Sequence record: OR769032.1 | Length of the DNA: 64,000 bases | Source: Escherichia phage JoYop | Reading direction: 5' to 3' (one strand) | Part shown: positions 1 through 64,000 of the stretch, in pieces | Numbering within the stretch: position 1 is the first letter of the stretch | Layout: each line of letters begins with the position of its first letter | The notes under the pieces: generated by a model | Told to the model about the DNA's origin: nothing | The model's database searches: none | What the model saw: the letters and a program-made list of their open reading frames with translations, nothing else | Translations under genes and position numbers: made by a program

Positions 1-885
1 CTGTTTTATAATGATGGTACTACGTTCCATATATTATTAACAGATAAAAATACCGATACTGATAAAACTAAAGCCTCTGGTTCTTATAATAGCTTGAGAC
101 CTTTTTCTATCAATATTGCTTCTGGTAAAGTAACTATTTCAAACTCTATGAGCGTTTCTGGGGTATCAGAGTTTTATAATGGACTTAACATCAAAAATAA
201 TGGAAGTATTAACTTTGATAAGTCTGGCGCTAACCCGAGAAATATGAGAATATTTCATGCTGGTGATGCTTCTCGCGGTAACCGTATTGAAATTGCTGAT
301 GAAACTAACTATATTGCTTACTTTGAAAAAACTCCAGGTGGAGCTAACCGCTTTGTAGTAAATAATGCTACTGTGGATGGTGTTAATCAAATGAATTCAT
401 TTGGTATTAATATCAATAACGCACTTGGTGGAAATAGTATAGCATTTGGTGATAATGATACTGGAATTAAACAATCTGGTGACGGAATTCTCGATATCAT
501 TACTAACGCCGCACGCCGAATGAGATTCCAAACAGGTGACACCTATTCTGACATGAATATAAACGCCCCAAACGTTTATATTCGTTCTGATATTCGTTTG
601 AAATCTAATTTCAGACCTATTGAAAATGCTCTTGAAAAGGTTGAACAGCTTGATGGTTTAATCTATGATAAAGCTGACTATATAGGCGGTGAACCTGTTC
701 AAACAGAAGCAGGTATTATAGCTCAAACGTTGCAAGACGTTTTACCTGAAGCAGTTCGTGAAGTTGAAGATATTAAGGGTAATAAAATACTCACTGTTTC
801 TTCTCAATCCCAGATTGCTCTTCTGGTTGAAGCTGTGAAAACACTTTCTGCTCGTGTAAAAGAACTTGAATCTAAACTTATGTAA
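1..885 (+). CDS. 37: long tail fibre distal subunit (gp37-like), C-terminal fragment; 5-prime end outside window
   Basis: Frame 1 is open from nt 1 into track ORF 94..885; C-terminal ~110 aa (YIRSDIRLKSNF...LVEAVKTLSARVKELESKL) resembles self-cleaving intramolecular-chaperone domains of fibre/tailspike proteins; lies directly upstream of the gp38 adhesin gene. Confidence 0.75.
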   Translation: MFYNDGTTFHILLTDKNTDTDKTKASGSYNSLRPFSINIASGKVTISNSMSVSGVSEFYNGLNIKNNGSINFDKSGANPRNMRIFHAGDASRGNRIEIADETNYIAYFEKTPGGANRFVVNNATVDGVNQMNSFGININNALGGNSIAFGDNDTGIKQSGDGILDIITNAARRMRFQTGDTYSDMNINAPNVYIRSDIRLKSNFRPIENALEKVEQLDGLIYDKADYIGGEPVQTEAGIIAQTLQDVLPEAVREVEDIKGNKILTVSSQSQIALLVEAVKTLSARVKELESKLM

Positions 886-886
886 A

Positions 887-904
887 AGAGGGCTTCGGCC
901 CTCT
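887..904 (+). terminator. GC hairpin with UUCG loop (GAGGGC-UUCG-GCCCUC) just after gene 37 stop; possible attenuator before gene 38
   Basis: Perfect 6-bp inverted repeat seen in sequence, followed by AAGGAUUUUU and the gene 38 start. Confidence 0.35.
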
Positions 905-915
905 AAGGATTTTTA

Positions 916-1701
916 ATGGCAATTGTAGGTGTTCCTGGCTGGATTGGCGAATCTGCCGTGAATGAAACTGGACAACGTTGGATGGATGCTGCGATGAAAG
1001 CTGTTCGTGTTTCAGTTCCTGGTTGGATGAGCTCAATGGCTGGACAATCTAAAGAAGTATATTACAGCATTGGTGCTAGTAATTCTTATAATAAAGACAC
1101 GCTAATAAATTGGATAAAAGCTCAAGGAAGTACTCCTGTTGTTATTACAATTACAGGAAATATTGTTTCTCAATCTACTGGTGTTCCATGCTTAGATTTT
1201 CCTAGCTCATTAACTAATGCATACGTGACACTTAATATCAATTCAGGTGTATATGTTTGGGGCCGTGGCGGGAATGGCGGAAATAACTCTGCCGGTGGAG
1301 CAGGAGGAACTGCAATAAATAATGGAATTGGAACTAGATTGCGTATTAACAACAATGGTGTTATCGCAGGCGGTGGTGGCGGTGGCGGTGGTGGGTATTA
1401 TTCTCCTACGCCACAAATGAAATTAACCTTTGGTGGTGGTGGCGGTCGTCCGTTTGGTGCTGCTGGTGGATCTGCCAACATGCAATCAGGCGCAACTGCT
1501 GGTACTATTTCCGCGCCAGGTAAAGGGTCTGTCAACGGTGTCTATAATGGCGGAAACGGCGGTGATGCTGGTGCCGCAGGTGGTAAATGTAATATTCGTG
1601 GTCAAGGATCAGAATATAACGGCGGTGCGGCTGGTAAAGCTGTTACTGGTAATGCTCCAACTTGGACTAAAGTTGGTACAATATATGGTGCAAGAGTATA
1701 A
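916..1701 (+). CDS. 38: tail fibre tip adhesin gp38, T2-type with glycine-rich motifs
   Basis: 261 aa; N-terminus MAIVGVPGWIGESAVNETGQRWM and several poly-Gly blocks (GGGGGGGGGYY, FGGGGGRPFG) match my recollection of T2-type gp38; SD AAGGA upstream. Confidence 0.85.
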   Translation: MAIVGVPGWIGESAVNETGQRWMDAAMKAVRVSVPGWMSSMAGQSKEVYYSIGASNSYNKDTLINWIKAQGSTPVVITITGNIVSQSTGVPCLDFPSSLTNAYVTLNINSGVYVWGRGGNGGNNSAGGAGGTAINNGIGTRLRINNNGVIAGGGGGGGGGYYSPTPQMKLTFGGGGGRPFGAAGGSANMQSGATAGTISAPGKGSVNGVYNGGNGGDAGAAGGKCNIRGQGSEYNGGAAGKAVTGNAPTWTKVGTIYGARV

Positions 1702-1731
1702 TTTGAATAAATATCCTTAAAAGGAGGGTCT

Positions 1732-2388
1732 ATGGCAGCACCTAGAATATCATTTTCGCCCTCTGATATTCTATTTGGTGTTCTAGATCGCTTGTTCAAA
1801 GATAACGCTACCGGGAAAGTTCTTGCTTCCCGGGTAGCTGTCGTAATTCTTTTATTTATGATGGCGATTGTTTGGTATAGGGGAGATAGTTTCTTTGAGT
1901 ACTATAAGCAATCAAAGTATGAAACATACAGTGAAATTATTGAAAAGGAAAGAAATGCACGCTTTGAATCTGTCGCCCTGGAACAACTCCAGATAGTTCA
2001 TATATCATCTGAGGCAGACTTTAGTGCGGTGTATTCTTTCCGCCCTAAAAACTTAAACTATTTTGTTGATATTATAGCATACGAAGGAAAATTACCTTCA
2101 ACAATAAGTGAAAAATCACTTGGAGGATATCCTATTGATAAAACTATGGATGAATATACAGTTCATTTAAATGGACGTCATTATTATTCCAACTCAAAAT
2201 TTGCTTTTTTACCAACTAAAAAGCCTACTCCCGAAATAAATTACATGTACAGTTGTCCATATTTCAATTTGGATAATATCTATGCTGGAACAATAACCAT
2301 GTACTGGTATAGAAATGATCATATAAGTAATGACCGCCTTGAATCAATATGTTCTCAGGCGGCCAGAATATTAGGAAGGGCTAAATAA
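1732..2388 (+). CDS. t: holin T
   Basis: 218 aa, sequence MAAPRISFSPSDILFGVLDRLFKDNATGK... matches my recollection of T4 holin almost residue for residue; SD AAGGAGGG; AATAAATA late-promoter-like element at ~1706. Confidence 0.95.
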   Translation: MAAPRISFSPSDILFGVLDRLFKDNATGKVLASRVAVVILLFMMAIVWYRGDSFFEYYKQSKYETYSEIIEKERNARFESVALEQLQIVHISSEADFSAVYSFRPKNLNYFVDIIAYEGKLPSTISEKSLGGYPIDKTMDEYTVHLNGRHYYSNSKFAFLPTKKPTPEINYMYSCPYFNLDNIYAGTITMYWYRNDHISNDRLESICSQAARILGRAK

Positions 2389-2661
2389 TTATTTGTTTGT
2401 ATACATCTCTAGATATCGATATACACCCTCAAAACCCTCGTTGAATTCGTCGATGAGGGTTTTCTTATCTTCTTGAGTTAATTCAGAAACAATTTTACGG
2501 AATGAATTCTGATTTAATTTTCTACCTTCATGCGTTACTCCAATCTCATTCAGAAATGCGATAAAATTAGCACGATTCTCAACAATATCTTCTCTGGAAA
2601 ATTTAATCAAAATAGACGCAACAGTAATAATTTCACGAACTGTATCAATGTTTTTATTCAT
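2389..2661 (-). CDS. asiA: anti-sigma70 factor AsiA
   Basis: 90 aa, MNKNIDTVREIITVASILIKFSREDIVENRANF... matches recalled T4 AsiA. Confidence 0.95.
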   Translation of the reverse strand: MNKNIDTVREIITVASILIKFSREDIVENRANFIAFLNEIGVTHEGRKLNQNSFRKIVSELTQEDKKTLIDEFNEGFEGVYRYLEMYTNK

Positions 2662-2673
2662 TAACTATACCAC

Positions 2674-2826
2674 TCAATTAGTTGACTTTATTATAATATC
2701 ATCAGACACTTGATTTGTAAACTGGTCTGTGTTATTTTCTTCAAAAATTTTTTCTACGAATTCCTTGAACGACTCACGTTCCTGAGCTACATTATGCTCG
2801 ATTACCTTTTCAAGATTATGACTCAT
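2674..2826 (-). CDS. hypothetical small acidic protein (50 aa)
   Basis: ORF below track cutoff found by manual translation (MSHNLEKVIEHNVAQERESFKEF...); start overlaps arn stop in ATGA arrangement. Confidence 0.4.
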   Translation of the reverse strand: MSHNLEKVIEHNVAQERESFKEFVEKIFEENNTDQFTNQVSDDIIIKSTN

Positions 2827-3101
2827 TCGAAATAATCTTCAATTTCGTAATCATGGACGTAAATCATTATAGTTTTTAATACATCATCAATACTTTTTCC
2901 TGGAGCTGGAATTACGTAAAAATATCCCGCCTTTAAGTTATCTTTATAAGTTCCAACCAAGAAATCATTATTCTCAAGATGTAGTTCTTCAACTAATTCA
3001 TTAACAATTGAGTGGTATAAATTTGGTAGAAACTTATATAGCTTTTCTAGAATATCAATTTTGATTGTATATTGAACCACAGATTGAGAATCAATAATCA
3101 T
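2823..3101 (-). CDS. arn: Arn-like anti-restriction protein (McrBC inhibitor)
   Basis: 92 aa, same size and position (next to asiA) as T4 arn; sequence consistent with my recollection. Confidence 0.7.
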   Translation of the reverse strand: MIIDSQSVVQYTIKIDILEKLYKFLPNLYHSIVNELVEELHLENNDFLVGTYKDNLKAGYFYVIPAPGKSIDDVLKTIMIYVHDYEIEDYFE

Positions 3102-3184
3102 AGACCTTCCCCTTATGTTTCTGTTTGCGATTAGATTCTTTAAACGCTTTCTTCTTATCCTTATGAACAGAAGCTTTATTAAAA

Positions 3185-3403
3185 TTATGTTTTGCGACTA
3201 AATTGTTCATAGTGTTGAATTACCTCTCTTAAACATTTGCATGTGAATGAAAACTTTTTAGCTACACCACATTCAAATATATGTTCTCTTAAATCACGTG
3301 TGTCAGTATATCCCATCTCAACAATAAAATGCCGTATTAGATTTTTATCTTTATCATTGAGAGAGTTAAAATAATCGGATTTTGAATTAATTTCCCTGGC
3401 CAA
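3185..3403 (-). CDS. hypothetical protein (72 aa)
   Basis: Track ORF in the arn-motA interval; no motif recognised. Confidence 0.5.
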   Translation of the reverse strand: MAREINSKSDYFNSLNDKDKNLIRHFIVEMGYTDTRDLREHIFECGVAKKFSFTCKCLREVIQHYEQFSRKT

Positions 3404-3683
3404 ATTGAATCACCTTCAGTTGACGTTTTAGTTCTTTTATCATCTCTTCGTTCATCGCAATATAAAGATCGCGTAAAGCAGGCTTTAGCATTCCATTTAT
3501 TGGGGAACTAAATGGACATACATAATCTTTTCCTACGAGCTTTTTAGTGAATTCCATATTACAGAACTGAAATGCCGGTTCATTGGCATAAATTCCCCAT
3601 TTGGTTGACATCATTTTATTGGCATATTCCAATGCCTGGATTTGATTCATAATTCCATCAATTTGAAACTTTTTAATATTCAT
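3387..3683 (-). CDS. hypothetical protein (98 aa)
   Basis: Track ORF in the arn-motA interval; tightly packed with neighbours. Confidence 0.5.
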   Translation of the reverse strand: MNIKKFQIDGIMNQIQALEYANKMMSTKWGIYANEPAFQFCNMEFTKKLVGKDYVCPFSSPINGMLKPALRDLYIAMNEEMIKELKRQLKVIQFGQGN

Positions 3684-4144
3684 TAGTAAAGGTCCTCAGA
3701 GTAAAGTTCTTTTTCACTACCACCACGTTCAATACGTACTTGTCCAGCGTAAGTTGCAATAATCATTGCTTCTTCACGTGTCCAATAATTACTATATTGG
3801 TCAATAAACCCTTGGTCATCATCACAAACTTGTTGAGTAACTAATTGAGGTTTAACTACATCTAAAACTTCTGCCATATCTTTAGAATAATGACGAGCAC
3901 CTGGAATAATAAGAGTTCGTCCATCTTTTAATTTAAAACGATTAGCTGCACAGACAATTCGTCGTTGATACTTTTGGTTTTCATCCCAGTATGCAGTCTG
4001 CCAACAGATTTCAGGAACTTCATCTAAAACATTTTGTTCTGTATATTCACCACCGTAAGAAGCTAATTTAGCAGCCAGACTTTCCGGAGTCTCACGCGAC
4101 AAAGCTTTATCTAACAGAGCTAAGCGTTCTTTAAAAGTTTTCAT
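3683..4144 (-). CDS. hypothetical protein (153 aa)
   Basis: Track ORF; ATGA-type overlap with neighbours. Confidence 0.55.
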
Positions 4145-4470
4145 TTAAACCATCCTTTAATACGTTGCCACAAAGTTTTCTGCTGAGCTTTGTTAACACC
4201 AATTGAGCGAATAACCGGTTGAGATTCCTGGAATTCTTTATAATCATCAAGGTAAATTTCGTAAGCTGCATCTGTAAATGAACTTATTGCTGCCATAAAA
4301 TTATTGCGAATACCTACTGGAGCATCTTTACTTTCACGAATAATCATGTATTTACCAGTCTTAATCTTTACGATAGTTCCAAGATAAGCTCCGTGGTACC
4401 AAATATCCCAACCCTCTTGAGTAGGTTCTGCACAACGACGAAGTTCATTGATAATTTCTAACTTGTTCAT
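4141..4470 (-). CDS. hypothetical protein (109 aa)
   Basis: Track ORF directly upstream (in transcription order) of the arn-proximal ORFs. Confidence 0.55.
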
Positions 4471-4480
4471 TATTTATTCC

Positions 4481-5116
4481 TCACAGTTCAGATGCTACAG
4501 TGATTACAGCTTCGATGTTTTCTACCGAGCGTTTAATGTCAAGATACACATTACCATTTTTAGCGATTTTACATGACATTCCGATGTCAGTAAATTTCTG
4601 AATATGATGTTCCATCATTTTGTATCCAAAAATTCGCATATTTCCATTGTTGTTAATTTCAAAATTGCGAATTCCATGAGTACGTTTTTCTAAAATGGCA
4701 AGATAATTACTACGATAAGTTTCAACCTTTTTAAGAACAAATCCATTTTCATCTAAAAGTTTTAACATGAAGTCTTTATCTTCTTCCATATCAGAAGTAA
4801 TCTCACGAGCTTTACGAGTTGCTCGTTTTTTCAGCAGTTCCGGAGCATTTTCTTGTGCGTATAAAGTTGCTGCATTTGAAATAATATCCTGAGCTTCACC
4901 AGTAATGATTAATCCATCACCAGATTTCTCCACCAGGCCTTTTTTAATCAATACCCCAATATTACTATTAACTACTGCATTACCTAAATCTGGATGCACC
5001 TCACGAACTTCTGCAGCTGTAATGAAATCTTTCTTAGCAATGGTAATTAAAATTGCAGCAGTTTTTTCATTCAGAACATCGTTAGAAGCTTTGATGATGT
5101 AAGTTACTTTAGACAT
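4481..5116 (-). CDS. motA: MotA middle-transcription activator
   Basis: 211 aa, same size as T4 MotA; position between arn cluster and gene 52; early promoter immediately upstream. Confidence 0.85.
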   Translation of the reverse strand: MSKVTYIIKASNDVLNEKTAAILITIAKKDFITAAEVREVHPDLGNAVVNSNIGVLIKKGLVEKSGDGLIITGEAQDIISNAATLYAQENAPELLKKRATRKAREITSDMEEDKDFMLKLLDENGFVLKKVETYRSNYLAILEKRTHGIRNFEINNNGNMRIFGYKMMEHHIQKFTDIGMSCKIAKNGNVYLDIKRSVENIEAVITVASEL

Positions 5117-5187
5117 TTTCTAATCTCCGTAATTCTGTATCAGTAGTTGATAGTTGTATAGTACCACAGTATGCTTTGGTTGTAAAC
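5117..5187 (-). promoter_or_regulatory. early promoter plus conserved leader cassette upstream of motA
   Basis: Coding strand GTTTACA-17 bp-TACTAT followed by leader ACAACTATCAACT...GGAG...ATG; contains the 20-mer gttgatagttgtatagtacc (5146-5165). Confidence 0.6.
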
Positions 5188-5218
5188 CGTTTTGTGAAAA
5201 AAATTTTAAAATAAAAAA

Positions 5219-5238
5219 GGGAGAGCCGAAGCTCTCCC
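5219..5238 (-). terminator. intrinsic terminator hairpin (GGGAGAGC-UUCG-GCUCUCCC) plus U-tract
   Basis: Perfect 8-bp stem with tetraloop followed on the - strand by a T-rich run; downstream of gene 52/motA.1. Confidence 0.6.
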
Positions 5239-5243
5239 TAAAA

Positions 5244-5393
5244 TTACTGCATGACTGTGATAACTGTCATGATAACACGTTGAATTCCGAACGCAAGAAG
5301 ACCTCCTGCTACGGCTGGAACAACACCTAAACCCGCCAGTAAAATGCCACCAGATACTAATGCAGCGCTTGTAATACCTATGAATGGACTCAT
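5244..5393 (-). CDS. small hydrophobic membrane peptide (49 aa), motA.1-like by position
   Basis: Manual translation MSPFIGITSAALVSGGILLAGLGVVPAVAGGLLAFGIQRVIMTVITVMQ; start overlaps gene 52 stop (ATGA). Confidence 0.45.
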   Translation of the reverse strand: MSPFIGITSAALVSGGILLAGLGVVPAVAGGLLAFGIQRVIMTVITVMQ

Positions 5394-6718
5394 TTGATTT
5401 CCTCTAAATCTTTGGTGTATTCTGTAACTACATCAGTAGTTTTCCAATATTCGTTCTCTTCTTTTTTAGCTTTAGCTTCTTCAGCAAGTTTCTTTGCTTC
5501 ATCGGAAGTCATATGAAAAATATTCATTCCGACTAGTTTATCAGCATAAGAAGAATACATATCAATTTTAGAAAGTTCTTCAGTCAGTTCTTTGCGAGTT
5601 TTACCCTGTACAACGATTTCACCTGAAATTACTTTCTTAATGAAATGGGCCTTAGCAAAGGCTAAACGAAATGCTGACTCAGTTTCTTTGATTTTGTTAT
5701 CAATTCGTTTTTGGACATAAGTTTTACGAACTTCAACAAAGTCTTTGATTAAATCGACTACATTATCGTAAACTTGAAGCTTTCCTTTCTCATTAATAAC
5801 CGTAATATTCTGAGAACGACGCTCAATCAACCCGAAGTCTTTCATGATTTTTGCATGGCGTTCTTCTTCGTTATCACTCAAAGAGTATTCTTTACGGAAT
5901 TTAATTTTAAAACCAAAACCATGCTCACCGCAAGCATCATCCCATGTAATGAAGCCTTTATCTTCAAGCGGGTCTAAAATTTTGCTCACATAAGTTTCAC
6001 GATCATACTTATACGGAATCTCAGTGATATTCATTTGAGTTCGTGAAGTAAACTTGTATGTTCCGCGAATTTCATATTGTCCATCAATTTCAACGACTTC
6101 ACCGCGAAATTCTGGGAATTCTACTTTCGGTTTAGTTACTTTCTTTCCTTGAAGAGCTTGCAATACAGCTTTCTTGACAGAAGAAACACTATGAGGAAGA
6201 ATGTAAGTTGCATAACCAGTTGCAATACCGGAAACACCATTAAGAAGAACGGTAGGAATAATAGGCAAATAGAAAGCAGGCGGAATGTGTTCTTTATCTT
6301 GATGTACCGGAGCATATTCAGTATCTTTATATACACTATAGAAATTTTTACTTACACGAGCAAAAATATAACGACTTGCCGCTGCTTTTTGAACGGTACG
6401 AGAACCAAAGTTTCCTTGACCATCTAACAGAGGAAAGTTATTATTCCAAGTGTTAGCCATCAAAGCACCTGCGTCTTGCGCAGAGTTTTCACCATGATGA
6501 TATCCAAGGTCCGCTACACCACCTGCAATAGAAGCGAGTTTGTGAAACTTATCTTTATTTCCTCGTGCCAAATCAAGAGCTCGAGCAATAACAAATCGTT
6601 GAACTGGCTTAAATCCATCAATCATATTTGGAATGGCACGATTTTCAACCGTGTACATAGCATAAGCCAATGCTTCATTATCAATGATACTTTTTAAATC
6701 GCGATTATTCAGTTGCAT
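5390..6718 (-). CDS. 52: DNA topoisomerase II medium subunit gp52
   Basis: 442 aa, same size and position as T4 gp52; conserved topoisomerase-type segments. Confidence 0.9.
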   Translation of the reverse strand: MQLNNRDLKSIIDNEALAYAMYTVENRAIPNMIDGFKPVQRFVIARALDLARGNKDKFHKLASIAGGVADLGYHHGENSAQDAGALMANTWNNNFPLLDGQGNFGSRTVQKAAASRYIFARVSKNFYSVYKDTEYAPVHQDKEHIPPAFYLPIIPTVLLNGVSGIATGYATYILPHSVSSVKKAVLQALQGKKVTKPKVEFPEFRGEVVEIDGQYEIRGTYKFTSRTQMNITEIPYKYDRETYVSKILDPLEDKGFITWDDACGEHGFGFKIKFRKEYSLSDNEEERHAKIMKDFGLIERRSQNITVINEKGKLQVYDNVVDLIKDFVEVRKTYVQKRIDNKIKETESAFRLAFAKAHFIKKVISGEIVVQGKTRKELTEELSKIDMYSSYADKLVGMNIFHMTSDEAKKLAEEAKAKKEENEYWKTTDVVTEYTKDLEEIK

Positions 6719-6722
6719 AAAT

Positions 6723-6863
6723 TTACCATACTAGTGAATGTAGTGCCATAATAACATCAGAAATGAAAAGCACGACTTGAATTAATCCGAACATTACTCC
6801 ATAATATAGTGCTACTAATAAAGTAGCAAGGGCTAATGAATAGCCCAAGATTTTCTTAATCAT
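6723..6863 (-). CDS. small membrane peptide (46 aa), 52.1-like by position
   Basis: Manual translation MIKKILGYSLALATLLVALYYGVMFGLIQVVLFISDVIMALHSLVW; start overlaps upstream stop (ATGATTAA). Confidence 0.4.
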   Translation of the reverse strand: MIKKILGYSLALATLLVALYYGVMFGLIQVVLFISDVIMALHSLVW

Positions 6864-7014
6864 TGGTAGATAACAACACAAATGTTAAATATGCACACAT
6901 ACCCTGAGCTAAAGCTTGTGAAAACACACTGCTAGCATCGATACAGATAGTTAAAACACATGCTACTATCCAACAAATAAATGAAATAACTCCTAATAAT
7001 TTTGCGATATTCAT
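6856..7014 (-). CDS. small membrane protein (52 aa), Ac-like by position and size
   Basis: Manual translation MNIAKLLGVISFICWIVACVLTICIDASSVFSQALAQGMCAYLTFVLLSTND; lies between stp and gene 52 as ac does in T4. Confidence 0.4.
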   Translation of the reverse strand: MNIAKLLGVISFICWIVACVLTICIDASSVFSQALAQGMCAYLTFVLLSTND

Positions 7015-7021
7015 ATTTTCC

Positions 7022-7102
7022 TCACTGGCGTCCGAAGACGCCTTTAGTTTTAAGATTATTACGATAGAACTGCATCACGTGTTCGTTGTGGAAATTACTC
7101 AT
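7022..7102 (-). CDS. stp: Stp peptide (26 aa), activator of host anticodon nuclease / restriction modulator
   Basis: Manual translation [26 protein letters not shown] matches my recollection of T4 Stp; start overlaps ndd stop (TAATG). Confidence 0.8.
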
Positions 7103-7545
7103 TAATATGCCTGCAAAACAAATTTAAAGTTATCAGCCAACATACGATTCATTTCTTCAAGTGTTTGATACTCAGAATGATGATTACGAGTAAACGCCAA
7201 AGCTAACTGACCTTTTCCAAACCCCGTCGTCAGAGGTTTCATCTTAGAAGCAGGTAGATAAAATACCGTGTATGCCATATTGTTATTTGCAATAGTACGC
7301 GCAAGCTGAGATCGACGCTGACGAATATGACTTAGAACCGCACTGAATCCTTGCTTAGAACGCTGATTACCTACATAAAATCGTGCAGATACACATGAAC
7401 CGTCAAATTCATTTACCAAAAAGTAAAATCCAGGTTTAGACAAAATGTCTTTGTGCGGAGTTCCCAAAAACCACTCACCACCCTTAATTGTACCAATAAC
7501 AGTAGCACCTGCATTATTCAGATCAGTAACAGTCATATATTTCAT
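7102..7545 (-). CDS. ndd: Ndd nucleoid disruption protein
   Basis: Track ORF 7102..7593 trimmed to the ATG preceded by SD GAGGAAAT ([13 protein letters not shown]...); ~147 aa; position and sequence consistent with T4 ndd. Confidence 0.7.
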
Positions 7546-7577
7546 ATTAATTTCCTCTAAATTATTTTCTACTCCAA

Positions 7578-7599
7578 GGCCGCATGAATACACGCGGCC
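7578..7599 (-). promoter_or_regulatory. stem-loop (GGCCGC-10 nt loop-GCGGCC) in the ndd 5-prime region
   Basis: 6-bp GC inverted repeat seen in sequence between ORF 7606..7821 and ndd. Confidence 0.3.
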
Positions 7600-7605
7600 G
7601 ATAAA

Positions 7606-7821
7606 TTAATCGTCGCAGTCGACGCTCAATTCCCAGAACTCTTCTACAGTATAAGTTTCAGTATCATTTTCAATACAGAAACGTTCATTACTGTTATTTG
7701 CTAAAGTAGCATTAACTGTCGGTTTCTCGCTAGTGCTCTTAAGAGGTGAAATGCGAATTAACTGATCACCATTATCTAAACAGAAAATTTCACCAACTTT
7801 TACATCTTTAAAACTTTTCAT
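7606..7821 (-). CDS. hypothetical protein (71 aa)
   Basis: Track ORF; part of a run of small ORFs in the ndd-denB interval. Confidence 0.5.
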   Translation of the reverse strand: MKSFKDVKVGEIFCLDNGDQLIRISPLKSTSEKPTVNATLANNSNERFCIENDTETYTVEEFWELSVDCDD

Positions 7822-7829
7822 AATTCACC

Positions 7830-7940
7830 TCAAGGAGTATAAAATCCAAACGCAGTTGTTGACCATCCCATCCAATACGGGAAATTTGCGCCAATGTAAA
7901 ACATAAGAATATAAAACCAACCGCTCAGCAAATTCATCAT
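7830..7940 (-). CDS. tiny hydrophobic peptide (36 aa)
   Basis: Manual translation MMNLLSGWFYILMFYIGANFPYWMGWSTTAFGFYTP; ATGA overlap with upstream ORF. Confidence 0.3.
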   Translation of the reverse strand: MMNLLSGWFYILMFYIGANFPYWMGWSTTAFGFYTP

Positions 7941-8155
7941 TTTACACCATTCCAAATTGTTTCAACCACGGATTTTAAACCATTCTGATGAATATCCATT
8001 CCGACTACTGTCATCAAATAGATTCCAACTACAACTGAACCTAATGCAAAAATCAGCATGAAAATGAATAAAGCCGGAAAAATATTATCGAAAAACCATT
8101 CCATAAATGTAAAAGCACTGCGTTTACGTTTCATATTTTCCTCACATAAATCCAA
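7937..8155 (-). CDS. hypothetical membrane protein (72 aa)
   Basis: Track ORF with hydrophobic core ALFIFMLIFALGSVVVGIYLMTVV. Confidence 0.5.
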   Translation of the reverse strand: MDLCEENMKRKRSAFTFMEWFFDNIFPALFIFMLIFALGSVVVGIYLMTVVGMDIHQNGLKSVVETIWNGVK

Positions 8156-8255
8156 AGTAAGCGTTTAATACATCAATCATTAAAACGATTGGGAATATAC
8201 TCAAAACAACTAAAATTATAATTATATTCCATATAGCTTTAACAATCTTTTTCAT
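8142..8255 (-). CDS. tiny membrane peptide (37 aa)
   Basis: Track ORF 8142..8351 trimmed to the ATG after SD GGAGG (MKKIVKAIWNIIIILVVLSIFPIVLMIDVLNAYFGFM); the N-terminal extension in the track is translated promoter/leader. Confidence 0.45.
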   Translation of the reverse strand: MKKIVKAIWNIIIILVVLSIFPIVLMIDVLNAYFGFM

Positions 8256-8313
8256 TTTCTGTTCCTCCGTAGTTGATAGTTGTATAGTACCACAGAGGAA
8301 CAGTCTTGTAAAC
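8256..8313 (-). promoter_or_regulatory. early promoter plus leader cassette (type B copy 1)
   Basis: Coding strand GTTTACAAGACTGTTCCTCTGTGGTACTATACAACTATCAACTACGGAGGAACAGAAA-ATG; 61 bp identical to 61242..61302. Confidence 0.6.
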
Positions 8314-8319
8314 CACTTT

Positions 8320-8418
8320 TTAAAAATATTCGTAATAAATGTGAATACCAATCACTACTGCCGAAACTTGCGCAACCCACCACGCACAAGCAATAAGTAC
8401 AGAATTCAAAATTTTCAT
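8320..8418 (-). CDS. tiny membrane peptide (32 aa)
   Basis: Manual translation MKILNSVLIACAWWVAQVSAVVIGIHIYYEYF with SD GAGG. Confidence 0.3.
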   Translation of the reverse strand: MKILNSVLIACAWWVAQVSAVVIGIHIYYEYF

Positions 8419-8501
8419 AATAACCTCATTACAAAAGTAAATGTTAAACAAATTACCGGAATACTAATTAACCAAACAAAACACCACCATAACGAACTCA
8501 T
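8415..8501 (-). CDS. tiny hydrophobic peptide (28 aa)
   Basis: Manual translation MSSLWWCFVWLISIPVICLTFTFVMRLL; stop overlaps next start. Confidence 0.25.
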   Translation of the reverse strand: MSSLWWCFVWLISIPVICLTFTFVMRLL

Positions 8502-8529
8502 AGTTCAATCTCAACGATTTTCATTTTAC

Positions 8530-8736
8530 TCAATAATCCGCTAAAAGATCAACGATTGCATCACGAAGACATTTATTCGCAATACGTTTAAGAGCAATTT
8601 CAGTTTCAGGCGCATTTCGAATAATCATTGAATTCAATTCAGCTTCGGCAAACTGAAGTTCTTTGACTAATTCAGCTTTATATTTTCCTTGACCTTTCTT
8701 AGCTTTTGCTCGTTTTAATTCAGCTGTAGTAAACAT
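8530..8736 (-). CDS. hypothetical protein (68 aa)
   Basis: Track ORF 8530..8835 trimmed to the ATG after the conserved leader (MFTTAELKRAKAKKGQGKYKAELVKELQ...). Confidence 0.5.
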   Translation of the reverse strand: MFTTAELKRAKAKKGQGKYKAELVKELQFAEAELNSMIIRNAPETEIALKRIANKCLRDAIVDLLADY

Positions 8737-8800
8737 TTTATTCTCCAAATCCGTATCAGTTGATAGTTGTATAGTACCACAGTCCTTGTGGTATGTAAAC
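8737..8800 (-). promoter_or_regulatory. early promoter plus leader cassette (type A)
   Basis: Coding strand GTTTACATACCACAAGGACTGTGGTACTATACAACTATCAACTGATACGGATTTGGAGAATAAA-ATG. Confidence 0.6.
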
Positions 8801-8816
8801 CATTTTGTGAAAATTT

Positions 8817-9374
8817 TTAAATGGAAAGATACCATCCGTTGTAGTTACTTTTTCTTACAACCTTACGAAGGTCTTCTCTATCACCGATGAACTTCGGAGT
8901 GTACTGGATGACACCTGGATGAATTTCTTTAGTGTTGAATATAATTATACAGTCTGCGACCTGATGATTTAGAATGGGCCCTAGATTTATTCCAGAACCG
9001 TACGGATACTCTCCGCTGCATCCTGTTGTTACCGAAATCCAACGAGAGTCAGTTTGATGTGTTTTGACTTCTACTCGAAGACCGCAGTATTTTGGATGTG
9101 CCAAAACATCCCATGCATATGTATACGGGTCATCGACATCTTCTTGACCTTTGTTAACATACCCGCTTAGCCAATCTGCTACAAAAAATTCTGCGTACAC
9201 AGCGATACGGCATCTTTCGATAACTTCTGCCTTATCCTGATTTGGATTTTGCTTTAAAGAATATCTTGCAGTATCAGCAATTTTGACCTTCATTTCACTA
9301 GTCAAGTCACCGTTCGATAGGGTAAATGTCGGAATCTGAAATAGTCTCTGTAGCCCCGGATTCGTTTTCTGCAT
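8817..9374 (-). CDS. denB: endonuclease IV DenB
   Basis: 185 aa, same size and position (next to rIIB region) as T4 denB. Confidence 0.8.
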   Translation of the reverse strand: MQKTNPGLQRLFQIPTFTLSNGDLTSEMKVKIADTARYSLKQNPNQDKAEVIERCRIAVYAEFFVADWLSGYVNKGQEDVDDPYTYAWDVLAHPKYCGLRVEVKTHQTDSRWISVTTGCSGEYPYGSGINLGPILNHQVADCIIIFNTKEIHPGVIQYTPKFIGDREDLRKVVRKSNYNGWYLSI

Positions 9375-9636
9375 TTAGACTTTCCTTTTTACCGCTGAGA
9401 TAAGCGTTATACACTTTAAGAGTACCGTAGTAAATTCGATCGTTTTCATCTAAAGACTCGCGGTCAAGTTCATCGAGTTCCTTTTTATCCATGACTATAA
9501 CATCATTACAGTAAAGAAACCCAAGTTTTTCGTGACCAAACTCAAATTTATTACAGTACACAATATTAGCGTGATGATTTCCGTGTAGTTTAATCTCTTT
9601 TATGTCGGAATCACCGATATTCATACAATAAATCAT
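9307..9636 (-). CDS. hypothetical protein (109 aa)
   Basis: Track ORF; overlaps denB start by 68 nt in another frame; SD AAGGTAAA before first ATG. Confidence 0.45.
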   Translation of the reverse strand: MIYCMNIGDSDIKEIKLHGNHHANIVYCNKFEFGHEKLGFLYCNDVIVMDKKELDELDRESLDENDRIYYGTLKVYNAYLSGKKESLNAENESGATETISDSDIYPIER

Positions 9637-9653
9637 AATTTACCTTAAAACAA

Positions 9654-9669
9654 AAGGGCCGAAGCCCTT
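9654..9669 (-). terminator. terminator hairpin (AAGGGC-UUCG-GCCCUU)
   Basis: Perfect stem with tetraloop; part of a 30-bp block also found at 9880-9910. Confidence 0.5.
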
Positions 9670-9862
9670 ATTTAAATTGTTCAATTCTTTTCTCTAGACA
9701 TTCAGCATAAGATTTCATTGAGATAAACTGTGAAAGCAGTAATTCTTGTTCAACTTCATTAACTGTTAGAAACTTCGTGCTTTCTAAAAATTTGCCCAGT
9801 GCATTAATTTTGAGCATTAATTGTTCGTATTCTTCTTTTACTCGTGCTTGATAACCTAGCAT
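9668..9862 (-). CDS. hypothetical protein (64 aa), predicted helical/coiled
   Basis: Track ORF; ends with the same EQFK-stop-terminator sequence as rIIB. Confidence 0.5.
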   Translation of the reverse strand: MLGYQARVKEEYEQLMLKINALGKFLESTKFLTVNEVEQELLLSQFISMKSYAECLEKRIEQFK

Positions 9863-9879
9863 AATTTTCCTTAGTATGA

Positions 9880-9897
9880 TAAGGGCCGAAGCCCTTA
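9880..9897 (-). terminator. terminator hairpin after rIIB (UAAGGGC-UUCG-GCCCUUA)
   Basis: Perfect hairpin overlapping the rIIB stop codon. Confidence 0.55.
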
Positions 9898-10833
9898 TTT
9901 AAATTGTTCAGTAACGTCTTCAACTACTTCGTATTGGCAGGTACGCATTTTAGCATCGTTGTAATCAATCGGAATTGATACTACATCACGAGGATGTACT
10001 TTAACTTTTACAACTCGGCTGGTTGAACTGCCAAAGTGACGAATATAAGATTTAGAACACACATGCAGACCACGAGAACAAGTTTGTGTATCATCGTCAT
10101 TCACACGAGTACGTGGCATTTTAACTACTTTACCCGGACTGTTATCAAAGGTATTTGAGTGACAGTCAAAGTAATTACTGCGAACTACTTTCCAAGCATA
10201 GAAGTAACCATCTTCTGTAATTTCAATATCGTTTGCTACCAAGAAATCAAAGAGTCGAGATACCGCTTTCTGGCTCGGGTTTTCCAACAGATTTTCCAAG
10301 AACGGAAAATAGAATTCAAAGTTTTCGCCTTTTTCCATCGAGTCAAGAATACGATCAACCAGACCAGACCGTAATTCGATATTTTGATAGAACAAGCTTC
10401 CACCTTCAATTCGAACATCGCCGGAAATATATTTTTCAACAGCGCGACGAACATTAATTTTTTGTGCTGCTTCTTCCAACTTATCCGCTACGAGCAGATT
10501 AAGAATTTCCTGGAAGTTTGAATGAGTGTTAGGAGTTGCGTTATAAGTTACACCATCAACGGTAATTGAAATGAATTTTTTAGATGCATTCCAAATAATG
10601 TCAGATTTAGCAACTGGAGCAATAGCTGCATCGCTCTTAACTGTAACTGTAATGTCACCGCTAATGGTAACTTTGGAGCGCTCAGCTTCTTCAGCATTTT
10701 TCAAAACACGACGGATTGTGTCCACCGATACACCTTGCCAATCAGCCAATTCCTGTTGGGTGTAATTACCACTTGAATACAGTTTAACGATTTCAGCTTG
10801 TTCGTTTTTGGTCAGGCATTTAATATTGTACAT
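9895..10833 (-). CDS. rIIB: rIIB protein
   Basis: 312 aa, MYNIKCLTKNEQAEIVKLYSSG...; same size as T4 rIIB; adjacent to rIIA. Confidence 0.9.
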   Translation of the reverse strand: MYNIKCLTKNEQAEIVKLYSSGNYTQQELADWQGVSVDTIRRVLKNAEEAERSKVTISGDITVTVKSDAAIAPVAKSDIIWNASKKFISITVDGVTYNATPNTHSNFQEILNLLVADKLEEAAQKINVRRAVEKYISGDVRIEGGSLFYQNIELRSGLVDRILDSMEKGENFEFYFPFLENLLENPSQKAVSRLFDFLVANDIEITEDGYFYAWKVVRSNYFDCHSNTFDNSPGKVVKMPRTRVNDDDTQTCSRGLHVCSKSYIRHFGSSTSRVVKVKVHPRDVVSIPIDYNDAKMRTCQYEVVEDVTEQFK

Positions 10834-10844
10834 AATTTTCCTTA

Positions 10845-13022
10845 TTAGGCCGCAAGGGCCTTCATAGTTTTAGCGATTTGGGAAACTTCATCATCACTTA
10901 AAGAGTTGCGATAACCGATGAAGTCGGAAACAATACGGAATTTCTTGGTAAACTCAGCAACCATTTTATCACTGTTTTTTGAAGCATTATATGATAATTT
11001 ATCAAAAAGATTAGTTACTGTCCAGATGTCATGACCGATGGTATCTTTTCCACCGTTGAAATATACACCCTGTAATGAACTAACCATATTAGCGAGTCGT
11101 GTATATTTTTCAGAAACTTCATCTGTACTAAAGTACTTCATCATAAAATCTAACTCAGGATACTTGATGATTTTATCAATATATCGTTTAGCTGAACTTG
11201 AATAACCTACGTACTCATCATAATCTACATCATCAAAAGCATCTACATATAAATCACGCACAGTTTCAAAAATACATTGGCACTGACCAAGTTCTTTTAC
11301 CTTTTTCTGTAAAAGAGGACGAATAACATAAAATTCATTAATGCCAATAAGATTAGCCATACGAATCAAAATATTCATAGATGGATTACAAAGAGATGTA
11401 GTACCATCCATAGAAAAAATATCAGAACGATGCATAAACGCTACATAACCAGTAATTTCATCTGCTTCTGATGTAAGCGTAAATAGTTCTTCTTTTTCCC
11501 AACGCCCATCTTTAATTTCAAACTTAAACGCTGTAGCAGCTTTAGGACGAGGAGCTTTACTTTTAACTGCCTTCGGAATATAACTTTTAACTAAAGCTTC
11601 AATTTCTGACAAATAATGAATGTTAACTTCATCACTTTCAAACATCGCCATAATATCAGGAAGTAAATCAATTTGTGATTCTACTTCCGGGTTAATAAAC
11701 AGAAGACGCTCATTATGATGAATATTTAAAGTGTTATTAAATTCACTATCATCTAACGCATGTGCTAATCCACGGACAATATTAACACGATTTTTAATAT
11801 CATCAATAACGATATTAATTTTTGTTGTATTAATACCAAACAGACGATAGCTTGATGCAACGGCTGAAGTTTCATGGCTTTGCTTAATGCGTTTCAGTCG
11901 AGGGTCAAGATTTACTTCATACACAACCCCTGCATTACATAACTTACTATCAGGTTCAAACATGCTCTGCATCTTCTTATATGACAGATTTTTAGTCGTG
12001 AATTTGACTGAATTACTAATCATATAATCTCGAGCAGAATACCCCATCTTCATTAATTCGCGATATGTGTGACGAGGAGATGTAGATTCTTTAAATCGTT
12101 TTACATCTTCATTGAATGCCTTCTCACTAAGCTCTTTAACTCGTTCAATAATATTTTTACGAGTACGATCATCCAGTGAAAGAGCCTCGCGAGATGGAGC
12201 AATATCAAGTGAACCCATTGGAAACTTAATGTAATTCACTTCATTGCGAATGCTTAACCAATTACGCTCTCTAATAACACCATCAATAGGATAAACAATA
12301 CCGCCATATATGGCATACAATCCGCCGCGATCTGGCCAGTATCTTTCTGGATTTACGCCATAATAATCATCAAAATCTGGAAAATAATCAATTTCGCGGT
12401 CAAGACCATTAATGATAGCCAAATCTTTGAACGGTCGCATGATATAAGAAACTTCATAAGCAAAGTTTCTAAAGTCTTTTTCTTCAACTGGAACTACGAT
12501 TTCAATACCAGTTTTATCATCTGGACCCATTTCTTTTACGAATGTAGGTTTAATCTGTGGACCATCGCCATCCATATAAGCTACATAACCACGAATTTCG
12601 CCTTTATGATACGAAGTAATACTAAACGTATCAGTATAACTAAACGGAGATTTAGAACCTAAACCAAATCCACCAATGAAATCGTTGGATTCGGCTTTAG
12701 ATGAACTGAAGTATGAATTATACAAACCAGGAGAATTATCATCACCCTGAATATCAAAATCACTCATACCTGGACCAAAATCTCGGCAAACAAATCGTGG
12801 ATCTAATCGTCCAGGAACTTGAATGATAAATTTTTCAGGATTTCCATTGAGTGCATGAGCATCAATCATGTTAGTAATTAATTCACGAACTACTGCGCGA
12901 ATCTTGTTTGTATATAAATCAGACGACAGAATTTTAAATACTTTAGGAGATGCTGTGATGCTAAATGCTTTTGATTTAGAACCATTGCCCAGAATTGTTT
13001 CTTTTTCAGTGGTGATAATCAT
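10845..13022 (-). CDS. rIIA: rIIA protein
   Basis: 725 aa, same size as T4 rIIA; ATPase-like segments. Confidence 0.9.
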
Positions 13023-13032
13023 AATTTCCTCA

Positions 13033-13236
13033 TTAATTCATATTACGCTTAATAACTTCAGCAACTTCTAGCAATTCATCTTTAGTTGCAGTGTCGGATT
13101 GAATTTTATCTCTAATATCCTTAAAGCGGTTTTTAAACTCTTCGGCTTCTCCCATATCGAAAAAGCGCTGAATGATTCTATATTCTCGATGAACTGCTTT
13201 ATCAAAAAGTTCTAAATTTACTCTATATGATTTCAT
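13033..13236 (-). CDS. hypothetical protein (67 aa), rIIA.1-like by position
   Basis: Track ORF between gene 39 and rIIA with its own promoter. Confidence 0.55.
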
Positions 13237-13261
13237 TTCAATATCCTCATTTGCCCAATTA

Positions 13262-13291
13262 ATTATACCACATCCTTGTGGTAAAGTAAAC
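13262..13291 (-). promoter_or_regulatory. early promoter (GTTTAC -35, TGTGGTATAAT extended -10)
   Basis: Coding strand GTTTACTTTACCACAAGGATGTGGTATAAT upstream of ORF 13033..13236; the -35 overlaps the gene 39 stop. Confidence 0.55.
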
Positions 13292-15108
13292 TACTGGCTC
13301 ATCCATTCTTTGCGAAGGTCAGCATTATCTCCCATGAGCATTTCAAAAAGCTCTTTCCAATTCTCAGGAAGTTTAACAACATCATATACTGGATTTTGAA
13401 TCATCTCACGATATTCAGATTTTTCCAAAGAGCCAAGTCCTTTAATATAACGGATGCTATGTTTAGGTAGAGCATCTTTGGCACTCTCATATTCAGCGAC
13501 TGTATAAAACCATTCTTGTTTTTTACCGACCTGAGCGATGATTACAGGAGTTTTGACAAAGCGAATTCTTCCTTGTTCAAACAGTTCTGGCCAATTACTA
13601 AAAAATCCGAGCAGAGAAGGATAAATGCTTCCTAGACCATCATGGTCAGCATCAGTCATAATAGCAATATTACGATAATTCAAGTTTTCAGCTTTTTCAC
13701 CAAGAACTAGACCAGTGATTGCGCAAATATCAAATAGTTCTTTGTTTTTAAGCATATCGGCATATGACATACCCCAGCTATTAAGAACTTTACCACGCAA
13801 CGGATAACCACCATGAAGTTCTTTATCGCGAACATCAATAAGATATCCGATAGCAGAATCGCCTTCGGTTAAGAACAACGTAGTGTCAGCATCTTTACCA
13901 CAAAGATTCGCTTTAATATGTTTATGAACCTTAGCTTTAGAAGCCTTTTTAGCTGCTTTAGTTTCTGCTGCTTTTTCTGCCGCCAATTTACGAGCTAATG
14001 CTGCTTCAATAATTGGCATTAAAATTGCTTCATTATTTAGAATAGCGCGTGAAATCTTTTTAGCATCAAGTTGAATATGACTACGGATTTCACCAAATGG
14101 AGAAGTCAAACGCTCTTTAGTTTGAGAATCAAATCGCATGTTTTTCATATCACGAACAAACATAACGATAGTCAAACATTCTTTAACACGTGCTTTAGTT
14201 ACATCAATTTTGAACTTACGTTTGATTTGTGGAATAAGGTCTTCGCAAATATCATCCATAACACAATCAATGTGATGGCCACCATTCTTAGTGTGAATGT
14301 TATTCACGTAAGTTAATTGACGAAAACCATCCGGTGAACGACCAACCGCAATAGAACAATTTTCTTGCTCTTGAACGATAGCGTGTTCATCATATTGGCG
14401 TGCATATTTCTTAAAATTACCCTGAACCTTTTTACCATTAAAGGTAAATTGAATATCAGGATAAACTACAGCAAGAGTCTGGAGACGATCTAGTGTAATG
14501 TCAAGATAAACTTGGGATAACTCATTAGTTTCAAATGACATAAAATCAGGAATGAAAGTAACACGAGTTCCTTTCCATTTTCCAGGAATATCTTCCCATG
14601 ATTTATTTTCCATGCCATTTGAACAACGAACTACAATATTATTTTGACCATCACCAGTTTCACCGACAAACATCACAGAAAAAATGTTTGTTAAACTAGA
14701 ACCAACACCGTTCATACCACCGGTGACGCGTTCTTTATCATCACCGAAGTTACCACCTGCTTTTGGAATAGTCCATGCAGCAACAGGACCAGGAATTTCT
14801 TCACCGGTAGGTGTTTTAACCATCGCTTGTGGAATACCGCGACCGTTATCTTCAACTGTTACTTGATTGTTTTTAATAGTAACATTAATTTTATTCGCGA
14901 ATTTAAACTTAGTACGAATACCTTCATCTACTGAGTTATCGATAATTTCATCAATAAGCTTAACAAGACCAGGTACATACTGAACACTTTCCCATTTACC
15001 AAACAGAAAGCGCTCATGCATTTCATTAGCTGAAGAGCCAATGTACATGCCGCTACGCTTTTTGATATGTTCAATATCGCTCAGAATTTTAATTTCATTC
15101 TTAATCAT
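13291..15108 (-). CDS. 39: DNA topoisomerase II large subunit, continuous gene 39 (T4 gp39 plus gp60 equivalent)
   Basis: 605 aa from second Met (MIKNEIKILSDIEHIKKRSGMYIGSS...); GyrB-type ATPase motifs; C-terminus ...PENWKELFEMLMGDNADLRKEWMSQ in one frame. Confidence 0.9.
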   Translation of the reverse strand: MIKNEIKILSDIEHIKKRSGMYIGSSANEMHERFLFGKWESVQYVPGLVKLIDEIIDNSVDEGIRTKFKFANKINVTIKNNQVTVEDNGRGIPQAMVKTPTGEEIPGPVAAWTIPKAGGNFGDDKERVTGGMNGVGSSLTNIFSVMFVGETGDGQNNIVVRCSNGMENKSWEDIPGKWKGTRVTFIPDFMSFETNELSQVYLDITLDRLQTLAVVYPDIQFTFNGKKVQGNFKKYARQYDEHAIVQEQENCSIAVGRSPDGFRQLTYVNNIHTKNGGHHIDCVMDDICEDLIPQIKRKFKIDVTKARVKECLTIVMFVRDMKNMRFDSQTKERLTSPFGEIRSHIQLDAKKISRAILNNEAILMPIIEAALARKLAAEKAAETKAAKKASKAKVHKHIKANLCGKDADTTLFLTEGDSAIGYLIDVRDKELHGGYPLRGKVLNSWGMSYADMLKNKELFDICAITGLVLGEKAENLNYRNIAIMTDADHDGLGSIYPSLLGFFSNWPELFEQGRIRFVKTPVIIAQVGKKQEWFYTVAEYESAKDALPKHSIRYIKGLGSLEKSEYREMIQNPVYDVVKLPENWKELFEMLMGDNADLRKEWMSQ

Positions 15109-15160
15109 CACTTATCCTCGTTTGGTTTCGGGAATATTATACTCCGGTAATCATAAAGCT

Positions 15161-15178
15161 AAAGGCCCGAAGGCCTTT
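15161..15178 (-). terminator. terminator hairpin (AAAGGCC-UUCG-GGCCUUU)
   Basis: Perfect 7-bp stem with tetraloop overlapping the stop of ORF 15178..15447. Confidence 0.5.
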
Positions 15179-15447
15179 TATTTAAAACGAATAGTCGAAT
15201 CCTTGAAGAATAGACCAGAACACACGGTTCCTTCTACTTTCTGCCCGGTAGGTCCAATAGCACGAAATCCAGTATGTTGGAAATCATTTTCAGAGCAACC
15301 GAACCAGTTATATCCAGTGATTTCAATATTAGTAAAACCACTTGAAGACAAAACTTTAGTTGCATTATCAGCATCAGTACATCCTACTAAAGATACTGCT
15401 AATACTAATGCTGCGATAGAACGATTAACATATTTCATAATTTTCAC
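15178..15447 (-). CDS. small putative lipoprotein (89 aa)
   Basis: Signal peptide with lipobox-like LVGC (…AALVLAVSLVGCTDAD…). Confidence 0.5.
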   Translation of the reverse strand: MKIMKYVNRSIAALVLAVSLVGCTDADNATKVLSSSGFTNIEITGYNWFGCSENDFQHTGFRAIGPTGQKVEGTVCSGLFFKDSTIRFK

Positions 15448-15815
15448 TTAAATTTAATGGCTTGAAGAAGACTAATAATTCTCAAGCGACTTCTTTCATC
15501 TTTAACTGTAAAAGAAAGAGGGTCACCAGATTTCATAGTAATAGTACATTCAAAATCAAAATCTTCGGGAACTTCTTCGAATAGGTCAAATTCTTCATCA
15601 TAAATTAGAACATTACTCTGAAAACTGTGAAGAATTTTTCCATCATTTCCAGATGCTGTACTAATCATTGTAACATTATTACCTTTCATATCTTCAACGA
15701 TAAATTCGCTTGTAGATATTACAGCATTAATAGAACCATTCCTATAAATAGCAGAAAATAGATATTTCTTTTCTTCGCCTTCGCGAATACGATACTTCTT
15801 ACCGATTTTAAACAT
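15444..15815 (-). CDS. hypothetical protein (123 aa)
   Basis: Track ORF; ATGA overlap with downstream ORF. Confidence 0.55.
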   Translation of the reverse strand: MFKIGKKYRIREGEEKKYLFSAIYRNGSINAVISTSEFIVEDMKGNNVTMISTASGNDGKILHSFQSNVLIYDEEFDLFEEVPEDFDFECTITMKSGDPLSFTVKDERSRLRIISLLQAIKFK

Positions 15816-15817
15816 AA

Positions 15818-15994
15818 TTACCCTTTAAGTAAGTCGTAAAAACCGCCATTCACATGCTTAGGAGCAGAAGCCCGACGAGTAGACAAACGATGACATTTAG
15901 GGCAAACATCATTTTCTCGTTCAGAAATCTTTTTAATTTTTTCATATTCATGCCCGCAATCTTCGGATTGGCATTTATAATCATACATTGGCAT
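15818..15994 (-). CDS. small zinc-ribbon protein (58 aa)
   Basis: Manual translation MPMYDYKCQSEDCGHEYEKIKKISERENDVCPKCHRLSTRRASAPKHVNGGFYDLLKG; two CxxC pairs. Confidence 0.45.
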   Translation of the reverse strand: MPMYDYKCQSEDCGHEYEKIKKISERENDVCPKCHRLSTRRASAPKHVNGGFYDLLKG

Positions 15995-15996
15995 AA

Positions 15997-16401
15997 TTAT
16001 TCCTTAAAATGTGCTTTCAACATCTGATACAAAGACCATGCGTGTTCATTATTTTCAATAGTAACTTTCATTACCGGGAATTCTGTGAAATCTTCTATCT
16101 GTTCCTGCTCTTCAGAAGCTTGGTATGGATTTTCCACTTCATCAAAGAACTCAGCTTCGTTAGTAGAGAGCCAGATAAAGTTTTCGTCAAGGATATCAGC
16201 GCCGGCACAACGTTTGAGTACACCTGTGAATGTCACAATTTTAGTAGGACGACTGAGATGGTCAACATCTAAAATTTTAAAAGGCTCCATACCTAAACGT
16301 CGTGCATAGATTCCGTTATCAGTATGGTCTTTAATAAAAGCTTCTTGAGCTTGTTTATTTTTAAATTGATACCATTTATTAACTTCAAATCTAATAGCCA
16401 T
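15997..16401 (-). CDS. hypothetical acidic protein (134 aa), goF-like by position
   Basis: Track ORF upstream of cef-like ORF. Confidence 0.5.
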
Positions 16402-16616
16402 TAATAAATTTCCTTCCAGTAAGTTGTACCGTCTTCAGTGATTTCACGGAATACACCATAAATCGGTTGTTTATCACCAACCTTTTCATACACATAAACC
16501 GAAGTCAAGTGAGTAAACTTAACTGTGTGTTCCTTTTGAACTACTACCAAATCTGGATCGAATAATACATCTTCAAATTCGTCATTAGTACAATTCTGAA
16601 CAATTTTACGTTTCAT
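16401..16616 (-). CDS. cef: Cef-like protein (71 aa)
   Basis: Same size as T4 cef and same relative position; assignment by position/size only. Confidence 0.45.
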
Positions 16617-16629
16617 TACAATTTCCTCA

Positions 16630-16899
16630 TTAATTAAACAGTGGAGCGATGCGTTTCAGAAGAGTAGCAGCACCTTTGGCGAATTTTACATCATGAAAAA
16701 CAGTTTCTTCTTCCGTTACAACACGAGCTTTAATGTTTTCACAATCCCAATTTTTACGAACAATCTTCAAAAGCTGCAGTAAATCTTTACATTCAGCAAT
16801 ATCGATAACACATCCACGAGAATCTTCCATTATCGCACGATAACCATAAGCCATACCATAATCGTTGAAAGATTGTTCGATGATGATTAAGTTTTCCAT
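16630..16899 (-). CDS. hypothetical protein (89 aa)
   Basis: Track ORF 16630..16911 trimmed to the ATG after leader GGAGAATAAA (MENLIIIEQSFNDYG...). Confidence 0.5.
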   Translation of the reverse strand: MENLIIIEQSFNDYGMAYGYRAIMEDSRGCVIDIAECKDLLQLLKIVRKNWDCENIKARVVTEEETVFHDVKFAKGAATLLKRIAPLFN

Positions 16900-16975
16900 T
16901 TTATTCTCCAAGTTGTTTTCTGTATCAGTAGTTGATATTGATATAGTACCATAATCAACTACTGATGTATATAGT
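16900..16975 (-). promoter_or_regulatory. divergent copy of the promoter/leader cassette
   Basis: Coding strand ...GGTACTATATCAATATCAACTACTGATACAGAAAACAACTTGGAGAATAAA-ATG; -35 not canonical. Confidence 0.4.
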
Positions 16976-16997
16976 TTTATGAAAAAAATTTTAAACT

Positions 16998-17495
16998 TTA
17001 TGCACAGCGAGCTTTGCTATAGTGTTTAATCCAACTTTCAGGAATGACTTTGTATGTTCCTAAAAATACCGCGTTGTACAGCTTAACACCGTCTTCTACC
17101 CACTGATCGGTAATGTATGCGCACATAGCACGAGTACGGTGTTTTTGAACAACCCCTTCCTCATCTTCAGTAAATTCGAATTCATAAGGAGCAACGAACT
17201 TAATAGCTTGACCGAGTTTCCACTTAAAGTCTACACCTACATGTGAAGTATCAATCGTTTCAATTCCTTTAGCAGGAACAGCTTTCAAAAACGCAGATTC
17301 AAGAAATTTCGCACGAACATAGCCAAACTGAGGTTTAGACTTTCCATCTTTAGGAATGATACGCACTTTTACTTCAGAATCTTCATCTTTAACGCCATGT
17401 TTAAGCTGAATGCTTACAATTTCGACCAATTTTCCTGCTGCTTTAGAGCGGGATTTATCAGATACACGAGCTAATTCACCAATATTAATAATCAT
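16998..17495 (-). CDS. hypothetical protein (165 aa), MotB-like by position and size
   Basis: Track ORF; shares a C-terminal motif with ORF 17569..18003. Confidence 0.5.
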   Translation of the reverse strand: MIINIGELARVSDKSRSKAAGKLVEIVSIQLKHGVKDEDSEVKVRIIPKDGKSKPQFGYVRAKFLESAFLKAVPAKGIETIDTSHVGVDFKWKLGQAIKFVAPYEFEFTEDEEGVVQKHRTRAMCAYITDQWVEDGVKLYNAVFLGTYKVIPESWIKHYSKARCA

Positions 17496-17539
17496 AGTTA
17501 TTTCTCACTTGTTAAAAAGATTTTATACTCCGCGGGACC

Positions 17540-17569
17540 ATTATACTCTGGTCCCAAGAGTTTGTAAAC
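17540..17569 (-). promoter_or_regulatory. early promoter (GTTTACA-17 bp-TATAAT)
   Basis: Coding strand GTTTACAAACTCTTGGGACCAGAGTATAATGGTCCC; inverted repeat GGGACC/GGTCCC flanks the -10. Confidence 0.55.
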
Positions 17570-18003
17570 TAGCTTACACGAACATTAATCACTGCGCTGC
17601 GAGGAACTACGGAGTACTCTCCAGCATGAACTACATTAAGAAGTTCAACGCCATCTTCAATCCACTGGTCAGTTACCCAACCGCCAATCGGATTCGCGAA
17701 TGGACGACGAATATAAACTGCCTTACACAACAGATCAGTCGGGTCTTCAGGTTTTTCAATTTCTGTCAATAGATTAAAATCTTCTTCATAGATGATGAAT
17801 GATGATACCCTTCCATAATAGTTTCTAATTTCCATGTACACTGTACCAATGAGAATTCCGCTATTAACACTAATAACAGTAAAAGGATATCCGCCAGTTG
17901 TACCAAGAAGTTCCCAAAACTTGCTATCAGTCGTATTCGACATTGTCTGGAAATCAATTTCAGACGGTTTTTTCATTTGATACGTAGTATTAATTTTAAT
18001 CAT
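17569..18003 (-). CDS. hypothetical protein (144 aa), paralogue of 16998..17495 in its C-terminal part
   Basis: C-terminal WVTDQWIEDGVELLNVVHAGEYSVVP aligns with ITDQWVEDGVKLYNAVFLGTYKVIP. Confidence 0.5.
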   Translation of the reverse strand: MIKINTTYQMKKPSEIDFQTMSNTTDSKFWELLGTTGGYPFTVISVNSGILIGTVYMEIRNYYGRVSSFIIYEEDFNLLTEIEKPEDPTDLLCKAVYIRRPFANPIGGWVTDQWIEDGVELLNVVHAGEYSVVPRSAVINVRVS

Positions 18004-18013
18004 AATTTTCTCT

Positions 18014-18550
18014 TTAGTCTAAGGTAATAAAGCCTTTTAATTCAGCATGCGATTTGCGGAACATTACTTGGTGCCCACCAATGATAACTTCATCTTCAGG
18101 AACTTCGTATACAGCAAGATAAAATCCTTTAGAAGCTAATTCTTCACGCTCTTCTCGTGTGAACCATCTCATCATATCATATTCACTAGCGAAAGCAAAA
18201 TGATAAAGAGCTATAAACCATCCTGGAATATGATATTCTACTCCAACATAATCTTTCTTGAACTTAGTATTAATTACTATATTAGCGTTTTTAACTAGTA
18301 GTTTATCTTCGTGTGGTAAAGGAATTCTTTTATTATCGCTATGATGCATAAAATTAGGTCTGTCATAACCTACGTGTAATAGCCACTCTTCGCTCCATGA
18401 ATCTATTATACTCCTGTACGGCGTTATTTGAACACAAAGATTTCGACGTATTGTTATAGCATCTTCATAATCAAGAATACTAAATGATGATTCAACACGA
18501 TAAATTTTCATTTTATTATCCTCAGTAGCTATGGTGTTATAATACCACAA
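18014..18550 (-). CDS. hypothetical protein (178 aa)
   Basis: Track ORF upstream of the paralogue pair. Confidence 0.5.
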   Translation of the reverse strand: MWYYNTIATEDNKMKIYRVESSFSILDYEDAITIRRNLCVQITPYRSIIDSWSEEWLLHVGYDRPNFMHHSDNKRIPLPHEDKLLVKNANIVINTKFKKDYVGVEYHIPGWFIALYHFAFASEYDMMRWFTREEREELASKGFYLAVYEVPEDEVIIGGHQVMFRKSHAELKGFITLD

Positions 18551-18574
18551 CTAACCGAGGAAGTAAACAACTTT

Positions 18575-19258
18575 TTATCGTTTTGTTGGAAGAGATAGAG
18601 GATCGCAATCTTCCTCTGACGGAGCATCTTCAAGACCCATGGCGTATCGCAAAGCATACTTCATCATCAGGATGTCCTTCGCGCAGTCATGAATAGAATC
18701 ATGCGCAACGAATCCATCTAAGGTTCCTTTTGGAAGAGGACACGTGGTCATATCACGAACAAGTAGAAGTGCTTCAATTCTGGTACGAATATCACGCTGA
18801 TTCCAGAACTTACATGGTTCTAACTTAAATGTGTCAAGCTCATTTTCGGAAACGCCATTAAGACGTTGAATATCACGAATGAGATCGACTAAAATTGGAA
18901 AATCAAACGACATTCCACGGCACCAGCCTTGAGATTTCCAAGGATCGATATTATGTGCATTGATGTAATCATTAAATTTTGCAATACCATCGATAGTGCT
19001 TACATCTTCATCTGATGGTGCAATATTTTTTCGAGCTTCAGGGGATTGATTCTTCCACCATTCGATAGTGCTTTTAGTAAAAAGACGATGTCCTTTTTGG
19101 CTTTTTAAATCAAATTTGATTTTAATGCCGCGTGAAACTAATTCATCGAATGTTTCAACTACTTCTGGATTAGGGTCAAAAGCAATTACAGCCAAATCAA
19201 TAACAGCTGCTTTTTCACCACTTCCCATTGTTTCAAAATCTATAATAAAATCAAACAT
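18575..19258 (-). CDS. dexA: exonuclease A DexA
   Basis: 227 aa, same size and position as T4 dexA; N-terminus MFDFIIDFETMG typical of DEDD-type exonucleases. Confidence 0.85.
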   Translation of the reverse strand: MFDFIIDFETMGSGEKAAVIDLAVIAFDPNPEVVETFDELVSRGIKIKFDLKSQKGHRLFTKSTIEWWKNQSPEARKNIAPSDEDVSTIDGIAKFNDYINAHNIDPWKSQGWCRGMSFDFPILVDLIRDIQRLNGVSENELDTFKLEPCKFWNQRDIRTRIEALLLVRDMTTCPLPKGTLDGFVAHDSIHDCAKDILMMKYALRYAMGLEDAPSEEDCDPLSLPTKR

Positions 19259-19500
19259 TAAATTTTCCTTGCTAAATCGCGAATTTGACCTACAGTATAA
19301 TCTTGGATATAAACTTTATTAATGGGCTCATCAATAAATTTTGCCATAGATTCAATATCTTTTTGCATCTCTTCAAGACTGTATACTATCTTTAAAGCTT
19401 TTTCGCGAATAGTAACATTATCAGGTCCTGGATTTTTCTCAATGACAGCTTTAACGTTTGTCATAAGAGATTTAAACTGGCACAAACTTAATTCAATCAT
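19258..19500 (-). CDS. hypothetical protein (80 aa)
   Basis: Track ORF between dda and dexA. Confidence 0.5.
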   Translation of the reverse strand: MIELSLCQFKSLMTNVKAVIEKNPGPDNVTIREKALKIVYSLEEMQKDIESMAKFIDEPINKVYIQDYTVGQIRDLARKI

Positions 19501-19753
19501 TAATAATCACCTTATAAAGATGGCTAATTTCGCCTAAAACATAATCACTGATTGTAACAGTTTTCACTTCACCACAAAAGAATTCTAGAGCAATTAAATC
19601 TCGTTCAATTTCTTCCAATTGAAGCATTAACTTACCCGATTTAATTTTTACATTTGTGCGATTTTTACTATAAGCTATTTCATAAATTTCGCTCACTTTA
19701 TCCTGAAGAAGATAAAACTGATCTTTAGTTATTTCCACGAATAGCTTCCTCAA
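19493..19753 (-). CDS. hypothetical protein (86 aa)
   Basis: Track ORF between dda and dexA. Confidence 0.5.
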   Translation of the reverse strand: MRKLFVEITKDQFYLLQDKVSEIYEIAYSKNRTNVKIKSGKLMLQLEEIERDLIALEFFCGEVKTVTISDYVLGEISHLYKVIIND

Positions 19754-19985
19754 ATTTAATTAGTAATTTACAGACACTTTCATCTAATGTAATTACCGTA
19801 TCTGTATTACTATGATATGATTGTTTTTCAATTCGTTTAATTGCTAATATAGTATCACTTATAAGATAAAGCTTATTGAGGAGCTCAGCTCCTGTTACCA
19901 TAACATTAAGATTATCTTGCTTATTAGTATGCTTCCTTATACCATCTATTAGACGATGTAAATATTTTGAATTGATGTTAATCAT
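19725..19985 (-). CDS. hypothetical protein (86 aa)
   Basis: Track ORF between dda and dexA. Confidence 0.45.
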   Translation of the reverse strand: MININSKYLHRLIDGIRKHTNKQDNLNVMVTGAELLNKLYLISDTILAIKRIEKQSYHSNTDTVITLDESVCKLLIKFEEAIRGNN

Positions 19986-19991
19986 ATAGCC

Positions 19992-21311
19992 TCACACATA
20001 AAATACATCATAACGACCACGGGTAACACCTACATAAAGAAGCTGCTGAGCCAATTCAGCATCTGCATAATGAATACAAGGCGTATAAATGAAAGCACGG
20101 TCTACAGACATGCCCTGAGCTTTATGGAATGTTGATGCAGGAAGTGCTTTCACTTTACTAAACTGTGATTTAGCATCCCAAAAATCACTCCATGGAGCTT
20201 TTCCACCCTTATTCCAATTTTTATAAGTTTCTGCTGTTTTACCTAAAAATAGATTAAACTTATACAGCTCTTCATCGGATGAAATTATTTTAATCTTTTC
20301 ACGATAGTATTCATCATCGCCATAAGTTTCTACTGTCAAGTCCCAATGACGAATTAGGTATTCTCCAGAAACACCACGAGCTTTAACAAAGGTTGACGTA
20401 TACTCTGCTTCTATAATACGAACTAATTGTCCATTGTTAAAAATAATTTCTGACACAGGCTTTCCATCAATTTTATACGTTTTAATTAATGGTTCCTGCA
20501 TTACAATAATTTCACCTACAATAAAATCTTTATCAGTTTCAAAAATCTTTTTACGAATGATGCTATTTAACTTATCGACAGATTTATTCGTAAATGCCAT
20601 TACGCGATTTTCAAACAAATCATCTAGTGATTTAACGATTGAAAAATAATTTACCATAAAATCACGTAAAGCTGAATCACCAGTAAATCCACGTACTCCA
20701 TGACCGTCAACAACTTTATCATAAATCCACTTACCGTTACGAACGTCAGTAGCTACATCAATAATAGGAGCATTACTACGTTTAACTTCAGTGAGTTCAC
20801 ACTGATAAAAGTCTTTGTGTGTAAAGAATGGACTGATATAAGCAGTATTTTCTCCTGGGTCAACAGGTCTAATTTGCTTATTATCACCTATTCCAATTAT
20901 TGTACACCAAGGTGGAATGGTTGAAAGCAGAATTTTAAATAGCTTTCTATCATACATTGACACTTCGTCACAGATTAATACTCTGCATTTAGCTAAATCT
21001 GGTACTTCCTTCTGTTCAAAAAGGACATTTTCTTCATATGTTACAGGGTTAATTTTAAGAATACTATGAATAGTACTCGCTTCTTTCCCTGATAATTTTG
21101 AAAGAATCTTTTTAGCTGCGTGAGTAGGAGCCGCTAAAATAATACCAGTTTCACCTGTAGATATTAGGGCTTCAATAATGAACTTAGTAAGAGTAGTTTT
21201 ACCAGTACCAGCAGGTCCATTAATAGTTACATGGTGTTTCTTTTCTTTAATAGCCTTCATAACCATGTCGAAGGCATTTTTCTGGCCTTCGGTCAAATCA
21301 TCAAATGTCAT
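19992..21311 (-). CDS. dda: Dda DNA helicase (SF1)
   Basis: 439 aa; Walker A GPAGTGKTT, Walker B ICDEVSM; same size as T4 Dda. Confidence 0.9.
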   Translation of the reverse strand: MTFDDLTEGQKNAFDMVMKAIKEKKHHVTINGPAGTGKTTLTKFIIEALISTGETGIILAAPTHAAKKILSKLSGKEASTIHSILKINPVTYEENVLFEQKEVPDLAKCRVLICDEVSMYDRKLFKILLSTIPPWCTIIGIGDNKQIRPVDPGENTAYISPFFTHKDFYQCELTEVKRSNAPIIDVATDVRNGKWIYDKVVDGHGVRGFTGDSALRDFMVNYFSIVKSLDDLFENRVMAFTNKSVDKLNSIIRKKIFETDKDFIVGEIIVMQEPLIKTYKIDGKPVSEIIFNNGQLVRIIEAEYTSTFVKARGVSGEYLIRHWDLTVETYGDDEYYREKIKIISSDEELYKFNLFLGKTAETYKNWNKGGKAPWSDFWDAKSQFSKVKALPASTFHKAQGMSVDRAFIYTPCIHYADAELAQQLLYVGVTRGRYDVFYV

Positions 21312-21619
21312 CGTAAATTCCCTGCAATTGGTATACTAACAATACGCCCAGTATCTAGAATTCGTTGATATAATCTTTGCGTGTCTACGTCAGGCTTAAC
21401 ATGTTTAACTTCTATTTTATTAAACCAAAACTTACGCGGAGTCTCAACTAATCTTGGAATTCCCTTACCTAAAGCTAGTTGATACTGCTCTTTAAGAGTT
21501 GTAAAAACTTTATCAGCAATCTCCCTTTCAAAAAATACAGCAGGACGATGTTCATCAAGAGGAACAGGCACCGCAAATCCATCTTTATCTCTATACACTA
21601 TCGCATATACATAAAACAT
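21308..21619 (-). CDS. hypothetical protein (103 aa)
   Basis: Track ORF, ATGA overlap with dda. Confidence 0.5.
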   Translation of the reverse strand: MFYVYAIVYRDKDGFAVPVPLDEHRPAVFFEREIADKVFTTLKEQYQLALGKGIPRLVETPRKFWFNKIEVKHVKPDVDTQRLYQRILDTGRIVSIPIAGNLR

Positions 21620-21620
21620 A

Positions 21621-22376
21621 TTATCCTCGGATAAGTTTAAAAATTGAACAATTTAGCGGGTATCCTCTTTTCAGTTTAAGTTTATCAATAAAAGACAAGT
21701 TTTGATACCGCTTTACACCTTGAATAATTTTATCACACATATCATATTGCATTTCTGCTTCTGACAACTTTTTCACAGTTTTCCAATCAGAACCTTTAAG
21801 AAGAACGTTCAGTTTAACAATTTCAGCGCCTTCTGCTATGCGAGAACCATCAATTCGCGCTTTGAGTGCTATAATCATTAGCTTAATGTCAGAAGTTTGT
21901 TTTGATTTAGAAAGCTGAGAAAGATGTTCAATTCGGTTTTCACGTTTTTTCTGTATAGCTTTAATTTGATTATAAGTCTTTTTGATTTTAGCCCATTTCT
22001 TTTCATCTAAATTTAGTTTATGAACTTTTTTAGCAGATGAACGACCAATTCGCAAAGCAAATAAATCACGCTTTTCAATCAACTCCTCTAAAGTATAATC
22101 AGAACGAAATGTATTATACTTTTTCTTTACTGCAATAACATTCCCTTTAATGTATCCAACGTTATTATCAAAACGTTCTAACGATAATTTCTCACCTTCA
22201 ATACGATTATCAAAAGGTTCTCCCGAGTAAGCACAAACTTTTTGATCTAAAATGTTCTTAATGTAATTGAAGTCTAAGTTAAAATCTTTAGAACGTCTTT
22301 TTGCAGATGCCTGAGTATGCTCTAAACGACGTTTAATTTTACGAATTTGATTTTTGGACATATTATGCAGTTTCAT
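21621..22376 (-). CDS. srd: Srd-like protein (251 aa)
   Basis: Position between dda and modA as in T4; basic, sigma-like; assignment by position/size. Confidence 0.5.
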   Translation of the reverse strand: MKLHNMSKNQIRKIKRRLEHTQASAKRRSKDFNLDFNYIKNILDQKVCAYSGEPFDNRIEGEKLSLERFDNNVGYIKGNVIAVKKKYNTFRSDYTLEELIEKRDLFALRIGRSSAKKVHKLNLDEKKWAKIKKTYNQIKAIQKKRENRIEHLSQLSKSKQTSDIKLMIIALKARIDGSRIAEGAEIVKLNVLLKGSDWKTVKKLSEAEMQYDMCDKIIQGVKRYQNLSFIDKLKLKRGYPLNCSIFKLIRG

Positions 22377-22409
22377 ATTTTTCTCACATCTTACGGACGG
22401 TTGACTACT

Positions 22410-22441
22410 ATACTATAACATTTTTACCTTGGCCTGTAAAC
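22410..22441 (-). promoter_or_regulatory. early promoter upstream of srd-like gene
   Basis: Coding strand GTTTACAGGCCAAGGTAAAAATGTTATAGTAT. Confidence 0.45.
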
Positions 22442-22498
22442 AACTTTATGTAAAAATGCTTTAAAAATTTCATGGTATAATGAATCTAAGTCCTTCCA

Positions 22499-23101
22499 TT
22501 ATAAATTAAATCCTTCAAAATCGAGAGTATAGATAGTGTATGTTGAATACTTTTTATACTCATATCTATCTGCAATTCTAAATACACTTCCAGCTGGTAT
22601 CATTACTTCTTGTTCATCTGAAACTAATTCCATATTACGATAGCGATGGCTATCTGGAAATTTAAAGCTTGGATTATATTCTTTACAGCGTAGAGCTTTT
22701 ATAGCATACTCCTGGAAATTGAATACCATAGGAGCTTTGAATTCAAAAATAACTTGTGTGTTATACTCTAAACCAGAAGCAAAATGTAGAGCTATATTTT
22801 TATCATATGAAGCTGATACGACTTTATCAAATGTAATAATATCAATTCCTTGATTTAATACTTGTTTAGTTTCGACTGGAACACCTCTCCAAAGAGGTTT
22901 ATCGTTTGGAACCAAACGAGATTTGATTATTTCATTTAACCAAGTATGGTCATCTGGCTTATTAGTAATACAGTGAATTAAAAGTTCAATTTCAGATAAA
23001 TTAAACCCTTCAGAAAGCAATTCTTCACGAATAGAAGCACGCACAGATGCATCCATTGATTTTATTTTAAAATCTTTTAGTTGCATTACTGAGTATTTCA
23101 T
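22499..23101 (-). CDS. modA: ADP-ribosyltransferase ModA
   Basis: 200 aa, same size and position as T4 modA. Confidence 0.7.
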   Translation of the reverse strand: MKYSVMQLKDFKIKSMDASVRASIREELLSEGFNLSEIELLIHCITNKPDDHTWLNEIIKSRLVPNDKPLWRGVPVETKQVLNQGIDIITFDKVVSASYDKNIALHFASGLEYNTQVIFEFKAPMVFNFQEYAIKALRCKEYNPSFKFPDSHRYRNMELVSDEQEVMIPAGSVFRIADRYEYKKYSTYTIYTLDFEGFNL

Positions 23102-23733
23102 TCAACTACCTCAATATCATACACTTTAAATGTTCCAAATGAATCGTGTAATTTTTCTTTTGAAATAGAAGTTATTTTATACTTTCCAATTGGAACCATC
23201 CATTCTTGTTCATGTACAATCATCATTAAGTTATCAGTACGCTCTGAATCTAATCCATCAGTATCTTCATATGTATACTTGAACTCAGTATTTGGAGAAG
23301 AAAGTATAATATCGCTGATATGGTCAGAATAATTAAAAGCTTTATCAGTTTTTAAGCGAAATATTATTTCAGTAAAATATTCAGCATAAGAAAAAGAGCA
23401 TGCTGTATGCAAACTAGTAGTAAATGAATCTACCCTGTTCGTTGAAAACACTTCTCCAACTTGTAAATCTTTAATAAGTTCTTGTGTTGATTTTGATATA
23501 CCACGATATAATTGATAAGGCGATTTAGTTAAATGCTTTTTAACGATTTTATTCAACTGTCGATGAAGAGCTTCGTTCTTTTTGGCTTCCATACATTGCC
23601 AAAGAATTGACTGTTCAAAGTCAGTAAATTTTTCACAGACCTTTTTATACATATCATATTGAAAATCAACACTTTCAGCTTTTATAGATAACTGTTCAAC
23701 ATCTGCAAGATTAATAATCATGATAGCCTCCAT
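23098..23733 (-). CDS. modB: ADP-ribosyltransferase ModB
   Basis: 211 aa; adjacent to modA with ATGA overlap as in T4. Confidence 0.7.
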   Translation of the reverse strand: MEAIMIINLADVEQLSIKAESVDFQYDMYKKVCEKFTDFEQSILWQCMEAKKNEALHRQLNKIVKKHLTKSPYQLYRGISKSTQELIKDLQVGEVFSTNRVDSFTTSLHTACSFSYAEYFTEIIFRLKTDKAFNYSDHISDIILSSPNTEFKYTYEDTDGLDSERTDNLMMIVHEQEWMVPIGKYKITSISKEKLHDSFGTFKVYDIEVVE

Positions 23734-23788
23734 ATACTTCAGAAGCTATCATATCATTGTTAGAAAGTAAAGTAAACAACTTTTTGAA

Positions 23789-23971
23789 TTATTTTGCCCA
23801 GGGAGCCCAGGGCGGAGGGTCAAGATGGTATGAAGCTAGTTCTTCTAGAAGAGCATCTGGGGCTTCAATTCCATAATTCTGTAATACTATACGGTACTCT
23901 TTCTTATAATCACTAGAATCATTCTGGTTATTCGTAGAATGATTATCTTCTAACATCTCAAATAAATCCAT
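23789..23971 (-). CDS. hypothetical protein (60 aa)
   Basis: Track ORF in modB-soc interval. Confidence 0.45.
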   Translation of the reverse strand: MDLFEMLEDNHSTNNQNDSSDYKKEYRIVLQNYGIEAPDALLEELASYHLDPPPWAPWAK

Positions 23972-23979
23972 ATTAATTC

Positions 23980-24450
23980 CTAGCGATAAAAACCAAAGTG
24001 ACGATTAGCTTCAACAATCTTTCTTTCTTCTTCGGACATTCTCCAACGTAGTCCAACATCAAAATGAGCCCAGACCATCTTAACAAATGCGTTTATATCT
24101 TTAATATCTTCAATAATGAATGTTTTGCTTTTAGAAGGCTGACTCGCCAATTTAACTTTATCATCTTCAAACAGGTCAAAAAGACCATATTCGTGAGCTC
24201 TTTTATAGCCTTTAATAGTTAAAGCTTCAGAAGAAGAAAATGGTGAATCTGTATTCTGCAAAATATCTTCAGTATGCTTTATAATTAGAATAATATTTTC
24301 TGGATATTTTCTTTCTTTTATATCTTTAATTAAAATATCCGGATTTTCTGCTAAAGGAATAATTAACGAGCAATTTTTATCAAGCGTATTTACTGATTTA
24401 CCTTCTTTAGACATAAATCCTATTGAATAATGTTTTGCTACTTCAATCAT
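23980..24450 (-). CDS. hypothetical protein (156 aa)
   Basis: Track ORF in modB-soc interval. Confidence 0.55.
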
Positions 24451-24607
24451 GCGATTTCCTCTTGCCTACTAATGGACCATCAGGAATTTTGTTTTCCTGG
24501 ATATATTTCTCATTTTCTTCCATCATTTTACTACCGATTTTAAGAAGCAAATCTAAGGCTTCATTTGCTTTATCCTTAGCCTCTTCTAACGTCATATTCT
24601 TGTTCAT
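24443..24607 (-). CDS. hypothetical small protein (54 aa)
   Basis: Manual translation [54 protein letters not shown]; ATGA overlaps at both ends. Confidence 0.35.
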
Positions 24608-24807
24608 GATTTATCCCCATAGATGTCTCTCATCAATTTAAGCGCTGAGCGTTCTAATTTCTTTTCTTTCTCAGCACTAATCATTGATTTCATCCATTCT
24701 TCTGATTCGTTCTGCATTTCTTTATTTGCCTGTTCAACCCAACCATCATCAATATACATTGAGTTTGGTCTACTGAACCATTCAAGCATCTTCTTCAGAA
24801 CTTTCAT
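24604..24807 (-). CDS. hypothetical protein (67 aa)
   Basis: Track ORF. Confidence 0.5.
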
Positions 24808-25279
24808 TTGTTTTACCTAAAACAATAGTAGGAGCATCATCAAATTCATGAATTTTTAGCAATTTTGGATTTAAATTATTCCATACATAATAAATAAAGT
24901 ATGATAAAGCATCTTCACTCGCAATTATAAATTTATTTCCTTTATCTATTTTCCAGTCATATACTGAATCATACGAATAAAAAGATAAAGGGTTATCATT
25001 ATATTGTTCTGCGCTGACATTAATGTATTCGGATTTAGTAAATGCTTCAATTGCTCTAAACGGACTATTTGGTACAGTTTCAATAATTCCGATCTTTTTA
25101 AGTTTTATTTCAGCATCTTCTGGAACTGGCATTGAAACGAAATTTTCTACGAGATACATAGGGTTACGATAACCCTTATCAATCATTACGGCTACAGTAA
25201 TTGGAACATCTTTAGCAAATGACATGTTATTACTGCTAATATACATTTCAAACAAAATCGCTTCCATAATTTTCCTCAA
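24782..25279 (-). CDS. hypothetical protein (165 aa)
   Basis: Track ORF. Confidence 0.5.
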
Positions 25280-25617
25280 TCACAAGATGTAGATGAACAA
25301 CTAGAATCACAAGAACTTCCACATGAATCGCCCGTCCATACATGAACAGGAACATTAGTGTCATATGAATCAGAACTAGACTGTGTATTCTGCGTATTAG
25401 ATGATGCAGTAGGTATTGACCAGCGCCAAGGATTTTTATAATATTCTTGGGCTTCTTCATAAGTCATAGTAACTGCTTCTACTGTTCCATCTCCCATATA
25501 AACATATTCAACTACAGTTAAAGGAAGGTAGTCATTTGAAATAGGAACTACACCTTCTCCGGGAGTTGTAGAGAAAAAATCTTTAAAGAAACTTTTAAAC
25601 CAATTAAAGATAAACAT
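25276..25617 (-). CDS. hypothetical protein (113 aa) with Cys/Ser-rich C-terminus
   Basis: Track ORF ending ...[19 protein letters not shown]. Confidence 0.5.
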
Positions 25618-25823
25618 TACAAAAAGCCTCTTTTGAATTCAACTTGTTTATCGCCATAATCATATCGAATCTCTGCGTTAAATTCAACAGAACCATCCGC
25701 GTACATCATAAATGAATGCACAACAACTTCTGTAGACCATGGTTGCAATTCATATTTCTTCATTACATGCCGTGAAATGATAATATCTAAATCTTCATTT
25801 GGTTTAATCCAACGATTTAACAT
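25617..25823 (-). CDS. hypothetical protein (68 aa)
   Basis: Track ORF with its own early promoter. Confidence 0.5.
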   Translation of the reverse strand: MLNRWIKPNEDLDIIISRHVMKKYELQPWSTEVVVHSFMMYADGSVEFNAEIRYDYGDKQVEFKRGFL

Positions 25824-25849
25824 AGTGCTCTCCTCTATAAGATAGTTCT

Positions 25850-25879
25850 ATTATACCATACTCATTTTGATATGTAAAC
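25850..25879 (-). promoter_or_regulatory. early promoter (GTTTACA ... TGGTATAAT)
   Basis: Coding strand GGTTTACATATCAAAATGAGTATGGTATAAT upstream of ORF 25617..25823. Confidence 0.5.
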
Positions 25880-25892
25880 CATTTAAATGAAA

Positions 25893-25914
25893 AAGGACTC
25901 CCGAAGGAGTCCTT
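25893..25914 (-). terminator. terminator hairpin after soc (AAGGACUCC-CGAA-GGAGUCCUU)
   Basis: Perfect 9-bp stem with tetraloop just downstream of the soc stop. Confidence 0.55.
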
Positions 25915-25918
25915 GAAT

Positions 25919-26161
25919 TTATTCACCAGTTACTTTCCACAAATCTTCATTTGCAGCAATCCATTCAGTACGTTGATTTTCTTCATATACTGTAGAATAT
26001 GCTGCTTTTTCTGAAGGGAACGTCTGGTAATGAGCACCAGAAATTTTGTGAACATCAGAATAAAGAGGGAAAGCTACAGAAATTTCTTTACCCTGAATTG
26101 TACCACCATCAACTGCTTGGTCAAATGTTTTAATATTAACATAACCGCGAGTACTAGCCAT
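25919..26161 (-). CDS. soc: small outer capsid protein Soc
   Basis: 80 aa, MASTRGYVNIKTFDQAVDGGTIQGKEISVAFPLYSDVHKISGAHYQTF... matches recalled T4 Soc. Confidence 0.9.
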   Translation of the reverse strand: MASTRGYVNIKTFDQAVDGGTIQGKEISVAFPLYSDVHKISGAHYQTFPSEKAAYSTVYEENQRTEWIAANEDLWKVTGE

Positions 26162-26177
26162 GTAATTCTCCTTTTAT

Positions 26178-26387
26178 TTAAATTACATGATTATTTATAA
26201 TAAATTCTCGCGGAACGTTAAAATACCCGATTTTAGTTAATATAACAACATCGCCGTTAATGATTACCGGAGAATAATCTTCTGGAGCATTAAATTTCCA
26301 ATGGGCTCTAATATTATATCCATCAGAACCAAATGCTCGAGTAGCCGGTCTCCCGGCTTTTTGCCATGCGTAGAAATCAAATTTCAT
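26178..26387 (-). CDS. hypothetical protein (69 aa)
   Basis: Track ORF between gene 56 and soc. Confidence 0.5.
   Translation of the reverse strand: MKFDFYAWQKAGRPATRAFGSDGYNIRAHWKFNAPEDYSPVIINGDVVILTKIGYFNVPREFIINNHVI
26193..26200 (-). promoter_or_regulatory. late promoter TATAAATA upstream of soc
   Basis: Exact TATAAATA on the coding strand ~32 nt upstream of the soc ATG. Confidence 0.55.
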
Positions 26388-26578
26388 TTTGAATGCTCTA
26401 TAATTAATTTTAAAGCTTCTTCACTGACATAAATTTCGTCATGACCTTCTGTAACTTCAACCATACGAAGCTGATTAGTTAAGAGCTCACATACGAGCCC
26501 TTTGTCATAATCTTTAAATAGCTGGTCAATACGTTTCTTGTGGGCTTTCTTAAGCTGGCGTTTATTTAAACGAGCCAT
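26384..26578 (-). CDS. hypothetical protein (64 aa)
   Basis: Track ORF, ATGA overlap with gene 56. Confidence 0.5.
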   Translation of the reverse strand: MARLNKRQLKKAHKKRIDQLFKDYDKGLVCELLTNQLRMVEVTEGHDEIYVSEEALKLIIEHSK

Positions 26579-27096
26579 TAATAACCTCGGTCTTGACGAG
26601 CGAAGTTTTCAGCATTTTTCAGATAATAAAGTTTAAAGATTTCTTCAGCTGACATTCCAAGAGCAATGAATTTATTCATGAAAAAGTGAAATTGGTCAAT
26701 AAGTTCAAATTTAATTTCAAGCTGATCTTCGGGAGATAAATCTTGAATTTTTTTGGATTGCATTTCAGAATAACGTTTCTTCCAAGGTTTCCATACAGCA
26801 GAAGCTTCTTTTTCACCATTACTCATACCGCCAAGAGAAGTATATAGCTCGCGAGTTTCGTCTGCGATATAATCGTCTTGGTTTCGCAACCAAGCAAGAA
26901 CTTCTCCCGCAGTTTCAAGTGAATCGGGATGACGATTTGTTTCTGGTTTATCGTTAGCCAAACGAATCTGTAAATGCCGTTGCATATCAAGCATAACCTG
27001 CAGTGGGTCAATATTGTGCATAATATTCTCAGCATATGCACGATTTGCTTTATCAACACCTTCGATCAAATGAGCACATTCATTAAAGTAAGCCAT
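26578..27096 (-). CDS. 56: dCTP pyrophosphatase gp56
   Basis: 172 aa, size and position match T4 gp56; MazG-like helical signature. Confidence 0.8.
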   Translation of the reverse strand: MAYFNECAHLIEGVDKANRAYAENIMHNIDPLQVMLDMQRHLQIRLANDKPETNRHPDSLETAGEVLAWLRNQDDYIADETRELYTSLGGMSNGEKEASAVWKPWKKRYSEMQSKKIQDLSPEDQLEIKFELIDQFHFFMNKFIALGMSAEEIFKLYYLKNAENFARQDRGY

Positions 27097-27168
27097 TATT
27101 TTTTCCTTTCAATTCATGGGTTAGTAGATTAATTATACAATAAATATATAAAGCAATAAGGAGGACAT

Positions 27169-27369
27169 ATGGTACAAAAATTAATGGCACTTGTCAATGC
27201 CATAAAAGGTAATAAAAAGCGTATAGCTTTTACTATTTCTGCTATGGTAGGAATTTTACTCTGGAACTTTATTTTATCACCAATTGCAATTGCGCATGGT
27301 GTTAATATTCCAGTAGTTACTCTTGATACATTCGTAGATTTAGCATTTGCTCTAGTTGGGCTAATTTAA
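27169..27369 (+). CDS. small membrane protein (66 aa) on the opposite strand
   Basis: Strong SD AAGGAGG 5 nt before ATG; hydrophobic segments; AATAAATA/TATATAAA late-promoter-like AT box upstream; convergent with gene 61. Confidence 0.55.
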   Translation: MVQKLMALVNAIKGNKKRIAFTISAMVGILLWNFILSPIAIAHGVNIPVVTLDTFVDLAFALVGLI

Positions 27370-28394
27370 ATCTTAGCATATTTAGATAGCCGCATTTTAG
27401 CCATTAACCCCTGGGCAATATTATTTTTCATATATTCCATAATTTGTTCAGGGGTTGCACCTTCCTTTCTAATCATATCATTAACATCTTTAGATTTCCA
27501 GGGAGATTTATCCCAAAACATAACCCTTTCTCCTGCATTGACTAATTTAGTCATTCGCTTAATTGTATCAGGATGCCGAGGTTCATTATCTAAGACCCAC
27601 ACACGTCTATCTTTAAATGGAACAACTTCTAGGTCTAATTGGCCACCCGTAATGGCTATACCATTTTCAATAAAAAGTGAGTCGATAGGTCCTTCTAGAA
27701 CATATACATCACCATCTTTAACTCGTTCAACACCGTAAATTTTTGTTGCCTCAGGATAAGCTTTGATGGTGATATATTTTTGAGGAGCATCTTTCTTTAA
27801 TGCGCGTCCTTGAAAAGACTCAGCTTTTCCGTTAGCATTATAAATTGGAATAACAAGTCTAGGTTCAGAAATTTCCTTTTTGTATGTTCCTGGAGCTATG
27901 CTATTAACTAATTTAGGCCATTCAGATGTAAACCAAAGATACTTCCATTTATCCTTTGGAATACAACGAGCTTTTACATATTTTATAATTGGATGGTCTT
28001 CCGCCAGTTTATCTAATCTAATGCATGACGGAAGAGATTTAATTATTTTCTTCTCAGGTTGTTTAGGAAGTTCTTTAGGTTTTTCTACTGGACGACTTTT
28101 ACCTTTTTCTTTTCTTATTTCAAAGATATACTCACGATATAAATCAGGTTCAAACTCCTTTAAATATATTCCGATTGGTGCATGATAGTTGCAGTTATAA
28201 CAATGAATATTTCCTTCATTATTATCGCCATAATACCATCCACGGGCTTTATTTTGATCGGTTTTTGAATCTCCACAAACAGGGCATCTAAACCGTAATT
28301 TAAAAGTTGAACTATTATTTACTTGTGTAAATTTAGGTAAATGAGCTAATGCACGGTATGCAAACTCATTATCAATCCAAGGTATTGATGACAT
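27366..28394 (-). CDS. 61: DNA primase gp61
   Basis: 342 aa; zinc-ribbon CPVCGDSK...CYNCNYH; same size as T4 gp61. Confidence 0.9.
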   Translation of the reverse strand: MSSIPWIDNEFAYRALAHLPKFTQVNNSSTFKLRFRCPVCGDSKTDQNKARGWYYGDNNEGNIHCYNCNYHAPIGIYLKEFEPDLYREYIFEIRKEKGKSRPVEKPKELPKQPEKKIIKSLPSCIRLDKLAEDHPIIKYVKARCIPKDKWKYLWFTSEWPKLVNSIAPGTYKKEISEPRLVIPIYNANGKAESFQGRALKKDAPQKYITIKAYPEATKIYGVERVKDGDVYVLEGPIDSLFIENGIAITGGQLDLEVVPFKDRRVWVLDNEPRHPDTIKRMTKLVNAGERVMFWDKSPWKSKDVNDMIRKEGATPEQIMEYMKNNIAQGLMAKMRLSKYAKI

Positions 28395-28396
28395 TT

Positions 28397-28561
28397 TTAC
28401 TCTTCTTTTTCTTTAGATTCCTCTTTTTTCTTTTTAGGAATCTGCTCAGGACCTTTATTTACTACAGCGCCTGACGTTGTTCCAGTGGAGATATTTTCAG
28501 GATTACCACCTGAATCTCCAGCGACCATATCTTCTTTGATAAATTCTTTATACGTTTTCAT
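28397..28561 (-). CDS. hypothetical small lysine-rich protein (54 aa)
   Basis: Manual translation MKTYKEFIKEDMVAGDSGGNPENISTGTTSGAVVNKGPEQIPKKKKEESKEKEE. Confidence 0.35.
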   Translation of the reverse strand: MKTYKEFIKEDMVAGDSGGNPENISTGTTSGAVVNKGPEQIPKKKKEESKEKEE

Positions 28562-28562
28562 A

Positions 28563-28919
28563 TTAACCTCTATTCATAAAAGCATTAAAAATTTGGTCAT
28601 CAATCGACGGAATAGCAACCTTTTCTGCGTTATTTAGCAAATCATTAATTTCATCAGATAGCATAACACATGTACCTTTATTTCCTGTAATTGTTACTGC
28701 GCAATTACGAACGTTTTCTTTATCAAATTTTAGGTTAATATTTTCGTAGTGAAAATCCTTTAATGCTGAATATATTTTTAAAATAAAATTATCTTTTACT
28801 ACAATAAAACCGACTTCACTGTTAAAACGCGGCTCATGAAAACTGTAATAAACCTTTTCATCTATAAAATCGTATGAAATTTTTTCCATTTTTAAATATG
28901 GAAATTCAGAACTATACAT
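28563..28919 (-). CDS. hypothetical protein (118 aa)
   Basis: Track ORF between sp and gene 61. Confidence 0.5.
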   Translation of the reverse strand: MYSSEFPYLKMEKISYDFIDEKVYYSFHEPRFNSEVGFIVVKDNFILKIYSALKDFHYENINLKFDKENVRNCAVTITGNKGTCVMLSDEINDLLNNAEKVAIPSIDDQIFNAFMNRG

Positions 28920-28931
28920 ATTAACCTCTAA

Positions 28932-29225
28932 TTATTCACCTACCACTTCAGCGATGATATTTTTATTATTAAAGTTTTTATCGCAATACAAAACATAATT
29001 ATACTGCATTACACCGCCAGATTTAAGCTGTTTTTGCACTTCAGCTTTCATTTCAGGACGATCGCGCTCAACGATATTCATAATATCTGCTTCAATTTGA
29101 GTTTCAACCTCAGTCTGATCTGCAGTCATAGACCACTCACATAAATCTTTATCATAACCCGCCATAGCAGGCTGAGCAGTACAAGAAGCCAAAGCAAAAA
29201 TTGCAGCAAAAACAAATTTTTTCAT
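28932..29225 (-). CDS. sp: Spackle periplasmic protein
   Basis: 97 aa with signal peptide MKKFVFAAIFALASCTAQPAMAGYDKD; same size and position as T4 sp. Confidence 0.75.
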   Translation of the reverse strand: MKKFVFAAIFALASCTAQPAMAGYDKDLCEWSMTADQTEVETQIEADIMNIVERDRPEMKAEVQKQLKSGGVMQYNYVLYCDKNFNNKNIIAEVVGE

Positions 29226-29251
29226 GATAATCTCCTCAGTAGTTTATGTTT

Positions 29252-29281
29252 ATAGTATCTCAATTTTCAACAAAAGTAAAC
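29252..29281 (-). promoter_or_regulatory. early promoter upstream of sp
   Basis: Coding strand GTTTACTTTTGTTGAAAATTGAGATACTAT. Confidence 0.5.
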
Positions 29282-29328
29282 ACTAGTAGAAGCAAACAGA
29301 CAAATTGCAATAATTGGTGATTTCAGTT

Positions 29329-29511
29329 TCATTCTTCTCCTCCTTCATGTTGATGAACATATTCTTTTTCAAGTCTAGAGCACAAGTTTTCATATTCAAC
29401 TAATAAAAGTGAATCAAGTGCGTTATTTCTATGCTGACACCGTTCTTGTAAAGAATCCATTTCTGAGCGTTGTTCTTGTGTTAATAATTGATAACCTGAT
29501 ACTTTAGACAT
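29329..29511 (-). CDS. hypothetical protein (60 aa)
   Basis: Track ORF trimmed to the ATG after leader GGAGAACAAA (MSKVSGYQLLTQEQRSEMDSLQERCQHRNN...). Confidence 0.5.
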   Translation of the reverse strand: MSKVSGYQLLTQEQRSEMDSLQERCQHRNNALDSLLLVEYENLCSRLEKEYVHQHEGGEE

Positions 29512-29547
29512 TTTGTTCTCCATTTACTCGTTTGTTTTGATAGGTCT

Positions 29548-29576
29548 ATAATAACATGTTTAAAACAAAAGTAAAC
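29548..29576 (-). promoter_or_regulatory. early promoter
   Basis: Coding strand GTTTACTTTTGTTTTAAACATGTTATTAT upstream of ORF 29329..29511. Confidence 0.45.
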
Positions 29577-29830
29577 TATTTTATTTCCTCAAGTTCGTTA
29601 ATCAATAAAAGTTCTCTGACGCTAAAAACAAAGAAAAATGTGTTCCCATCAACCAGAGCATGACCGCTAATAGAACACCCTCTGCGGAATTTAGAAACTT
29701 CACAATCTAGAACTGTAAAGGGTTTTAATCCTATGACTTTAGCTGTGCGTCTATTCAGTTCACAACCACTCGCGAATTTTTCCAAATCTTCTTCTGATTT
29801 AAACTGATATTCTCTATTAACTAGCATCAT
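29576..29830 (-). CDS. hypothetical protein (84 aa)
   Basis: Track ORF with its own early promoter. Confidence 0.5.
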   Translation of the reverse strand: MMLVNREYQFKSEEDLEKFASGCELNRRTAKVIGLKPFTVLDCEVSKFRRGCSISGHALVDGNTFFFVFSVRELLLINELEEIK

Positions 29831-29861
29831 TTTCTTTTCTCCGCGATTAGCTGATAGAATT

Positions 29862-29891
29862 ACTATAACACAACTCTATCAGCTTGTAAAC
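29862..29891 (-). promoter_or_regulatory. early promoter
   Basis: Coding strand GTTTACAAGCTGATAGAGTTGTGTTATAGT. Confidence 0.45.
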
Positions 29892-29914
29892 TACTATTTT
29901 ACTAGCATCAATAA

Positions 29915-30178
29915 CTATTTCTCTAACTTGACGATTTTACGAAAGTATCTTTTGCATTGACGAATCTGTCGCTTAGTAGGGCGCACAGCAAACTTAATAA
30001 ATTCCACTCGACCGAATGGAGGGTTTTCTTCTGATGGAATATCTAACACCAATTCCCACGTATCTGCGATAAGTGCTTTGAATTGAGTATTTTTCCTAAC
30101 GTTATACGGAGTAGGCTTAAATAAAACTATATGCATATTATCCTCGGCAATCCACTTCACACACTTTCTTGTCATCAA
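29915..30178 (-). CDS. hypothetical basic protein (87 aa)
   Basis: Track ORF; overlaps dmd-like ORF by 41 nt, true start may be internal. Confidence 0.45.
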   Translation of the reverse strand: MMTRKCVKWIAEDNMHIVLFKPTPYNVRKNTQFKALIADTWELVLDIPSEENPPFGRVEFIKFAVRPTKRQIRQCKRYFRKIVKLEK

Positions 30179-30320
30179 TGAAAGCTTTAACTAGCGCTTT
30201 ATTAACTTCAGCATATTGAGTAGTAGCCCATTGAACATCATCTTTCATCATTGTGATTTCTTTAGTAAACATGCTTTCATTCTTAAACCACCCCATAAAA
30301 ACTACCTTTACCAATTCCAT
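30138..30320 (-). CDS. dmd: Dmd-like protein (60 aa), antitoxin against RnlA-type toxins
   Basis: 60 aa and immediately next to gene 41 as T4 dmd; own early promoter; assignment by position/size. Confidence 0.55.
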   Translation of the reverse strand: MELVKVVFMGWFKNESMFTKEITMMKDDVQWATTQYAEVNKALVKAFIDDKKVCEVDCRG

Positions 30321-30349
30321 AACAATCTCCTCATTTAACCAACAAGACT

Positions 30350-30379
30350 ACTATACCATAGTCTTGTCAGCTTGTAAAC
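30350..30379 (-). promoter_or_regulatory. early promoter upstream of dmd-like gene
   Basis: Coding strand GTTTACAAGCTGACAAGACTATGGTATAGT; -35 overlaps gene 41 stop. Confidence 0.5.
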
Positions 30380-31806
30380 TAAAATTTTAATTCATTCGCC
30401 AAAGCATCTAACTGAGCTCGAGTCGATTCATTTCTTTGATAGCGATTCTGCTCAGCCTGAATCTGCTGCGAACCTGCCACTTCATTCACTTCGGTTGGAG
30501 TAGAATCTTGTTCAATTTCTACCCATTTTTGATTTCCTTTTTGAACACCCATTAAAAACTTATTCCATTTATTCTTATCACCATATCGTGATTTGATTTG
30601 CTTAATGAGTTGCTGTTCAGCAGCTGCTAACTCCTCGGTTTCAATGACCGCAAGCATAAAATCGGCTGTCGCTGGAAGACCAGCAGATTCTGCGATATCA
30701 CTCATGTTAACATCAGAAGAGTCCCAAGCTTGCTTACCAACCTGTGCTGCAGTCCAAAGAACAGTTTCGGTTTCAACAGCCAGAGCACGTAATTCCTCTG
30801 CAATAGCTTTAACAGTTGTGTAACTATTTTCTGAATAAACTCGGATGCGACACGATTTACAAATACCCAAATAGTCGACAATAATGATTGTTGGAACAAA
30901 ATTCTTCTTGAGCTTCAATTCGTTTAAAAGTGATCGAAATGTATTAGCGTCTGCTCCACCAGTAGGATACTGTTTAACGATTAAACGACCGAGAGTAGAT
31001 TTCTCACGCCATTTTTCCATTTTTCCTTTATACTCAGCGTAAGAAATATGCCCATCATCAATGTCATCAAGAGAAACATCAAGCATATTAGCATCAATAC
31101 GCTTAGCACAGACTTCTTCAGCCATTTCCATGGAAATGTAAAGAACATTATGTCCAAGCTGTAAATAATCCGCTGCTAGTGAACACAATCCTAATGACTT
31201 ACCAACGTTAACGCCAGCCATTAAAACATTTAGTGTTCCAGTCTCAGCTCCGCCTTTAGTAATTTTGTTCAGAATTTTTAGTTTAAATGGAACCTTACGA
31301 GCTTTATTCATATAAGATAGCCAACGTGCTTCATAGTCATCCATCCAATCATGACCAACGTAACTATCAAATGAAATAGATAATGCTTGCCGCATGATGT
31401 CAGGAATGGCACCTACATCTGGCATTTTCTTATTTCGTTTTTCCGGAGGAAGCTCAGCATTAGTTTGAATTTCAATTATTTTAGATGTGGCGTTAAACAT
31501 CGCCCTTTGCTGAACATATTTTTCTGTTTCTTTTACTAACCAGCTGTGGTCTTCCGGAGAATCAGCTAGTTTTGAAATAAGTGTTTTTACACCAGAATAT
31601 TCTGTTTCAGTAAATGAACTATTTTCTAATGCAACATTTAACGCATTAATAGATGGAACGCTATGGTACTCATCGACATGAGATTTAATTAATTTGAATG
31701 TATTTTTAGCTGGACCACTTTCAAAATATTCTGAATCCATATATGGCCAAACTTTTGAAAAATAAGCTTGATCAAATATGAGATGAGAAAGAATAATTTC
31801 TACCAC
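30379..31806 (-). CDS. 41: replicative DNA helicase gp41 (DnaB family)
   Basis: 475 aa; Walker A GVNVGKS; same size as T4 gp41. Confidence 0.9.
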   Translation of the reverse strand: MVEIILSHLIFDQAYFSKVWPYMDSEYFESGPAKNTFKLIKSHVDEYHSVPSINALNVALENSSFTETEYSGVKTLISKLADSPEDHSWLVKETEKYVQQRAMFNATSKIIEIQTNAELPPEKRNKKMPDVGAIPDIMRQALSISFDSYVGHDWMDDYEARWLSYMNKARKVPFKLKILNKITKGGAETGTLNVLMAGVNVGKSLGLCSLAADYLQLGHNVLYISMEMAEEVCAKRIDANMLDVSLDDIDDGHISYAEYKGKMEKWREKSTLGRLIVKQYPTGGADANTFRSLLNELKLKKNFVPTIIIVDYLGICKSCRIRVYSENSYTTVKAIAEELRALAVETETVLWTAAQVGKQAWDSSDVNMSDIAESAGLPATADFMLAVIETEELAAAEQQLIKQIKSRYGDKNKWNKFLMGVQKGNQKWVEIEQDSTPTEVNEVAGSQQIQAEQNRYQRNESTRAQLDALANELKF

Positions 31807-31815
31807 ACTTACTCC

Positions 31816-32160
31816 TTAAAAGAATTTAAATTTTTTCTTTGACCTTTTATTAAATGCATCTTGTAGTTGCATTGTAATACATTTTTCTACATGAGGAGCT
31901 AACTCAGCTTTTCTTTCTTGGTCAAGAACAGCAAAGTCCATTACAACCTTTCCATCAACCCAATCTAATTTTGTCACATACACAATGTGTGTAGAACCGT
32001 CTTCTAGTTTAATGACAATCTCCTGGATAACATTTTCCATAGCGGATTTAATTATCTTAAGAGATTCATTAAAAAGACGTTCTTTTCTTTCTTCTTCCCC
32101 CTCCGAAGAGGGGGATTCATCGATAATTTCTAGATCTAAATCTAAATCATCTTTATTCAT
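31816..32160 (-). CDS. 40: head vertex assembly chaperone gp40
   Basis: Track ORF trimmed to the ATG 3 nt after the uvsX stop (MNKDDLDL..., 114 aa, the T4 gp40 length). Confidence 0.7.
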   Translation of the reverse strand: MNKDDLDLDLEIIDESPSSEGEEERKERLFNESLKIIKSAMENVIQEIVIKLEDGSTHIVYVTKLDWVDGKVVMDFAVLDQERKAELAPHVEKCITMQLQDAFNKRSKKKFKFF

Positions 32161-33334
32161 TAAATTCTTCCATATCACTTAACTGATCTAGGTCAGTTTC
32201 TAAATCAGCTGCTGATTTACTTTTACTTTCTGGAAATTTAAATTTTTCAACCTTTGAGTTAATTAATTCATCAACTTCAGCTTCAACAATTTCATTACTA
32301 TCAATAGCACCTAACTGATAAGCACGTTTAATAGCATCTCGGAATGGTTGATGCTTAAATAAAGGACCCCAGAATGTAGTACAGTTGGTATCTTTTGCAC
32401 GCCAAGATTTTTCTTCGCGAATCATCTCGCCGGTTTCTTCATCAAGAAATTCACGAGCATACCAACCATTTTTAGGTTTTACTACAAATCCTAATTCTAG
32501 AGCCATATCTAACAATCCAGAATAAGGATCGATACCACCGTCAAATTTAACATCAATAAAGAATTTACTTTTTTCTTTAACGGTACGAGATTTTTCTACA
32601 TTTAGAACAAATTGATACCCCTGAAGATCAGAACCATCTTTAATCTGGCGCTTACCGATAATGAATACGGTATCAGCCGAATACATTACGCCTGTACCAC
32701 CTGTCATCACGGTTTTACTAAACATTTCAATTGTTTCAATTGTATGGTTAACCGCAACACATGGAATATTTTTAATGCTAAAATAAGGAGTAACAATACG
32801 GAATAATGACTTCAGCGATTTAGCACGAGTCATATCTGCCACAGATTTTTCATTCAAGGCATCTTCCGTTTCTTTCTTAGAAGCCATATTACCGATTGAG
32901 TCGATGAAAACAATAACCTTTTCACCACGCTCAATAGCTTCAAGCTGATTCACCATATCAATTTTCAGTTGTTCAACTGACTGAATTGGTGTATGAATTA
33001 CTCGTTCCGGGTCAACACCCATGGATCGCAAATAAGCTGGAGTAATACCAAATTCGCTATCATAAAATAGACAAACCGCGTCAGGATATTTGTTCAAATA
33101 CGCCGCAACCATAGTCAAAGACATATTTGATTTAAAGTGTTTAGAAGGACCTGCAAAAATAGTTAAACCAGACTGCATACCACCATCAATCGCACCAGAA
33201 ATAGCGATATTAAGCATTGGGATTTTTGTGCGAATTACATCCTTTTCATTAAAGAATTTAGATGTAGTCAGTTCAGCAGTCATTTTAGAAGTGGAAGCTT
33301 TAATCAAACGGGATTTTAAATCTGCAATAGACAT
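32153..33334 (-). CDS. uvsX: UvsX recombinase (RecA/Rad51 family)
   Basis: 393 aa; Walker A GPSKHFKS; near-identical to recalled T4 UvsX. Confidence 0.9.
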   Translation of the reverse strand: MSIADLKSRLIKASTSKMTAELTTSKFFNEKDVIRTKIPMLNIAISGAIDGGMQSGLTIFAGPSKHFKSNMSLTMVAAYLNKYPDAVCLFYDSEFGITPAYLRSMGVDPERVIHTPIQSVEQLKIDMVNQLEAIERGEKVIVFIDSIGNMASKKETEDALNEKSVADMTRAKSLKSLFRIVTPYFSIKNIPCVAVNHTIETIEMFSKTVMTGGTGVMYSADTVFIIGKRQIKDGSDLQGYQFVLNVEKSRTVKEKSKFFIDVKFDGGIDPYSGLLDMALELGFVVKPKNGWYAREFLDEETGEMIREEKSWRAKDTNCTTFWGPLFKHQPFRDAIKRAYQLGAIDSNEIVEAEVDELINSKVEKFKFPESKSKSAADLETDLDQLSDMEEFNE

Positions 33335-33411
33335 TCATTTTTTCCATAGGCATCATTATATTTTCCTCACTGGTTAAAGATAAAGTAATTATAACACAAT
33401 AAATTTAGGCA

Positions 33412-34260
33412 TTAATCAACTGCTATTGGATGAATAGCATTAAACTTATGAAATGCTTCTGATTTTTCTTTACGCGAAACACACATGCGAAGAACCTTTA
33501 ATGGCTCGTCTTCTTCACCCAACGATTTTCGCTTTTCAATATTAGATGTTTTCCAACGAGCTTGCTCTGGAAACTCTTTATTAATTTGCTCAAGCGCTCT
33601 ATTATGTTTAGAATTACTACGAATTGAACTACACCCACCCGGAGCCTGTGCTTTTCCAGATACAACCAGATATTTGAACAAGGCCAAATGCGGATAACCT
33701 TGATTAATTAAATTGAGAAATGCATACATATCTTCGCATAAATCAATTTTTCCATACCCAATTTGTTCTGTCGTAAGTTTTCCGAGGTCATACCATGTAT
33801 TCGTGAATCCATATGAATTTTCACGATAATTACCCCAAGATGAAGTAATTTTAAAAATTGGTAGACGAGCATGGCCATGATAATACCCACAATCCATAGC
33901 ATCTTCAACGTATTGAATTAATTCGTAGAATTGTTCACGGGTTAATTGATTGACTTTATCTACACAACGACGATCGTCTCTTTTTCGCATTGAGCTCATA
34001 CGAATCGTAGTATCATCGTCAATCATCCAGATTCGTTGACCTGCATACATATCAGTAATTGCTTTACGAGTACCAGCAATTCCATTTACATCATCAGGAA
34101 TGGTTATAATTTTAGCTCTAGACCCGTAAGCGTCATAATAAGCTTTTTCTTCATGTTCACGTACTACGATATGAGGTTCATAATCAGTCGGAAACATATC
34201 AAGGGCAGAAACTGCCCCTACGCGTTGATAGCTTGGAATTACAAATTGAATCATTTCCAC
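33412..34260 (-). CDS. candidate DNA glucosyltransferase (GT-A fold, DxD motif); occupies the T4 beta-gt position but is 282 aa
   Basis: Motif RIWMIDDDTT; located between uvsX and gene 42; size consistent with the beta-glucosyl-HMC alpha-glucosyltransferase of T2/T6 as I recall it. Confidence 0.5.
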   Translation of the reverse strand: MEMIQFVIPSYQRVGAVSALDMFPTDYEPHIVVREHEEKAYYDAYGSRAKIITIPDDVNGIAGTRKAITDMYAGQRIWMIDDDTTIRMSSMRKRDDRRCVDKVNQLTREQFYELIQYVEDAMDCGYYHGHARLPIFKITSSWGNYRENSYGFTNTWYDLGKLTTEQIGYGKIDLCEDMYAFLNLINQGYPHLALFKYLVVSGKAQAPGGCSSIRSNSKHNRALEQINKEFPEQARWKTSNIEKRKSLGEEDEPLKVLRMCVSRKEKSEAFHKFNAIHPIAVD

Positions 34261-34991
34261 TCACCGTTATAATCTTTTTTCATAATATGAGTTTCGCCAG
34301 TATTCCACCAATGATCAACCAAGTAAAAATGACGGGAATATACATGAAGACTTCCAACATTCCATATAATAGAACCTGCTTTATACTGACGAGTTGAATC
34401 GCCTGCATTCAAATCAGATACTAATTTATCTAGTACGTATTTTTGCCATGCATAGTCATTACGGAATCCGAAGACCACGTCATTTGAGCGCATGCTAACA
34501 ACTGCATTGATTTTCTTGTCACGAATCAAGTATTGTACTGTATTCGTGCACATGAAATCTGACATACCATCTTTATTGTAGTCAAATTGCATGGATGGAC
34601 GAGTATAAATCATGATACCACGTCGAGAATCAGGATTTTGACCAAGTTCAGCTAAGCACATATCATACTGGGCATAGTTATCTTCTGACCAGATAGCCCA
34701 ACCATAATTCGAGTTAATTTCGCCTTTAGAAGATGCTACCTGTTGCCAAATCTTTGGTGTTTCACCTGGAATATCTTTAACAAACAGGCTTTGAGACTTG
34801 TACCATTCAAGTTCACGCTGAATGTATTCATCATTAAGAGCACCAAAAATAAAGGGTTCATCTGCTACAAATGATGCGCCAATAATTTCAATAGTTTTAA
34901 CACCAGTTTTATCAATTACGAAATCTTTTTCCTTTAATGCAGTTCCCAAATAAAGACGGATTTCTTCAACTGTCATAGAGTCATTAATCAT
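34251..34991 (-). CDS. 42: dCMP hydroxymethylase gp42
   Basis: 246 aa, thymidylate-synthase-like; same size and position as T4 gp42. Confidence 0.85.
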   Translation of the reverse strand: MINDSMTVEEIRLYLGTALKEKDFVIDKTGVKTIEIIGASFVADEPFIFGALNDEYIQRELEWYKSQSLFVKDIPGETPKIWQQVASSKGEINSNYGWAIWSEDNYAQYDMCLAELGQNPDSRRGIMIYTRPSMQFDYNKDGMSDFMCTNTVQYLIRDKKINAVVSMRSNDVVFGFRNDYAWQKYVLDKLVSDLNAGDSTRQYKAGSIIWNVGSLHVYSRHFYLVDHWWNTGETHIMKKDYNGEWK

Positions 34992-35144
34992 TTAAACCTC
35001 AATTGATGCATTCATATTTAAATTGTAACAGTAATAAACCCCACCCTATGATAAGAGTTGGAATCATAACAGGAACTGTTACGCTATAGTATATACTTAT
35101 TATAACCATCAAGATTAAAAGCAACACTGCTATAATTTTGCTTT

Positions 35145-35396
35145 TCATTCTTTCTCTCTGATGATAATTACTTGATTTGGCTGTGCAGACTTTTTGGTTT
35201 CACCCGCAATTGACCAAATAAATGTAATAAACCAACCGATAATTGACCAGTTAAACAGTAAAGACGTGAAAAAGATTCCTACTGTCGATTTTGACCCACG
35301 CATCAAGGCAATGAACCATGGAAGCATGTATATAATAATAGCCAACACGCCTGAAACTAAAACCATAAAAATTGAACCTGCTACTAAAGTTTCCAT
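35145..35396 (-). CDS. imm: Imm superinfection immunity membrane protein
   Basis: 83 aa, two TM segments, METLVAGSIFMVLVSGVLAIIIYMLPWFIALMRG... matches recalled T4 Imm. Confidence 0.85.
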   Translation of the reverse strand: METLVAGSIFMVLVSGVLAIIIYMLPWFIALMRGSKSTVGIFFTSLLFNWSIIGWFITFIWSIAGETKKSAQPNQVIIIREKE

Positions 35397-35403
35397 ATTT
35401 TCC

Positions 35404-35784
35404 TCACTTAGTCAAATTTTTTACACATGAATTATAAGAATTCACCACATACTCCATCGGAGCATTTTTACCTGTACGCCATTGGTAATTATTAGCCCAA
35501 TTTGCCCAAAGTTCAGCGCAATAATTTTCAATTTTTTCTTCGTGTGTAATTACATCTGAATTACGATATGCTTGAGCAGATTCATCTGGGCGAATAGCTT
35601 CGTCAAAATTCGCCTGCATTTGTTCTACTGTCTGCTTTGGAGCTTCTTTATAACACTTGACATTAGGATTATAAAATTTGCTTGAGCAGTTTACAATTTT
35701 TCCTACATCAGATTGATTTACTACCGGTCCTTGAGCTACACAACCAGTAAGACCCAATGCAATAACCAAAATAGCGATTTTCAT
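35404..35784 (-). CDS. putative lipoprotein (126 aa)
   Basis: Signal peptide with lipobox LTGC (MKIAILVIALGLTGCVAQ). Confidence 0.55.
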   Translation of the reverse strand: MKIAILVIALGLTGCVAQGPVVNQSDVGKIVNCSSKFYNPNVKCYKEAPKQTVEQMQANFDEAIRPDESAQAYRNSDVITHEEKIENYCAELWANWANNYQWRTGKNAPMEYVVNSYNSCVKNLTK

Positions 35785-35794
35785 AACAATTTCC

Positions 35795-36031
35795 TCAAAT
35801 GCAAGTAGTAATTACACCTGTAGTGCTCACACATGTATTCCCTAATTGAACACCTAAAGATCCGTTAGTATTCATATGAAGATTATCACCAATTTTAGTT
35901 GATACTTTCCCATTCATATGAATAATAACACTAGATTCAATAGGAGTCTGAATATCATTTTCAACATCAATAAATGGAATTGTTGCTAATGCAACTAAAC
36001 AAACTGCTAAGCAACCATAAACAATTTTCAT
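35795..36031 (-). CDS. small secreted protein (78 aa)
   Basis: Track ORF trimmed to the ATG after leader GGAGAACAAA (MKIVYGCLAVCLVALATIPF...); signal-peptide-like N-terminus. Confidence 0.5.
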   Translation of the reverse strand: MKIVYGCLAVCLVALATIPFIDVENDIQTPIESSVIIHMNGKVSTKIGDNLHMNTNGSLGVQLGNTCVSTTGVITTCI

Positions 36032-36095
36032 TTTGTTCTCCAAATCCGTATCAGTTGATAGTTGTATAGTACCATGGAAGAACAGTGATGTAAAC
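36032..36095 (-). promoter_or_regulatory. early promoter plus leader cassette (type A)
   Basis: Coding strand GTTTACATCACTGTTCTTCCATGGTACTATACAACTATCAACTGATACGGATTTGGAGAACAAA-ATG. Confidence 0.6.
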
Positions 36096-36183
36096 AGTTT
36101 TGTGAAAAAATTTTCAATGAATTCTAAAGACCCAGAATCATCTGTTTTTCACAAGTATAGATTTATATTACTTGTATGAAAAA

Positions 36184-36199
36184 GGGACCCGGAGGTCCC
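36184..36199 (-). terminator. terminator hairpin after gene 43 (GGGACC-UCCG-GGUCCC)
   Basis: Perfect 6-bp GC stem downstream of the gp43 stop. Confidence 0.5.
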
Positions 36200-36212
36200 T
36201 AGATTTATTCTA

Positions 36213-38909
36213 TCAGCCAAACAGGAAGTCTAACGAAGCTTTTTCTTCATAGTCCATACCTGCCGATTCACACATACCTGCAAGTGGTTTAACAAACGAT
36301 TTTTGGAACAAAGTTGAGTAGTCAATCCAAGATAGTACGTCAGAACGAATTTCCTTTGGAAGTTCTGTTCCCGATGGCCAAGCAATACACTTATCACCAA
36401 ATGGGTTTCCTTCACGTAATGGAAGAACCATTACTTTATTTCCATCCAAAATTGGAGCTACACCTAAACCGCTAACAGCTCGACGATAAGTTAGCACACC
36501 ACGAATATGGAACGGGCATTTAAATCCTGGCCAACCTTTATCATCGTATTTCGCTATATCGTTCGCAGTTTTTACTTCAGCAATAACTTTATAGTCAAGT
36601 TGACGATATTCTTTCTCAAAGTTCTTGTAATATTCTTGGACAGACTCTTCACCTTCCTGAAGAATACGACGAATACTTTCTTCGAGAGCTTCTTGTACTG
36701 CTTTTGGTGTTGAACTCTGTTGAGTTTCCATACCCATGATTTTTAGATGCGGTTCAGCAAATCGCTTATCTTCCATATCATAAACGTTCAGAGCATAACG
36801 CTTTTTCGCTTTCCAAAAACCACCGACACCCTTTGAACCAAGTGGAGGACAAGAAATAGCTTCACGGTCCATATGCATCAGATGCTCGCGGTTATTCATA
36901 TAATCACATAACTCACGATATGCAACATCAATCATAGGTTCCATCTTTTTCTTACCGAACTGATTCATGAATTCAACTAAATCATTTTGTTCTTTAAAGC
37001 GGTCAAGACCTACTTTTTCAATAACTTTATCTACGCAAACATATACCGAATCAGTGTCACCAGCTGCGATGAAGTCTTCACCATTAGTTCCACACACTTT
37101 ATTCAGATACTCATTAATTTTACGAGCAATCCACTGAATACCAACTTGGCCGAAAATTGTGATAGCAGTAGCATTTCGCAAATCATAGTAACGGAAATGA
37201 ATATTACCAAGAGCACCATAAAGACTGTTAATAAGAATTTTACGGTTCAGCTGATTTGTATTAGCAAGTGTAGCAGCTTTTTCACATTCTTCAATCAAAC
37301 TATTGAGAACAGATTCAGTATAATTCGATAGTTCATTTAAGAAATCATCACTGAACTTAACATATCGTTCAACTTCCGGTTTAGTTGAACAAGTCCCTGC
37401 GCCTTTCATAATAATTTTTTTAATAGCTTCGGCATTCATTTCTTCTGCGAACATTTTCTTTTTCCAGTCTTTACGTTGGAAAAATACTTTAGCGATTTCC
37501 TTTGGAATGATACCTTCTTGGTGCTTATCATACATCCATCCATTCGGAGAGCAAGAATATTCATCACTTGGCTTAGGAGCTGTTCCTGCGATATATTCAT
37601 GAATTGGATGAACTTTAAACTGACCACGAATAGTCTCAGGACTAATGTTAACCTGACGAATAATGCTCGGATACAGAGAAGTTAAGTCAAAACTCATAAT
37701 ATACCGACGAGCAATCGGTTTAGGTTCAAACACAAATGCACCCGGAAAACTCTGCTTAACGTGTGAACCTTGCTGAGGAATAACCTTATGTTCACCTTTC
37801 AGTGAGTTAAAAATAATAGCATCCCAAGTTTTAATAGGACTCATTACGCCAGAAAAAGGCATTTTAGCGTAATAAGACATACTTAAAACCAGATCGATAA
37901 ACCCACGAATTTTATCGATTGCTTGAACTGATTCTACGTCAATGATGTTATAACTAATGTATCGTTGATGATTAGTCTCACGAAGTTTATTAATAGGACC
38001 ATCGTACGGTAATTTACCTTTTTTGGTTTCATGTTGAGCAACTGATTCCAAAGAGAATGACGGCAAATTAGTAAACGCGAATTTCTTATACAAATCTAAA
38101 TAATCAAGAATAGATACGCCATCAATAGAATAAATTTCTTTGCTACCGTACATGTTTTGAATTAGTTTAGATTTTACTCGACCGATTGGGGAGAAGCGTT
38201 TCATACTGCGTTCACCAAGAACCATTTTAACACGATTCATGATATACGGAACGTCAAATCCCTCAATATTCCAACCAGTAAAAATAGCAGGTCGTTTCTG
38301 TTCCCAGAGATTAATATATTCCATGAGCATATCACGCTCATTATCAAATGGCATATAAATTACTCGGTCAAGAATTTCTTGAGGAACTTCATCACCACCT
38401 TCACAGTCAAGCTTAGCAGCTAATTTTGCATCCCATTTTGATACTGAGCCATACATTGAATTCAACAAATCAAAGACGTAAAAACGGTCGTCAATTGAAT
38501 CATAATGAGTGATAGCATCAATTTCATATTCTGCTTTCATTGGGTCAGGAAATTTATCACCAGTAACCTCAATGTCACAGTTAGCTACACGAACAAATTT
38601 TCGGTCATAAACAATTTCCGAACCGTATGTATCACTGATATAAGCGAGTTTAAAATCGTTCATACCGAGAGCTTCGAGACCGATGTCTTCCATTCGCTTC
38701 ATCCAGTCTCGTGCATCTTTCATTGATGGAAATTTTTGAGGAGCGCAGTTTTTACCATAGATGTCTTTGTATTTTGACTCTTCCTTACAATGCCTAAACA
38801 TAGTCGGAAGATATTCTACTTCACGAGTACGTTCCTTTCCATTTTCATCAATATAACGCTCAACAATGTTATTTCCGACTGTTTCGATAGAGATATAAAA
38901 TTCTTTCAT
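36213..38909 (-). CDS. 43: DNA polymerase gp43 (family B)
   Basis: 898 aa, same size as T4 gp43; exonuclease and polymerase motifs (YGDTDS). Confidence 0.95.
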   Translation of the reverse strand: MKEFYISIETVGNNIVERYIDENGKERTREVEYLPTMFRHCKEESKYKDIYGKNCAPQKFPSMKDARDWMKRMEDIGLEALGMNDFKLAYISDTYGSEIVYDRKFVRVANCDIEVTGDKFPDPMKAEYEIDAITHYDSIDDRFYVFDLLNSMYGSVSKWDAKLAAKLDCEGGDEVPQEILDRVIYMPFDNERDMLMEYINLWEQKRPAIFTGWNIEGFDVPYIMNRVKMVLGERSMKRFSPIGRVKSKLIQNMYGSKEIYSIDGVSILDYLDLYKKFAFTNLPSFSLESVAQHETKKGKLPYDGPINKLRETNHQRYISYNIIDVESVQAIDKIRGFIDLVLSMSYYAKMPFSGVMSPIKTWDAIIFNSLKGEHKVIPQQGSHVKQSFPGAFVFEPKPIARRYIMSFDLTSLYPSIIRQVNISPETIRGQFKVHPIHEYIAGTAPKPSDEYSCSPNGWMYDKHQEGIIPKEIAKVFFQRKDWKKKMFAEEMNAEAIKKIIMKGAGTCSTKPEVERYVKFSDDFLNELSNYTESVLNSLIEECEKAATLANTNQLNRKILINSLYGALGNIHFRYYDLRNATAITIFGQVGIQWIARKINEYLNKVCGTNGEDFIAAGDTDSVYVCVDKVIEKVGLDRFKEQNDLVEFMNQFGKKKMEPMIDVAYRELCDYMNNREHLMHMDREAISCPPLGSKGVGGFWKAKKRYALNVYDMEDKRFAEPHLKIMGMETQQSSTPKAVQEALEESIRRILQEGEESVQEYYKNFEKEYRQLDYKVIAEVKTANDIAKYDDKGWPGFKCPFHIRGVLTYRRAVSGLGVAPILDGNKVMVLPLREGNPFGDKCIAWPSGTELPKEIRSDVLSWIDYSTLFQKSFVKPLAGMCESAGMDYEEKASLDFLFG

Positions 38910-38926
38910 AGATATTCCTTAGTTTA

Positions 38927-38944
38927 TAGCCCGAGTTATTAGGC
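38927..38944 (-). promoter_or_regulatory. gp43 translational operator hairpin next to the SD
   Basis: mRNA sequence AGCCUAAUAACUCGGGCU followed by AUAAACUAAGGAAUAUCUAUG, as I recall for the T4 gene 43 operator. Confidence 0.5.
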
Positions 38945-38967
38945 TCTTGATATATTATACTCCAAAT

Positions 38968-38985
38968 AAGGGGCCGAAGCCCCTT
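38968..38985 (-). terminator. terminator hairpin (AAGGGGC-UUCG-GCCCCUU) between regA and gene 43
   Basis: Perfect 7-bp stem with tetraloop. Confidence 0.5.
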
Positions 38986-39210
38986 GCTTAAATTAGTACT
39001 ATTTGTCGGGTGAAAATTGTCAATCCATTTGCATCAATTGACTTAACGACTGCAGTAAAGTGTTTTTGTTCTGGGTGAATTAATTTTTGAAATTCTACCT
39101 GAAATTTTAGTTGGAGGTTTTCTGGTAAATCAAAAAGTGTTTCTGTCGCAGAAAGATTGTATTTTTCTTTAAGAGACGCCATGTATTCTTGCGGAGTTAT
39201 AGCAGTCATA

Positions 39211-39579
39211 TTAATTACCAATCGTATATTTAGGAACGAGTTTCCATTCATGTTTTTGTTTAAAAGAAATAACTCGGAAGTTATTAGTTAAATCTTTCAT
39301 AAAAGTTCTTTGGCCAGGAGCGATTTCAATCAGTCCCCAATCTTCTAACAGCCACGCAATCGAATCACGACGAATTTCATCTTCTTCTGTCATTTCAACT
39401 TGGCGACCATCCATGCGAAGCATTTCTTTAAAATGAACGATATAGTATAGTCCTTTTTTCTGGAGAATATGACAGGACTGATACAGAACTTTATCTTTGT
39501 TATTAGCAATTCCCATACGAGTCAAAGTTTCTTTTACTTTCAGAAAATCTTCAGGTTTTTTAAGAGTAATTTCAATCAT
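39211..39579 (-). CDS. regA: RegA translational repressor
   Basis: 122 aa, MIEITLKKPEDFLKVKETLTRMGIANNKDKVLYQSCHILQKKGLYYIVHFKEM... matches recalled T4 RegA. Confidence 0.9.
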   Translation of the reverse strand: MIEITLKKPEDFLKVKETLTRMGIANNKDKVLYQSCHILQKKGLYYIVHFKEMLRMDGRQVEMTEEDEIRRDSIAWLLEDWGLIEIAPGQRTFMKDLTNNFRVISFKQKHEWKLVPKYTIGN

Positions 39580-39580
39580 T

Positions 39581-40144
39581 TTACCATTCCAATGCTAGTT
39601 TTTTGAGTTGTTTCTGTTCTTTTACGTTCTTAGTCACTTCTTTCAAAAAATCATCCGTGACTAAACCTTTTAGTTCTTTTAATACTAAAGGAAGTTTTCC
39701 ATTTTTAGTAAGAATTGATTTATAGTTAATTGCATCATTCGTATTAACTTGATACCGCTTAGCAAGTAACTTAATAATCAATACTTCGGTAGAATCTTCA
39801 ACCAGTTTCGCCCATTTACCATATCTTTTACCACGAGGAACTGCAGCCATTAGATAATTAAAATGAGCTTCATCACTTAATCCAGAACCGATTAAATTCA
39901 TTGCATACACTGCCGGCATGCACTCCGGAAATTGTGATAGTGCATTTTCAACCATGAATTTTGAATAATCTTTTTGAGCAATAGAGCATTTAGTTTTATT
40001 ATTAATAGCTCCAATTATTTCAAAAAATTCATTTTCAGCTTTTTCTTTAAAAGAATCAGCAGCAGATTGGACAGCTGTCCAATCTTTTGAATACCAAGCA
40101 ACTTGATGCTCGTTTAATTGAATATCATCTTCAAATAAGCTCAT
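39581..40144 (-). CDS. 62: clamp loader small subunit gp62
   Basis: 187 aa, same size and position as T4 gp62. Confidence 0.85.
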
Positions 40145-40145
40145 A

Positions 40146-41105
40146 TCACTTCCACTGCATTTCGCATGCTAATTGAATGAAAAGATAAGCTAAATGTAAT
40201 TCCGTGTTAGCTGCAATTCCATGATACTGGTTATTTTCACCGACAATTTCATACATGCGAATAATACTCTGTGGAGTTACACGTGAATAAATTTCTTCGG
40301 CAAGTTTACCAACGAACCAAGAATAATCAGCCGCATATTTTGGTGCTAAAGCTCTGAGTTGTTTAACATCTTTATTTTTGAGAGACTCAAGAACATCATC
40401 AATAGCACCACGATCGTTAGTAACCAGTGATAAAATACCAGCATCCAAAACACCTTTAGATGAATAACTATCGAGCTCACCAATAGTTTTACGAAAATCA
40501 GGAAAATTCTTTTTAACCAAAGCTGCTACAACTTTCATATCAGCTATAGCAATTCCTTCATGCTTGCAGATTTCAGTCAATCGACGAATCATCTGCTTCA
40601 TCATTTCAATTTTATCTTCATCGGTCGGTTGACCGAACGTAATAACTCGGCAGCGTGACTGAAGTGGTTTAATAATACCATCAATATTGTTAGCAGTAAT
40701 AATAATACTACAGTTTGAACTATAAGCTTCCATAAAGGAACGAAGATGCCGCTGAGACTCTGCTAACCCTGAACGGTCAAATTCATCAATAACGATTACT
40801 TTTTGACGACCATCAAATGAAGCTGCACTGGCAAAATTAGTCAAAGGACCACGAACGAAATCAATTTTACAATCTGACCCATTCACAAACATCATATCAG
40901 CATTTACATCATGGCACAATGCTTTTGCTACGGTTGTTTTACCTGTTCCTGGAGAAGGAGAATGAAGAATAATATGTGGAATCTTACCTTTACTTGTAAT
41001 AGATTTAAAGGTTTCTTTATCAAAGGCGGGAAGAATACATTCATCGATAGTAGATGGACGATATTTCTGTTCAAGAATGTGTTCTTTTTCATTTACAGTA
41101 ATCAT
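40146..41105 (-). CDS. 44: clamp loader ATPase gp44
   Basis: Track ORF trimmed to [17 protein letters not shown] (319 aa); Walker [11 protein letters not shown]. Confidence 0.9.
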
Positions 41106-41137
41106 AATTTCCTCATTCAAGTTTTAGTGTAAATTAT

Positions 41138-41155
41138 AAAGGGCCGAAGCCCTTT
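41138..41155 (-). terminator. hairpin (AAAGGGC-UUCG-GCCCUUU) between genes 45 and 44; partial terminator or processing signal
   Basis: Perfect stem with tetraloop in the 36-bp gap. Confidence 0.45.
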
Positions 41156-41156
41156 A

Positions 41157-41843
41157 TTAAAAGTCGTGGGTAGAATCAGCTTCAAGAGCTACTACATAAT
41201 TCGCATGTTCACCTTCAAATTTAGCAGCACCTTGTTTACCTTTTGCCCAAAGCAGAAGTTTATAATTTCCTGGTTGCATTTTCATATTTGCCATATTGAT
41301 AATGAAATTAAATGTATTTTCACCATCATAATCACCAAGAGTCAAAGAATATTTAACACGAGTCAAAGCAGAATCTTCTACTTTATTAAAACCGTTAATT
41401 ACGATTTTACCTTCTTTTACTGTGATAGCAATTGTATCAATCTGCAGACCACGAGATACACGCAACAGCTGTTGAAGGTCTTCAGCTTTAATTTCAGTAA
41501 CAACAGATGCTACCGGGAATGGAATTGGTTTATTAGGAGCAACTACTGTACTTGGATCGGCTGCTGGCCAAAAAATTGTTGAGCGGGCATCAGCAATTTT
41601 AATATTTCCATCTTCTGACTGGGAAATTTCTGCATCATCATTAACTAAGGACAGAATACCAAGAAAACCGTTCAAATCGTAAATTGCTACATCAAAATCA
41701 ATAACGTCAGAAATATTTGCTTCCGCATAAGTTGTACCATTAACTGCGCGAGTCATAATAAATTGACCTGATTTAAGCATAATACCGGAGTTAATAGTAG
41801 CGAAATTTTTAAGCAGAGCAGTAGTATCTTTAGACAGTTTCAT
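41157..41843 (-). CDS. 45: sliding clamp gp45
   Basis: 228 aa, same size and position as T4 gp45. Confidence 0.9.
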   Translation of the reverse strand: MKLSKDTTALLKNFATINSGIMLKSGQFIMTRAVNGTTYAEANISDVIDFDVAIYDLNGFLGILSLVNDDAEISQSEDGNIKIADARSTIFWPAADPSTVVAPNKPIPFPVASVVTEIKAEDLQQLLRVSRGLQIDTIAITVKEGKIVINGFNKVEDSALTRVKYSLTLGDYDGENTFNFIINMANMKMQPGNYKLLLWAKGKQGAAKFEGEHANYVVALEADSTHDF

Positions 41844-41898
41844 GTAATTTCCTTCAATTCAAATGAGATTTAATTTTATAACTAATTTAATAAAGCAA

Positions 41899-42288
41899 TT
41901 AACGATTAAAATCAGAAGCAATTGTTTCTGCAACAATTTGAGCAGCAACAATTAGACGTTCATCTGCATTACCGCAATAATCATCTTCAAGGCGTTCACC
42001 ACATGAAGTCATAATAAATTTAGCACCAGCATTTAGGGATTCTGCAGTATGTTTACGCATTAGTTCAATCCATTTATCACTTACTTCACGATCGATAGCT
42101 TCATAATACGCATGACGAGCTGGAGCAGATTTAATTTTATCCTGAATAATTTCCATTGCGTTTTCAGAAAGAGACAAAACCCATGCTCGACGAATTTTAT
42201 TTTGGTTTTGCGGATTTGAGTCAGAACGCACGTGTTTTGGCTGAATATCTTTTACATCAACGTTATAATTCACAGTAATTTTAGTCAT
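41899..42288 (-). CDS. rpbA: RNA polymerase-binding protein RpbA
   Basis: 129 aa, same size and position as T4 rpbA. Confidence 0.75.
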
Positions 42289-42297
42289 AATACACCT

Positions 42298-42486
42298 TTA
42301 GTCATAATAATCAGTAACAGTCCAAGCTTCATTTCTGTTGGACATTATTTTTGTATATTCTGATTTAAATGCATTCTTAAGCATAGATTCAGTAACTATA
42401 TGCTCTTCATTAGAAAAATTATTTCTCAGAATATATCGTTTTATTTCAGGAAAAGTTAATAAATGCTGTCCAGTTGAATATTCCAT
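42298..42486 (-). CDS. hypothetical protein (62 aa)
   Basis: Track ORF between gene 46 and rpbA. Confidence 0.5.
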   Translation of the reverse strand: MEYSTGQHLLTFPEIKRYILRNNFSNEEHIVTESMLKNAFKSEYTKIMSNRNEAWTVTDYYD

Positions 42487-42541
42487 GTTTTTCCTCCATA
42501 GAGATTATACTCTAATAAATTAAAGCATAATCTCTTGTAAA

Positions 42542-44224
42542 TTAAGCCATTACAGTAAATCGACCAACTTTCTTCATTTGAAGATGCTGACCATATTCTT
42601 GTGGGTCATGGTCTTTATGCGAAATTATAAAAACATTAGTATTTTTCATTGAATTTATAATATTCGCTACACCTTTAATACCTTCGGCATCAAATGACCC
42701 ATCAAACACTTCATCGAGTATTAATGTACTAATACTAACACCAGATACAATAGAAGCAATATCACGCCAAGTAAATAAAAGAGCAATATCAATTCTTGCC
42801 TTTTCACCTTCACTAAATGAAGCATAACTAAAATCTTCACGACCGCGGGATTTAATTGTCTCATTAAATTCTTCATCTAATGTAAACACATAATCCGCTT
42901 CCATTATTTTAAGATAATGGTTAATCTGCTTATTGAATAATGGAATGTACTTTTTAATAATAGCACCTTTAATACCAGAATCTTTGAGCATATCAGTCAA
43001 AATTCCTCGGTGGTATTTTTCCATTACTAAATTAGTTTTTGTCTTAACAATTTTATCAAGTTCTTCTTGAAGCAGTGCTATTTCATCAGCATGGTCAATA
43101 AACTCAGAAGATGCTTTTTCTATAGCCGCTTTAACCTTTTTAGCTTTATCTACCGTCGTGATTAAAGATTGCTTTTTATTGCGAATATCATTTGCCAACG
43201 ACTGCTGGGTTTTAATATTATCTCGATATTCATCAACAAGAACTTTTAAATTATCACGATGTGTTGAAAGCTGTTCAAACGAATGCGTGCATTCAGAAAC
43301 TTTATCTTTAATTTTAGAAACAACTTTGTCACCGGAACTTAATTGTGACAAACAGGTTGGACATAATCCACCTTCGTGATACATATTAATGACTTTATTA
43401 TACGAGTCAATTTTTGATTTAATTAAAAATGCTTCTTGACCGATTTTATTAAATGCATCAGTCGGGTCTTCATCTAAAACAATATTAACTAATCTTTCAT
43501 TAGCTTCTTCAATTTCTGATTTTAGCGTTCTAGCTTCTTTTGCTAAATCATCATACATATTCTGCAGACGAGTAAGGTTGTCACCAGTTAATTTTTTCTG
43601 GCGTTCAACGTTATCATTATATATTTTAATTTGTTGGATAATACTATCTTTTTTAACGTCAAGCACTTGGTTTTGTGAATTTAATTCACGTATTAGTGCT
43701 TTATTAAGCTTATCCATTTCAGCTAATGTTCCTACCTCGAGCAGGTCTTCCACAAGCTTTCTTCGCGCAGGGGTCGACAAACCCATGAAAGGGGTATACC
43801 CTGCTGTACCAAGGACAACAATCTGCTTGAAACTGGCATATGACATTCCGATAAGCTGTTCAAATTCTGCTTGGAAATCTTTACTGCTGGCAGATTCATT
43901 AAGACGTGTACCGTTAACGGTGATTTCGAAAACGTTTGGTTTTTGTCCTCTTTTGATATAGTACTTTTTCTCATCATATTCCATCCACAGTTCAACTAAA
44001 AGTTCTTTCTTATTTGTGCTGTTTATTAATTGGCCTTTCTTTACATCGCGAAATGGCTTGCCAAAAAGCCCAAATGTGATGGCTTCTAACATAGTAGACT
44101 TACCACCGCCATTTCGTCCAGTAATAAGAGTTTTTTGAACCTTATCTAATTGAATGTCAATAGGATTTTGTCCAACTGACATTATATTTTTATATTTTAC
44201 TCTGTTAAGTTTAAAATTCTTCAC
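42542..44224 (-). CDS. 46: recombination nuclease subunit gp46 (Rad50/SbcC-like ATPase)
   Basis: 560 aa; Walker A GRNGGGKST; coiled-coil middle; C-terminal ABC signature region. Confidence 0.9.
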   Translation of the reverse strand: MKNFKLNRVKYKNIMSVGQNPIDIQLDKVQKTLITGRNGGGKSTMLEAITFGLFGKPFRDVKKGQLINSTNKKELLVELWMEYDEKKYYIKRGQKPNVFEITVNGTRLNESASSKDFQAEFEQLIGMSYASFKQIVVLGTAGYTPFMGLSTPARRKLVEDLLEVGTLAEMDKLNKALIRELNSQNQVLDVKKDSIIQQIKIYNDNVERQKKLTGDNLTRLQNMYDDLAKEARTLKSEIEEANERLVNIVLDEDPTDAFNKIGQEAFLIKSKIDSYNKVINMYHEGGLCPTCLSQLSSGDKVVSKIKDKVSECTHSFEQLSTHRDNLKVLVDEYRDNIKTQQSLANDIRNKKQSLITTVDKAKKVKAAIEKASSEFIDHADEIALLQEELDKIVKTKTNLVMEKYHRGILTDMLKDSGIKGAIIKKYIPLFNKQINHYLKIMEADYVFTLDEEFNETIKSRGREDFSYASFSEGEKARIDIALLFTWRDIASIVSGVSISTLILDEVFDGSFDAEGIKGVANIINSMKNTNVFIISHKDHDPQEYGQHLQMKKVGRFTVMA

Positions 44225-44484
44225 AAAAGATTCCTTTTAATGTATCTTTTAGACCATTCTATCATATCATCATAATCTAAAAAGTATTCATCAAATTCAG
44301 CCATACAAACAACGCCTTGTGCTGCTTTTGATGTGATATAAATTATTCCAACATATCTAGAATCTTCTTCGGTGTAATCAATATTTGCTATGAATTCATC
44401 ATTAATGTCAAATGTCGAAAACTTCACAGTATGCATCCTTAATACAAGATACAGCCATATCTTGTAATGATTTAGGTGTATCAT
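44221..44484 (-). CDS. hypothetical protein (87 aa)
   Basis: Track ORF between genes 47 and 46. Confidence 0.5.
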   Translation of the reverse strand: MIHLNHYKIWLYLVLRMHTVKFSTFDINDEFIANIDYTEEDSRYVGIIYITSKAAQGVVCMAEFDEYFLDYDDMIEWSKRYIKRNLL

Positions 44485-44671
44485 TATCTAAAATGTTGAA
44501 GTTAAAAGATACAGCCCAGTCAGTGCAGACTGTAACCTTTTTAATACAATTATCTTCAACCTCTAGCGGTTCAAACCAGTATTCAATAATATCTTTATGA
44601 CCAATATCATCTTTTACTTCGCATTCAAAATGCTGACTCATCATAACATTTTTAAATTCATCAAAAGTCAT
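44408..44671 (-). CDS. hypothetical protein (87 aa)
   Basis: Track ORF between genes 47 and 46; overlaps neighbour, start may be internal. Confidence 0.45.
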   Translation of the reverse strand: MTFDEFKNVMMSQHFECEVKDDIGHKDIIEYWFEPLEVEDNCIKKVTVCTDWAVSFNFNILDNDTPKSLQDMAVSCIKDAYCEVFDI

Positions 44672-45687
44672 TGTGTTGCCTCTACATATAACTGATTTGC
44701 ATATTGAATAAGTGCTTCACGGTCAGAATCAGTGATGTCTGGAATTGCATTAATATACTCTTCCATCAACGTCTGAAGCGATTGAACTTCAACTTCTTCA
44801 CTATCATCTGACTCGACAGAGTTATCAATCTTTGACACAACTCGTAATGAATGCACAACTTTTTCTAGCTCAGATTCGAACTTCGTCAGATTTTTGTCTA
44901 CCTCAGTTACTATAACACGTACTGATAGATTTGTAAAATCTTTATAATCAATTTTTCCCTTAAATGGATATTGAATTCGACGATGCCAAGTAGTATTGTT
45001 TGGAATAAATTCCATTCGTTCTGTTTCTGTGTCAAACATCCAGAACCCACGAGGGTCATTCTCGTCACCTGCAGTTAGTGTCCATGGTGTCCCAATATAT
45101 TTGACGTTTGCAGCCTCAGAAATAGTATGGAAGTGACCAGACCACACTTCTTTATAAGTCTTAAGGAAATCAGGTTCAAGACCGTGAGATTTCATTCCTT
45201 TATAAAAATAAAATCCATTCAGTTCCCAGTGACCGACACAAAAAGAAGCAGATGAAGTTTTGATATGCTCAAGAATTTCACCAGTATTTTCTTCGCACAT
45301 CCAAGGAATCAAATCAATCAAACATCCGTCAAAATCTACTGTAGTAGGCTTATCATATACTTTAACATTAGGATATTTAGCCAAAAGCTCAGTAGAGGCA
45401 TTTGGAGTTAAAGTATTTTTGAAGTGCATATCATGGTTTCCTACAATAGTATGTAGGGTAATACCAGCATCATCAAGCATTTGAACTATTTCACGAGCGA
45501 ACTCCATAGTTTTATGCGTGATTGCTTTTCGCACATCAAAAATATCGCCGTATTGAATCCAGGTAGTAATTCCATTTTTCTTAGAATATTCTATAGCTTG
45601 CTTAATTCCATCCAGCTGAATGGATTGAACCCACTCATCATCGGCTTTAACGCCTAAATGCCAATCACCTAAATTTAAAATTTTCAT
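44668..45687 (-). CDS. 47: recombination nuclease subunit gp47 (Mre11/SbcD-like)
   Basis: 339 aa; phosphoesterase motifs (LGDWH, GNHD); same size as T4 gp47. Confidence 0.9.
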   Translation of the reverse strand: MKILNLGDWHLGVKADDEWVQSIQLDGIKQAIEYSKKNGITTWIQYGDIFDVRKAITHKTMEFAREIVQMLDDAGITLHTIVGNHDMHFKNTLTPNASTELLAKYPNVKVYDKPTTVDFDGCLIDLIPWMCEENTGEILEHIKTSSASFCVGHWELNGFYFYKGMKSHGLEPDFLKTYKEVWSGHFHTISEAANVKYIGTPWTLTAGDENDPRGFWMFDTETERMEFIPNNTTWHRRIQYPFKGKIDYKDFTNLSVRVIVTEVDKNLTKFESELEKVVHSLRVVSKIDNSVESDDSEEVEVQSLQTLMEEYINAIPDITDSDREALIQYANQLYVEATQ

Positions 45688-45824
45688 ATATCAAGAACCG
45701 TCATTGAAATGCAAAATAAAATTATTGAAATAAATCCATCTGGAGTGTTAAAAAACCCAATCCAACATGCTCTAGCGAATAGATAAAATGCAAGAAAAAG
45801 TATCACATATCCAAGAAATATCAT
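45684..45824 (-). CDS. small membrane peptide (46 aa)
   Basis: Manual translation MIFLGYVILFLAFYLFARACWIGFFNTPDGFISIILFCISMTVLDI; ATGA overlap with gene 47. Confidence 0.4.
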   Translation of the reverse strand: MIFLGYVILFLAFYLFARACWIGFFNTPDGFISIILFCISMTVLDI

Positions 45825-45846
45825 TATATCAAACTCCGTATAAAGC

Positions 45847-45864
45847 TAAAGGGCCGAAGCCCTT
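45847..45864 (-). terminator. terminator hairpin after alpha-gt (AAAGGGC-UUCG-GCCCUUU)
   Basis: Perfect stem with tetraloop overlapping the alpha-gt stop. Confidence 0.5.
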
Positions 45865-47066
45865 TATTTTGTAATAATGTCAAACTGTTCTTTAAAACAG
45901 AAGCTTGAATCTTGGTGCTGATACAAAAATTCATAAGCTTTTTCACGTTCACGATCATAAAGAGCTCGGTCAGATGACAGTTCTTTAATTCGTTCAAATG
46001 TTGATTCCATGTCATTTTCATCAAACCAAACGATACCGCTATCATGCGAAATTAACGGAGTATTATCAACACGGAATTTTAAATTTTCGCCAGTAGATTT
46101 CCAAAATACCGGAATTGTTCCGCACGCACCAAGCTCGAGATGAGTATATTCTAAAGAACGTTGTAGATATTTTTTGTCCAACTTACTCAGCTGATAACCA
46201 AATCCGGATTTACTCATGCGTTCAAGCATTTCGCTATTTACATAACGGTCAAGAATTTGCGTTGGCAAATTAGGAGCAATTTTAATTTGGTCTACTTGAT
46301 GAAGACGATAATACTCGTATGGAATTCCTTTTTCTTTAATAGGAATGAATGCCGGAGAACGTTCCAGACCTTCCATAATAGTACTTAGTCCTGCAGGTTT
46401 AAGATGTTTTTCGTGAAAATCAAACATCTGATAAAAACCTTTCCACGTAGTTGTACGACCAATCCAACGGTTGATATTCATGTTAATTTCAGAAACATCT
46501 TTCCAGTAAGTTGATCGAACCTTCGCAATATCCATAGGAGGCTGAAAGTTATATACGGTCGGTGCTTCTTCAATATCATCAAACAAAGAAACTGTTTCTG
46601 GATACCATTCTTTCATCAAAACTTTATTAAAGTCACCATTATCAGAATGACTAAAAATAACATCAGCTCGACGAACAGTTTCTTCTAATCCCAAATTTCG
46701 GCGTAAAGAAAGAGAAGAATGGTCATGTTGATAAACTACAACACGAACAGAAGGTTTAATGTTATCAATAATTTTTTTATAGTTATTAATTGTGTCTTCT
46801 TCAACTGAAGTAGCAGGAACTGAATTGATAACTAGAATATCACAATCATTTACCAGCTTAAGTGTTTTATCGTATTCTTTTGCCAATAAAACTGGAATTG
46901 AAAATGACTTATAATCATGCGCGCAATTACGAGTAAATGATTTATCTTTAGCATAAACCAAAGTTACTTCATGACCATTTTTAATAAACCAATCACGCTG
47001 CTCAAGAGAAAATTTAGTTACGCCACAACCTTCAAGACCTCGAGCCATAAAAATGCATACTTTCAT
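45864..47066 (-). CDS. agt: DNA alpha-glucosyltransferase
   Basis: 400 aa, same size and position (between gene 47 and gene 55 region) as T4 alpha-gt. Confidence 0.8.
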   Translation of the reverse strand: MKVCIFMARGLEGCGVTKFSLEQRDWFIKNGHEVTLVYAKDKSFTRNCAHDYKSFSIPVLLAKEYDKTLKLVNDCDILVINSVPATSVEEDTINNYKKIIDNIKPSVRVVVYQHDHSSLSLRRNLGLEETVRRADVIFSHSDNGDFNKVLMKEWYPETVSLFDDIEEAPTVYNFQPPMDIAKVRSTYWKDVSEINMNINRWIGRTTTWKGFYQMFDFHEKHLKPAGLSTIMEGLERSPAFIPIKEKGIPYEYYRLHQVDQIKIAPNLPTQILDRYVNSEMLERMSKSGFGYQLSKLDKKYLQRSLEYTHLELGACGTIPVFWKSTGENLKFRVDNTPLISHDSGIVWFDENDMESTFERIKELSSDRALYDREREKAYEFLYQHQDSSFCFKEQFDIITK

Positions 47067-47116
47067 TTAATATCCTCATTGTTTTGGTTTATTTTACCAA
47101 AAATTTATAAAGCAAT

Positions 47117-47136
47117 ATAGGAGCCGAAGCTCCTAT
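47117..47136 (-). terminator. hairpin (AUAGGAGC-UUCG-GCUCCUAU) upstream of alpha-gt
   Basis: Perfect 8-bp stem with tetraloop. Confidence 0.45.
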
Positions 47137-47306
47137 CCGCATAATACGCCATACAGAGGCTCATTAGAACTTCTAAATTTTATACGCTTATATTTTATAG
47201 TTCCTTCTGCTTTAGCTTTATCATGAGACTCTTTAAAGCGTCTCATCATTTCTTCTTTAGAGGAACGAATTTTATTATAATCTATTTCAGAGGTCTGGGC
47301 GTTCAT
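47133..47306 (-). CDS. hypothetical basic protein (57 aa)
   Basis: Manual translation MNAQTSEIDYNKIRSSKEEMMRRFKESHDKAKAEGTIKYKRIKFRSSNEPLYGVLCG. Confidence 0.35.
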   Translation of the reverse strand: MNAQTSEIDYNKIRSSKEEMMRRFKESHDKAKAEGTIKYKRIKFRSSNEPLYGVLCG

Positions 47307-47309
47307 CTT

Positions 47310-47516
47310 TCACAGTTGCCACCATTTTTTGACTTGATAAGAATCAACCCACACTTTCATATTAGGGTCTGCTCTTACAATAGGAGGATTAACTTCTTTA
47401 ATTGAACTATCATGGTATTCTTTTTCAGAAATTTTCACACAAAGATGACCATTCAAAGATTCAGTAAATCCTGCATTAATTTTAAGACGCTTGAATTTTA
47501 CGTGTGTAAGCATCAA
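47310..47516 (-). CDS. hypothetical protein (68 aa)
   Basis: Track ORF. Confidence 0.5.
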   Translation of the reverse strand: MMLTHVKFKRLKINAGFTESLNGHLCVKISEKEYHDSSIKEVNPPIVRADPNMKVWVDSYQVKKWWQL

Positions 47517-47799
47517 TCATATCCTCAATCTGTGATCTAGTAGTCTTCCAAAGAATACTAATGAGTTCATCGTTATATGGCTGTTTAAGAATATCCCGAC
47601 TTTTCTTGATAGCATATTCGTACTGAGCAAAATTATTATTTTCAGCTGCAATCTGAGCGTGCTTGTAAAGACGGTTCAGTTCGCGTTTGTTTTTAGACAA
47701 TAACTTGTTTGCTTTTCTTTCTGCTTCAAGACGGTTCTTTTCTTCAATAGAAGAAATAAGCTTTTCCACTTCATCATTAATTTCGGGTTTATCAGTCAT
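47482..47799 (-). CDS. hypothetical protein (105 aa)
   Basis: Track ORF. Confidence 0.5.
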   Translation of the reverse strand: MTDKPEINDEVEKLISSIEEKNRLEAERKANKLLSKNKRELNRLYKHAQIAAENNNFAQYEYAIKKSRDILKQPYNDELISILWKTTRSQIEDMIDAYTRKIQAS

Positions 47800-47800
47800 A

Positions 47801-48019
47801 TTATTTCTCTAATATAAAATAAAAATCATCATCTGTTAAATGATACCGATAGTTTAATTCTACACCATTAGATTTAAAAGCGGTATCATACGGATTTTCT
47901 GGGTCAATATCAATGTCAAGAGCTAAAACTTCCCTGAGATACATTTTAAGTAAATAGGGAATAGCTTCAACTTCAGGTATTTCTTCCAAGAATCCGGAGA
48001 GGTTAATCGTTAGCCTCAT
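47801..48019 (-). CDS. hypothetical protein (72 aa)
   Basis: Track ORF immediately downstream of gene 55. Confidence 0.5.
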
Positions 48020-48560
48020 ATAAAAAATCCAAACTAGGAGAATCGTCTACAACACTTTTCTTTTCAGCCCCCGGTGTTCTATAGGTTGATTCTTCGTAAT
48101 GCGTCATTTTATCGTAGATATCTTGAATAAAAGTTTCATCTACTAACGCAACCATATCGTCGTCACGACTGTCATAGACATTGTGAACGAAGTAACTATA
48201 TTTCTTTGCAACTTCCTTACGCTCTTTTTTAATACGTTGGACGAATGCATTAAAACAAGCTTGAGTTATATATGCATGTGGGTTTTTATATTTCGTTTCA
48301 TCAAAATTATGAAGCCCCTTAATAGAAGCTTCTATACCATCTGCAATCATTTCTTGTTTCCAAGACTGGGTGTATCCTGAAAAGTTGAAACGTTTAGATA
48401 AGCCTTCTGCAATAAGCATAATGGCTAATCCGATAGTATCATTCTGACGAACTACTTTATTTGGGTCTTTATTATTTGCTAATTCTGTTTTCCAATCAAT
48501 AATAGCTTGTAAAAGCTCTTTATTGTTTACGTAATTATATTTAGGCTTAGTTTCTGACAT
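48003..48560 (-). CDS. 55: late sigma factor gp55
   Basis: Track ORF trimmed to [23 protein letters not shown] (185 aa), matches recalled T4 gp55. Confidence 0.9.
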
Positions 48561-48638
48561 TTTCACCTCTTAGCTCAATTCATAGATCTATTATATCATA
48601 ATATTTGAAGACCTATCTTAAAGCATAGAGGATATCAG

Positions 48639-48908
48639 TTATCTAAGTAAGCAGTATGCTTGGAACACTTTCTCCATCATCTTTTTAAATTCATGAATAT
48701 CTATATAATGACTAGTTAAATCAGCATGATATAAAAAGTCTAAAAACTTTTCATGTGTGCTAACATATTCACTTTCATTTAATTCAGAAACATGACTTTC
48801 CCAATATCCAACACCAGTCTTATTTGGGAAAAATGAAATTTTCATGTATTGGTCAACATAGAAAATTCCATAATTTTCAATAGTAATAGAAATATTAATT
48901 AATTTCAT
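48639..48908 (-). CDS. hypothetical protein (89 aa)
   Basis: Track ORF in the nrdH-55 interval. Confidence 0.5.
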   Translation of the reverse strand: MKLINISITIENYGIFYVDQYMKISFFPNKTGVGYWESHVSELNESEYVSTHEKFLDFLYHADLTSHYIDIHEFKKMMEKVFQAYCLLR

Positions 48909-49120
48909 GCATTCATCAACTTAGCCGCTCCAAGAGCTGCATCTAGTGAATCAAATTGGTCAACATATTCAATCAATTCGCCGTAATTGGCGTATAACCA
49001 CCATTGATTGAATTCATACTCAAGGATGAATCCATTTCCTTCAATTTGAGTTAAACCAATGCCATTTGTATTTACTTCATATCCAGCAAGGCGTAAATCG
49101 TTAATAAGAGCTTCGTTCAT
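48905..49120 (-). CDS. hypothetical protein (71 aa)
   Basis: Track ORF, ATGA overlap. Confidence 0.5.
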   Translation of the reverse strand: MNEALINDLRLAGYEVNTNGIGLTQIEGNGFILEYEFNQWWLYANYGELIEYVDQFDSLDAALGAAKLMNA

Positions 49121-49122
49121 AA

Positions 49123-49449
49123 TTATGCCTTAGTAATTTTCAGGTCTGCAAATTTTTTCTTGCGTTGATTTTTCATGCGACGAATAGTTTTATCAGAAAT
49201 TTCATGCTTTTGATAAGCTTTCGATTCTACACCAAAGGCTTTAACATCAAATTCTGACAAGATATATTGAACCAGCAATTCACGGACAGTATTGCGTCCA
49301 ATCTTCTGATCATTCTGTTTCATCGTCTGATGAAGCTCTTTTTCCCAGTTATCCAAAATTTGAGGAGTTACAATATCGCCTTTTTCTAGCAAAGAAACTA
49401 CTTTATCATATGCATAAGAATTAATGGCGTTTTTAATTTGAATAGTCAT
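49123..49449 (-). CDS. hypothetical protein (108 aa)
   Basis: Track ORF. Confidence 0.5.
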   Translation of the reverse strand: MTIQIKNAINSYAYDKVVSLLEKGDIVTPQILDNWEKELHQTMKQNDQKIGRNTVRELLVQYILSEFDVKAFGVESKAYQKHEISDKTIRRMKNQRKKKFADLKITKA

Positions 49450-49487
49450 ACATTATCCTCAATTGCGTTAAAATTTTATTATCCAAA

Positions 49488-49503
49488 AAGGGCCGAAGCC
49501 CTT
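49488..49503 (-). terminator. terminator hairpin (AAGGGC-UUCG-GCCCUU)
   Basis: Perfect stem with tetraloop overlapping the stop of ORF 49502..49702. Confidence 0.5.
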
Positions 49504-49702
49504 AGCTAAACTGTTTGGCGCCCTTCCAGCCTTCGTACATCATTGCAGCTGATATTAATATTGCTCCTGCGCATTTTGAATATTTGTGATTCCAAAACCA
49601 GTTCAGAAAAACTTCGTCATCAATACCTTGGGCTATCATATTTTCAAAGAACTGACGACGAGCTTCGGCAATTCGTTGTGATAATTTAGATTCAGGATTC
49701 AT
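49502..49702 (-). CDS. hypothetical protein (66 aa)
   Basis: Track ORF. Confidence 0.5.
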   Translation of the reverse strand: MNPESKLSQRIAEARRQFFENMIAQGIDDEVFLNWFWNHKYSKCAGAILISAAMMYEGWKGAKQFS

Positions 49703-49834
49703 TTAAATTTTCCAGTTACCATTTTCATCAATAAATTTAATCCAGTCATTTACTGACCACTTAGTTGTATCACCTTTTGGAGTAACATTTAAAGTGTATA
49801 ACCCCTGCTTAAAAAGCATTCGTTTGATATTCAT
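49703..49834 (-). CDS. hypothetical small protein (43 aa)
   Basis: Track ORF 49703..49918 trimmed to the ATG after SD GAGGAAAAT (MNIKRMLFKQ...). Confidence 0.35.
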   Translation of the reverse strand: MNIKRMLFKQGLYTLNVTPKGDTTKWSVNDWIKFIDENGNWKI

Positions 49835-49841
49835 ATTTTCC

Positions 49842-50135
49842 TCAGCTGTAACGATAACACTCGTTTGATTTACGTTTAGCAACTCGTTGAGAAGTATTAT
49901 AATCAAAATCATCATCAATGTAAATTGATTTTTTCAACTTTCTTACTTCACCACGTAATTGGCGATTTAGCTCATCTTTAACTTCTGAATCAATGCCTTT
50001 CATTCTACGCCATTTATCTGAGCGAAAAATGTTTTCAACCATATCTTTATGACTTACACCATCAGGAGCTTTACGCTTTCCGAAATAGTCATAATCACGA
50101 ACTTTCAAGTCTTTACGACGATACGTTTTACCCAT
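49842..50135 (-). CDS. hypothetical basic protein (97 aa)
   Basis: Track ORF 49842..50180 trimmed to internal ATG (MGKTYRRKDLKVRDY...). Confidence 0.45.
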   Translation of the reverse strand: MGKTYRRKDLKVRDYDYFGKRKAPDGVSHKDMVENIFRSDKWRRMKGIDSEVKDELNRQLRGEVRKLKKSIYIDDDFDYNTSQRVAKRKSNECYRYS

Positions 50136-50310
50136 GGAGTTTAATTTCCTTAGCAACTGAACTAAATACAGCACGGTCACAAATCATCTGTTTATTTAAC
50201 TTAAGTATAAGATAATAAACTTCAAAACCGTTTACATAAGTAACACGAACAACATTACCATTAATAAGATAATATTGTCCCTTTTTAATTTCTTTATCAA
50301 CCACAACCAT
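50128..50310 (-). CDS. hypothetical protein (60 aa)
   Basis: Track ORF with its own early promoter. Confidence 0.5.
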   Translation of the reverse strand: MVVVDKEIKKGQYYLINGNVVRVTYVNGFEVYYLILKLNKQMICDRAVFSSVAKEIKLHG

Positions 50311-50340
50311 ATCAATTCCTCAAAGGCAATTCATATGTTA

Positions 50341-50370
50341 ATAATACCACGGTTTGAACTCGTTGTAAAC
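50341..50370 (-). promoter_or_regulatory. early promoter
   Basis: Coding strand GTTTACAACGAGTTCAAACCGTGGTATTAT. Confidence 0.5.
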
Positions 50371-50448
50371 AACTTTGTGAAAATTTTTAGGGAATGATAA
50401 GAAGGGAACGATAGCTTAGAATGGTAATATACAGAATGTGAGAAAGAA

Positions 50449-50461
50449 AGGCCCAGAGGGC
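50449..50461 (-). terminator. short hairpin after nrdH (GGCCC-AGA-GGGCC)
   Basis: 5-bp GC stem downstream of the nrdH stop. Confidence 0.35.
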
Positions 50462-50466
50462 CCGTC

Positions 50467-50775
50467 TTAGTCTTCTATGATATCTCTATCATATCCAAGT
50501 GAAATGAGAGTTTCTTTGAAGTGTTTAATGTTCTTTTGTCTAGAATCATTAATGAAAATGACTGGATAACGAATGTTAAGAGATGTGAATCCAGCGCGTT
50601 TAGCAAGAGATACAATCAGCGGACGATCATACTCAATCTTACCGTTATTTGTAAGAACTTTATAGAAAGTAAAAGGAGCATTAAGCTCCTTTAGAAGTTT
50701 TGTAACTGATTGACATCCAGGACAACGACCTACTTCTTCAGGGATACCATAAATCTCAATTAAGTTTTGACCCAC
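50467..50775 (-). CDS. nrdH: glutaredoxin-like protein NrdH
   Basis: 102 aa; CPGC redox motif. Confidence 0.75.
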   Translation of the reverse strand: MGQNLIEIYGIPEEVGRCPGCQSVTKLLKELNAPFTFYKVLTNNGKIEYDRPLIVSLAKRAGFTSLNIRYPVIFINDSRQKNIKHFKETLISLGYDRDIIED

Positions 50776-51067
50776 AGGAAATTACCCCCTGATAGTTCCA
50801 GGTTTTTAGAACTTCTTCGCAAACAGCTTCTTCATCAACGGTTTCATAAGGAACATAAACCTGGATAAGGAATCCGGTATCGTCGAAGCTGAAATAAACT
50901 GTAGGCTTAATACCATGAATCTCAGACAATGCATAGATGTCTTTAAGGTCGTCTTCTTTACCCACAAAGAACTCTGGATTCAGGTCACAATCATGGAAAT
51001 ACCATTCATCACCGAACTTGTCCCATGCATTCCAGTTTGTTACAACATATTCTTCAAATCTAATCAT
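50756..51067 (-). CDS. hypothetical protein (103 aa)
   Basis: Track ORF. Confidence 0.5.
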   Translation of the reverse strand: MIRFEEYVVTNWNAWDKFGDEWYFHDCDLNPEFFVGKEDDLKDIYALSEIHGIKPTVYFSFDDTGFLIQVYVPYETVDEEAVCEEVLKTWNYQGVISCGSKLN

Positions 51068-51069
51068 AA

Positions 51070-51309
51070 TTAAGCCTTTTTATCAAGAACAGAATTCAGC
51101 TTATTAGTAATTTTATCCAGACGCGCATTGAACTCGCTAGAAGACAGTCCTTTTTCTGGAGAAATCAAACTAATCACGAAAAATATAACAATAAAAGGAA
51201 TAAGGAAAATAGCTCCAACTGCCATAAACAGAAAGAATGTTACAGTTGTAAGAAAATCAGCTAAACCTTTACGAAATTTATACATATTTACCCTTAATTG
51301 ATTAACCAA
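51070..51309 (-). CDS. hypothetical membrane protein (79 aa)
   Basis: Track ORF with long hydrophobic segment. Confidence 0.5.
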   Translation of the reverse strand: MVNQLRVNMYKFRKGLADFLTTVTFFLFMAVGAIFLIPFIVIFFVISLISPEKGLSSSEFNARLDKITNKLNSVLDKKA

Positions 51310-51399
51310 GCATTGATAAGCACTAAACTATATTGTGAATAAAATTCTGGACCAAAATGAAAAATCATATCATTTATAGTATCCATAATATAATTCAAT

Positions 51400-51870
51400 T
51401 TAATCATGTTTCCACACCCCATCGGTATTTGACCAAAGTCGCTGATTATCTGATCCTCGCCACAGCTTTTTGGTAGGAAGATTTTTCTCATACTTCCCAT
51501 CAATAATAACATCAACATATTTAAGCATTTCTAGTTGTTTAATATCTTCAAACTTATACCCTGTCCACAACCAAATGCTTTTATTGGGATAAAGATTTTT
51601 AATAGTTTGTACCACAGAGTGAATCACGTCTCTGTTATCAGGATAGAGAGGGTCTCCTCCAGTTATAGTTAATCCTTCTATATAATCATTATTCAAACAT
51701 TCAATTAATTGTTCTAGTGTTTCACCAGTGAATGGAATACCGTTTCTAGCATTCCATGTTGATTTATTATAACACCCTTCGCATTTATGCAAACATCCAG
51801 TAACAAAAAGAACGGTCCTGCACCCAGGACCATTAACAAAATCACAAGGATAAATTCTATCGTAATTCAT
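51400..51870 (-). CDS. nrdG: anaerobic ribonucleotide reductase activase NrdG (radical SAM)
   Basis: 156 aa; cysteine motif GCLHKCEGC; overlaps nrdD stop. Confidence 0.85.
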   Translation of the reverse strand: MNYDRIYPCDFVNGPGCRTVLFVTGCLHKCEGCYNKSTWNARNGIPFTGETLEQLIECLNNDYIEGLTITGGDPLYPDNRDVIHSVVQTIKNLYPNKSIWLWTGYKFEDIKQLEMLKYVDVIIDGKYEKNLPTKKLWRGSDNQRLWSNTDGVWKHD

Positions 51871-53684
51871 TGATGCTTAACCCTATGCATGATTTCTTTA
51901 TTTTTGCCGAGATTAAATCCGCGTTCATTCGGATTTCCCAAATAGCCGCATGTTCTTCTTATGGTATTCATCTTTTTAGGATCAGTTTCTCCACAAATAG
52001 AACAAACAAATCCATTTTCAGTCGGAGTCATTTCATGGGTACTTCCGCATGTAAAACACTTATCTACTGGCATGTTAACACCAAAATAATCTAAATGCTG
52101 TGCAGCATAATCCCATACAGCCTCAAGACCTTTTAGGTTGTTTTTCATATCAGGAAGTTCAACATAAGAAATGTGACCACCTGTCGCAATGAAATGATAT
52201 GGTGCTTCACGAGAAATCTTTTCAAACGGAGTAATATTTTCTTCTACTGAAACATGGAAACTGTTAGTGTACCATCCTTTATCAGTAACATCCTTTACAC
52301 TTCCATATTTTTCGGTATCGAGTTTACAGAAGCGATAACAAAGGTTTTCAGCAGGAGTAGAATACAAGCTAAAAGCAAATCCGGTTCTTTCTGTCCACTG
52401 CTTAAGACGAGCATTCATTTTAGTTAAAATTTCTTGTCCAATATCACGACCAACAAGAATATTCAATTCGTGAATACCAATGTATCCTAGGGACACTGAA
52501 CTTCTACCGTTTTTAAATAACTCAATTATATCGTCATCAGGTTTAAGACGAACCCCGAATGCACCTTCTTGGTAAAGAATAGGAGCAACAGTCGCTTTAA
52601 CTCCTTTTAAGGAACTAATTCTACACATCAATGCTTCAAAACACAAATCCATTCGCTCATTGAATAATTCGGCAAATTTCTGTTCATTGAACTGTGTTCC
52701 AATATAAGAATCTAGCGCAATGCGAGGAAGATTCAGTGTTACAACACCAAGATTATTACGTCCATCAAGAATTTCATTACCAGTCGAATCTTTCCATACA
52801 CTCAAGAAACTGCGGCAACCCATCGGAGAAACAGGAATAGATGAACCGGTGATAGCTTTATTATTCTTAGCTGAAATAATATCAGGATACATCCTTTTGC
52901 TTGCGCACTCTAGAGCAAGCTGCTTAATATCATAGTTCGGATCGTCTTTGTAAAGATTAACGCCTTCTTCGACGAACATAACAAGCTTAGGAAAAATAGG
53001 AGTTATCCCATCACGACCAAGACCTTTAATACGATTTTTCAGAATTGCTTTCTGAATCATTCGTTCAGTCCAGTCAGTTCCCGTACCAAATGTAATTGTT
53101 ACAAAAGGCGTTTGCCCGTTTGAACTAAAGAGAGTATTTACTTCATATTCATAAGCTTGGAATGCATCGTATACGTCTTTTTCTGTTTTAGATTGAGCAT
53201 AATTCAACGCATCAGCGATTTGCCATTTTTCTGCATCCTCGATATGTTTTGCATAGGTGCGTTTAACATAAGGAGAAAGTACTTTATCTACATTCGCAAA
53301 AGTCGTTCCGCCATATTGATGAGAAGCAACTTGTGCAGTAATTTGTGCCATAATTGCAGTAGCAACGCCAATTGATTTAGGAGTTTCAATCTGCGCATTA
53401 CCAAGCTTAAATCCATTCTCAAGCATTCCTTTTAAATCTACTAAACAGCAATTAGTAAATGGAAGAGCAGGTGAATAATCAATATCATGAAAATGGATAA
53501 TTCCGCTTTCATGCGCTTTCATAATAAAAGACGGGACCATATTTTTGGCAATGTGTTTAGACACAATACCAGCCATAAGGTCCCGTTGAGTTGGAAAAAC
53601 ACGAGAATCTTTATTAGCATTCTCGTTTAAAAGGTCTTTATTAGTTTTATGAATTAATCCTTCAATTTCTTTTTCAATTGTCAT
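51867..53684 (-). CDS. nrdD: anaerobic ribonucleoside-triphosphate reductase NrdD, uninterrupted
   Basis: 605 aa; C-terminal Cys cluster and glycyl-radical motif RTCGY; no intervening sequence. Confidence 0.9.
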   Translation of the reverse strand: MTIEKEIEGLIHKTNKDLLNENANKDSRVFPTQRDLMAGIVSKHIAKNMVPSFIMKAHESGIIHFHDIDYSPALPFTNCCLVDLKGMLENGFKLGNAQIETPKSIGVATAIMAQITAQVASHQYGGTTFANVDKVLSPYVKRTYAKHIEDAEKWQIADALNYAQSKTEKDVYDAFQAYEYEVNTLFSSNGQTPFVTITFGTGTDWTERMIQKAILKNRIKGLGRDGITPIFPKLVMFVEEGVNLYKDDPNYDIKQLALECASKRMYPDIISAKNNKAITGSSIPVSPMGCRSFLSVWKDSTGNEILDGRNNLGVVTLNLPRIALDSYIGTQFNEQKFAELFNERMDLCFEALMCRISSLKGVKATVAPILYQEGAFGVRLKPDDDIIELFKNGRSSVSLGYIGIHELNILVGRDIGQEILTKMNARLKQWTERTGFAFSLYSTPAENLCYRFCKLDTEKYGSVKDVTDKGWYTNSFHVSVEENITPFEKISREAPYHFIATGGHISYVELPDMKNNLKGLEAVWDYAAQHLDYFGVNMPVDKCFTCGSTHEMTPTENGFVCSICGETDPKKMNTIRRTCGYLGNPNERGFNLGKNKEIMHRVKHQ

Positions 53685-54154
53685 TTTAAACTCTTTCTAA
53701 GCTGCTTCTTAAATGAAGCTATTAATTGTGTTTTAGTGTCAGATTCATTATATTCAAATCCTCTTTGAAGCATCTCGGCCATCATTTCCTCTTTTCCTAA
53801 ACGAGAAAATTCCTTTGATTTATCTCCAACAAAGTTAGGGTGAATATTATTTTGGGTGTAATCGGATTTTAAATAAGTGAGTAAATTTTCTAACCATTCA
53901 AGATAATCAACGCCTTGTCCCTTTAAACCAGAACGATTAAATTTGTGCTTCATTTGACCTTCTGCAGCATTACACAGATTACATAACAATCCACGTACCT
54001 TTCCTGCTTTCGGTCCATTTAATTCATGGTCATGATCGAGGTGATTAGCTTGAACATCAGGATTTAATTCTCGTTGGCAAATTAAGCATTTACCATTTTG
54101 TGCATTATAAAATTTTTGTTTTTCTTCTTTGTATAATTTGCCAGTCAATAACAT
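53681..54154 (-). CDS. 49: endonuclease VII gp49 (Holliday junction resolvase)
   Basis: 157 aa; zinc-binding CLIC...CNLC and HLDHDHE motif. Confidence 0.85.
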   Translation of the reverse strand: MLLTGKLYKEEKQKFYNAQNGKCLICQRELNPDVQANHLDHDHELNGPKAGKVRGLLCNLCNAAEGQMKHKFNRSGLKGQGVDYLEWLENLLTYLKSDYTQNNIHPNFVGDKSKEFSRLGKEEMMAEMLQRGFEYNESDTKTQLIASFKKQLRKSLK

Positions 54155-54203
54155 AATAAAACCCTTACCTTAAATAGATAAGGGTATTTATTATTTTCAA
54201 GTA

Positions 54204-54668
54204 TTAAAACGCTCGGTCAGAAAAAGAAATTTGAGTTTCAAGCCATTCAATGTACTCTGCAGCAGCTTGCATCAAATTTCCTTCATAGCCATCGTTATTT
54301 TCTTGTGAAGCTAATTTAGCTAATGCATATGAAATACGTTCACCTTGAAAAGCGGCTTTAGGCTTCTGGGCAGCTTGATCAATTCGTTCTACAACTTCTT
54401 CAATTTCGCCATTTTCTGCGGATTCAGTATTCCACAAGCACCAATACGTAATTGGCTTATCATAGATGTTAATAATCTTTCCATCAGAAAGTTCAATTTC
54501 AATAATTCCAGTATCAGGTTCTATATCATCTTCACATTCTTTTGCAAGTTCACGAACTTTAAAGACAGTACCTGCACTAAGTTCCGGCCAATAATTACAC
54601 AGCCCTTTATCAGCACGATTAATTCTAAACCACTTATCTACTGCAATCATGTCCCATCTCCATATCAA
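54204..54668 (-). CDS. hypothetical protein (154 aa), Pin-like by position
   Basis: Track ORF downstream of gene 49 where T4 carries pin; assignment by position only. Confidence 0.45.
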   Translation of the reverse strand: MIWRWDMIAVDKWFRINRADKGLCNYWPELSAGTVFKVRELAKECEDDIEPDTGIIEIELSDGKIINIYDKPITYWCLWNTESAENGEIEEVVERIDQAAQKPKAAFQGERISYALAKLASQENNDGYEGNLMQAAAEYIEWLETQISFSDRAF

Positions 54669-54773
54669 TTAAGTCATTTATTGTTGGTTCATTATATACT
54701 GTTTCTTCATCAGTGTAAACCGGTTCTTCCGGCTCTGGCTCTACAGTTTCCCATCTAGCCGCCCACCAAGGTT

Positions 54774-55094
54774 TTATAGCGTAATCCATTCTCGTACTGT
54801 CTGAGTTACTACACGTTCACGGGGCTCGACTAATTCAACAGTCGGAACTGCATAATACCAGTCAGAATGATAAGAACCTGATCGAGATTCATTTACCGCT
54901 ACATGTACATTATGTTTTGGACTAAAGTAAACACACTGACGATATTGGCATTTACCATCTTGCACCCAATCTTCTATTTCGACAGGTTTAAGATAATCCG
55001 AAAAATCGAAATCATAATTTTCTGAAAATGCATCGTGGTCTTCAATAATTTCACTCAGAACTGCATCAACATCTAATTTATTTTCAATAGTCAT
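54774..55094 (-). CDS. hypothetical protein (106 aa)
   Basis: Track ORF. Confidence 0.5.
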   Translation of the reverse strand: MTIENKLDVDAVLSEIIEDHDAFSENYDFDFSDYLKPVEIEDWVQDGKCQYRQCVYFSPKHNVHVAVNESRSGSYHSDWYYAVPTVELVEPRERVVTQTVREWITL

Positions 55095-55104
55095 TTGTCA
55101 CCAC

Positions 55105-55314
55105 TTAATTTCGCAATTTATTAAGTTCTTCATAATCAATCCAGGATTCTAATCCTGATGGCAAATCAGATTCAATTTCCCAAAGAAGTTCTTCAATTTT
55201 CTGAAGACGATCCAATTCTTCAGCTGGAATAGTAACCATTGCCGGAGCTCTTGCTGCACTAATATCGTAAATCATATTTACCCCAGTTTGACCATGCAAT
55301 CGCCATATTTCCAC
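55105..55314 (-). CDS. hypothetical protein (69 aa)
   Basis: Track ORF; overlaps neighbour by 56 nt, start may be internal. Confidence 0.4.
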   Translation of the reverse strand: MEIWRLHGQTGVNMIYDISAARAPAMVTIPAEELDRLQKIEELLWEIESDLPSGLESWIDYEELNKLRN

Positions 55315-55492
55315 TTAGAAATAGACTTTTCGTCATTAGAATAATAAACTTCGAGTTTAGCACGGTTATTTTAATTTGAATAACCTTAGCTGTCATTAAA
55401 GTTCCATACCCATAGTAAACTGCAACTTCATCACCTACATATACCGCGCTTCCGCGGTAGTCATGGATATAATCAGTTCCTTCGAGCATCAT
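55259..55492 (-). CDS. hypothetical protein (77 aa)
   Basis: Track ORF, ATGA overlap with nrdC. Confidence 0.45.
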   Translation of the reverse strand: MMLEGTDYIHDYRGSAVYVGDEVAVYYGYGTLMTAKVIQIKITVLNSKFIILMTKSLFLSGNMAIAWSNWGKYDLRY

Positions 55493-55752
55493 TTAAAGTA
55501 TTCCCGCAATTGGTCAAATCCACCAATATGACTTCCATCAGGAGCAAATACTTGAGGCATCGTCAAGCCGATTTGAGTATCACGACCTAGTTTCGTCAGA
55601 AGCTCAGCAATTTTCTCATCATCAAAAACACCTTTTTCCGGCATAATGTTGATAAATTCAAACGGCTGCTTCTTCACGGTCAAAAGACGTTTTGCATTAT
55701 CGCAATACACACATTTATGGATGTTGCTATCATAACCGTATACTTTAAACAT
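55489..55752 (-). CDS. nrdC: thioredoxin/glutaredoxin NrdC
   Basis: 87 aa; CVYC motif; MFKVYGYDSNIHKCVYCDNAKRLL matches recalled T4 NrdC. Confidence 0.9.
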   Translation of the reverse strand: MFKVYGYDSNIHKCVYCDNAKRLLTVKKQPFEFINIMPEKGVFDDEKIAELLTKLGRDTQIGLTMPQVFAPDGSHIGGFDQLREYFK

Positions 55753-55753
55753 A

Positions 55754-56011
55754 TTATTCCTTAATTCCTAGTACTTGTTTAAAAGTCTCATCGTAATCAA
55801 GACTTTGGCCCGTTTGTTCTTTATGTTTGTATATAATATCACTTACTTCTGATAGCATATTTTTATATGAACGAGTTAAAGCAGATTTAAGAACGCTGTA
55901 TCTATCAGGAAATTTACCATGTTCATTATAATAAGCTATTGCTAATTCACGGACTGCCTTTTCAGCAGCCTCCATATATTCTTTACGCTTGGTCATTTTC
56001 TTCTCGGTCAA
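55754..56011 (-). CDS. hypothetical protein (85 aa)
   Basis: Track ORF. Confidence 0.5.
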
Positions 56012-56300
56012 ATCGGTGTTTACAATGGCGACATTTATAACGAAGATTACTATTCTGCCAATGAACTAATTGTACCTGTTCAGTGCCGCACTTTGGGCAA
56101 TTAGGAATATTCTTAGAAGCTCTTTCACGTCGTTCAACCATGGCCATAATAGCATCCCATGCTGGAGGTTTAAAATCTAAATCGTCGCAACCATGAATCT
56201 TTCCACGCATTTCCATATCATCTTCCTCACCAGCCATAATAATTTTAATTAAACTGGAATTACTTGAAGCTGCGATGTCTTCTAATAAACGCTTTTTCAT
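55983..56300 (-). CDS. hypothetical zinc-ribbon protein (105 aa)
   Basis: C-terminal CPKCG...CRHCKHRF. Confidence 0.5.
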
Positions 56301-57226
56301 TTCAATACCTCGATGGCATTACGTAAACCATTTGCTTTGGCGGTTAAAGCCTTAAGAACTTTAGTATGCTCTTCAATTTGTTTTTCAACTTCAGCCAAAC
56401 GTATATTGAGATATTCACGTTCTTCGCTCAGATTATCAACCTTTTCTACTTTAGGTTCTTTTATAACTGACTTATATGTATTAGGGTTCTTCAGTTTAAT
56501 TAGAATGCGTGAACTATATAACATTGAACCATTATCTTCGGTTTCGTCATACATTTCTACTACGTCCATGATTTTTAACATCATGCGGAGTTTATAAGAC
56601 AACGAACGAATAGTTTTGTTGTGCTTATTAATTTCTCTAGAGTTCATGGTGCCGAGATTACGTGAGTAATAATAAGGAACCTGGATATTAATTAATACTG
56701 ATGAACCACCTGGCTTGTGTGTTACTTCATCAGCAATAACCCAGTCCTTAACATGAACTGTATTTGTACGATCATCGCCCGCGGTGAACAGTTTGCGAGC
56801 ATGCTTAAAAAGCATATTCACTTGGTCATTGAATTGGCAAGCAAATTTATCAGCAAATTTGGTTTCAGGAATGGTAGAAAACCAATCAGCCAAATGAGTC
56901 TTTTTAACATCATTAACAATAGTAAATTCAACCAAATCGGTTATAGATGTCTCAGATTTAATGAAGCTCGGCTTCATAAAGTTTTTAATGTTCTCATGAG
57001 CTACAGTAGAAGATAACATACGAGAACGTTTAAACCATTCAAGCAAATTGCCTAACGAATGAGAATAAGCGTTTTGAGTATCTTTACAGATATGATTTTC
57101 CTGTCCAACATATTGAAGGAAATCACGAAGAATATTATTAACTACTGCTCTGTGTCCTATCTGATAATTGCGATGTTTAGTAATAAGACTGTCAAAATAA
57201 TCAATATAATGTTTACGAGTTTTCAT
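56297..57226 (-). CDS. hypothetical protein (309 aa) with C-terminal coiled coil; member A of tandem family
   Basis: Track ORF; heptad-like C-terminus [42 protein letters not shown]. Confidence 0.6.
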   Translation of the reverse strand: MKTRKHYIDYFDSLITKHRNYQIGHRAVVNNILRDFLQYVGQENHICKDTQNAYSHSLGNLLEWFKRSRMLSSTVAHENIKNFMKPSFIKSETSITDLVEFTIVNDVKKTHLADWFSTIPETKFADKFACQFNDQVNMLFKHARKLFTAGDDRTNTVHVKDWVIADEVTHKPGGSSVLINIQVPYYYSRNLGTMNSREINKHNKTIRSLSYKLRMMLKIMDVVEMYDETEDNGSMLYSSRILIKLKNPNTYKSVIKEPKVEKVDNLSEEREYLNIRLAEVEKQIEEHTKVLKALTAKANGLRNAIEVLK

Positions 57227-57280
57227 ATTCTTCTCACTTAGTTAATGATTTATGCTCCAAGCCATCCTTGGCTTTAAATT

Positions 57281-58282
57281 TTACTTAATTAACTGTAAAG
57301 CTTGTTCAAGACGATCAAGACGATTAACAGATTCTTCCCAAATCCTTTTAGCCTGTTCATATTCTTTCTGTGCTTTATTAGAAATTTCTAGAACTTCTTT
57401 ATAAGCTTTTTCTAGTGCAATAACTTCTGGACGAATTTCTACCGGTTCAGGTGAATCATCAAGACATTCTATTAGTTCCTCAAGAGTAGTTTCTTCTTTA
57501 GGAGTATTCACAATTTCCTCGCATTTTTGTTGATAAATTTCTTTATCAGTCGGTGAGTACGCGCATTTCACTTCACGAAGGCTAATTATAATTTTATATC
57601 CTTCCCAACCACATATATTTTTGAAAGGATACGTATGAATACTTTTTACAGTTTCCATACAGCCCAAAGCCGCCTCTAACTGATGGGTTATAGTACTAGC
57701 AATTGAGAAAAATTTATTAATATTCTTTTGGTTAACTTCCGGTGTAAAAAATCCATAATTCACAAAAATAGCTACTTTATTTTTATCAAGCTCATATTCT
57801 TTTACGATAATCATATCAGAAGCTAAAGGATGAATTTGACGATAATCACCATAACATAATTTAGAAGCTGATTTTAAAATTTGTCCTTTAAAAAGTCTGA
57901 AATTACTAATCCAACGACGAGTAAAAATATTCTCAGGGTCTTCTTTATTATTAAGATGATAAGAATTAACATCACCGAACCAATTATATCCTACTACATC
58001 TTTGGTTCGTTTAATTTCTTTCCCAAATTTACCAAAAATATCCCGATTAACCAAATATGAAAGAAGACGAGACCCTTTAAAGGTTTCCTTAATATCATCT
58101 TTATCTACACGGCTAGAAATTTTACAAACTTCATGAATAAATTTACTTGAAGAAACTATACTTGCATCAATACTATTGAGCCATTGATTGATAATAGAAA
58201 GAACACCGTGATGACTAGACATGGGTTTAACTTTATCATCAATAACGCTATTGAATGATTTGATATATTCGTTACGAGTCAT
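57281..58282 (-). CDS. hypothetical protein (334 aa) with C-terminal coiled coil; member B
   Basis: Track ORF 57281..58333 trimmed to the ATG after SD GAGGAGATT (MTRNEYIKSF...). Confidence 0.6.
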   Translation of the reverse strand: MTRNEYIKSFNSVIDDKVKPMSSHHGVLSIINQWLNSIDASIVSSSKFIHEVCKISSRVDKDDIKETFKGSRLLSYLVNRDIFGKFGKEIKRTKDVVGYNWFGDVNSYHLNNKEDPENIFTRRWISNFRLFKGQILKSASKLCYGDYRQIHPLASDMIIVKEYELDKNKVAIFVNYGFFTPEVNQKNINKFFSIASTITHQLEAALGCMETVKSIHTYPFKNICGWEGYKIIISLREVKCAYSPTDKEIYQQKCEEIVNTPKEETTLEELIECLDDSPEPVEIRPEVIALEKAYKEVLEISNKAQKEYEQAKRIWEESVNRLDRLEQALQLIK

Positions 58283-58310
58283 AATAATCTCCTCAGTAGA
58301 AAGTAAGAAC

Positions 58311-58340
58311 ATTATACCACATTCTTGTGGCAAAGTAAAC
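58311..58340 (-). promoter_or_regulatory. early promoter (GTTTAC ... TGTGGTATAAT) inside the tandem family
   Basis: Coding strand GTTTACTTTGCCACAAGAATGTGGTATAAT; -35 overlaps the stop of member C. Confidence 0.55.
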
Positions 58341-59347
58341 TAGTTCAGTGCATTTAGTGCATTGTTCAGTTTAGAACGTTGTTTTGTCAGATTTTGAACC
58401 CTTGACTGTGCTTGTTCTAACACCTTTTCAGCTTCTAACATTTCATTAGTTGCTTTAACAAGTTCATCATCTACTGCTTTAAGAGACTTCTCAATCGCAT
58501 CGGCGTGCCATTTTTCTACAGGTTTAAAATTTGAATTTTCAGTAGGAAGAAAACTCACTTTATTAAGTTTCCATGCATCTGTACTACTTGAACTGTACAT
58601 CCAACATTTAGGATCGTTGGATGAGCGATTAGTTTGAGGTTCAGGTTTTTTCTCTTGCGTAACTTCATCCTTTCTCAAATAATCATATTTAAATGAAACG
58701 ACCATATCAAGTTCATATGTTGTCGTATCTAATTTAAATCGTTCGAAATGCTGCGAAATCTTAGACTGAACAGCGGAAACAACATCCATATACTTAAATG
58801 CTTCTGTCAATTGTGATTTAAGGCATTCACAGATTGAAAGAGAATTTTTTGTATTAGGTTTAAAGCTAATTCGTGCAGTTCTGTTATTTTCTTTTAATGG
58901 TCTTACTTCCATCTGAAGAGTATAACCATCAAATTTCAGATTCTTTAAGTTAATGTCAGAGCCTTTTAATCGACTAGCTGTGGACAAAATTTGCTTTAGT
59001 TGTTTACGAAATAGAGCAATAAATCTCCATTCAATACGATAATGATTTGGATTGAAAAATCCAGATGATAAATCGACCTTACTTTGACCAACGCCTTGAA
59101 CAAATAGAGGATTTTTATAATCAATAGTTTTACAGAAATCAACGAGTTGTTCACGAGCAGTCATTTGTGTAATATACCCCGCTTTACTAAAATGACGTAA
59201 CCATTCACTGCTATTCAGATGCTTAAAGGCATGAATGGAACAATTAACTTTACCAAGGTCTAAATTATTTTCGCACAAAAATGTCATAACATCACGAGTA
59301 TAACTGGCATTACGAACAATATCTTCAATTTGAGAACGAGTTTTCAT
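58340..59347 (-). CDS. hypothetical protein (335 aa) with C-terminal coiled coil; member C
   Basis: Track ORF; C-terminus ...DELVKATNEMLEAEKVLEQAQSRVQNLTKQRSKLNNALNALN. Confidence 0.6.
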   Translation of the reverse strand: MKTRSQIEDIVRNASYTRDVMTFLCENNLDLGKVNCSIHAFKHLNSSEWLRHFSKAGYITQMTAREQLVDFCKTIDYKNPLFVQGVGQSKVDLSSGFFNPNHYRIEWRFIALFRKQLKQILSTASRLKGSDINLKNLKFDGYTLQMEVRPLKENNRTARISFKPNTKNSLSICECLKSQLTEAFKYMDVVSAVQSKISQHFERFKLDTTTYELDMVVSFKYDYLRKDEVTQEKKPEPQTNRSSNDPKCWMYSSSSTDAWKLNKVSFLPTENSNFKPVEKWHADAIEKSLKAVDDELVKATNEMLEAEKVLEQAQSRVQNLTKQRSKLNNALNALN

Positions 59348-59355
59348 AGTATTCC

Positions 59356-60246
59356 TTAAGATTTAAGTAAATCAACAATTTTAATTAACTTTTCACGCTC
59401 AGATTTAGCTTTACTACTCAATCCAGATAGTCTAAAAATTTCATCATCATATTGTTGAATAGAAATATTCAGTTCTTCAATCTGTTTATTAAAATAATCA
59501 ATTTGTTCAGAATGTTTTTCGTTACTACGAACTGGTACAGGTTTTGTAGGCAATTCAATTGAACTGGATTCATCCGGGCGATAAATTAAAATACAACTTG
59601 AACCAATTGGGCATTTTGCACCAGATGAATATTCTAATGTTCCAGCTTCTTTTAAAACTTCAAAAGCTAAGCAGAGATGATGCCCCATATTAACATAATC
59701 TGTAGAGCGAGCTCTAATGTAATAATCAATTCCACGAGTACTAAATTTAAAGCATTTAAGGTCTTCTGTATTATTAGTCTTAAAAATCATTTGTTTATCT
59801 AGACCTTTAGCCAATCGAGCGCCTAATGCTAATAATCGTCGTTGATTTTCCCACAAATCTGTAATCATTTGATCGAATGATAATTTCGGCATTAGTCGAC
59901 CATAAAGGTCATATCCTTTATTATAATTGCGAAGGATTTCACTCGCGTTAATACGAGACAATGCTCCAATTTTATTAAGGGCTTTCATAATGCGATTAGA
60001 TAAACTCATTCCAGACCCATTTGTTCGCTGTAAATGTTTTTCTAATCCAAATCCAATATCAATTTTAAATTTATCTAAAATTTCAGCATGAACATCTCTG
60101 TCAATAACATTCAAATCCAAAGTTGGGTTAAATCTATGAAAAAATTTATCTGGCTCTCCACGACGAAATACAGTCCATTCATTCATCATTTTTTTATTAA
60201 CTAAAGATTTAATTACTGCATTGACATTATTAATTACTACTGACAT
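59356..60246 (-). CDS. hypothetical protein (~296 aa) with C-terminal coiled coil; member D
   Basis: Track ORF trimmed to the ATG after SD GAGGAAAAT (MSVVINNVNAV...). Confidence 0.55.
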   Translation of the reverse strand: MSVVINNVNAVIKSLVNKKMMNEWTVFRRGEPDKFFHRFNPTLDLNVIDRDVHAEILDKFKIDIGFGLEKHLQRTNGSGMSLSNRIMKALNKIGALSRINASEILRNYNKGYDLYGRLMPKLSFDQMITDLWENQRRLLALGARLAKGLDKQMIFKTNNTEDLKCFKFSTRGIDYYIRARSTDYVNMGHHLCLAFEVLKEAGTLEYSSGAKCPIGSSCILIYRPDESSSIELPTKPVPVRSNEKHSEQIDYFNKQIEELNISIQQYDDEIFRLSGLSSKAKSEREKLIKIVDLLKS

Positions 60247-60253
60247 ATTTTCC

Positions 60254-60661
60254 TCACTCAATTTCAATTTTACTAAATACACAGAATATGATTGAACAGA
60301 CTACATAAGCACCACACACAGATTGAACTAATACCATCCCAAAGAACCAAACAATATTATCAAACAGTGTCTGTTTTACGTCGAAAGGACGTAAACTTAC
60401 AGTAATATTATCACCTTTTTCTATTGAAGAATACATCTCTGGGGAAATATATTCACTAAATCTATAACCGTCTTTGAGTTCATATACGGCAATAAACGAT
60501 AAACTAGACCCTTTTCCTTGTGTTCCTGTAATAGTATTAACTACAGTAACATCATAATCTTTATAATGCATATAATCATTAATAGCATAATAACCATATG
60601 CAACTACTATACATAAACAACATATCAATAAATTCAATCTTTTAATTATCAACTGTTTCAT
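60254..60661 (-). CDS. hypothetical membrane protein (135 aa)
   Basis: Track ORF; N- and C-terminal hydrophobic segments. Confidence 0.55.
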   Translation of the reverse strand: MKQLIIKRLNLLICCLCIVVAYGYYAINDYMHYKDYDVTVVNTITGTQGKGSSLSFIAVYELKDGYRFSEYISPEMYSSIEKGDNITVSLRPFDVKQTLFDNIVWFFGMVLVQSVCGAYVVCSIIFCVFSKIEIE

Positions 60662-60716
60662 AATAATCTCAATTAAAAGGGCTTAGAACCATTATACCAT
60701 CCTTGGTATAAAGCGG

Positions 60717-61244
60717 TTATGCGAGTACCGTCTTTAACCGTTCTTCAAACTTCCGAAGAGTATTTTGGCGTTCAGCTCTTTGCTTTTTGTAAGTTTCAAT
60801 ACGCTCTGAAATGAGAGTGTATCGTTCATTCACTGATTCTTTCATAAAATCAGGAATTTCACGAGAAGCTTTAATCTCGTCAAATTTATCAATAACAGCT
60901 TGCTCTTCAGCAATTAAGTTATCATACATTAAAATATCTTTCTTGATGAACTCAATATCTTCTTGAGTTACACGAGATAATTTAGATGCTTTATCCTTTT
61001 TGTACTGTTCGTTAGTATCACGAGACCAGTGTAATGTACGATTTTTATTCGTATTTTTGTAAATTTCTACAATACCAATCTCATCAATAATAACGATCCA
61101 ATTCCAACGGGATTTGTAAATCTGTCCTCCATCAACCGTAATTTCACCTCCGATTGAGATGTCATTAAAGAACTTGCTTTGTGCTTCTGACTTAAATTTA
61201 CCATCGTTGTAATTTACCAGGTTGAAAATATCTTTAGCATTCAT
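60717..61244 (-). CDS. hypothetical protein (175 aa)
   Basis: Track ORF 60717..61304 trimmed to the ATG after leader GGAGGAACAGAAA (MNAKDIFNLVNYNDG...). Confidence 0.55.
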   Translation of the reverse strand: MNAKDIFNLVNYNDGKFKSEAQSKFFNDISIGGEITVDGGQIYKSRWNWIVIIDEIGIVEIYKNTNKNRTLHWSRDTNEQYKKDKASKLSRVTQEDIEFIKKDILMYDNLIAEEQAVIDKFDEIKASREIPDFMKESVNERYTLISERIETYKKQRAERQNTLRKFEERLKTVLA

Positions 61245-61302
61245 TTTCTGTTCCTCCGTAGTTGATAGTTGTATAGTACCACAGAGGAACAGTCTTGTAA
61301 AC
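61242..61302 (-). promoter_or_regulatory. early promoter plus leader cassette (type B copy 2)
   Basis: 61 bp identical to 8253..8313. Confidence 0.6.
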
Positions 61303-61304
61303 AA

Positions 61305-61619
61305 CTAAAAGAAACTTCTTTCACAATTTTTTCCACTGAACCAGGCGCTCACTGCTTTCTTAGTCTCGGGAGCAGTGTTATCCATAAACCATTCAAAGGC
61401 AGCCTTTTTATGATTCTGGAGGGCTTCTCGGGCTTTAATCTGCTCACGGTCTATTAACACTAACATATGAGCCTTTCTTGTCACCATGGGCTTCTTATGA
61501 TTTTTTGAATACTCCCAATCATTTGTCCATCGCATTGTCGTTGCGAATTGAAGTACAGCTTCTTTAATTTTAGTTTCGTAAATTTCACGAGCCTTTGAGT
61601 ATAACATTATTACCTCCAT
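61305..61619 (-). CDS. hypothetical protein (104 aa)
   Basis: Track ORF. Confidence 0.5.
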   Translation of the reverse strand: MEVIMLYSKAREIYETKIKEAVLQFATTMRWTNDWEYSKNHKKPMVTRKAHMLVLIDREQIKAREALQNHKKAAFEWFMDNTAPETKKAVSAWFSGKNCERSFF

Positions 61620-61689
61620 TCACCAGTTTAATTCTAGTCATCTTTTCGATGGCAGTCCATATAATCTATTTCTGAACTGCCTTTTTGTC

Positions 61690-62409
61690 TTACGATTCTT
61701 CTAAATGTCTTTTCTGAAAAGTTGATACCATACTACGATATGGTTCATTTGGATACCCGTGTTTTATAGCTTCCTTTGTAAATTTTCTCCATCCATATTT
61801 GGTTTCTTTCCAAAGCTCGAATAATTCATCTTCATATTGCCATATAGTTAAATGAGAACGCTTTGCAGCTTTAATTCCATTAATGTGCTTTTCTTTTACT
61901 GTAGGATTGCTTAGTGTCTTTTTAATAATATTACTAACTTTTCTAACAAAAGCTGGGTCCTTATATCGTTGTGAAGTTTTTATTGAAGTGTTTAATTTAG
62001 CTTCCGGCGTGGATGTGACCTCTTTCATCTTTTTCTTCATATGCTGTATATGATTAGGATTTTTCCATAAATTTATAGAATGCTTTTTACATTTTATCCT
62101 AGTTTCATCTGCAACCTTTCCTCCTTCACCCCCATATGACAGGTTAACACAGTTTTTTCCATATTTCAATTTACCTGCCATGATATATAATATTTCAGCT
62201 TGTACCATTTTATCATAATTATCAAAAACTTCTAAAACCGTTTTTGATAATATGTGGTCATTTGACACTTTTACACGTTCTATATAATTTCCACTACCAA
62301 CATATGAATCATTGATGTTATTAGTTATATGTCGACCATAATAGTATTTCTTAATACCTGTCTTTAAATTTAATATTTCAGTTTTATAGATAGTAAAATA
62401 TTTTTTCAT
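61690..62409 (-). CDS. GIY-YIG-like nuclease domain protein (239 aa); possible Seg-type endonuclease
   Basis: N-terminal TIYKTEILNLKTGIKKYYYGRH...YVGSG resembles GIY-(10-11)-YIG; basic C-terminal half with repeated K/S/N motifs; start overlaps ATPase stop (ATGA). Confidence 0.4.
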   Translation of the reverse strand: MKKYFTIYKTEILNLKTGIKKYYYGRHITNNINDSYVGSGNYIERVKVSNDHILSKTVLEVFDNYDKMVQAEILYIMAGKLKYGKNCVNLSYGGEGGKVADETRIKCKKHSINLWKNPNHIQHMKKKMKEVTSTPEAKLNTSIKTSQRYKDPAFVRKVSNIIKKTLSNPTVKEKHINGIKAAKRSHLTIWQYEDELFELWKETKYGWRKFTKEAIKHGYPNEPYRSMVSTFQKRHLEES

Positions 62410-63374
62410 TTTAATAATACCGTTTCAGCAATTTCTTCCCAATGGTTTTTGTCGGTCATAATAAAGTCAGCAAGATAAAGAGCAGTACGCAGTGAAACAT
62501 TGCGTAAACGATTAACATTAACTTTCATCCATGATAATGCTTTATAAGTTTCTTCATCAGAAAGACCACGTTTTTGCATCATGTCAGTTGAAAGAATAAC
62601 ATCTTCAACCCTGACCATAATTTCTTCATTAGTGTGAACACCTAAATCTAAATAAACTGAGCGGGACACTAATGCTTGTAAATGTGGAGCAAGTTTAGTT
62701 CCACGGTCTAATTCACGGTCAATGTCAACGTTTGTGATAAAAACAATCGTTCCTTTAAATTCAAACTCACGCTCAATGCCTTTTTCTTCTAAGTAAGAAG
62801 ATGCAGTGCTCCAGCAGACTTTACGGGTCTCTCCAGTGTCCAGAGCAGCTTTTAGAAGATTAAGAATGTCCATATCAGAGAAAACATCCACATCATCAAT
62901 TAAAAGGACAGAATTCTCTTCACGATTATTCCAGAGCTGCTCATAAAGACCGATACCAGAGATTTTACCATTAATGCTTTTATATTCAATGTATCCAACA
63001 TCATTTGCTTTATTTAAAGCTTTATCTAAAGAATACGTTTTACCAATACCTGCCGCACCAGAGATAATTAATGAACGAATGTTTCCGTTAATAATACCAT
63101 TCGTCATCATTCCCATAACATTAAATCTTTTATTAATGCGGGTTTTCATATCTTCATATGATTCTTTAACTTCTTCAACTTTTACACCATCATATGAAAT
63201 ATCTGATTTGTAAACCCAAACACCGCGACGCTTACCGTCAATTTCAACAAAAACTTTACCATCTCCTTGTGCATCTACCGGAGCATTATCTGGGAACCAT
63301 TCACCTAAGAGCTCAAAAGTTCCAGAGATTTCTTTACCGAAGTAGATACCCTTATTGATAGTTACAGTTTTCAT
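62406..63374 (-). CDS. P-loop NTPase (AAA+-like), 322 aa
   Basis: Track ORF trimmed to the ATG after leader GGAGAACAAA; Walker A GAAGIGKT, Walker B VLLIDDVD. Confidence 0.6.
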   Translation of the reverse strand: MKTVTINKGIYFGKEISGTFELLGEWFPDNAPVDAQGDGKVFVEIDGKRRGVWVYKSDISYDGVKVEEVKESYEDMKTRINKRFNVMGMMTNGIINGNIRSLIISGAAGIGKTYSLDKALNKANDVGYIEYKSINGKISGIGLYEQLWNNREENSVLLIDDVDVFSDMDILNLLKAALDTGETRKVCWSTASSYLEEKGIEREFEFKGTIVFITNVDIDRELDRGTKLAPHLQALVSRSVYLDLGVHTNEEIMVRVEDVILSTDMMQKRGLSDEETYKALSWMKVNVNRLRNVSLRTALYLADFIMTDKNHWEEIAETVLLK

Positions 63375-63438
63375 TTTGTTCTCCAAATCCGTATCAGTTG
63401 ATAGTTGTATAGTACCATAAAGCTTTATGCTTGTAAAC
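63375..63438 (-). promoter_or_regulatory. early promoter plus leader cassette (type A)
   Basis: Coding strand GTTTACAAGCATAAAGCTTTATGGTACTATACAACTATCAACTGATACGGATTTGGAGAACAAA-ATG. Confidence 0.6.
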
Positions 63439-63468
63439 TGTTTTGTGAAAAATTTTTAAAAATAAAAA

Positions 63469-63488
63469 AGGGAGCCCGAAGGCTCCCT
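63469..63488 (-). terminator. terminator hairpin (AGGGAGCC-UUCG-GGCUCCCU) plus U-tract
   Basis: Perfect 8-bp stem with tetraloop followed on the - strand by a T-run. Confidence 0.55.
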
Positions 63489-63489
63489 A

Positions 63490-64000
63490 TCATTTATAAT
63501 AACTTCGGTGGTTTTCAAGATAAACCTTCTCAAGGAAGTCATCCCAGAAACTCATGTCTACTTTTTGCTGCATACCGTTCTTAGAAGCTTCAGTAGATGC
63601 TGCTTCTACTTGATCGACCACATCTTCCAAAAACTCTTGAACCGTTTTAAACGGATGCTTACCCAACTTCACGTCGAGAATAAATGGAGCATCTTTGAGT
63701 GGATAGACCAAGTCACCAGTTTTGTAAATTTCCAATAGTTGGAGTCCACCACGACAAGCATGACTTAGTGCTTTCCAGTCAATACCTTCATTGGCTTCAG
63801 CCTTACGAGCACGTTCACCGTATTCAGCATCTAATTTGTTCAGTGACTGCTTAAGCTCAATAAGAGAAAGCGTTGTCTGATATTTACGACCCAACACAGT
63901 GTAGAACGTTTGAGGGCCTGTTTTCTCATGATTATGGAATACCCATTCACAGAATTCGTTTTCTGGAAGACGATGCTTAATATCTTCAACCTTGGTACGA
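63490..64000 (-). CDS. hypothetical protein, C-terminal fragment (5-prime end outside window)
   Basis: Frame stays open from track ORF 63490..63897 to the window edge. Confidence 0.5.
   Translation of the reverse strand, partial: RTKVEDIKHRLPENEFCEWVFHNHEKTGPQTFYTVLGRKYQTTLSLIELKQSLNKLDAEYGERARKAEANEGIDWKALSHACRGGLQLLEIYKTGDLVYPLKDAPFILDVKLGKHPFKTVQEFLEDVVDQVEAASTEASKNGMQQKVDMSFWDDFLEKVYLENHRSYYK

What the first reader, a model, noticed from the sequence alone, without database searches (positions are those of the whole stretch)
56297..61244. Tandem array of four ~300-aa ORFs with coiled-coil tails, plus membrane and 175-aa ORFs
Four consecutive same-strand ORFs (56297..57226, 57281..58282, 58340..59347, 59356..60246) share architecture: a divergent ~260-aa body and a heptad-like acidic/basic C-terminal ~40 aa. 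Weak shared internal motifs (YMDVV, IMDVV, CMETV) suggest ancient paralogy. An early promoter sits inside the array, and a membrane protein (60254..60661) and a 175-aa protein with its own cassette follow. I could not assign any function; this is the largest block of unassigned coding sequence in the window. Early-expressed accessory arrays in T-even phages often encode host-takeover or anti-defence functions.
Basis: partly seen in the sequence, partly recalled or inferred. Interest (0 to 1): 0.5.

Follow-up and report, generated by a model that had tools for sequence, protein, structure and literature searches.

The report
T4 nrdC.3–nrdC.8 anti-defence gene block
This block is the nrdC.3–nrdC.8 accessory region of a T4-like phage: four diverged copies of one protein family plus two small genes, and because two of the six already have published roles in blocking bacterial immune systems, the other three family members are good untested candidates.

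Summary
The window is a T4-like coliphage (Escherichia phage JoYop). All six ORFs are real and lie on the minus strand. They are the orthologues of T4 nrdC.3, nrdC.4, nrdC.5, nrdC.6, nrdC.7 (a two-helix membrane protein) and nrdC.8 (175 aa).

Paralogy is confirmed, with uneven support:
- nrdC.3 and nrdC.4: clear (HHalign E=1e-10).
- nrdC.5 to those two: profile-profile E=9e-7, far above shuffled controls.
- nrdC.6: linked mainly by predicted fold. It has the same order of structural elements and shares six structural matches among viral proteins.

All four have a variable body, a flexible linker and a conserved C-terminal heptad helix. Similar tandem pairs occupy the same genomic slot in a distant Acinetobacter phage.

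Function is partly published. T4 NrdC.5 overcomes the Dsr1 defence system. The 175-aa ORF is 99.4% identical to Bas37_0203, a reported Druantia III inhibitor. Neighbouring nrdC.1 reportedly inhibits Septu.

I read the block as an early-expressed anti-defence island. NrdC.3, NrdC.4 and NrdC.6 are untested candidate inhibitors. The genes and the type of function are known; joining the four into one family appears to be new. Interest is moderate.

The parts
56297..57226 (-). NrdC.3 orthologue (309 aa), family member A. The most variable member: 62% identical to T4 NrdC.3 and 94% to Bas37_0198.
   Evidence: phrog_1435, 9e-114; three allele classes: 90-98%, ~75%, ~62%
57257..57274 (-). Hairpin AAGCCA-AGGA-TGGCTT in the nrdC.4/nrdC.3 spacer. 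It may be a decayed promoter cassette.
57281..58282 (-). NrdC.4 orthologue (333 aa), family member B. AlphaFold2 model has pLDDT 84.7.
   Evidence: relatives carry PF26897; 90% identical to T4
58311..58339 (-). T4-type early promoter match, TTTACT-N17-TATAAT with upstream TG, just upstream of nrdC.4.
   Evidence: fits the PST/T4 PeSL consensus TTTACW-N17-TAYWAT (PMC4122927)
58340..59347 (-). NrdC.5 orthologue (335 aa; Pfam DUF7235), family member C. T4 NrdC.5 is a published counter-defence factor against Dsr1.
   Evidence: PF23882, 1.3e-108; 87% identical to T4
59356..60246 (-). NrdC.6 orthologue (296 aa), family member D. Linked to the other three mainly by fold. AlphaFold2 model has pLDDT 78.
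   Evidence: phrog_2257; relatives carry PF26899
60254..60661 (-). NrdC.7 orthologue (135 aa), a small protein with two predicted transmembrane segments. Function unknown.
   Evidence: (phrog_2547)
60691..60714 (-). Middle-promoter-like site: MotA-box-like GCTTTA, 12 nt, then TATAAT. It overlaps a hairpin, TATACCA-AGGA-TGGTATA.
   Evidence: identification as a MotA-type promoter is inferred from the T4 consensus
60717..61244 (-). NrdC.8 orthologue (175 aa), 99.4% identical to Bas37_0203, which is a reported Druantia III inhibitor.
   Evidence: (phrog_2274)
61273..61301 (-). Early promoter match, TTTACA-N17-TACTAT, upstream of nrdC.8. It shares the 22-nt sequence TGGTACTATACAACTATCAACT with five other sites in the window.
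55754..55996 (-). NrdC.1 orthologue (80 aa, 98.75% identical to T4 NrdC.1). It lies outside the finding but in the same island. T4 nrdC.1 is a reported Septu inhibitor.

Best explanation
The block is the nrdC.3-nrdC.8 part of the variable region between nrdC and nrdC.10 in T4-type phages. I interpret it as an anti-defence island that is transcribed early or in the middle of infection.

The four ~300-aa ORFs are diverged tandem copies of one protein family. Each has an N-terminal helical domain, an alpha/beta core (hairpin, long helix, hairpin), a disordered linker and a C-terminal amphipathic helix of about 45 residues.

My proposed mechanism is as follows. Each copy is made before late phage proteins appear. 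It assembles through its conserved tail. Its fast-evolving body binds a particular host immune protein and prevents that protein from being triggered or from acting. For NrdC.5 the target is Dsr1, a SIR2 NAD-degrading enzyme whose TPR sensor is set off by the late major capsid protein. The 175-aa NrdC.8 is a separate, unrelated inhibitor, of Druantia III.

Shown here: gene identity, family relationship, shared architecture, promoter matches, allelic variability and dispensability. Taken from papers: the NrdC.5/Dsr1 and Bas37_0203/Druantia III phenotypes. Inferred: direct binding, oligomerisation through the tail, and any anti-defence role for NrdC.3, NrdC.4, NrdC.6 or NrdC.7.
For: Identity and synteny:
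- The window proteins are identical to Escherichia phage JoYop cm3_199 to cm3_202.
- Gene order matches T4, Bas45 and Bas37, with 62-99% identity to T4.

Family relationship:
- A-B: HHalign E=1.3e-10.
- C to A+B: E=9.3e-7, score 53.6 vs 15.5±2.8 for shuffles.
- B and D models have the same element order from mid-protein to the C-terminus and share six BFVD matches at E<1e-3.
- Acinetobacter phage Acj61 has a 330-aa and a 304-aa gene side by side between nrdC and nrdC.10. Their lengths match two of those BFVD matches, and both carry heptad tails.

Published function:
- Expressing T4 nrdC.5 rescues a deletion phage on cells carrying Dsr1 (PMC9391042).
- Bas37_0203 is required against Druantia III, and T4 nrdC.1 against Septu (preprint 10.1101/2025.11.20.689424).
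- Orthology of the window genes: 87%, 99.4% and 98.75% identity.
- Dsr1 is triggered by the major capsid protein (PMC12803255), so an early-made inhibitor would act before the trigger appears.

Signs of an arms race and of dispensability:
- NrdC.3 occurs in three allele classes among near-identical phages.
- Members are present in 553 to 741 phage records.
- Natural deletions exist within the array (ACG-C40; fusion protein P0057).
- The Dhakavirus E33 array has three members.
- Within each family the tail is better conserved than the body.

Early promoter matches lie before nrdC.4 and nrdC.8.
Against: - No biochemical or genetic data exist for NrdC.3, NrdC.4, NrdC.6 or NrdC.7.
- The NrdC.5 result is a plating rescue only. 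Neither binding nor mechanism has been shown, so an indirect effect is possible.
- The Druantia III and Septu results come from a preprint.
- The link of D to the family rests on predicted structures and on shared hits in a library of predicted structures. The sequence signal is marginal.
- No model of NrdC.5 itself was made.
- Profiles built from the tails alone do not link the families significantly. A common origin or common partner for the tails is therefore not shown.
- The window NrdC.5 is only 87% identical to the tested T4 protein.
Confidence: 0.6

Rival explanations
1. The family members are general host-takeover or physiology factors, acting for example on NAD or nucleotide metabolism, transcription or the nucleoid. 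They would not be direct inhibitors of immune proteins, and the NrdC.5 effect on Dsr1 would be indirect.
For: Only a plating rescue is published for NrdC.5. NAD-replenishing pathways are a known indirect route around Dsr1. The genes sit among nucleotide-metabolism genes (nrdC, nrdD, tk).
Against: No enzymatic or DNA-binding domain is detected in any member by Pfam, NCBIfam or PDB sequence searches. Strong allelic variation and frequent loss fit host-specific targets better than a general physiological role. The rescue was specific to Dsr1 in an otherwise permissive K-12 host.
Confidence: 0.15
2. NrdC.6 (ORF D) is not a true paralogue. It would be an unrelated protein that converged on a similar layout of body, linker and helical tail, so the array would hold three paralogues rather than four.
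For: D shows no significant profile-profile similarity to A+B or C. Tail-only profiles do not find D. Pfam treats it as a separate family, PF26899.
Against: From about residue 120 to the end, the order and lengths of predicted elements match B. Six BFVD targets match both B and D with similar E-values. The secondary-structure-aware alignment pairs invariant motifs of both families and exceeds all 40 block shuffles. D also sits in the same tandem array on the same strand.
Confidence: 0.2
3. The proteins are morphogenetic or virion-associated factors related to tail terminator and tail completion proteins.
Confidence: 0.03

Closest known systems
T4 NrdC.5 (Pfam DUF7235), a counter-defence factor against Dsr1 (Srikant, Guegler and Laub, eLife 2022; PMC9391042)
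   Same: The third ORF is its orthologue: 87% identity, the same position in the genome, and a DUF7235 hit at 1.3e-108.
   Different: The window allele has not been tested. The paper does not describe the mechanism, the fold or the relationship to NrdC.3, NrdC.4 and NrdC.6.
Bas37_0203 (the NrdC.8 orthologue of phage KarlGJung), a reported Druantia III inhibitor (HIDEN-SEQ preprint 10.1101/2025.11.20.689424)
   Same: The 175-aa ORF differs from it by one residue (99.4% identity) and occupies the same position after the membrane-protein gene.
   Different: It is not a member of the four-copy family. Its mechanism is unknown, and the result is from a preprint.
DSAD1, the phage inhibitor of DSR2 (PMC10973363, PMC10981675)
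   Same: It offers a working analogy: a phage protein that neutralises a SIR2 NADase whose sensor recognises a late structural protein.
   Different: No sequence or fold relationship was detected. DSAD1 acts on DSR2, which senses the tail tube, whereas Dsr1 senses the capsid protein. Direct binding of NrdC.5 to Dsr1 is only inferred.
T4 'anti-TA island' (dmd, tifA, adfA) and other clustered phage counter-defence genes
   Same: Several small early accessory genes that each counter a different host system are clustered together: here nrdC.1, nrdC.5 and nrdC.8 lie within 5.5 kb.
   Different: This is a different locus with different protein families. Here part of the island arose by tandem duplication of a single family.
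PeSL promoter/stem-loop cassettes of T4-type variable regions (PMC2839356, PMC4122927)
   Same: The promoter matches before nrdC.4, nrdC.8 and nrdC.10 fit TTTACW-N17-TAYWAT and come with hairpins. A 22-nt stretch recurs six times in the window.
   Different: Whether recombination at these cassettes produced the observed deletions was not tested. The junction in the P0057 fusion lies inside coding sequence.
Tail terminator / tail completion proteins (lambda gpU type)
   Different: The resemblance covers one domain at a modest score. These genes also have an extra helical domain and a coiled-coil tail, early rather than late expression signals, and are dispensable. They are not members of that family.

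Membership tests
T4 nrdC.3-nrdC.8 gene block (orthology) | Same gene order between nrdC and nrdC.10, with a reciprocal best match to each T4 gene | tested here: met
   Annotation of T4, Bas45 and Bas37. Identities to T4: 62, 90, 87, 97, 91 and 99%.
Pfam DUF7235 (PF23882, NrdC.5 family) | Score above the Pfam gathering cut-off (30 bits) | tested here: met
   ORF C scores 363.6 bits, E=1.3e-108, over its full length.
PHROG 1435 / Pfam PF26897 (NrdC.3 and NrdC.4 family) | Full-length match to the family profile | tested here: met
   A at 9e-114 and B at 3.5e-166 against phrog_1435. All relatives of B carry PF26897. PF26897 is not in the local Pfam copy, so it was not scored directly.
PHROG 2257 / Pfam PF26899 (NrdC.6 family) | Full-length match to the family profile | tested here: met
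   D at 1e-149 against phrog_2257. Its relatives carry PF26899.
Proposed NrdC.3-6 superfamily | Significant profile-profile similarity between the member families | tested here: met
   Met for A-B (E=1.3e-10) and for C vs A+B (E=9.3e-7, with shuffle control).
Proposed NrdC.3-6 superfamily | NrdC.6 shares the fold of the other members | tested here: inconclusive
   Supported by matching element order and by six shared BFVD matches. The sequence signal is marginal. No direct superposition was possible, and NrdC.5 and NrdC.3 were not modelled.
Dsr1 inhibitors (NrdC.5 type) | Restores phage growth on cells expressing Dsr1 | not testable with these tools
   Shown for T4 NrdC.5 only (PMC9391042). 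The window allele is 87% identical.
Druantia III inhibitor (Bas37_0203 type) | Near-identity to the tested protein, and required on Druantia III hosts | tested here: met
   The sequence criterion is met: 99.4% identity over 175 aa. The activity itself cannot be tested here (preprint).
Coiled-coil proteins | A long C-terminal helix with heptad spacing of hydrophobic residues | tested here: met
   Heptad score and modelled helices. The oligomeric state was not tested.
Tail terminator / tail completion proteins | Late gene in the tail module that forms the ring ending the tail tube | tested here: not met
Thioredoxin (the label carried by these genes in many GenBank records) | Thioredoxin-fold domain | tested here: not met
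   No thioredoxin or glutaredoxin family hit for any of the six proteins. The label appears in records listed and is evidently carried over from the neighbouring nrdC gene name.
PeSL regulatory cassettes | TTTACW-N17-TAYWAT promoter with an associated stem-loop | tested here: met
   Matches before nrdC.4, nrdC.8 and nrdC.10, with the consensus taken from PMC4122927. Hairpins were found, but only the nrdC.5/nrdC.4 spacer folds better than shuffles (z=-2.7).

The most novel reading that the evidence does not exclude
NrdC.3-6 could be a modular repertoire of immune-receptor blockers. A conserved assembling tail would carry a fast-evolving body that imitates surfaces of conserved phage structural proteins. 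Each tandem copy would then act as a non-activating decoy for a different host pattern-recognition receptor, such as the TPR sensors of the Dsr1/Avs7 type. New specificities would arise through duplication, allele exchange and loss within the array. The tail-terminator-like core of NrdC.4 and the capsid-sensing target of NrdC.5 are compatible with this idea but do not demonstrate it.
Probability: 0.15. Interest if true: 0.75.

Novelty: new member of a known kind. Interest (0 to 1): 0.4.

Why it matters
T4 is the best-studied phage, yet most of its accessory genes still have no known function. NrdC.5 already has an anti-defence phenotype. If NrdC.3, NrdC.4 and NrdC.6 are its diverged copies, that gives three specific, testable candidates for new immune-evasion proteins. 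It would also be an example of counter-defence genes diversifying by tandem duplication, with a conserved tail and a variable body. The same architecture in the same genomic slot in a distant Acinetobacter phage suggests the arrangement is old and widespread among T4-like phages. The analysis also corrects the 'thioredoxin' or 'nucleotide reductase' label that these genes carry in many database records and in at least one paper.

Tried and rejected
- **Weak family hits.** Pfam and NCBIfam scans gave only sub-threshold hits for A, B and D: PHL domain (E=0.0014), MksE (0.067), the N-terminal SAM-like domain of phage integrases/XerD (0.13 in Pfam, 0.0027 in NCBIfam) and BipA_C. All are far below the curated cut-offs and were rejected as leads.
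- **PDB by sequence.** Profile searches for B, C, D and NrdC.8 found nothing meaningful.
- **Tail-only profiles.** These tested whether the C-terminal helices share an origin across families. The best non-self hits were other array members for the C tail (A, E=0.058) and the B tail (C, E=1.2). Nothing was significant, and D and NrdC.8 were not found. The shared terminal motif I saw by eye (R-x-K/R-L-x-x-A-L/I-x-x-L-K) is therefore not supported statistically.
- **Body swapping.** I suspected that phages keeping only a tail segment had swapped in a new body. The one case examined in a genome record (ACG-C40) was a plain deletion.
- **Cluster artefact.** The 90%-identity cluster table places NrdC.4 and NrdC.5 in one cluster. 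BLAST shows no similarity, so this is an artefact.
- **Exhaustive NrdC.5 search.** The profile search found only 13 proteins and no link to other families by itself. It helped only after three divergent hits were added to the profile.
- **Other paralogues.** None were found elsewhere in the window.
- One look-up of the HIDEN-SEQ supplementary files timed out. Cluster members could not be used for structure prediction.
- **Caps.** Fold-search and structure-prediction limits were reached before NrdC.5 or NrdC.3 could be modelled.

Full report
**What the window is.** The region's DNA matches more than 700 T4-like phage genomes, with 97% identity to Escherichia phage PaulHMueller. The four large proteins are exact matches to Escherichia phage JoYop cm3_199 to cm3_202. 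Flanking genes are the T4 endonuclease VII and NrdC orthologues. Comparison with the annotated T4, Bas45 and Bas37 genomes assigns the ORFs as follows:

| Window coordinates (minus strand) | T4 gene | Identity to T4 protein |
|---|---|---|
| 56297-57226 | nrdC.3 | 62% |
| 57281-58282 | nrdC.4 | 90% |
| 58340-59347 | nrdC.5 | 87% |
| 59356-60246 | nrdC.6 | 97% |
| 60254-60661 | nrdC.7 | 91% |
| 60717-61244 | nrdC.8 | 99% |

**Check of the observation.** All ORFs exist as described.
- Each of the four large proteins ends in a charged, heptad-patterned segment.
- AlphaFold2 models of NrdC.4 (pLDDT 84.7) and NrdC.6 (pLDDT 78) show a long terminal helix after a disordered linker.
- NrdC.7 has two hydrophobic segments.
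- A T4-type early promoter match (TTTACT-N17-TATAAT, with upstream TG) lies between nrdC.5 and nrdC.4. A second (TTTACA-N17-TACTAT) precedes nrdC.8, and a MotA-box-like site precedes nrdC.7.
- The two early matches fit the published consensus for promoter/stem-loop cassettes of T4/PST-type phages (PMC4122927).

**Are the four paralogues?**
- NrdC.3 and NrdC.4 clearly are: BLASTP E=5e-7, HHalign E=1.3e-10, and one shared PHROG.
- NrdC.5 has a shallow family. An exhaustive profile search of 1.84 billion representative proteins found only 13 proteins. Adding three divergent hits to the profile gave a colinear 253-column alignment to the NrdC.3+4 profile at 91% probability and E=9.3e-7. The score was 53.6, against 15.5±2.8 for column shuffles.
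- NrdC.6 shows no significant sequence link, even with secondary structure added (22.9 vs 14.6±2.4, max 21).
- However, the NrdC.6 model has the same succession of elements as NrdC.4 from mid-protein onward: two helices plus a short one, a hairpin, a long helix, a hairpin, a disordered linker and a terminal helix. Six of its eleven significant matches in the viral structure library are also matches of NrdC.4.
- I therefore treat the four as one family. Support is strong for three members and moderate for NrdC.6.
- No further copies exist in the window.

**Distribution and evolution.**
- The structural matches are uncharacterised proteins of 300-370 aa from T4-like phages of Enterobacter, Pectobacterium, Klebsiella, Erwinia, Serratia, Yersinia and Acinetobacter.
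- In Acinetobacter phage Acj61, a 330-aa and a 304-aa gene lie side by side between nrdC and nrdC.10, the same slot as in T4. Their lengths equal those of two of the matches, and both carry heptad tails.
- Dhakavirus E33 has a three-member array that lacks NrdC.3.
- Within Tequatrovirus the members are present in 553 to 741 phage records.
- NrdC.3 occurs in three discrete allele classes, at about 90-98%, 75% and 62% identity to the window copy.
- Natural deletions occur inside the array: ACG-C40 retains only NrdC.6 intact, and protein P0057 is an NrdC.5::NrdC.3 fusion.
- In every family the tail is better conserved than the body.
- These are the features of dispensable, host-specific accessory genes.

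**Function.**
- Srikant et al. showed that a T4 clone with deletions including nrdC.5 cannot infect ECOR17 or K-12 carrying ECOR17 dsr1. Expressing nrdC.5 restores plating (PMC9391042).
- A 2026 preprint reports that the TPR sensor of Dsr1 is triggered by the phage major capsid protein (PMC12803255).
- The HIDEN-SEQ preprint reports bas37_0203 as an inhibitor of Druantia III and T4 nrdC.1 as an inhibitor of Septu.
- I identified Bas37 as phage KarlGJung, MZ501089. bas37_0203 is the nrdC.8 orthologue, and the window's 175-aa ORF differs from it by one residue.
- The window's nrdC.1 orthologue is 98.75% identical to T4's.
- Three genes within 5.5 kb therefore have reported counter-defence roles.

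**Most likely mechanism.** An inhibitor made early could occupy or disable Dsr1 before the late capsid protein appears. By analogy I propose that each family member binds a different host immune protein through its variable body. The conserved tail would provide assembly, or docking to a common partner. This is inference: no binding data exist, and NrdC.3, NrdC.4, NrdC.6 and NrdC.7 are untested.

**Comparison with what is known, and novelty.** The genes themselves are long-known T4 hypothetical genes. Two of the six have published or preprinted anti-defence phenotypes. Pfam and PHROGs keep NrdC.3/4, NrdC.5 and NrdC.6 as three separate families. I found no paper that mentions DUF7235, and none of the seven papers that name nrdC.3 to nrdC.8 discusses a relationship between them in the passages retrieved. 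Joining the four into one family with a shared architecture therefore appears to be new, and it nominates three candidates. This is a modest advance within a known kind of system, and I score interest at 0.4.

**Limits.**
- Only two structure predictions and three fold searches were allowed, so NrdC.5 and NrdC.3 were not modelled and no direct superposition was made.
- The promoter assignments are consensus matches, not measured transcription starts.
- The Druantia, Septu and capsid-trigger results are from preprints.

Noticed in passing
window 61690-62409 (minus strand): A 239-aa homing-endonuclease ORF (phrog_314, 5e-30; no Pfam hit) sits between nrdC.9 and nrdC.10 and overlaps the nrdC.10 stop by 4 nt. 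No gene occupies this position in T4, Bas37 or Bas45, so it looks like a recent mobile insertion.
   Followed up: partly
window minus strand at 5145, 8271, 8758, 36053, 61260, 63396: The 22-nt sequence TGGTACTATACAACTATCAACT (the -10 region plus the start of the leader of an early promoter) occurs six times in the window, including before nrdC.8 and nrdC.10. It is probably the repeated promoter cassette (PeSL type) thought to drive gene shuffling in T4-like phages.
   Followed up: partly
window 57262-57271 and 60697-60706 (minus strand): The 10-mer CCAAGGATGG occurs exactly twice, against 0.01 expected by chance. Each copy forms the core of a hairpin with an AGGA loop, in the nrdC.4/nrdC.3 and nrdC.8/nrdC.7 spacers. 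The nrdC.5/nrdC.4 spacer has a similar hairpin overlapping its -10 box. This may reflect duplication of promoter cassettes together with the genes.
   Followed up: partly
protein P0057; locus L005 4305-4716 (phage ACG-C40): Natural deletions occur inside the array. P0057 fuses NrdC.5 residues 146-267 to NrdC.3 residues 129-309 at a short shared motif. ACG-C40 has lost everything from codon ~71 of nrdC.5 to the tail of nrdC.3.
   Followed up: yes
proteins P0288 (173 aa) and P0294 (157 aa): Two metagenomic proteins carry only the NrdC.5 C-terminal tail (about 50 residues, near-identical) on unrelated N-terminal parts. One of those parts looks membrane-anchored or secreted. These could be real module exchanges or assembly chimeras; their source contigs could not be examined.
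   Followed up: no
window 55754-55996 and 55983-56300 (minus strand): The nrdC.1 orthologue is 98.75% identical to T4 NrdC.1, a reported Septu inhibitor. The nrdC.2 orthologue has weak zinc-ribbon hits around two Cys pairs.
   Followed up: partly
GenBank records listed; paper PMC13275509: Many records label nrdC.3 to nrdC.8 orthologues 'thioredoxin', and one paper treats nrdC.8 as a nucleotide reductase. None of these proteins has a thioredoxin or reductase domain, so the label is carried over from the locus name.
   Followed up: yes
cluster table: The 90%-identity clustering places NrdC.4 proteins (for example JoYop cm3_200) in the same cluster as T4 NrdC.5, although BLAST finds no similarity between them. 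Fusion proteins may bridge the two.
   Followed up: partly
window 62406-63386 (minus strand): The NrdC.10 orthologue has weak P-loop/AAA and STAND-NTPase-like hits around residues 100-200, all below the Pfam cut-offs. A strong terminator-like hairpin followed by an early promoter match lies just upstream, at 63488-63409.
   Followed up: no
locus L006 1229-3938 (Acinetobacter phage Acj61): Acj61 encodes nicotinamide phosphoribosyltransferase next to ribose-phosphate pyrophosphokinase. This gene pair is of the kind described as an NAD-reconstitution counter-defence pathway, and here it lies about 30 kb from the phage's NrdC.3-6-like gene pair.
   Followed up: no

What the first reader, a model, noticed from the sequence alone, without database searches (positions are those of the whole stretch)
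61690..63374. P-loop ATPase overlapping a GIY-YIG-like nuclease gene
The 322-aa ORF has clear Walker A (GAAGIGKT) and Walker B (VLLIDDVD) motifs and its own cassette promoter. Its stop overlaps by ATGA the start of a 239-aa ORF whose N-terminus resembles a GIY-YIG nuclease core with a basic C-terminal half. A free-standing GIY-YIG gene would suggest a Seg-type homing endonuclease, but the tight overlap with an ATPase could instead indicate a two-gene ATPase-nuclease module.
Basis: partly seen in the sequence, partly recalled or inferred. Interest (0 to 1): 0.5.

Follow-up and report, generated by a model that had tools for sequence, protein, structure and literature searches.

The report
Seg homing endonuclease beside nrdC.10
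The nuclease gene is a selfish "homing endonuclease" cassette that has inserted next to a conserved ATPase gene of a T4-like phage; the two genes are not a functional pair, and the same cassette is already annotated in phages RB32 and T6, so this is ordinary.

Summary

The two-gene module idea fails. The nuclease gene is in 66 phage records. In 435 records nrdC.10 abuts nrdC.9 with no insert, and nrdC.10 occurs in 1103 records overall. Flank haplotypes of carriers and non-carriers are intermixed. The cassette is 732 nt replacing 35 nt. It has no promoter or Shine-Dalgarno sequence of its own and supplies a recoded nrdC.10 tail, which creates the ATGA overlap.

A 46%-identical homologue sits at the same breakpoint in 10 records of Klebsiella phages (the one examined is a Jiaodavirus), there with an 8-nt spacer instead of an overlap. 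Some copies are decayed; intact ones are under purifying selection. This is already known as an annotated putative homing endonuclease. Its cleavage site is untested.

The parts
62406..63374 (-). nrdC.10: conserved 322-aa AAA+ ATPase of unknown function. It is the neighbour gene into whose 3' end the cassette is inserted.
61693..62424 (-). Mobile cassette: 732 nt present in carriers and replaced by 35 nt in non-carriers. It includes the recoded last 5 codons and stop of nrdC.10, and the whole seg ORF except its stop codon. The stop (61690..61692) lies in sequence shared with non-carriers.
   Evidence: BLAST breakpoints at q1076 and q1809. Junction alignment of 6 carriers and 6 non-carriers.
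61690..62409 (-). Seg-type free-standing GIY-YIG homing endonuclease gene, 239 aa, equivalent to RB32ORF093c.
   Evidence: dN/dS is 0.06-0.13 between the more divergent intact copies.
62119..62409 (-). GIY-YIG catalytic domain, residues 1-97, with beta-beta-alpha-beta-alpha topology. Y8, Y23, G25, H27, E72 and N89 are conserved.
61693..62115 (-). Basic DNA-binding half, residues 99-239: five 17-residue helical repeats (99-183) followed by a three-helix HTH-like end.
62406..62409 (-). ATGA overlap: seg start codon and nrdC.10 stop codon share two bases. There is no Shine-Dalgarno sequence within 20 nt upstream.
62407..62424 (-). Recoded nrdC.10 tail. 12 of these 18 positions differ consistently between carriers (…ETVLLK*) and non-carriers (…EVTLLK*). 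This is the candidate altered target site.
63409..63438 (-). T4-type early-promoter-like site that would drive the nrdC.10-seg-nrdC.9 transcript.
63469..63488 (-). Intrinsic terminator between nrdC.11 and nrdC.10.
   Evidence: Annotated as a terminator at the same place in phage Kha5h.

Best explanation
The 239-aa gene is a free-standing Seg-type GIY-YIG homing endonuclease gene. It is a selfish cassette inserted at the 3' end of the conserved AAA+ gene nrdC.10 of a T4-like phage.

The cassette has no promoter and no Shine-Dalgarno sequence of its own. It is read from the early transcript that starts upstream of nrdC.10 (inferred). It is probably translated at a low level by termination-reinitiation at the ATGA overlap (inferred).

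During mixed infection with a relative that lacks it, the enzyme would cut the empty allele at or near the nrdC.10/nrdC.9 junction. Recombinational repair from the carrier genome would then copy the cassette in (inferred from the established behaviour of SegA-G, not shown here). The recoded nrdC.10 tail carried by the cassette plausibly removes the recognition site and protects the carrier (inferred).

nrdC.10 is a bystander host gene, not a partner of the nuclease.

For: Family:
- phrog_314 'homing endonuclease' at 5e-30 and PADLOC HEase at 4e-8.
- T4 SegB is the only T4 paralogue found by tblastn (27.5% identity, E 4e-6).
- Of 60 relatives, 24 hit Pfam SegE_GIY-YIG, 19 hit GIY-YIG and 19 hit NUMOD3.
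- Every column that is invariant in either family alignment (G25, Y36, G38, G40, E72, N89, G93, G94), and the nearly invariant Y8, Y23 and H27, are kept in this protein.

Sporadic distribution:
- The seg DNA is in 66 phage records, all 97-99% identical.
- The uninterrupted junction is in 435 records.
- nrdC.10 is in 1103 records.

Clean indel: 732 nt replace 35 nt. Fixed differences between carriers and non-carriers occur only at the junction. The flanking haplotypes are intermixed.

Same breakpoint elsewhere:
- A 46%-identical homologue in Klebsiella phage ValerieMcCarty03 (Jiaodavirus) breaks the nrdC.10 tail at the same place. The variant is found in only 10 records (9 Klebsiella phages and one Serratia phage), and an empty site exists in phage Roth66.
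- The Serratia record, phage 92A1, carries a decayed copy in the same position.

Selection and decay: intact copies show dN/dS of 0.06-0.13 between the more divergent pairs. Decayed copies exist in AR1 and in RB3/RB10. This mix fits the life cycle of homing endonuclease genes.

No expression signals of its own: no early, middle or late promoter motif and no Shine-Dalgarno sequence lie ahead of seg. There is no notable RNA structure at its start.

Prior record: annotated in RB32 as a putative site-specific intron-like DNA endonuclease 'similar to seg'. Petrov et al. 2010 count two seg-like genes in RB32 (PMC2993671).
Against: Pfam GIY-YIG (PF01541), SegE_GIY-YIG (PF19835) and NCBIfam do not hit this sequence directly. 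A family profile matches the I-TevI sequence only at E 0.68. Foldseek with the whole model found nothing.

The protein deviates from the family's KYGxxNF motif. The equivalent of the catalytic Arg27 of I-TevI cannot be placed with certainty; R45 is the candidate.

No cleavage, target site or homing has been shown for this protein. I found no paper on it.

Characterised Seg enzymes usually cut hundreds of bases from their gene (PMC2988022). The junction may therefore not be the cleavage site.
Confidence: 0.9

Rival explanations
1. The ATPase and the nuclease form a functional two-gene module. The AAA+ protein would load, regulate or power the GIY-YIG nuclease, as in ATPase-nuclease defence or repair systems.
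For: The genes overlap by ATGA and lie on one transcript. The nuclease homologues sit directly 3' of nrdC.10 in ValerieMcCarty03 (Jiaodavirus, 46% identical to this protein) and in Serratia phage 92A1 (DNA 80.5% identical to the ValerieMcCarty03 gene).
Against: nrdC.10 occurs without the nuclease in about 87% of close relatives (435 against 66) and in almost all other Straboviridae. Flank haplotypes are uncoupled from cassette presence. The overlap is replaced by an 8-nt spacer in the Jiaodavirus phage ValerieMcCarty03. nrdC.10 is under equally strong purifying selection in T4, which lacks the nuclease. PADLOC finds no module, only 'HEase'. The adjacency is explained by site-specific insertion.
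Confidence: 0.03
2. The ORF is a decaying or catalytically dead relic of a homing endonuclease, kept only because removing it would damage the nrdC.10 tail or neighbouring expression.
For: It diverges from the family motif KYGxxNF and is missed by Pfam. Decayed copies exist in AR1, RB3/RB10 and Serratia 92A1. The cassette supplies the last codons of nrdC.10.
Against: The ORF is full length here and in most of the 66 copies. dN/dS is 0.06-0.13 between the more divergent intact copies. The core residues Y8, Y23, E72 and N89 are intact.
Confidence: 0.05
3. The nuclease has been co-opted for a benefit to the phage beyond its own spread. Examples are excluding markers of co-infecting relatives, or promoting segmental amplification of nearby genes, as reported for SegB in T6.
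For: There is purifying selection on intact copies. SegB, the closest T4 paralogue, drives amplification of anti-defence loci in T6 (PMC13096335).
Against: There is no direct evidence for this gene. Its low frequency (13%) and decayed copies fit a purely selfish element. This rival is compatible with the main explanation and extends it rather than replacing it.
Confidence: 0.1

Closest known systems
RB32ORF093c and its T6, RB14, RB3-10, RB68 and AR1 orthologues (annotated 'putative site-specific intron-like DNA endonuclease, similar to seg')
   Same: Same gene: 97-99% DNA identity. Same position between nrdC.10 and nrdC.9, with the same ATGA overlap.
   Different: Only point differences, mostly synonymous. 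None of these copies has been characterised experimentally as far as I could find.
T4 SegB (and the SegA-G family of free-standing GIY-YIG homing endonucleases)
   Same: N-terminal GIY-YIG domain plus a basic modular DNA-binding half. Located between conserved genes, in the same orientation as its neighbours, with sporadic distribution. Like segC, segF and segG it is a promoter-less cassette (PMC2988022).
   Different: Only 27.5% identity to SegB over 166 residues. It occupies a different locus, absent from T4. It has no Shine-Dalgarno sequence and overlaps the upstream stop codon. The label 'segE' used in the AR1 and RB68 records is not supported: in the T4 records listed, tblastn found only one match, and in RB55 that position is annotated segB.
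I-TevI (intron-encoded GIY-YIG endonuclease of T4 td)
   Different: It is not intron-encoded. It has no zinc finger. Sequence similarity is marginal (E 0.68 with a family profile). The linker and DNA-binding region is a five-fold 17-residue helical repeat.
Klebsiella phage ValerieMcCarty03 (Jiaodavirus) endonuclease (VMC263_95) and the decayed copy in Serratia phage 92A1
   Same: A homologue, 46% identical at protein level, inserted at the same breakpoint in the nrdC.10 tail. It is also sporadic: 10 records.
   Different: It is separated from nrdC.10 by an 8-nt spacer instead of an ATGA overlap. It supplies a different replacement tail (…EVTQLRG*).

Membership tests
Seg-type free-standing GIY-YIG homing endonuclease | GIY-YIG catalytic fold with the conserved Tyr, Tyr, Glu and Asn | tested here: met
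Seg-type free-standing GIY-YIG homing endonuclease | Direct match to the curated GIY-YIG profiles (Pfam PF01541 / PF19835) | tested here: not met
   No hit at E <= 1, and none in NCBIfam. However, 24 and 19 of 60 relatives hit these profiles, and the PHROG and PADLOC homing-endonuclease profiles hit directly.
Seg-type free-standing GIY-YIG homing endonuclease | Conserved catalytic arginine (I-TevI R27 equivalent) | tested here: inconclusive
   The family has R at alignment position 42 or 45. The query has Y42 and R45, within predicted helix 41-48. The equivalence was not verified by superposition.
Seg-type free-standing GIY-YIG homing endonuclease | C-terminal modular DNA-binding region (NUMOD-type helices, HTH) | tested here: inconclusive
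Seg-type free-standing GIY-YIG homing endonuclease | Free-standing gene between conserved genes, present or absent among close relatives with clean boundaries | tested here: met
   66 carriers against 435 empty sites. 732 nt replace 35 nt. Flank haplotypes are intermixed.
Seg-type free-standing GIY-YIG homing endonuclease | Carrier allele differs from the empty allele at the target (self-immunity) | tested here: inconclusive
   12 fixed differences lie in the last 18 nt of nrdC.10, and there is an analogous tail replacement in the Jiaodavirus phage ValerieMcCarty03. The cleavage site is unknown.
Seg-type free-standing GIY-YIG homing endonuclease | Site-specific cleavage of the endonuclease-less allele and non-reciprocal transfer in mixed infection | not testable with these tools
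   This needs a nuclease assay and phage crosses. No publication on this gene was found.
ATPase-nuclease two-gene module | Co-inheritance of the two genes | tested here: not met
   nrdC.10 is in 1103 records. The nuclease is in 66 records, plus 10 for the Klebsiella/Serratia-phage variant.
ATPase-nuclease two-gene module | Conserved coupling architecture or a match to a known module | tested here: not met
   The overlap becomes an 8-nt spacer in the Jiaodavirus phage ValerieMcCarty03. PADLOC gives no hit for the ATPase and only 'HEase' for the nuclease.
AAA+ ATPase (nrdC.10) | Walker A, Walker B and the AAA+ alpha/beta core with a helical lid | tested here: met

The most novel reading that the evidence does not exclude
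This Seg lineage may be a specialist for the conserved 3' end of the AAA+ gene nrdC.10 in at least three lineages of Straboviridae (Tequatrovirus, the Jiaodavirus phage ValerieMcCarty03, and Serratia phage 92A1). On this reading it cuts at or next to its own insertion point, unlike the characterised Seg enzymes, and carries a replacement gene tail as built-in immunity. Intact copies are under purifying selection and SegB was recently shown to drive amplification of anti-defence loci, so the gene might also give carriers a competitive or anti-defence benefit rather than being purely selfish.
Probability: 0.15. Interest if true: 0.4.

Novelty: already known. Interest (0 to 1): 0.12.

Why it matters
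It matters little. It adds one more uncharacterised Seg endonuclease with a well-defined empty site and a candidate target, the last codons of nrdC.10. That target would be easy to test in T4 x T6/RB32 crosses.

It also shows that an ATGA overlap with a P-loop gene in a phage genome need not signal a functional pair. Promoter-less homing cassettes create such overlaps by themselves.

Finally, it flags propagated mis-annotations in GenBank: nrdC.10 labelled 'thioredoxin' and this gene labelled 'segE'.

Tried and rejected
- Pfam and NCBIfam scans of the nuclease gave no GIY-YIG hit.
- phmmer of the nuclease against PDB sequences gave only noise. A 60-sequence family profile reached I-TevI only at E 0.68.
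- The first word-indexed homologue search found only 2 proteins. The exhaustive representative search and a profile search were needed to build an alignment.
- An RNA hairpin hiding the seg start, as described for the T4 HNH endonuclease gene mobE (Gibb & Edgell 2009, listed in the references seen), was not found (z -0.30).
- No T4 middle (MotA box) or late (TATAAATA) promoter lies ahead of seg.
- A PADLOC scan for defence-type ATPase-nuclease modules gave none.
- A suspected frameshift in nrdC.11, suggested by the ORF list, was checked. The frame is open to the window end, so there is no frameshift.
- Literature searches for nrdC.10 and RB32ORF093c gave only the 2006 comparative-genomics note that nrdC.10 matches the AAA motif.

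Full report
**What is there.** The window is part of a Tequatrovirus (T4-like) genome. A 3-kb query around the finding matches RB33, RB32, T6, RB14 and AR1 at about 97% over its full length. The last 25 kb of the window match the best records at 95-96%.

Both ORFs of the finding are on the minus strand. 62406..63374 encodes 322 aa with Walker A GAAGIGKT (residues 106-113) and Walker B VLLIDDVD (156-163). 61690..62409 encodes 239 aa. The minus strand reads ATGA at 62409..62406, so the second ORF's start codon overlaps the first ORF's stop codon. Residues 98-239 of the second protein are basic, with 32 K+R against 15 D+E.

Upstream of the first ORF lie an intrinsic terminator (63488..63469) and a GTTTACA-17-TACTAT site (63438..63409). 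That motif occurs 16 times in the window, always on the minus strand, against 0.22 expected by chance. It is the T4 early-promoter type.

**The ATPase.** It is nrdC.10, by position and annotation in T4T and RB32 and by phrog_1250 at 7e-166. Pfam AAA models hit only below their cut-offs. This echoes the 2006 note that nrdC.10 orthologues weakly match the AAA motif (PMC1524935).

The gene is conserved across Straboviridae. It is found in 1103 phage records, 502 of them at 95-99% DNA identity. Protein homologues are 53-99% identical.

**The nuclease: evidence that missed or was weak.**
- Pfam and NCBIfam do not hit it.
- phmmer against PDB sequences finds nothing.
- A 60-sequence family profile reaches I-TevI only at E 0.68, although the GIY, YVG, Glu75 and Asn90 stretches align in register.

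**The nuclease: positive evidence.**
- phrog_314 'homing endonuclease' hits at 5e-30 over the whole length.
- Two PADLOC 'HEase' models hit at 4e-8.
- tblastn finds T4 SegB at 27.5% identity over 166 residues, E 4e-6.
- An exhaustive search finds 1465 relatives. Of 60 relatives aligned, 24 match Pfam SegE_GIY-YIG, 19 match GIY-YIG and 19 match NUMOD3.
- Family-conserved residues are all kept here. G25, Y36, G38, G40, E72 and N89 are invariant in the 60-sequence alignment, E72, N89, G93 and G94 in the 108-sequence one, and Y8, Y23, H27 and D34 are nearly invariant.

**The nuclease: structure.** An AlphaFold model from a 108-sequence alignment has pLDDT 82 overall. Ten-residue blocks of the N-terminal domain range from 81 to 96. 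The domain has beta-beta-alpha-beta-alpha topology.

- The nuclease DNA is in 66 phage records, one copy each, all 97-99% identical.
- The uninterrupted nrdC.10/nrdC.9 junction is in 435 records. About 13% of close relatives therefore carry the gene.
- All other genera keep nrdC.10 without it, apart from the cases described below.

Aligning six carriers, including the window, with six non-carriers shows a clean replacement. Window 61693..62424 (732 nt) stands in place of 35 nt.

The only positions that consistently separate carriers from non-carriers lie at the junction. They are 12 of the last 18 nt of nrdC.10, plus a few bases in the short segment that the aligner places against the replaced 35 nt. 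Carriers end …GCTGAA ACG GTA TTA TTA AAA TGA (ETVLLK*). Non-carriers end …GCTGAG GTT ACT CTT CTG AAA TAA (EVTLLK*). The ATGA overlap is thus a product of the cassette, which brings its own version of the gene's tail.

In 950 nt of nrdC.10 and 1040 nt downstream, carrier and non-carrier haplotypes are intermixed. For example, the nearest nrdC.10 to RB68 (carrier) is EC121 (non-carrier). The nearest downstream flank to T4 (non-carrier) is T6 (carrier).

**The same insertion point in other phages.** A 46%-identical homologue sits directly 3' of the nrdC.10 homologue of Klebsiella phage ValerieMcCarty03, a Jiaodavirus. That variant is found in only 10 records, 9 Klebsiella phages and one Serratia phage. 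Klebsiella phage Roth66 shows the empty site.

The breakpoint is the same, right after GCTGAAGTAAC in the last codons of nrdC.10. There, however, the replacement tail is EVTQLRG* and an 8-nt spacer separates the genes. Serratia phage 92A1 has a copy split into two ORFs at the same place.

Recurrent, sporadic occupation of one precise site in diverged hosts is what site-specific homing predicts. The loss of the overlap argues against a conserved coupled module.

**State of the gene.** Between the more divergent intact copies dN/dS is 0.06-0.13, so the protein is maintained. Copies in AR1 (truncated to 165 aa) and in RB3/RB10 (an indel) are decayed. This mix is typical of homing endonuclease genes.

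**Expression.** No early-promoter motif lies inside nrdC.10 or the cassette. Between 61250 and 63500 there is no MotA box and no full TATAAATA late-promoter motif. There is also no Shine-Dalgarno sequence within 20 nt of the seg ATG, whereas nrdC.10 and nrdC.9 each have GGAG about 10 nt upstream. The start region has no notable RNA structure (z -0.30).

The gene is therefore a promoter-less cassette, like segC, segF and segG in T4 (PMC2988022). It is presumably translated by reinitiation at the ATGA, which would keep levels low. That step is inferred.

**Mechanism.** The best explanation is intronless homing as established for SegA-G. The enzyme cuts the empty allele of a co-infecting relative, and recombinational repair copies the cassette and some flanking sequence into it. 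This is established knowledge for the family (PMC2988022), not tested here.

The recoded tail is a good candidate for the altered recognition or cleavage site. Known Seg enzymes often cut hundreds of bases away, however, so this remains a hypothesis.

**Novelty.** The gene was annotated in RB32 as 'putative site-specific intron-like DNA endonuclease, similar to seg'. It is annotated in many later genomes. Seg-like genes of RB32, T6 and RB14 are counted in Petrov et al. 2010, Table 5 (PMC2993671).

I found no experimental paper on it. The label 'segE' in the AR1 and RB68 records is not supported. In the T4 records listed, tblastn found a single match, at the position annotated segB in RB55.

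**Verdict.** This is an ordinary, already-annotated free-standing homing endonuclease next to a conserved AAA+ gene. It is not an ATPase-nuclease system.

Noticed in passing
window, 16 sites from 2693 to 63438, all on the minus strand: GTTTAC-N17-19-TAYWAT (T4 early-promoter type) occurs 16 times, all on the minus strand, against 0.22 expected by chance. The whole 64-kb window is therefore an early-transcribed, leftward-oriented region. Two of the sites (63438..63409 and 61302..61273) share an extended GGTACTATACAACTATCAAC tail.
   Followed up: partly
window 61651..61681 (-): A conserved 9-bp-stem hairpin with a 13-nt loop (GGCAGUUCA…UGGACUGCC) lies between the seg stop and nrdC.9. It is present in both carriers and non-carriers. 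Folding z-score for the 101-nt stretch that contains it is -2.58, and there is no U-tract, so it is not an intrinsic terminator. Its function is unknown.
   Followed up: partly
window 62444..62446 (-), nrdC.10 codon about 20 nt upstream of the cassette junction: This codon is CAT (His) in the window, TAT (Tyr) in BF15 and GGT (Gly) in the ten other phages compared. It is a two-base change at one codon right next to the putative target region.
   Followed up: no
L007 (DalCa) 2520..2929; also records OZ035760 and MZ189262: Some Tequatroviruses carry an extra 0.5 kb or so between nrdC.10 and nrdC.11. In DalCa it holds two small ORFs. This is another variable insertion point flanking nrdC.10.
   Followed up: no
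L012 (AR1) 2722..3219; RB3/RB10 (H75, H76, H129); L013 (Serratia 92A1) 2098..2711: These are decayed copies of the same endonuclease gene. AR1 is truncated to 165 aa, RB3 and RB10 carry an indel of about 7 nt, and Serratia 92A1 is split into two ORFs.
   Followed up: partly
GenBank records seen: Annotation noise has propagated between records. nrdC.10 and its neighbours are labelled 'thioredoxin' in many records. This seg is labelled 'segE' in AR1 and RB68. nrdC.9 is labelled 'HNH homing endonuclease' and nrdC.8 'tail sheath protein' in T6 AP018814.
   Followed up: no
window 61605..61619 (-), start of nrdC.9: The window reads GGAGGTAATAATG where most relatives read GGAGGTAATGATG, so one of two tandem ATG codons is lost. 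The ORF list extends nrdC.9 to an upstream ATG at 61619 (104 aa). The T4 annotation (100 aa) corresponds to a start at 61607.
   Followed up: no
L002 (RB32) 5810..6271, beyond the window end: In RB32 the HNH homing endonuclease gene mobD, which follows nrdC.11 in T4, is replaced by an unrelated 153-aa ORF. Three independent variable or mobile sites therefore surround the nrdC.10-nrdC.11 pair.
   Followed up: no
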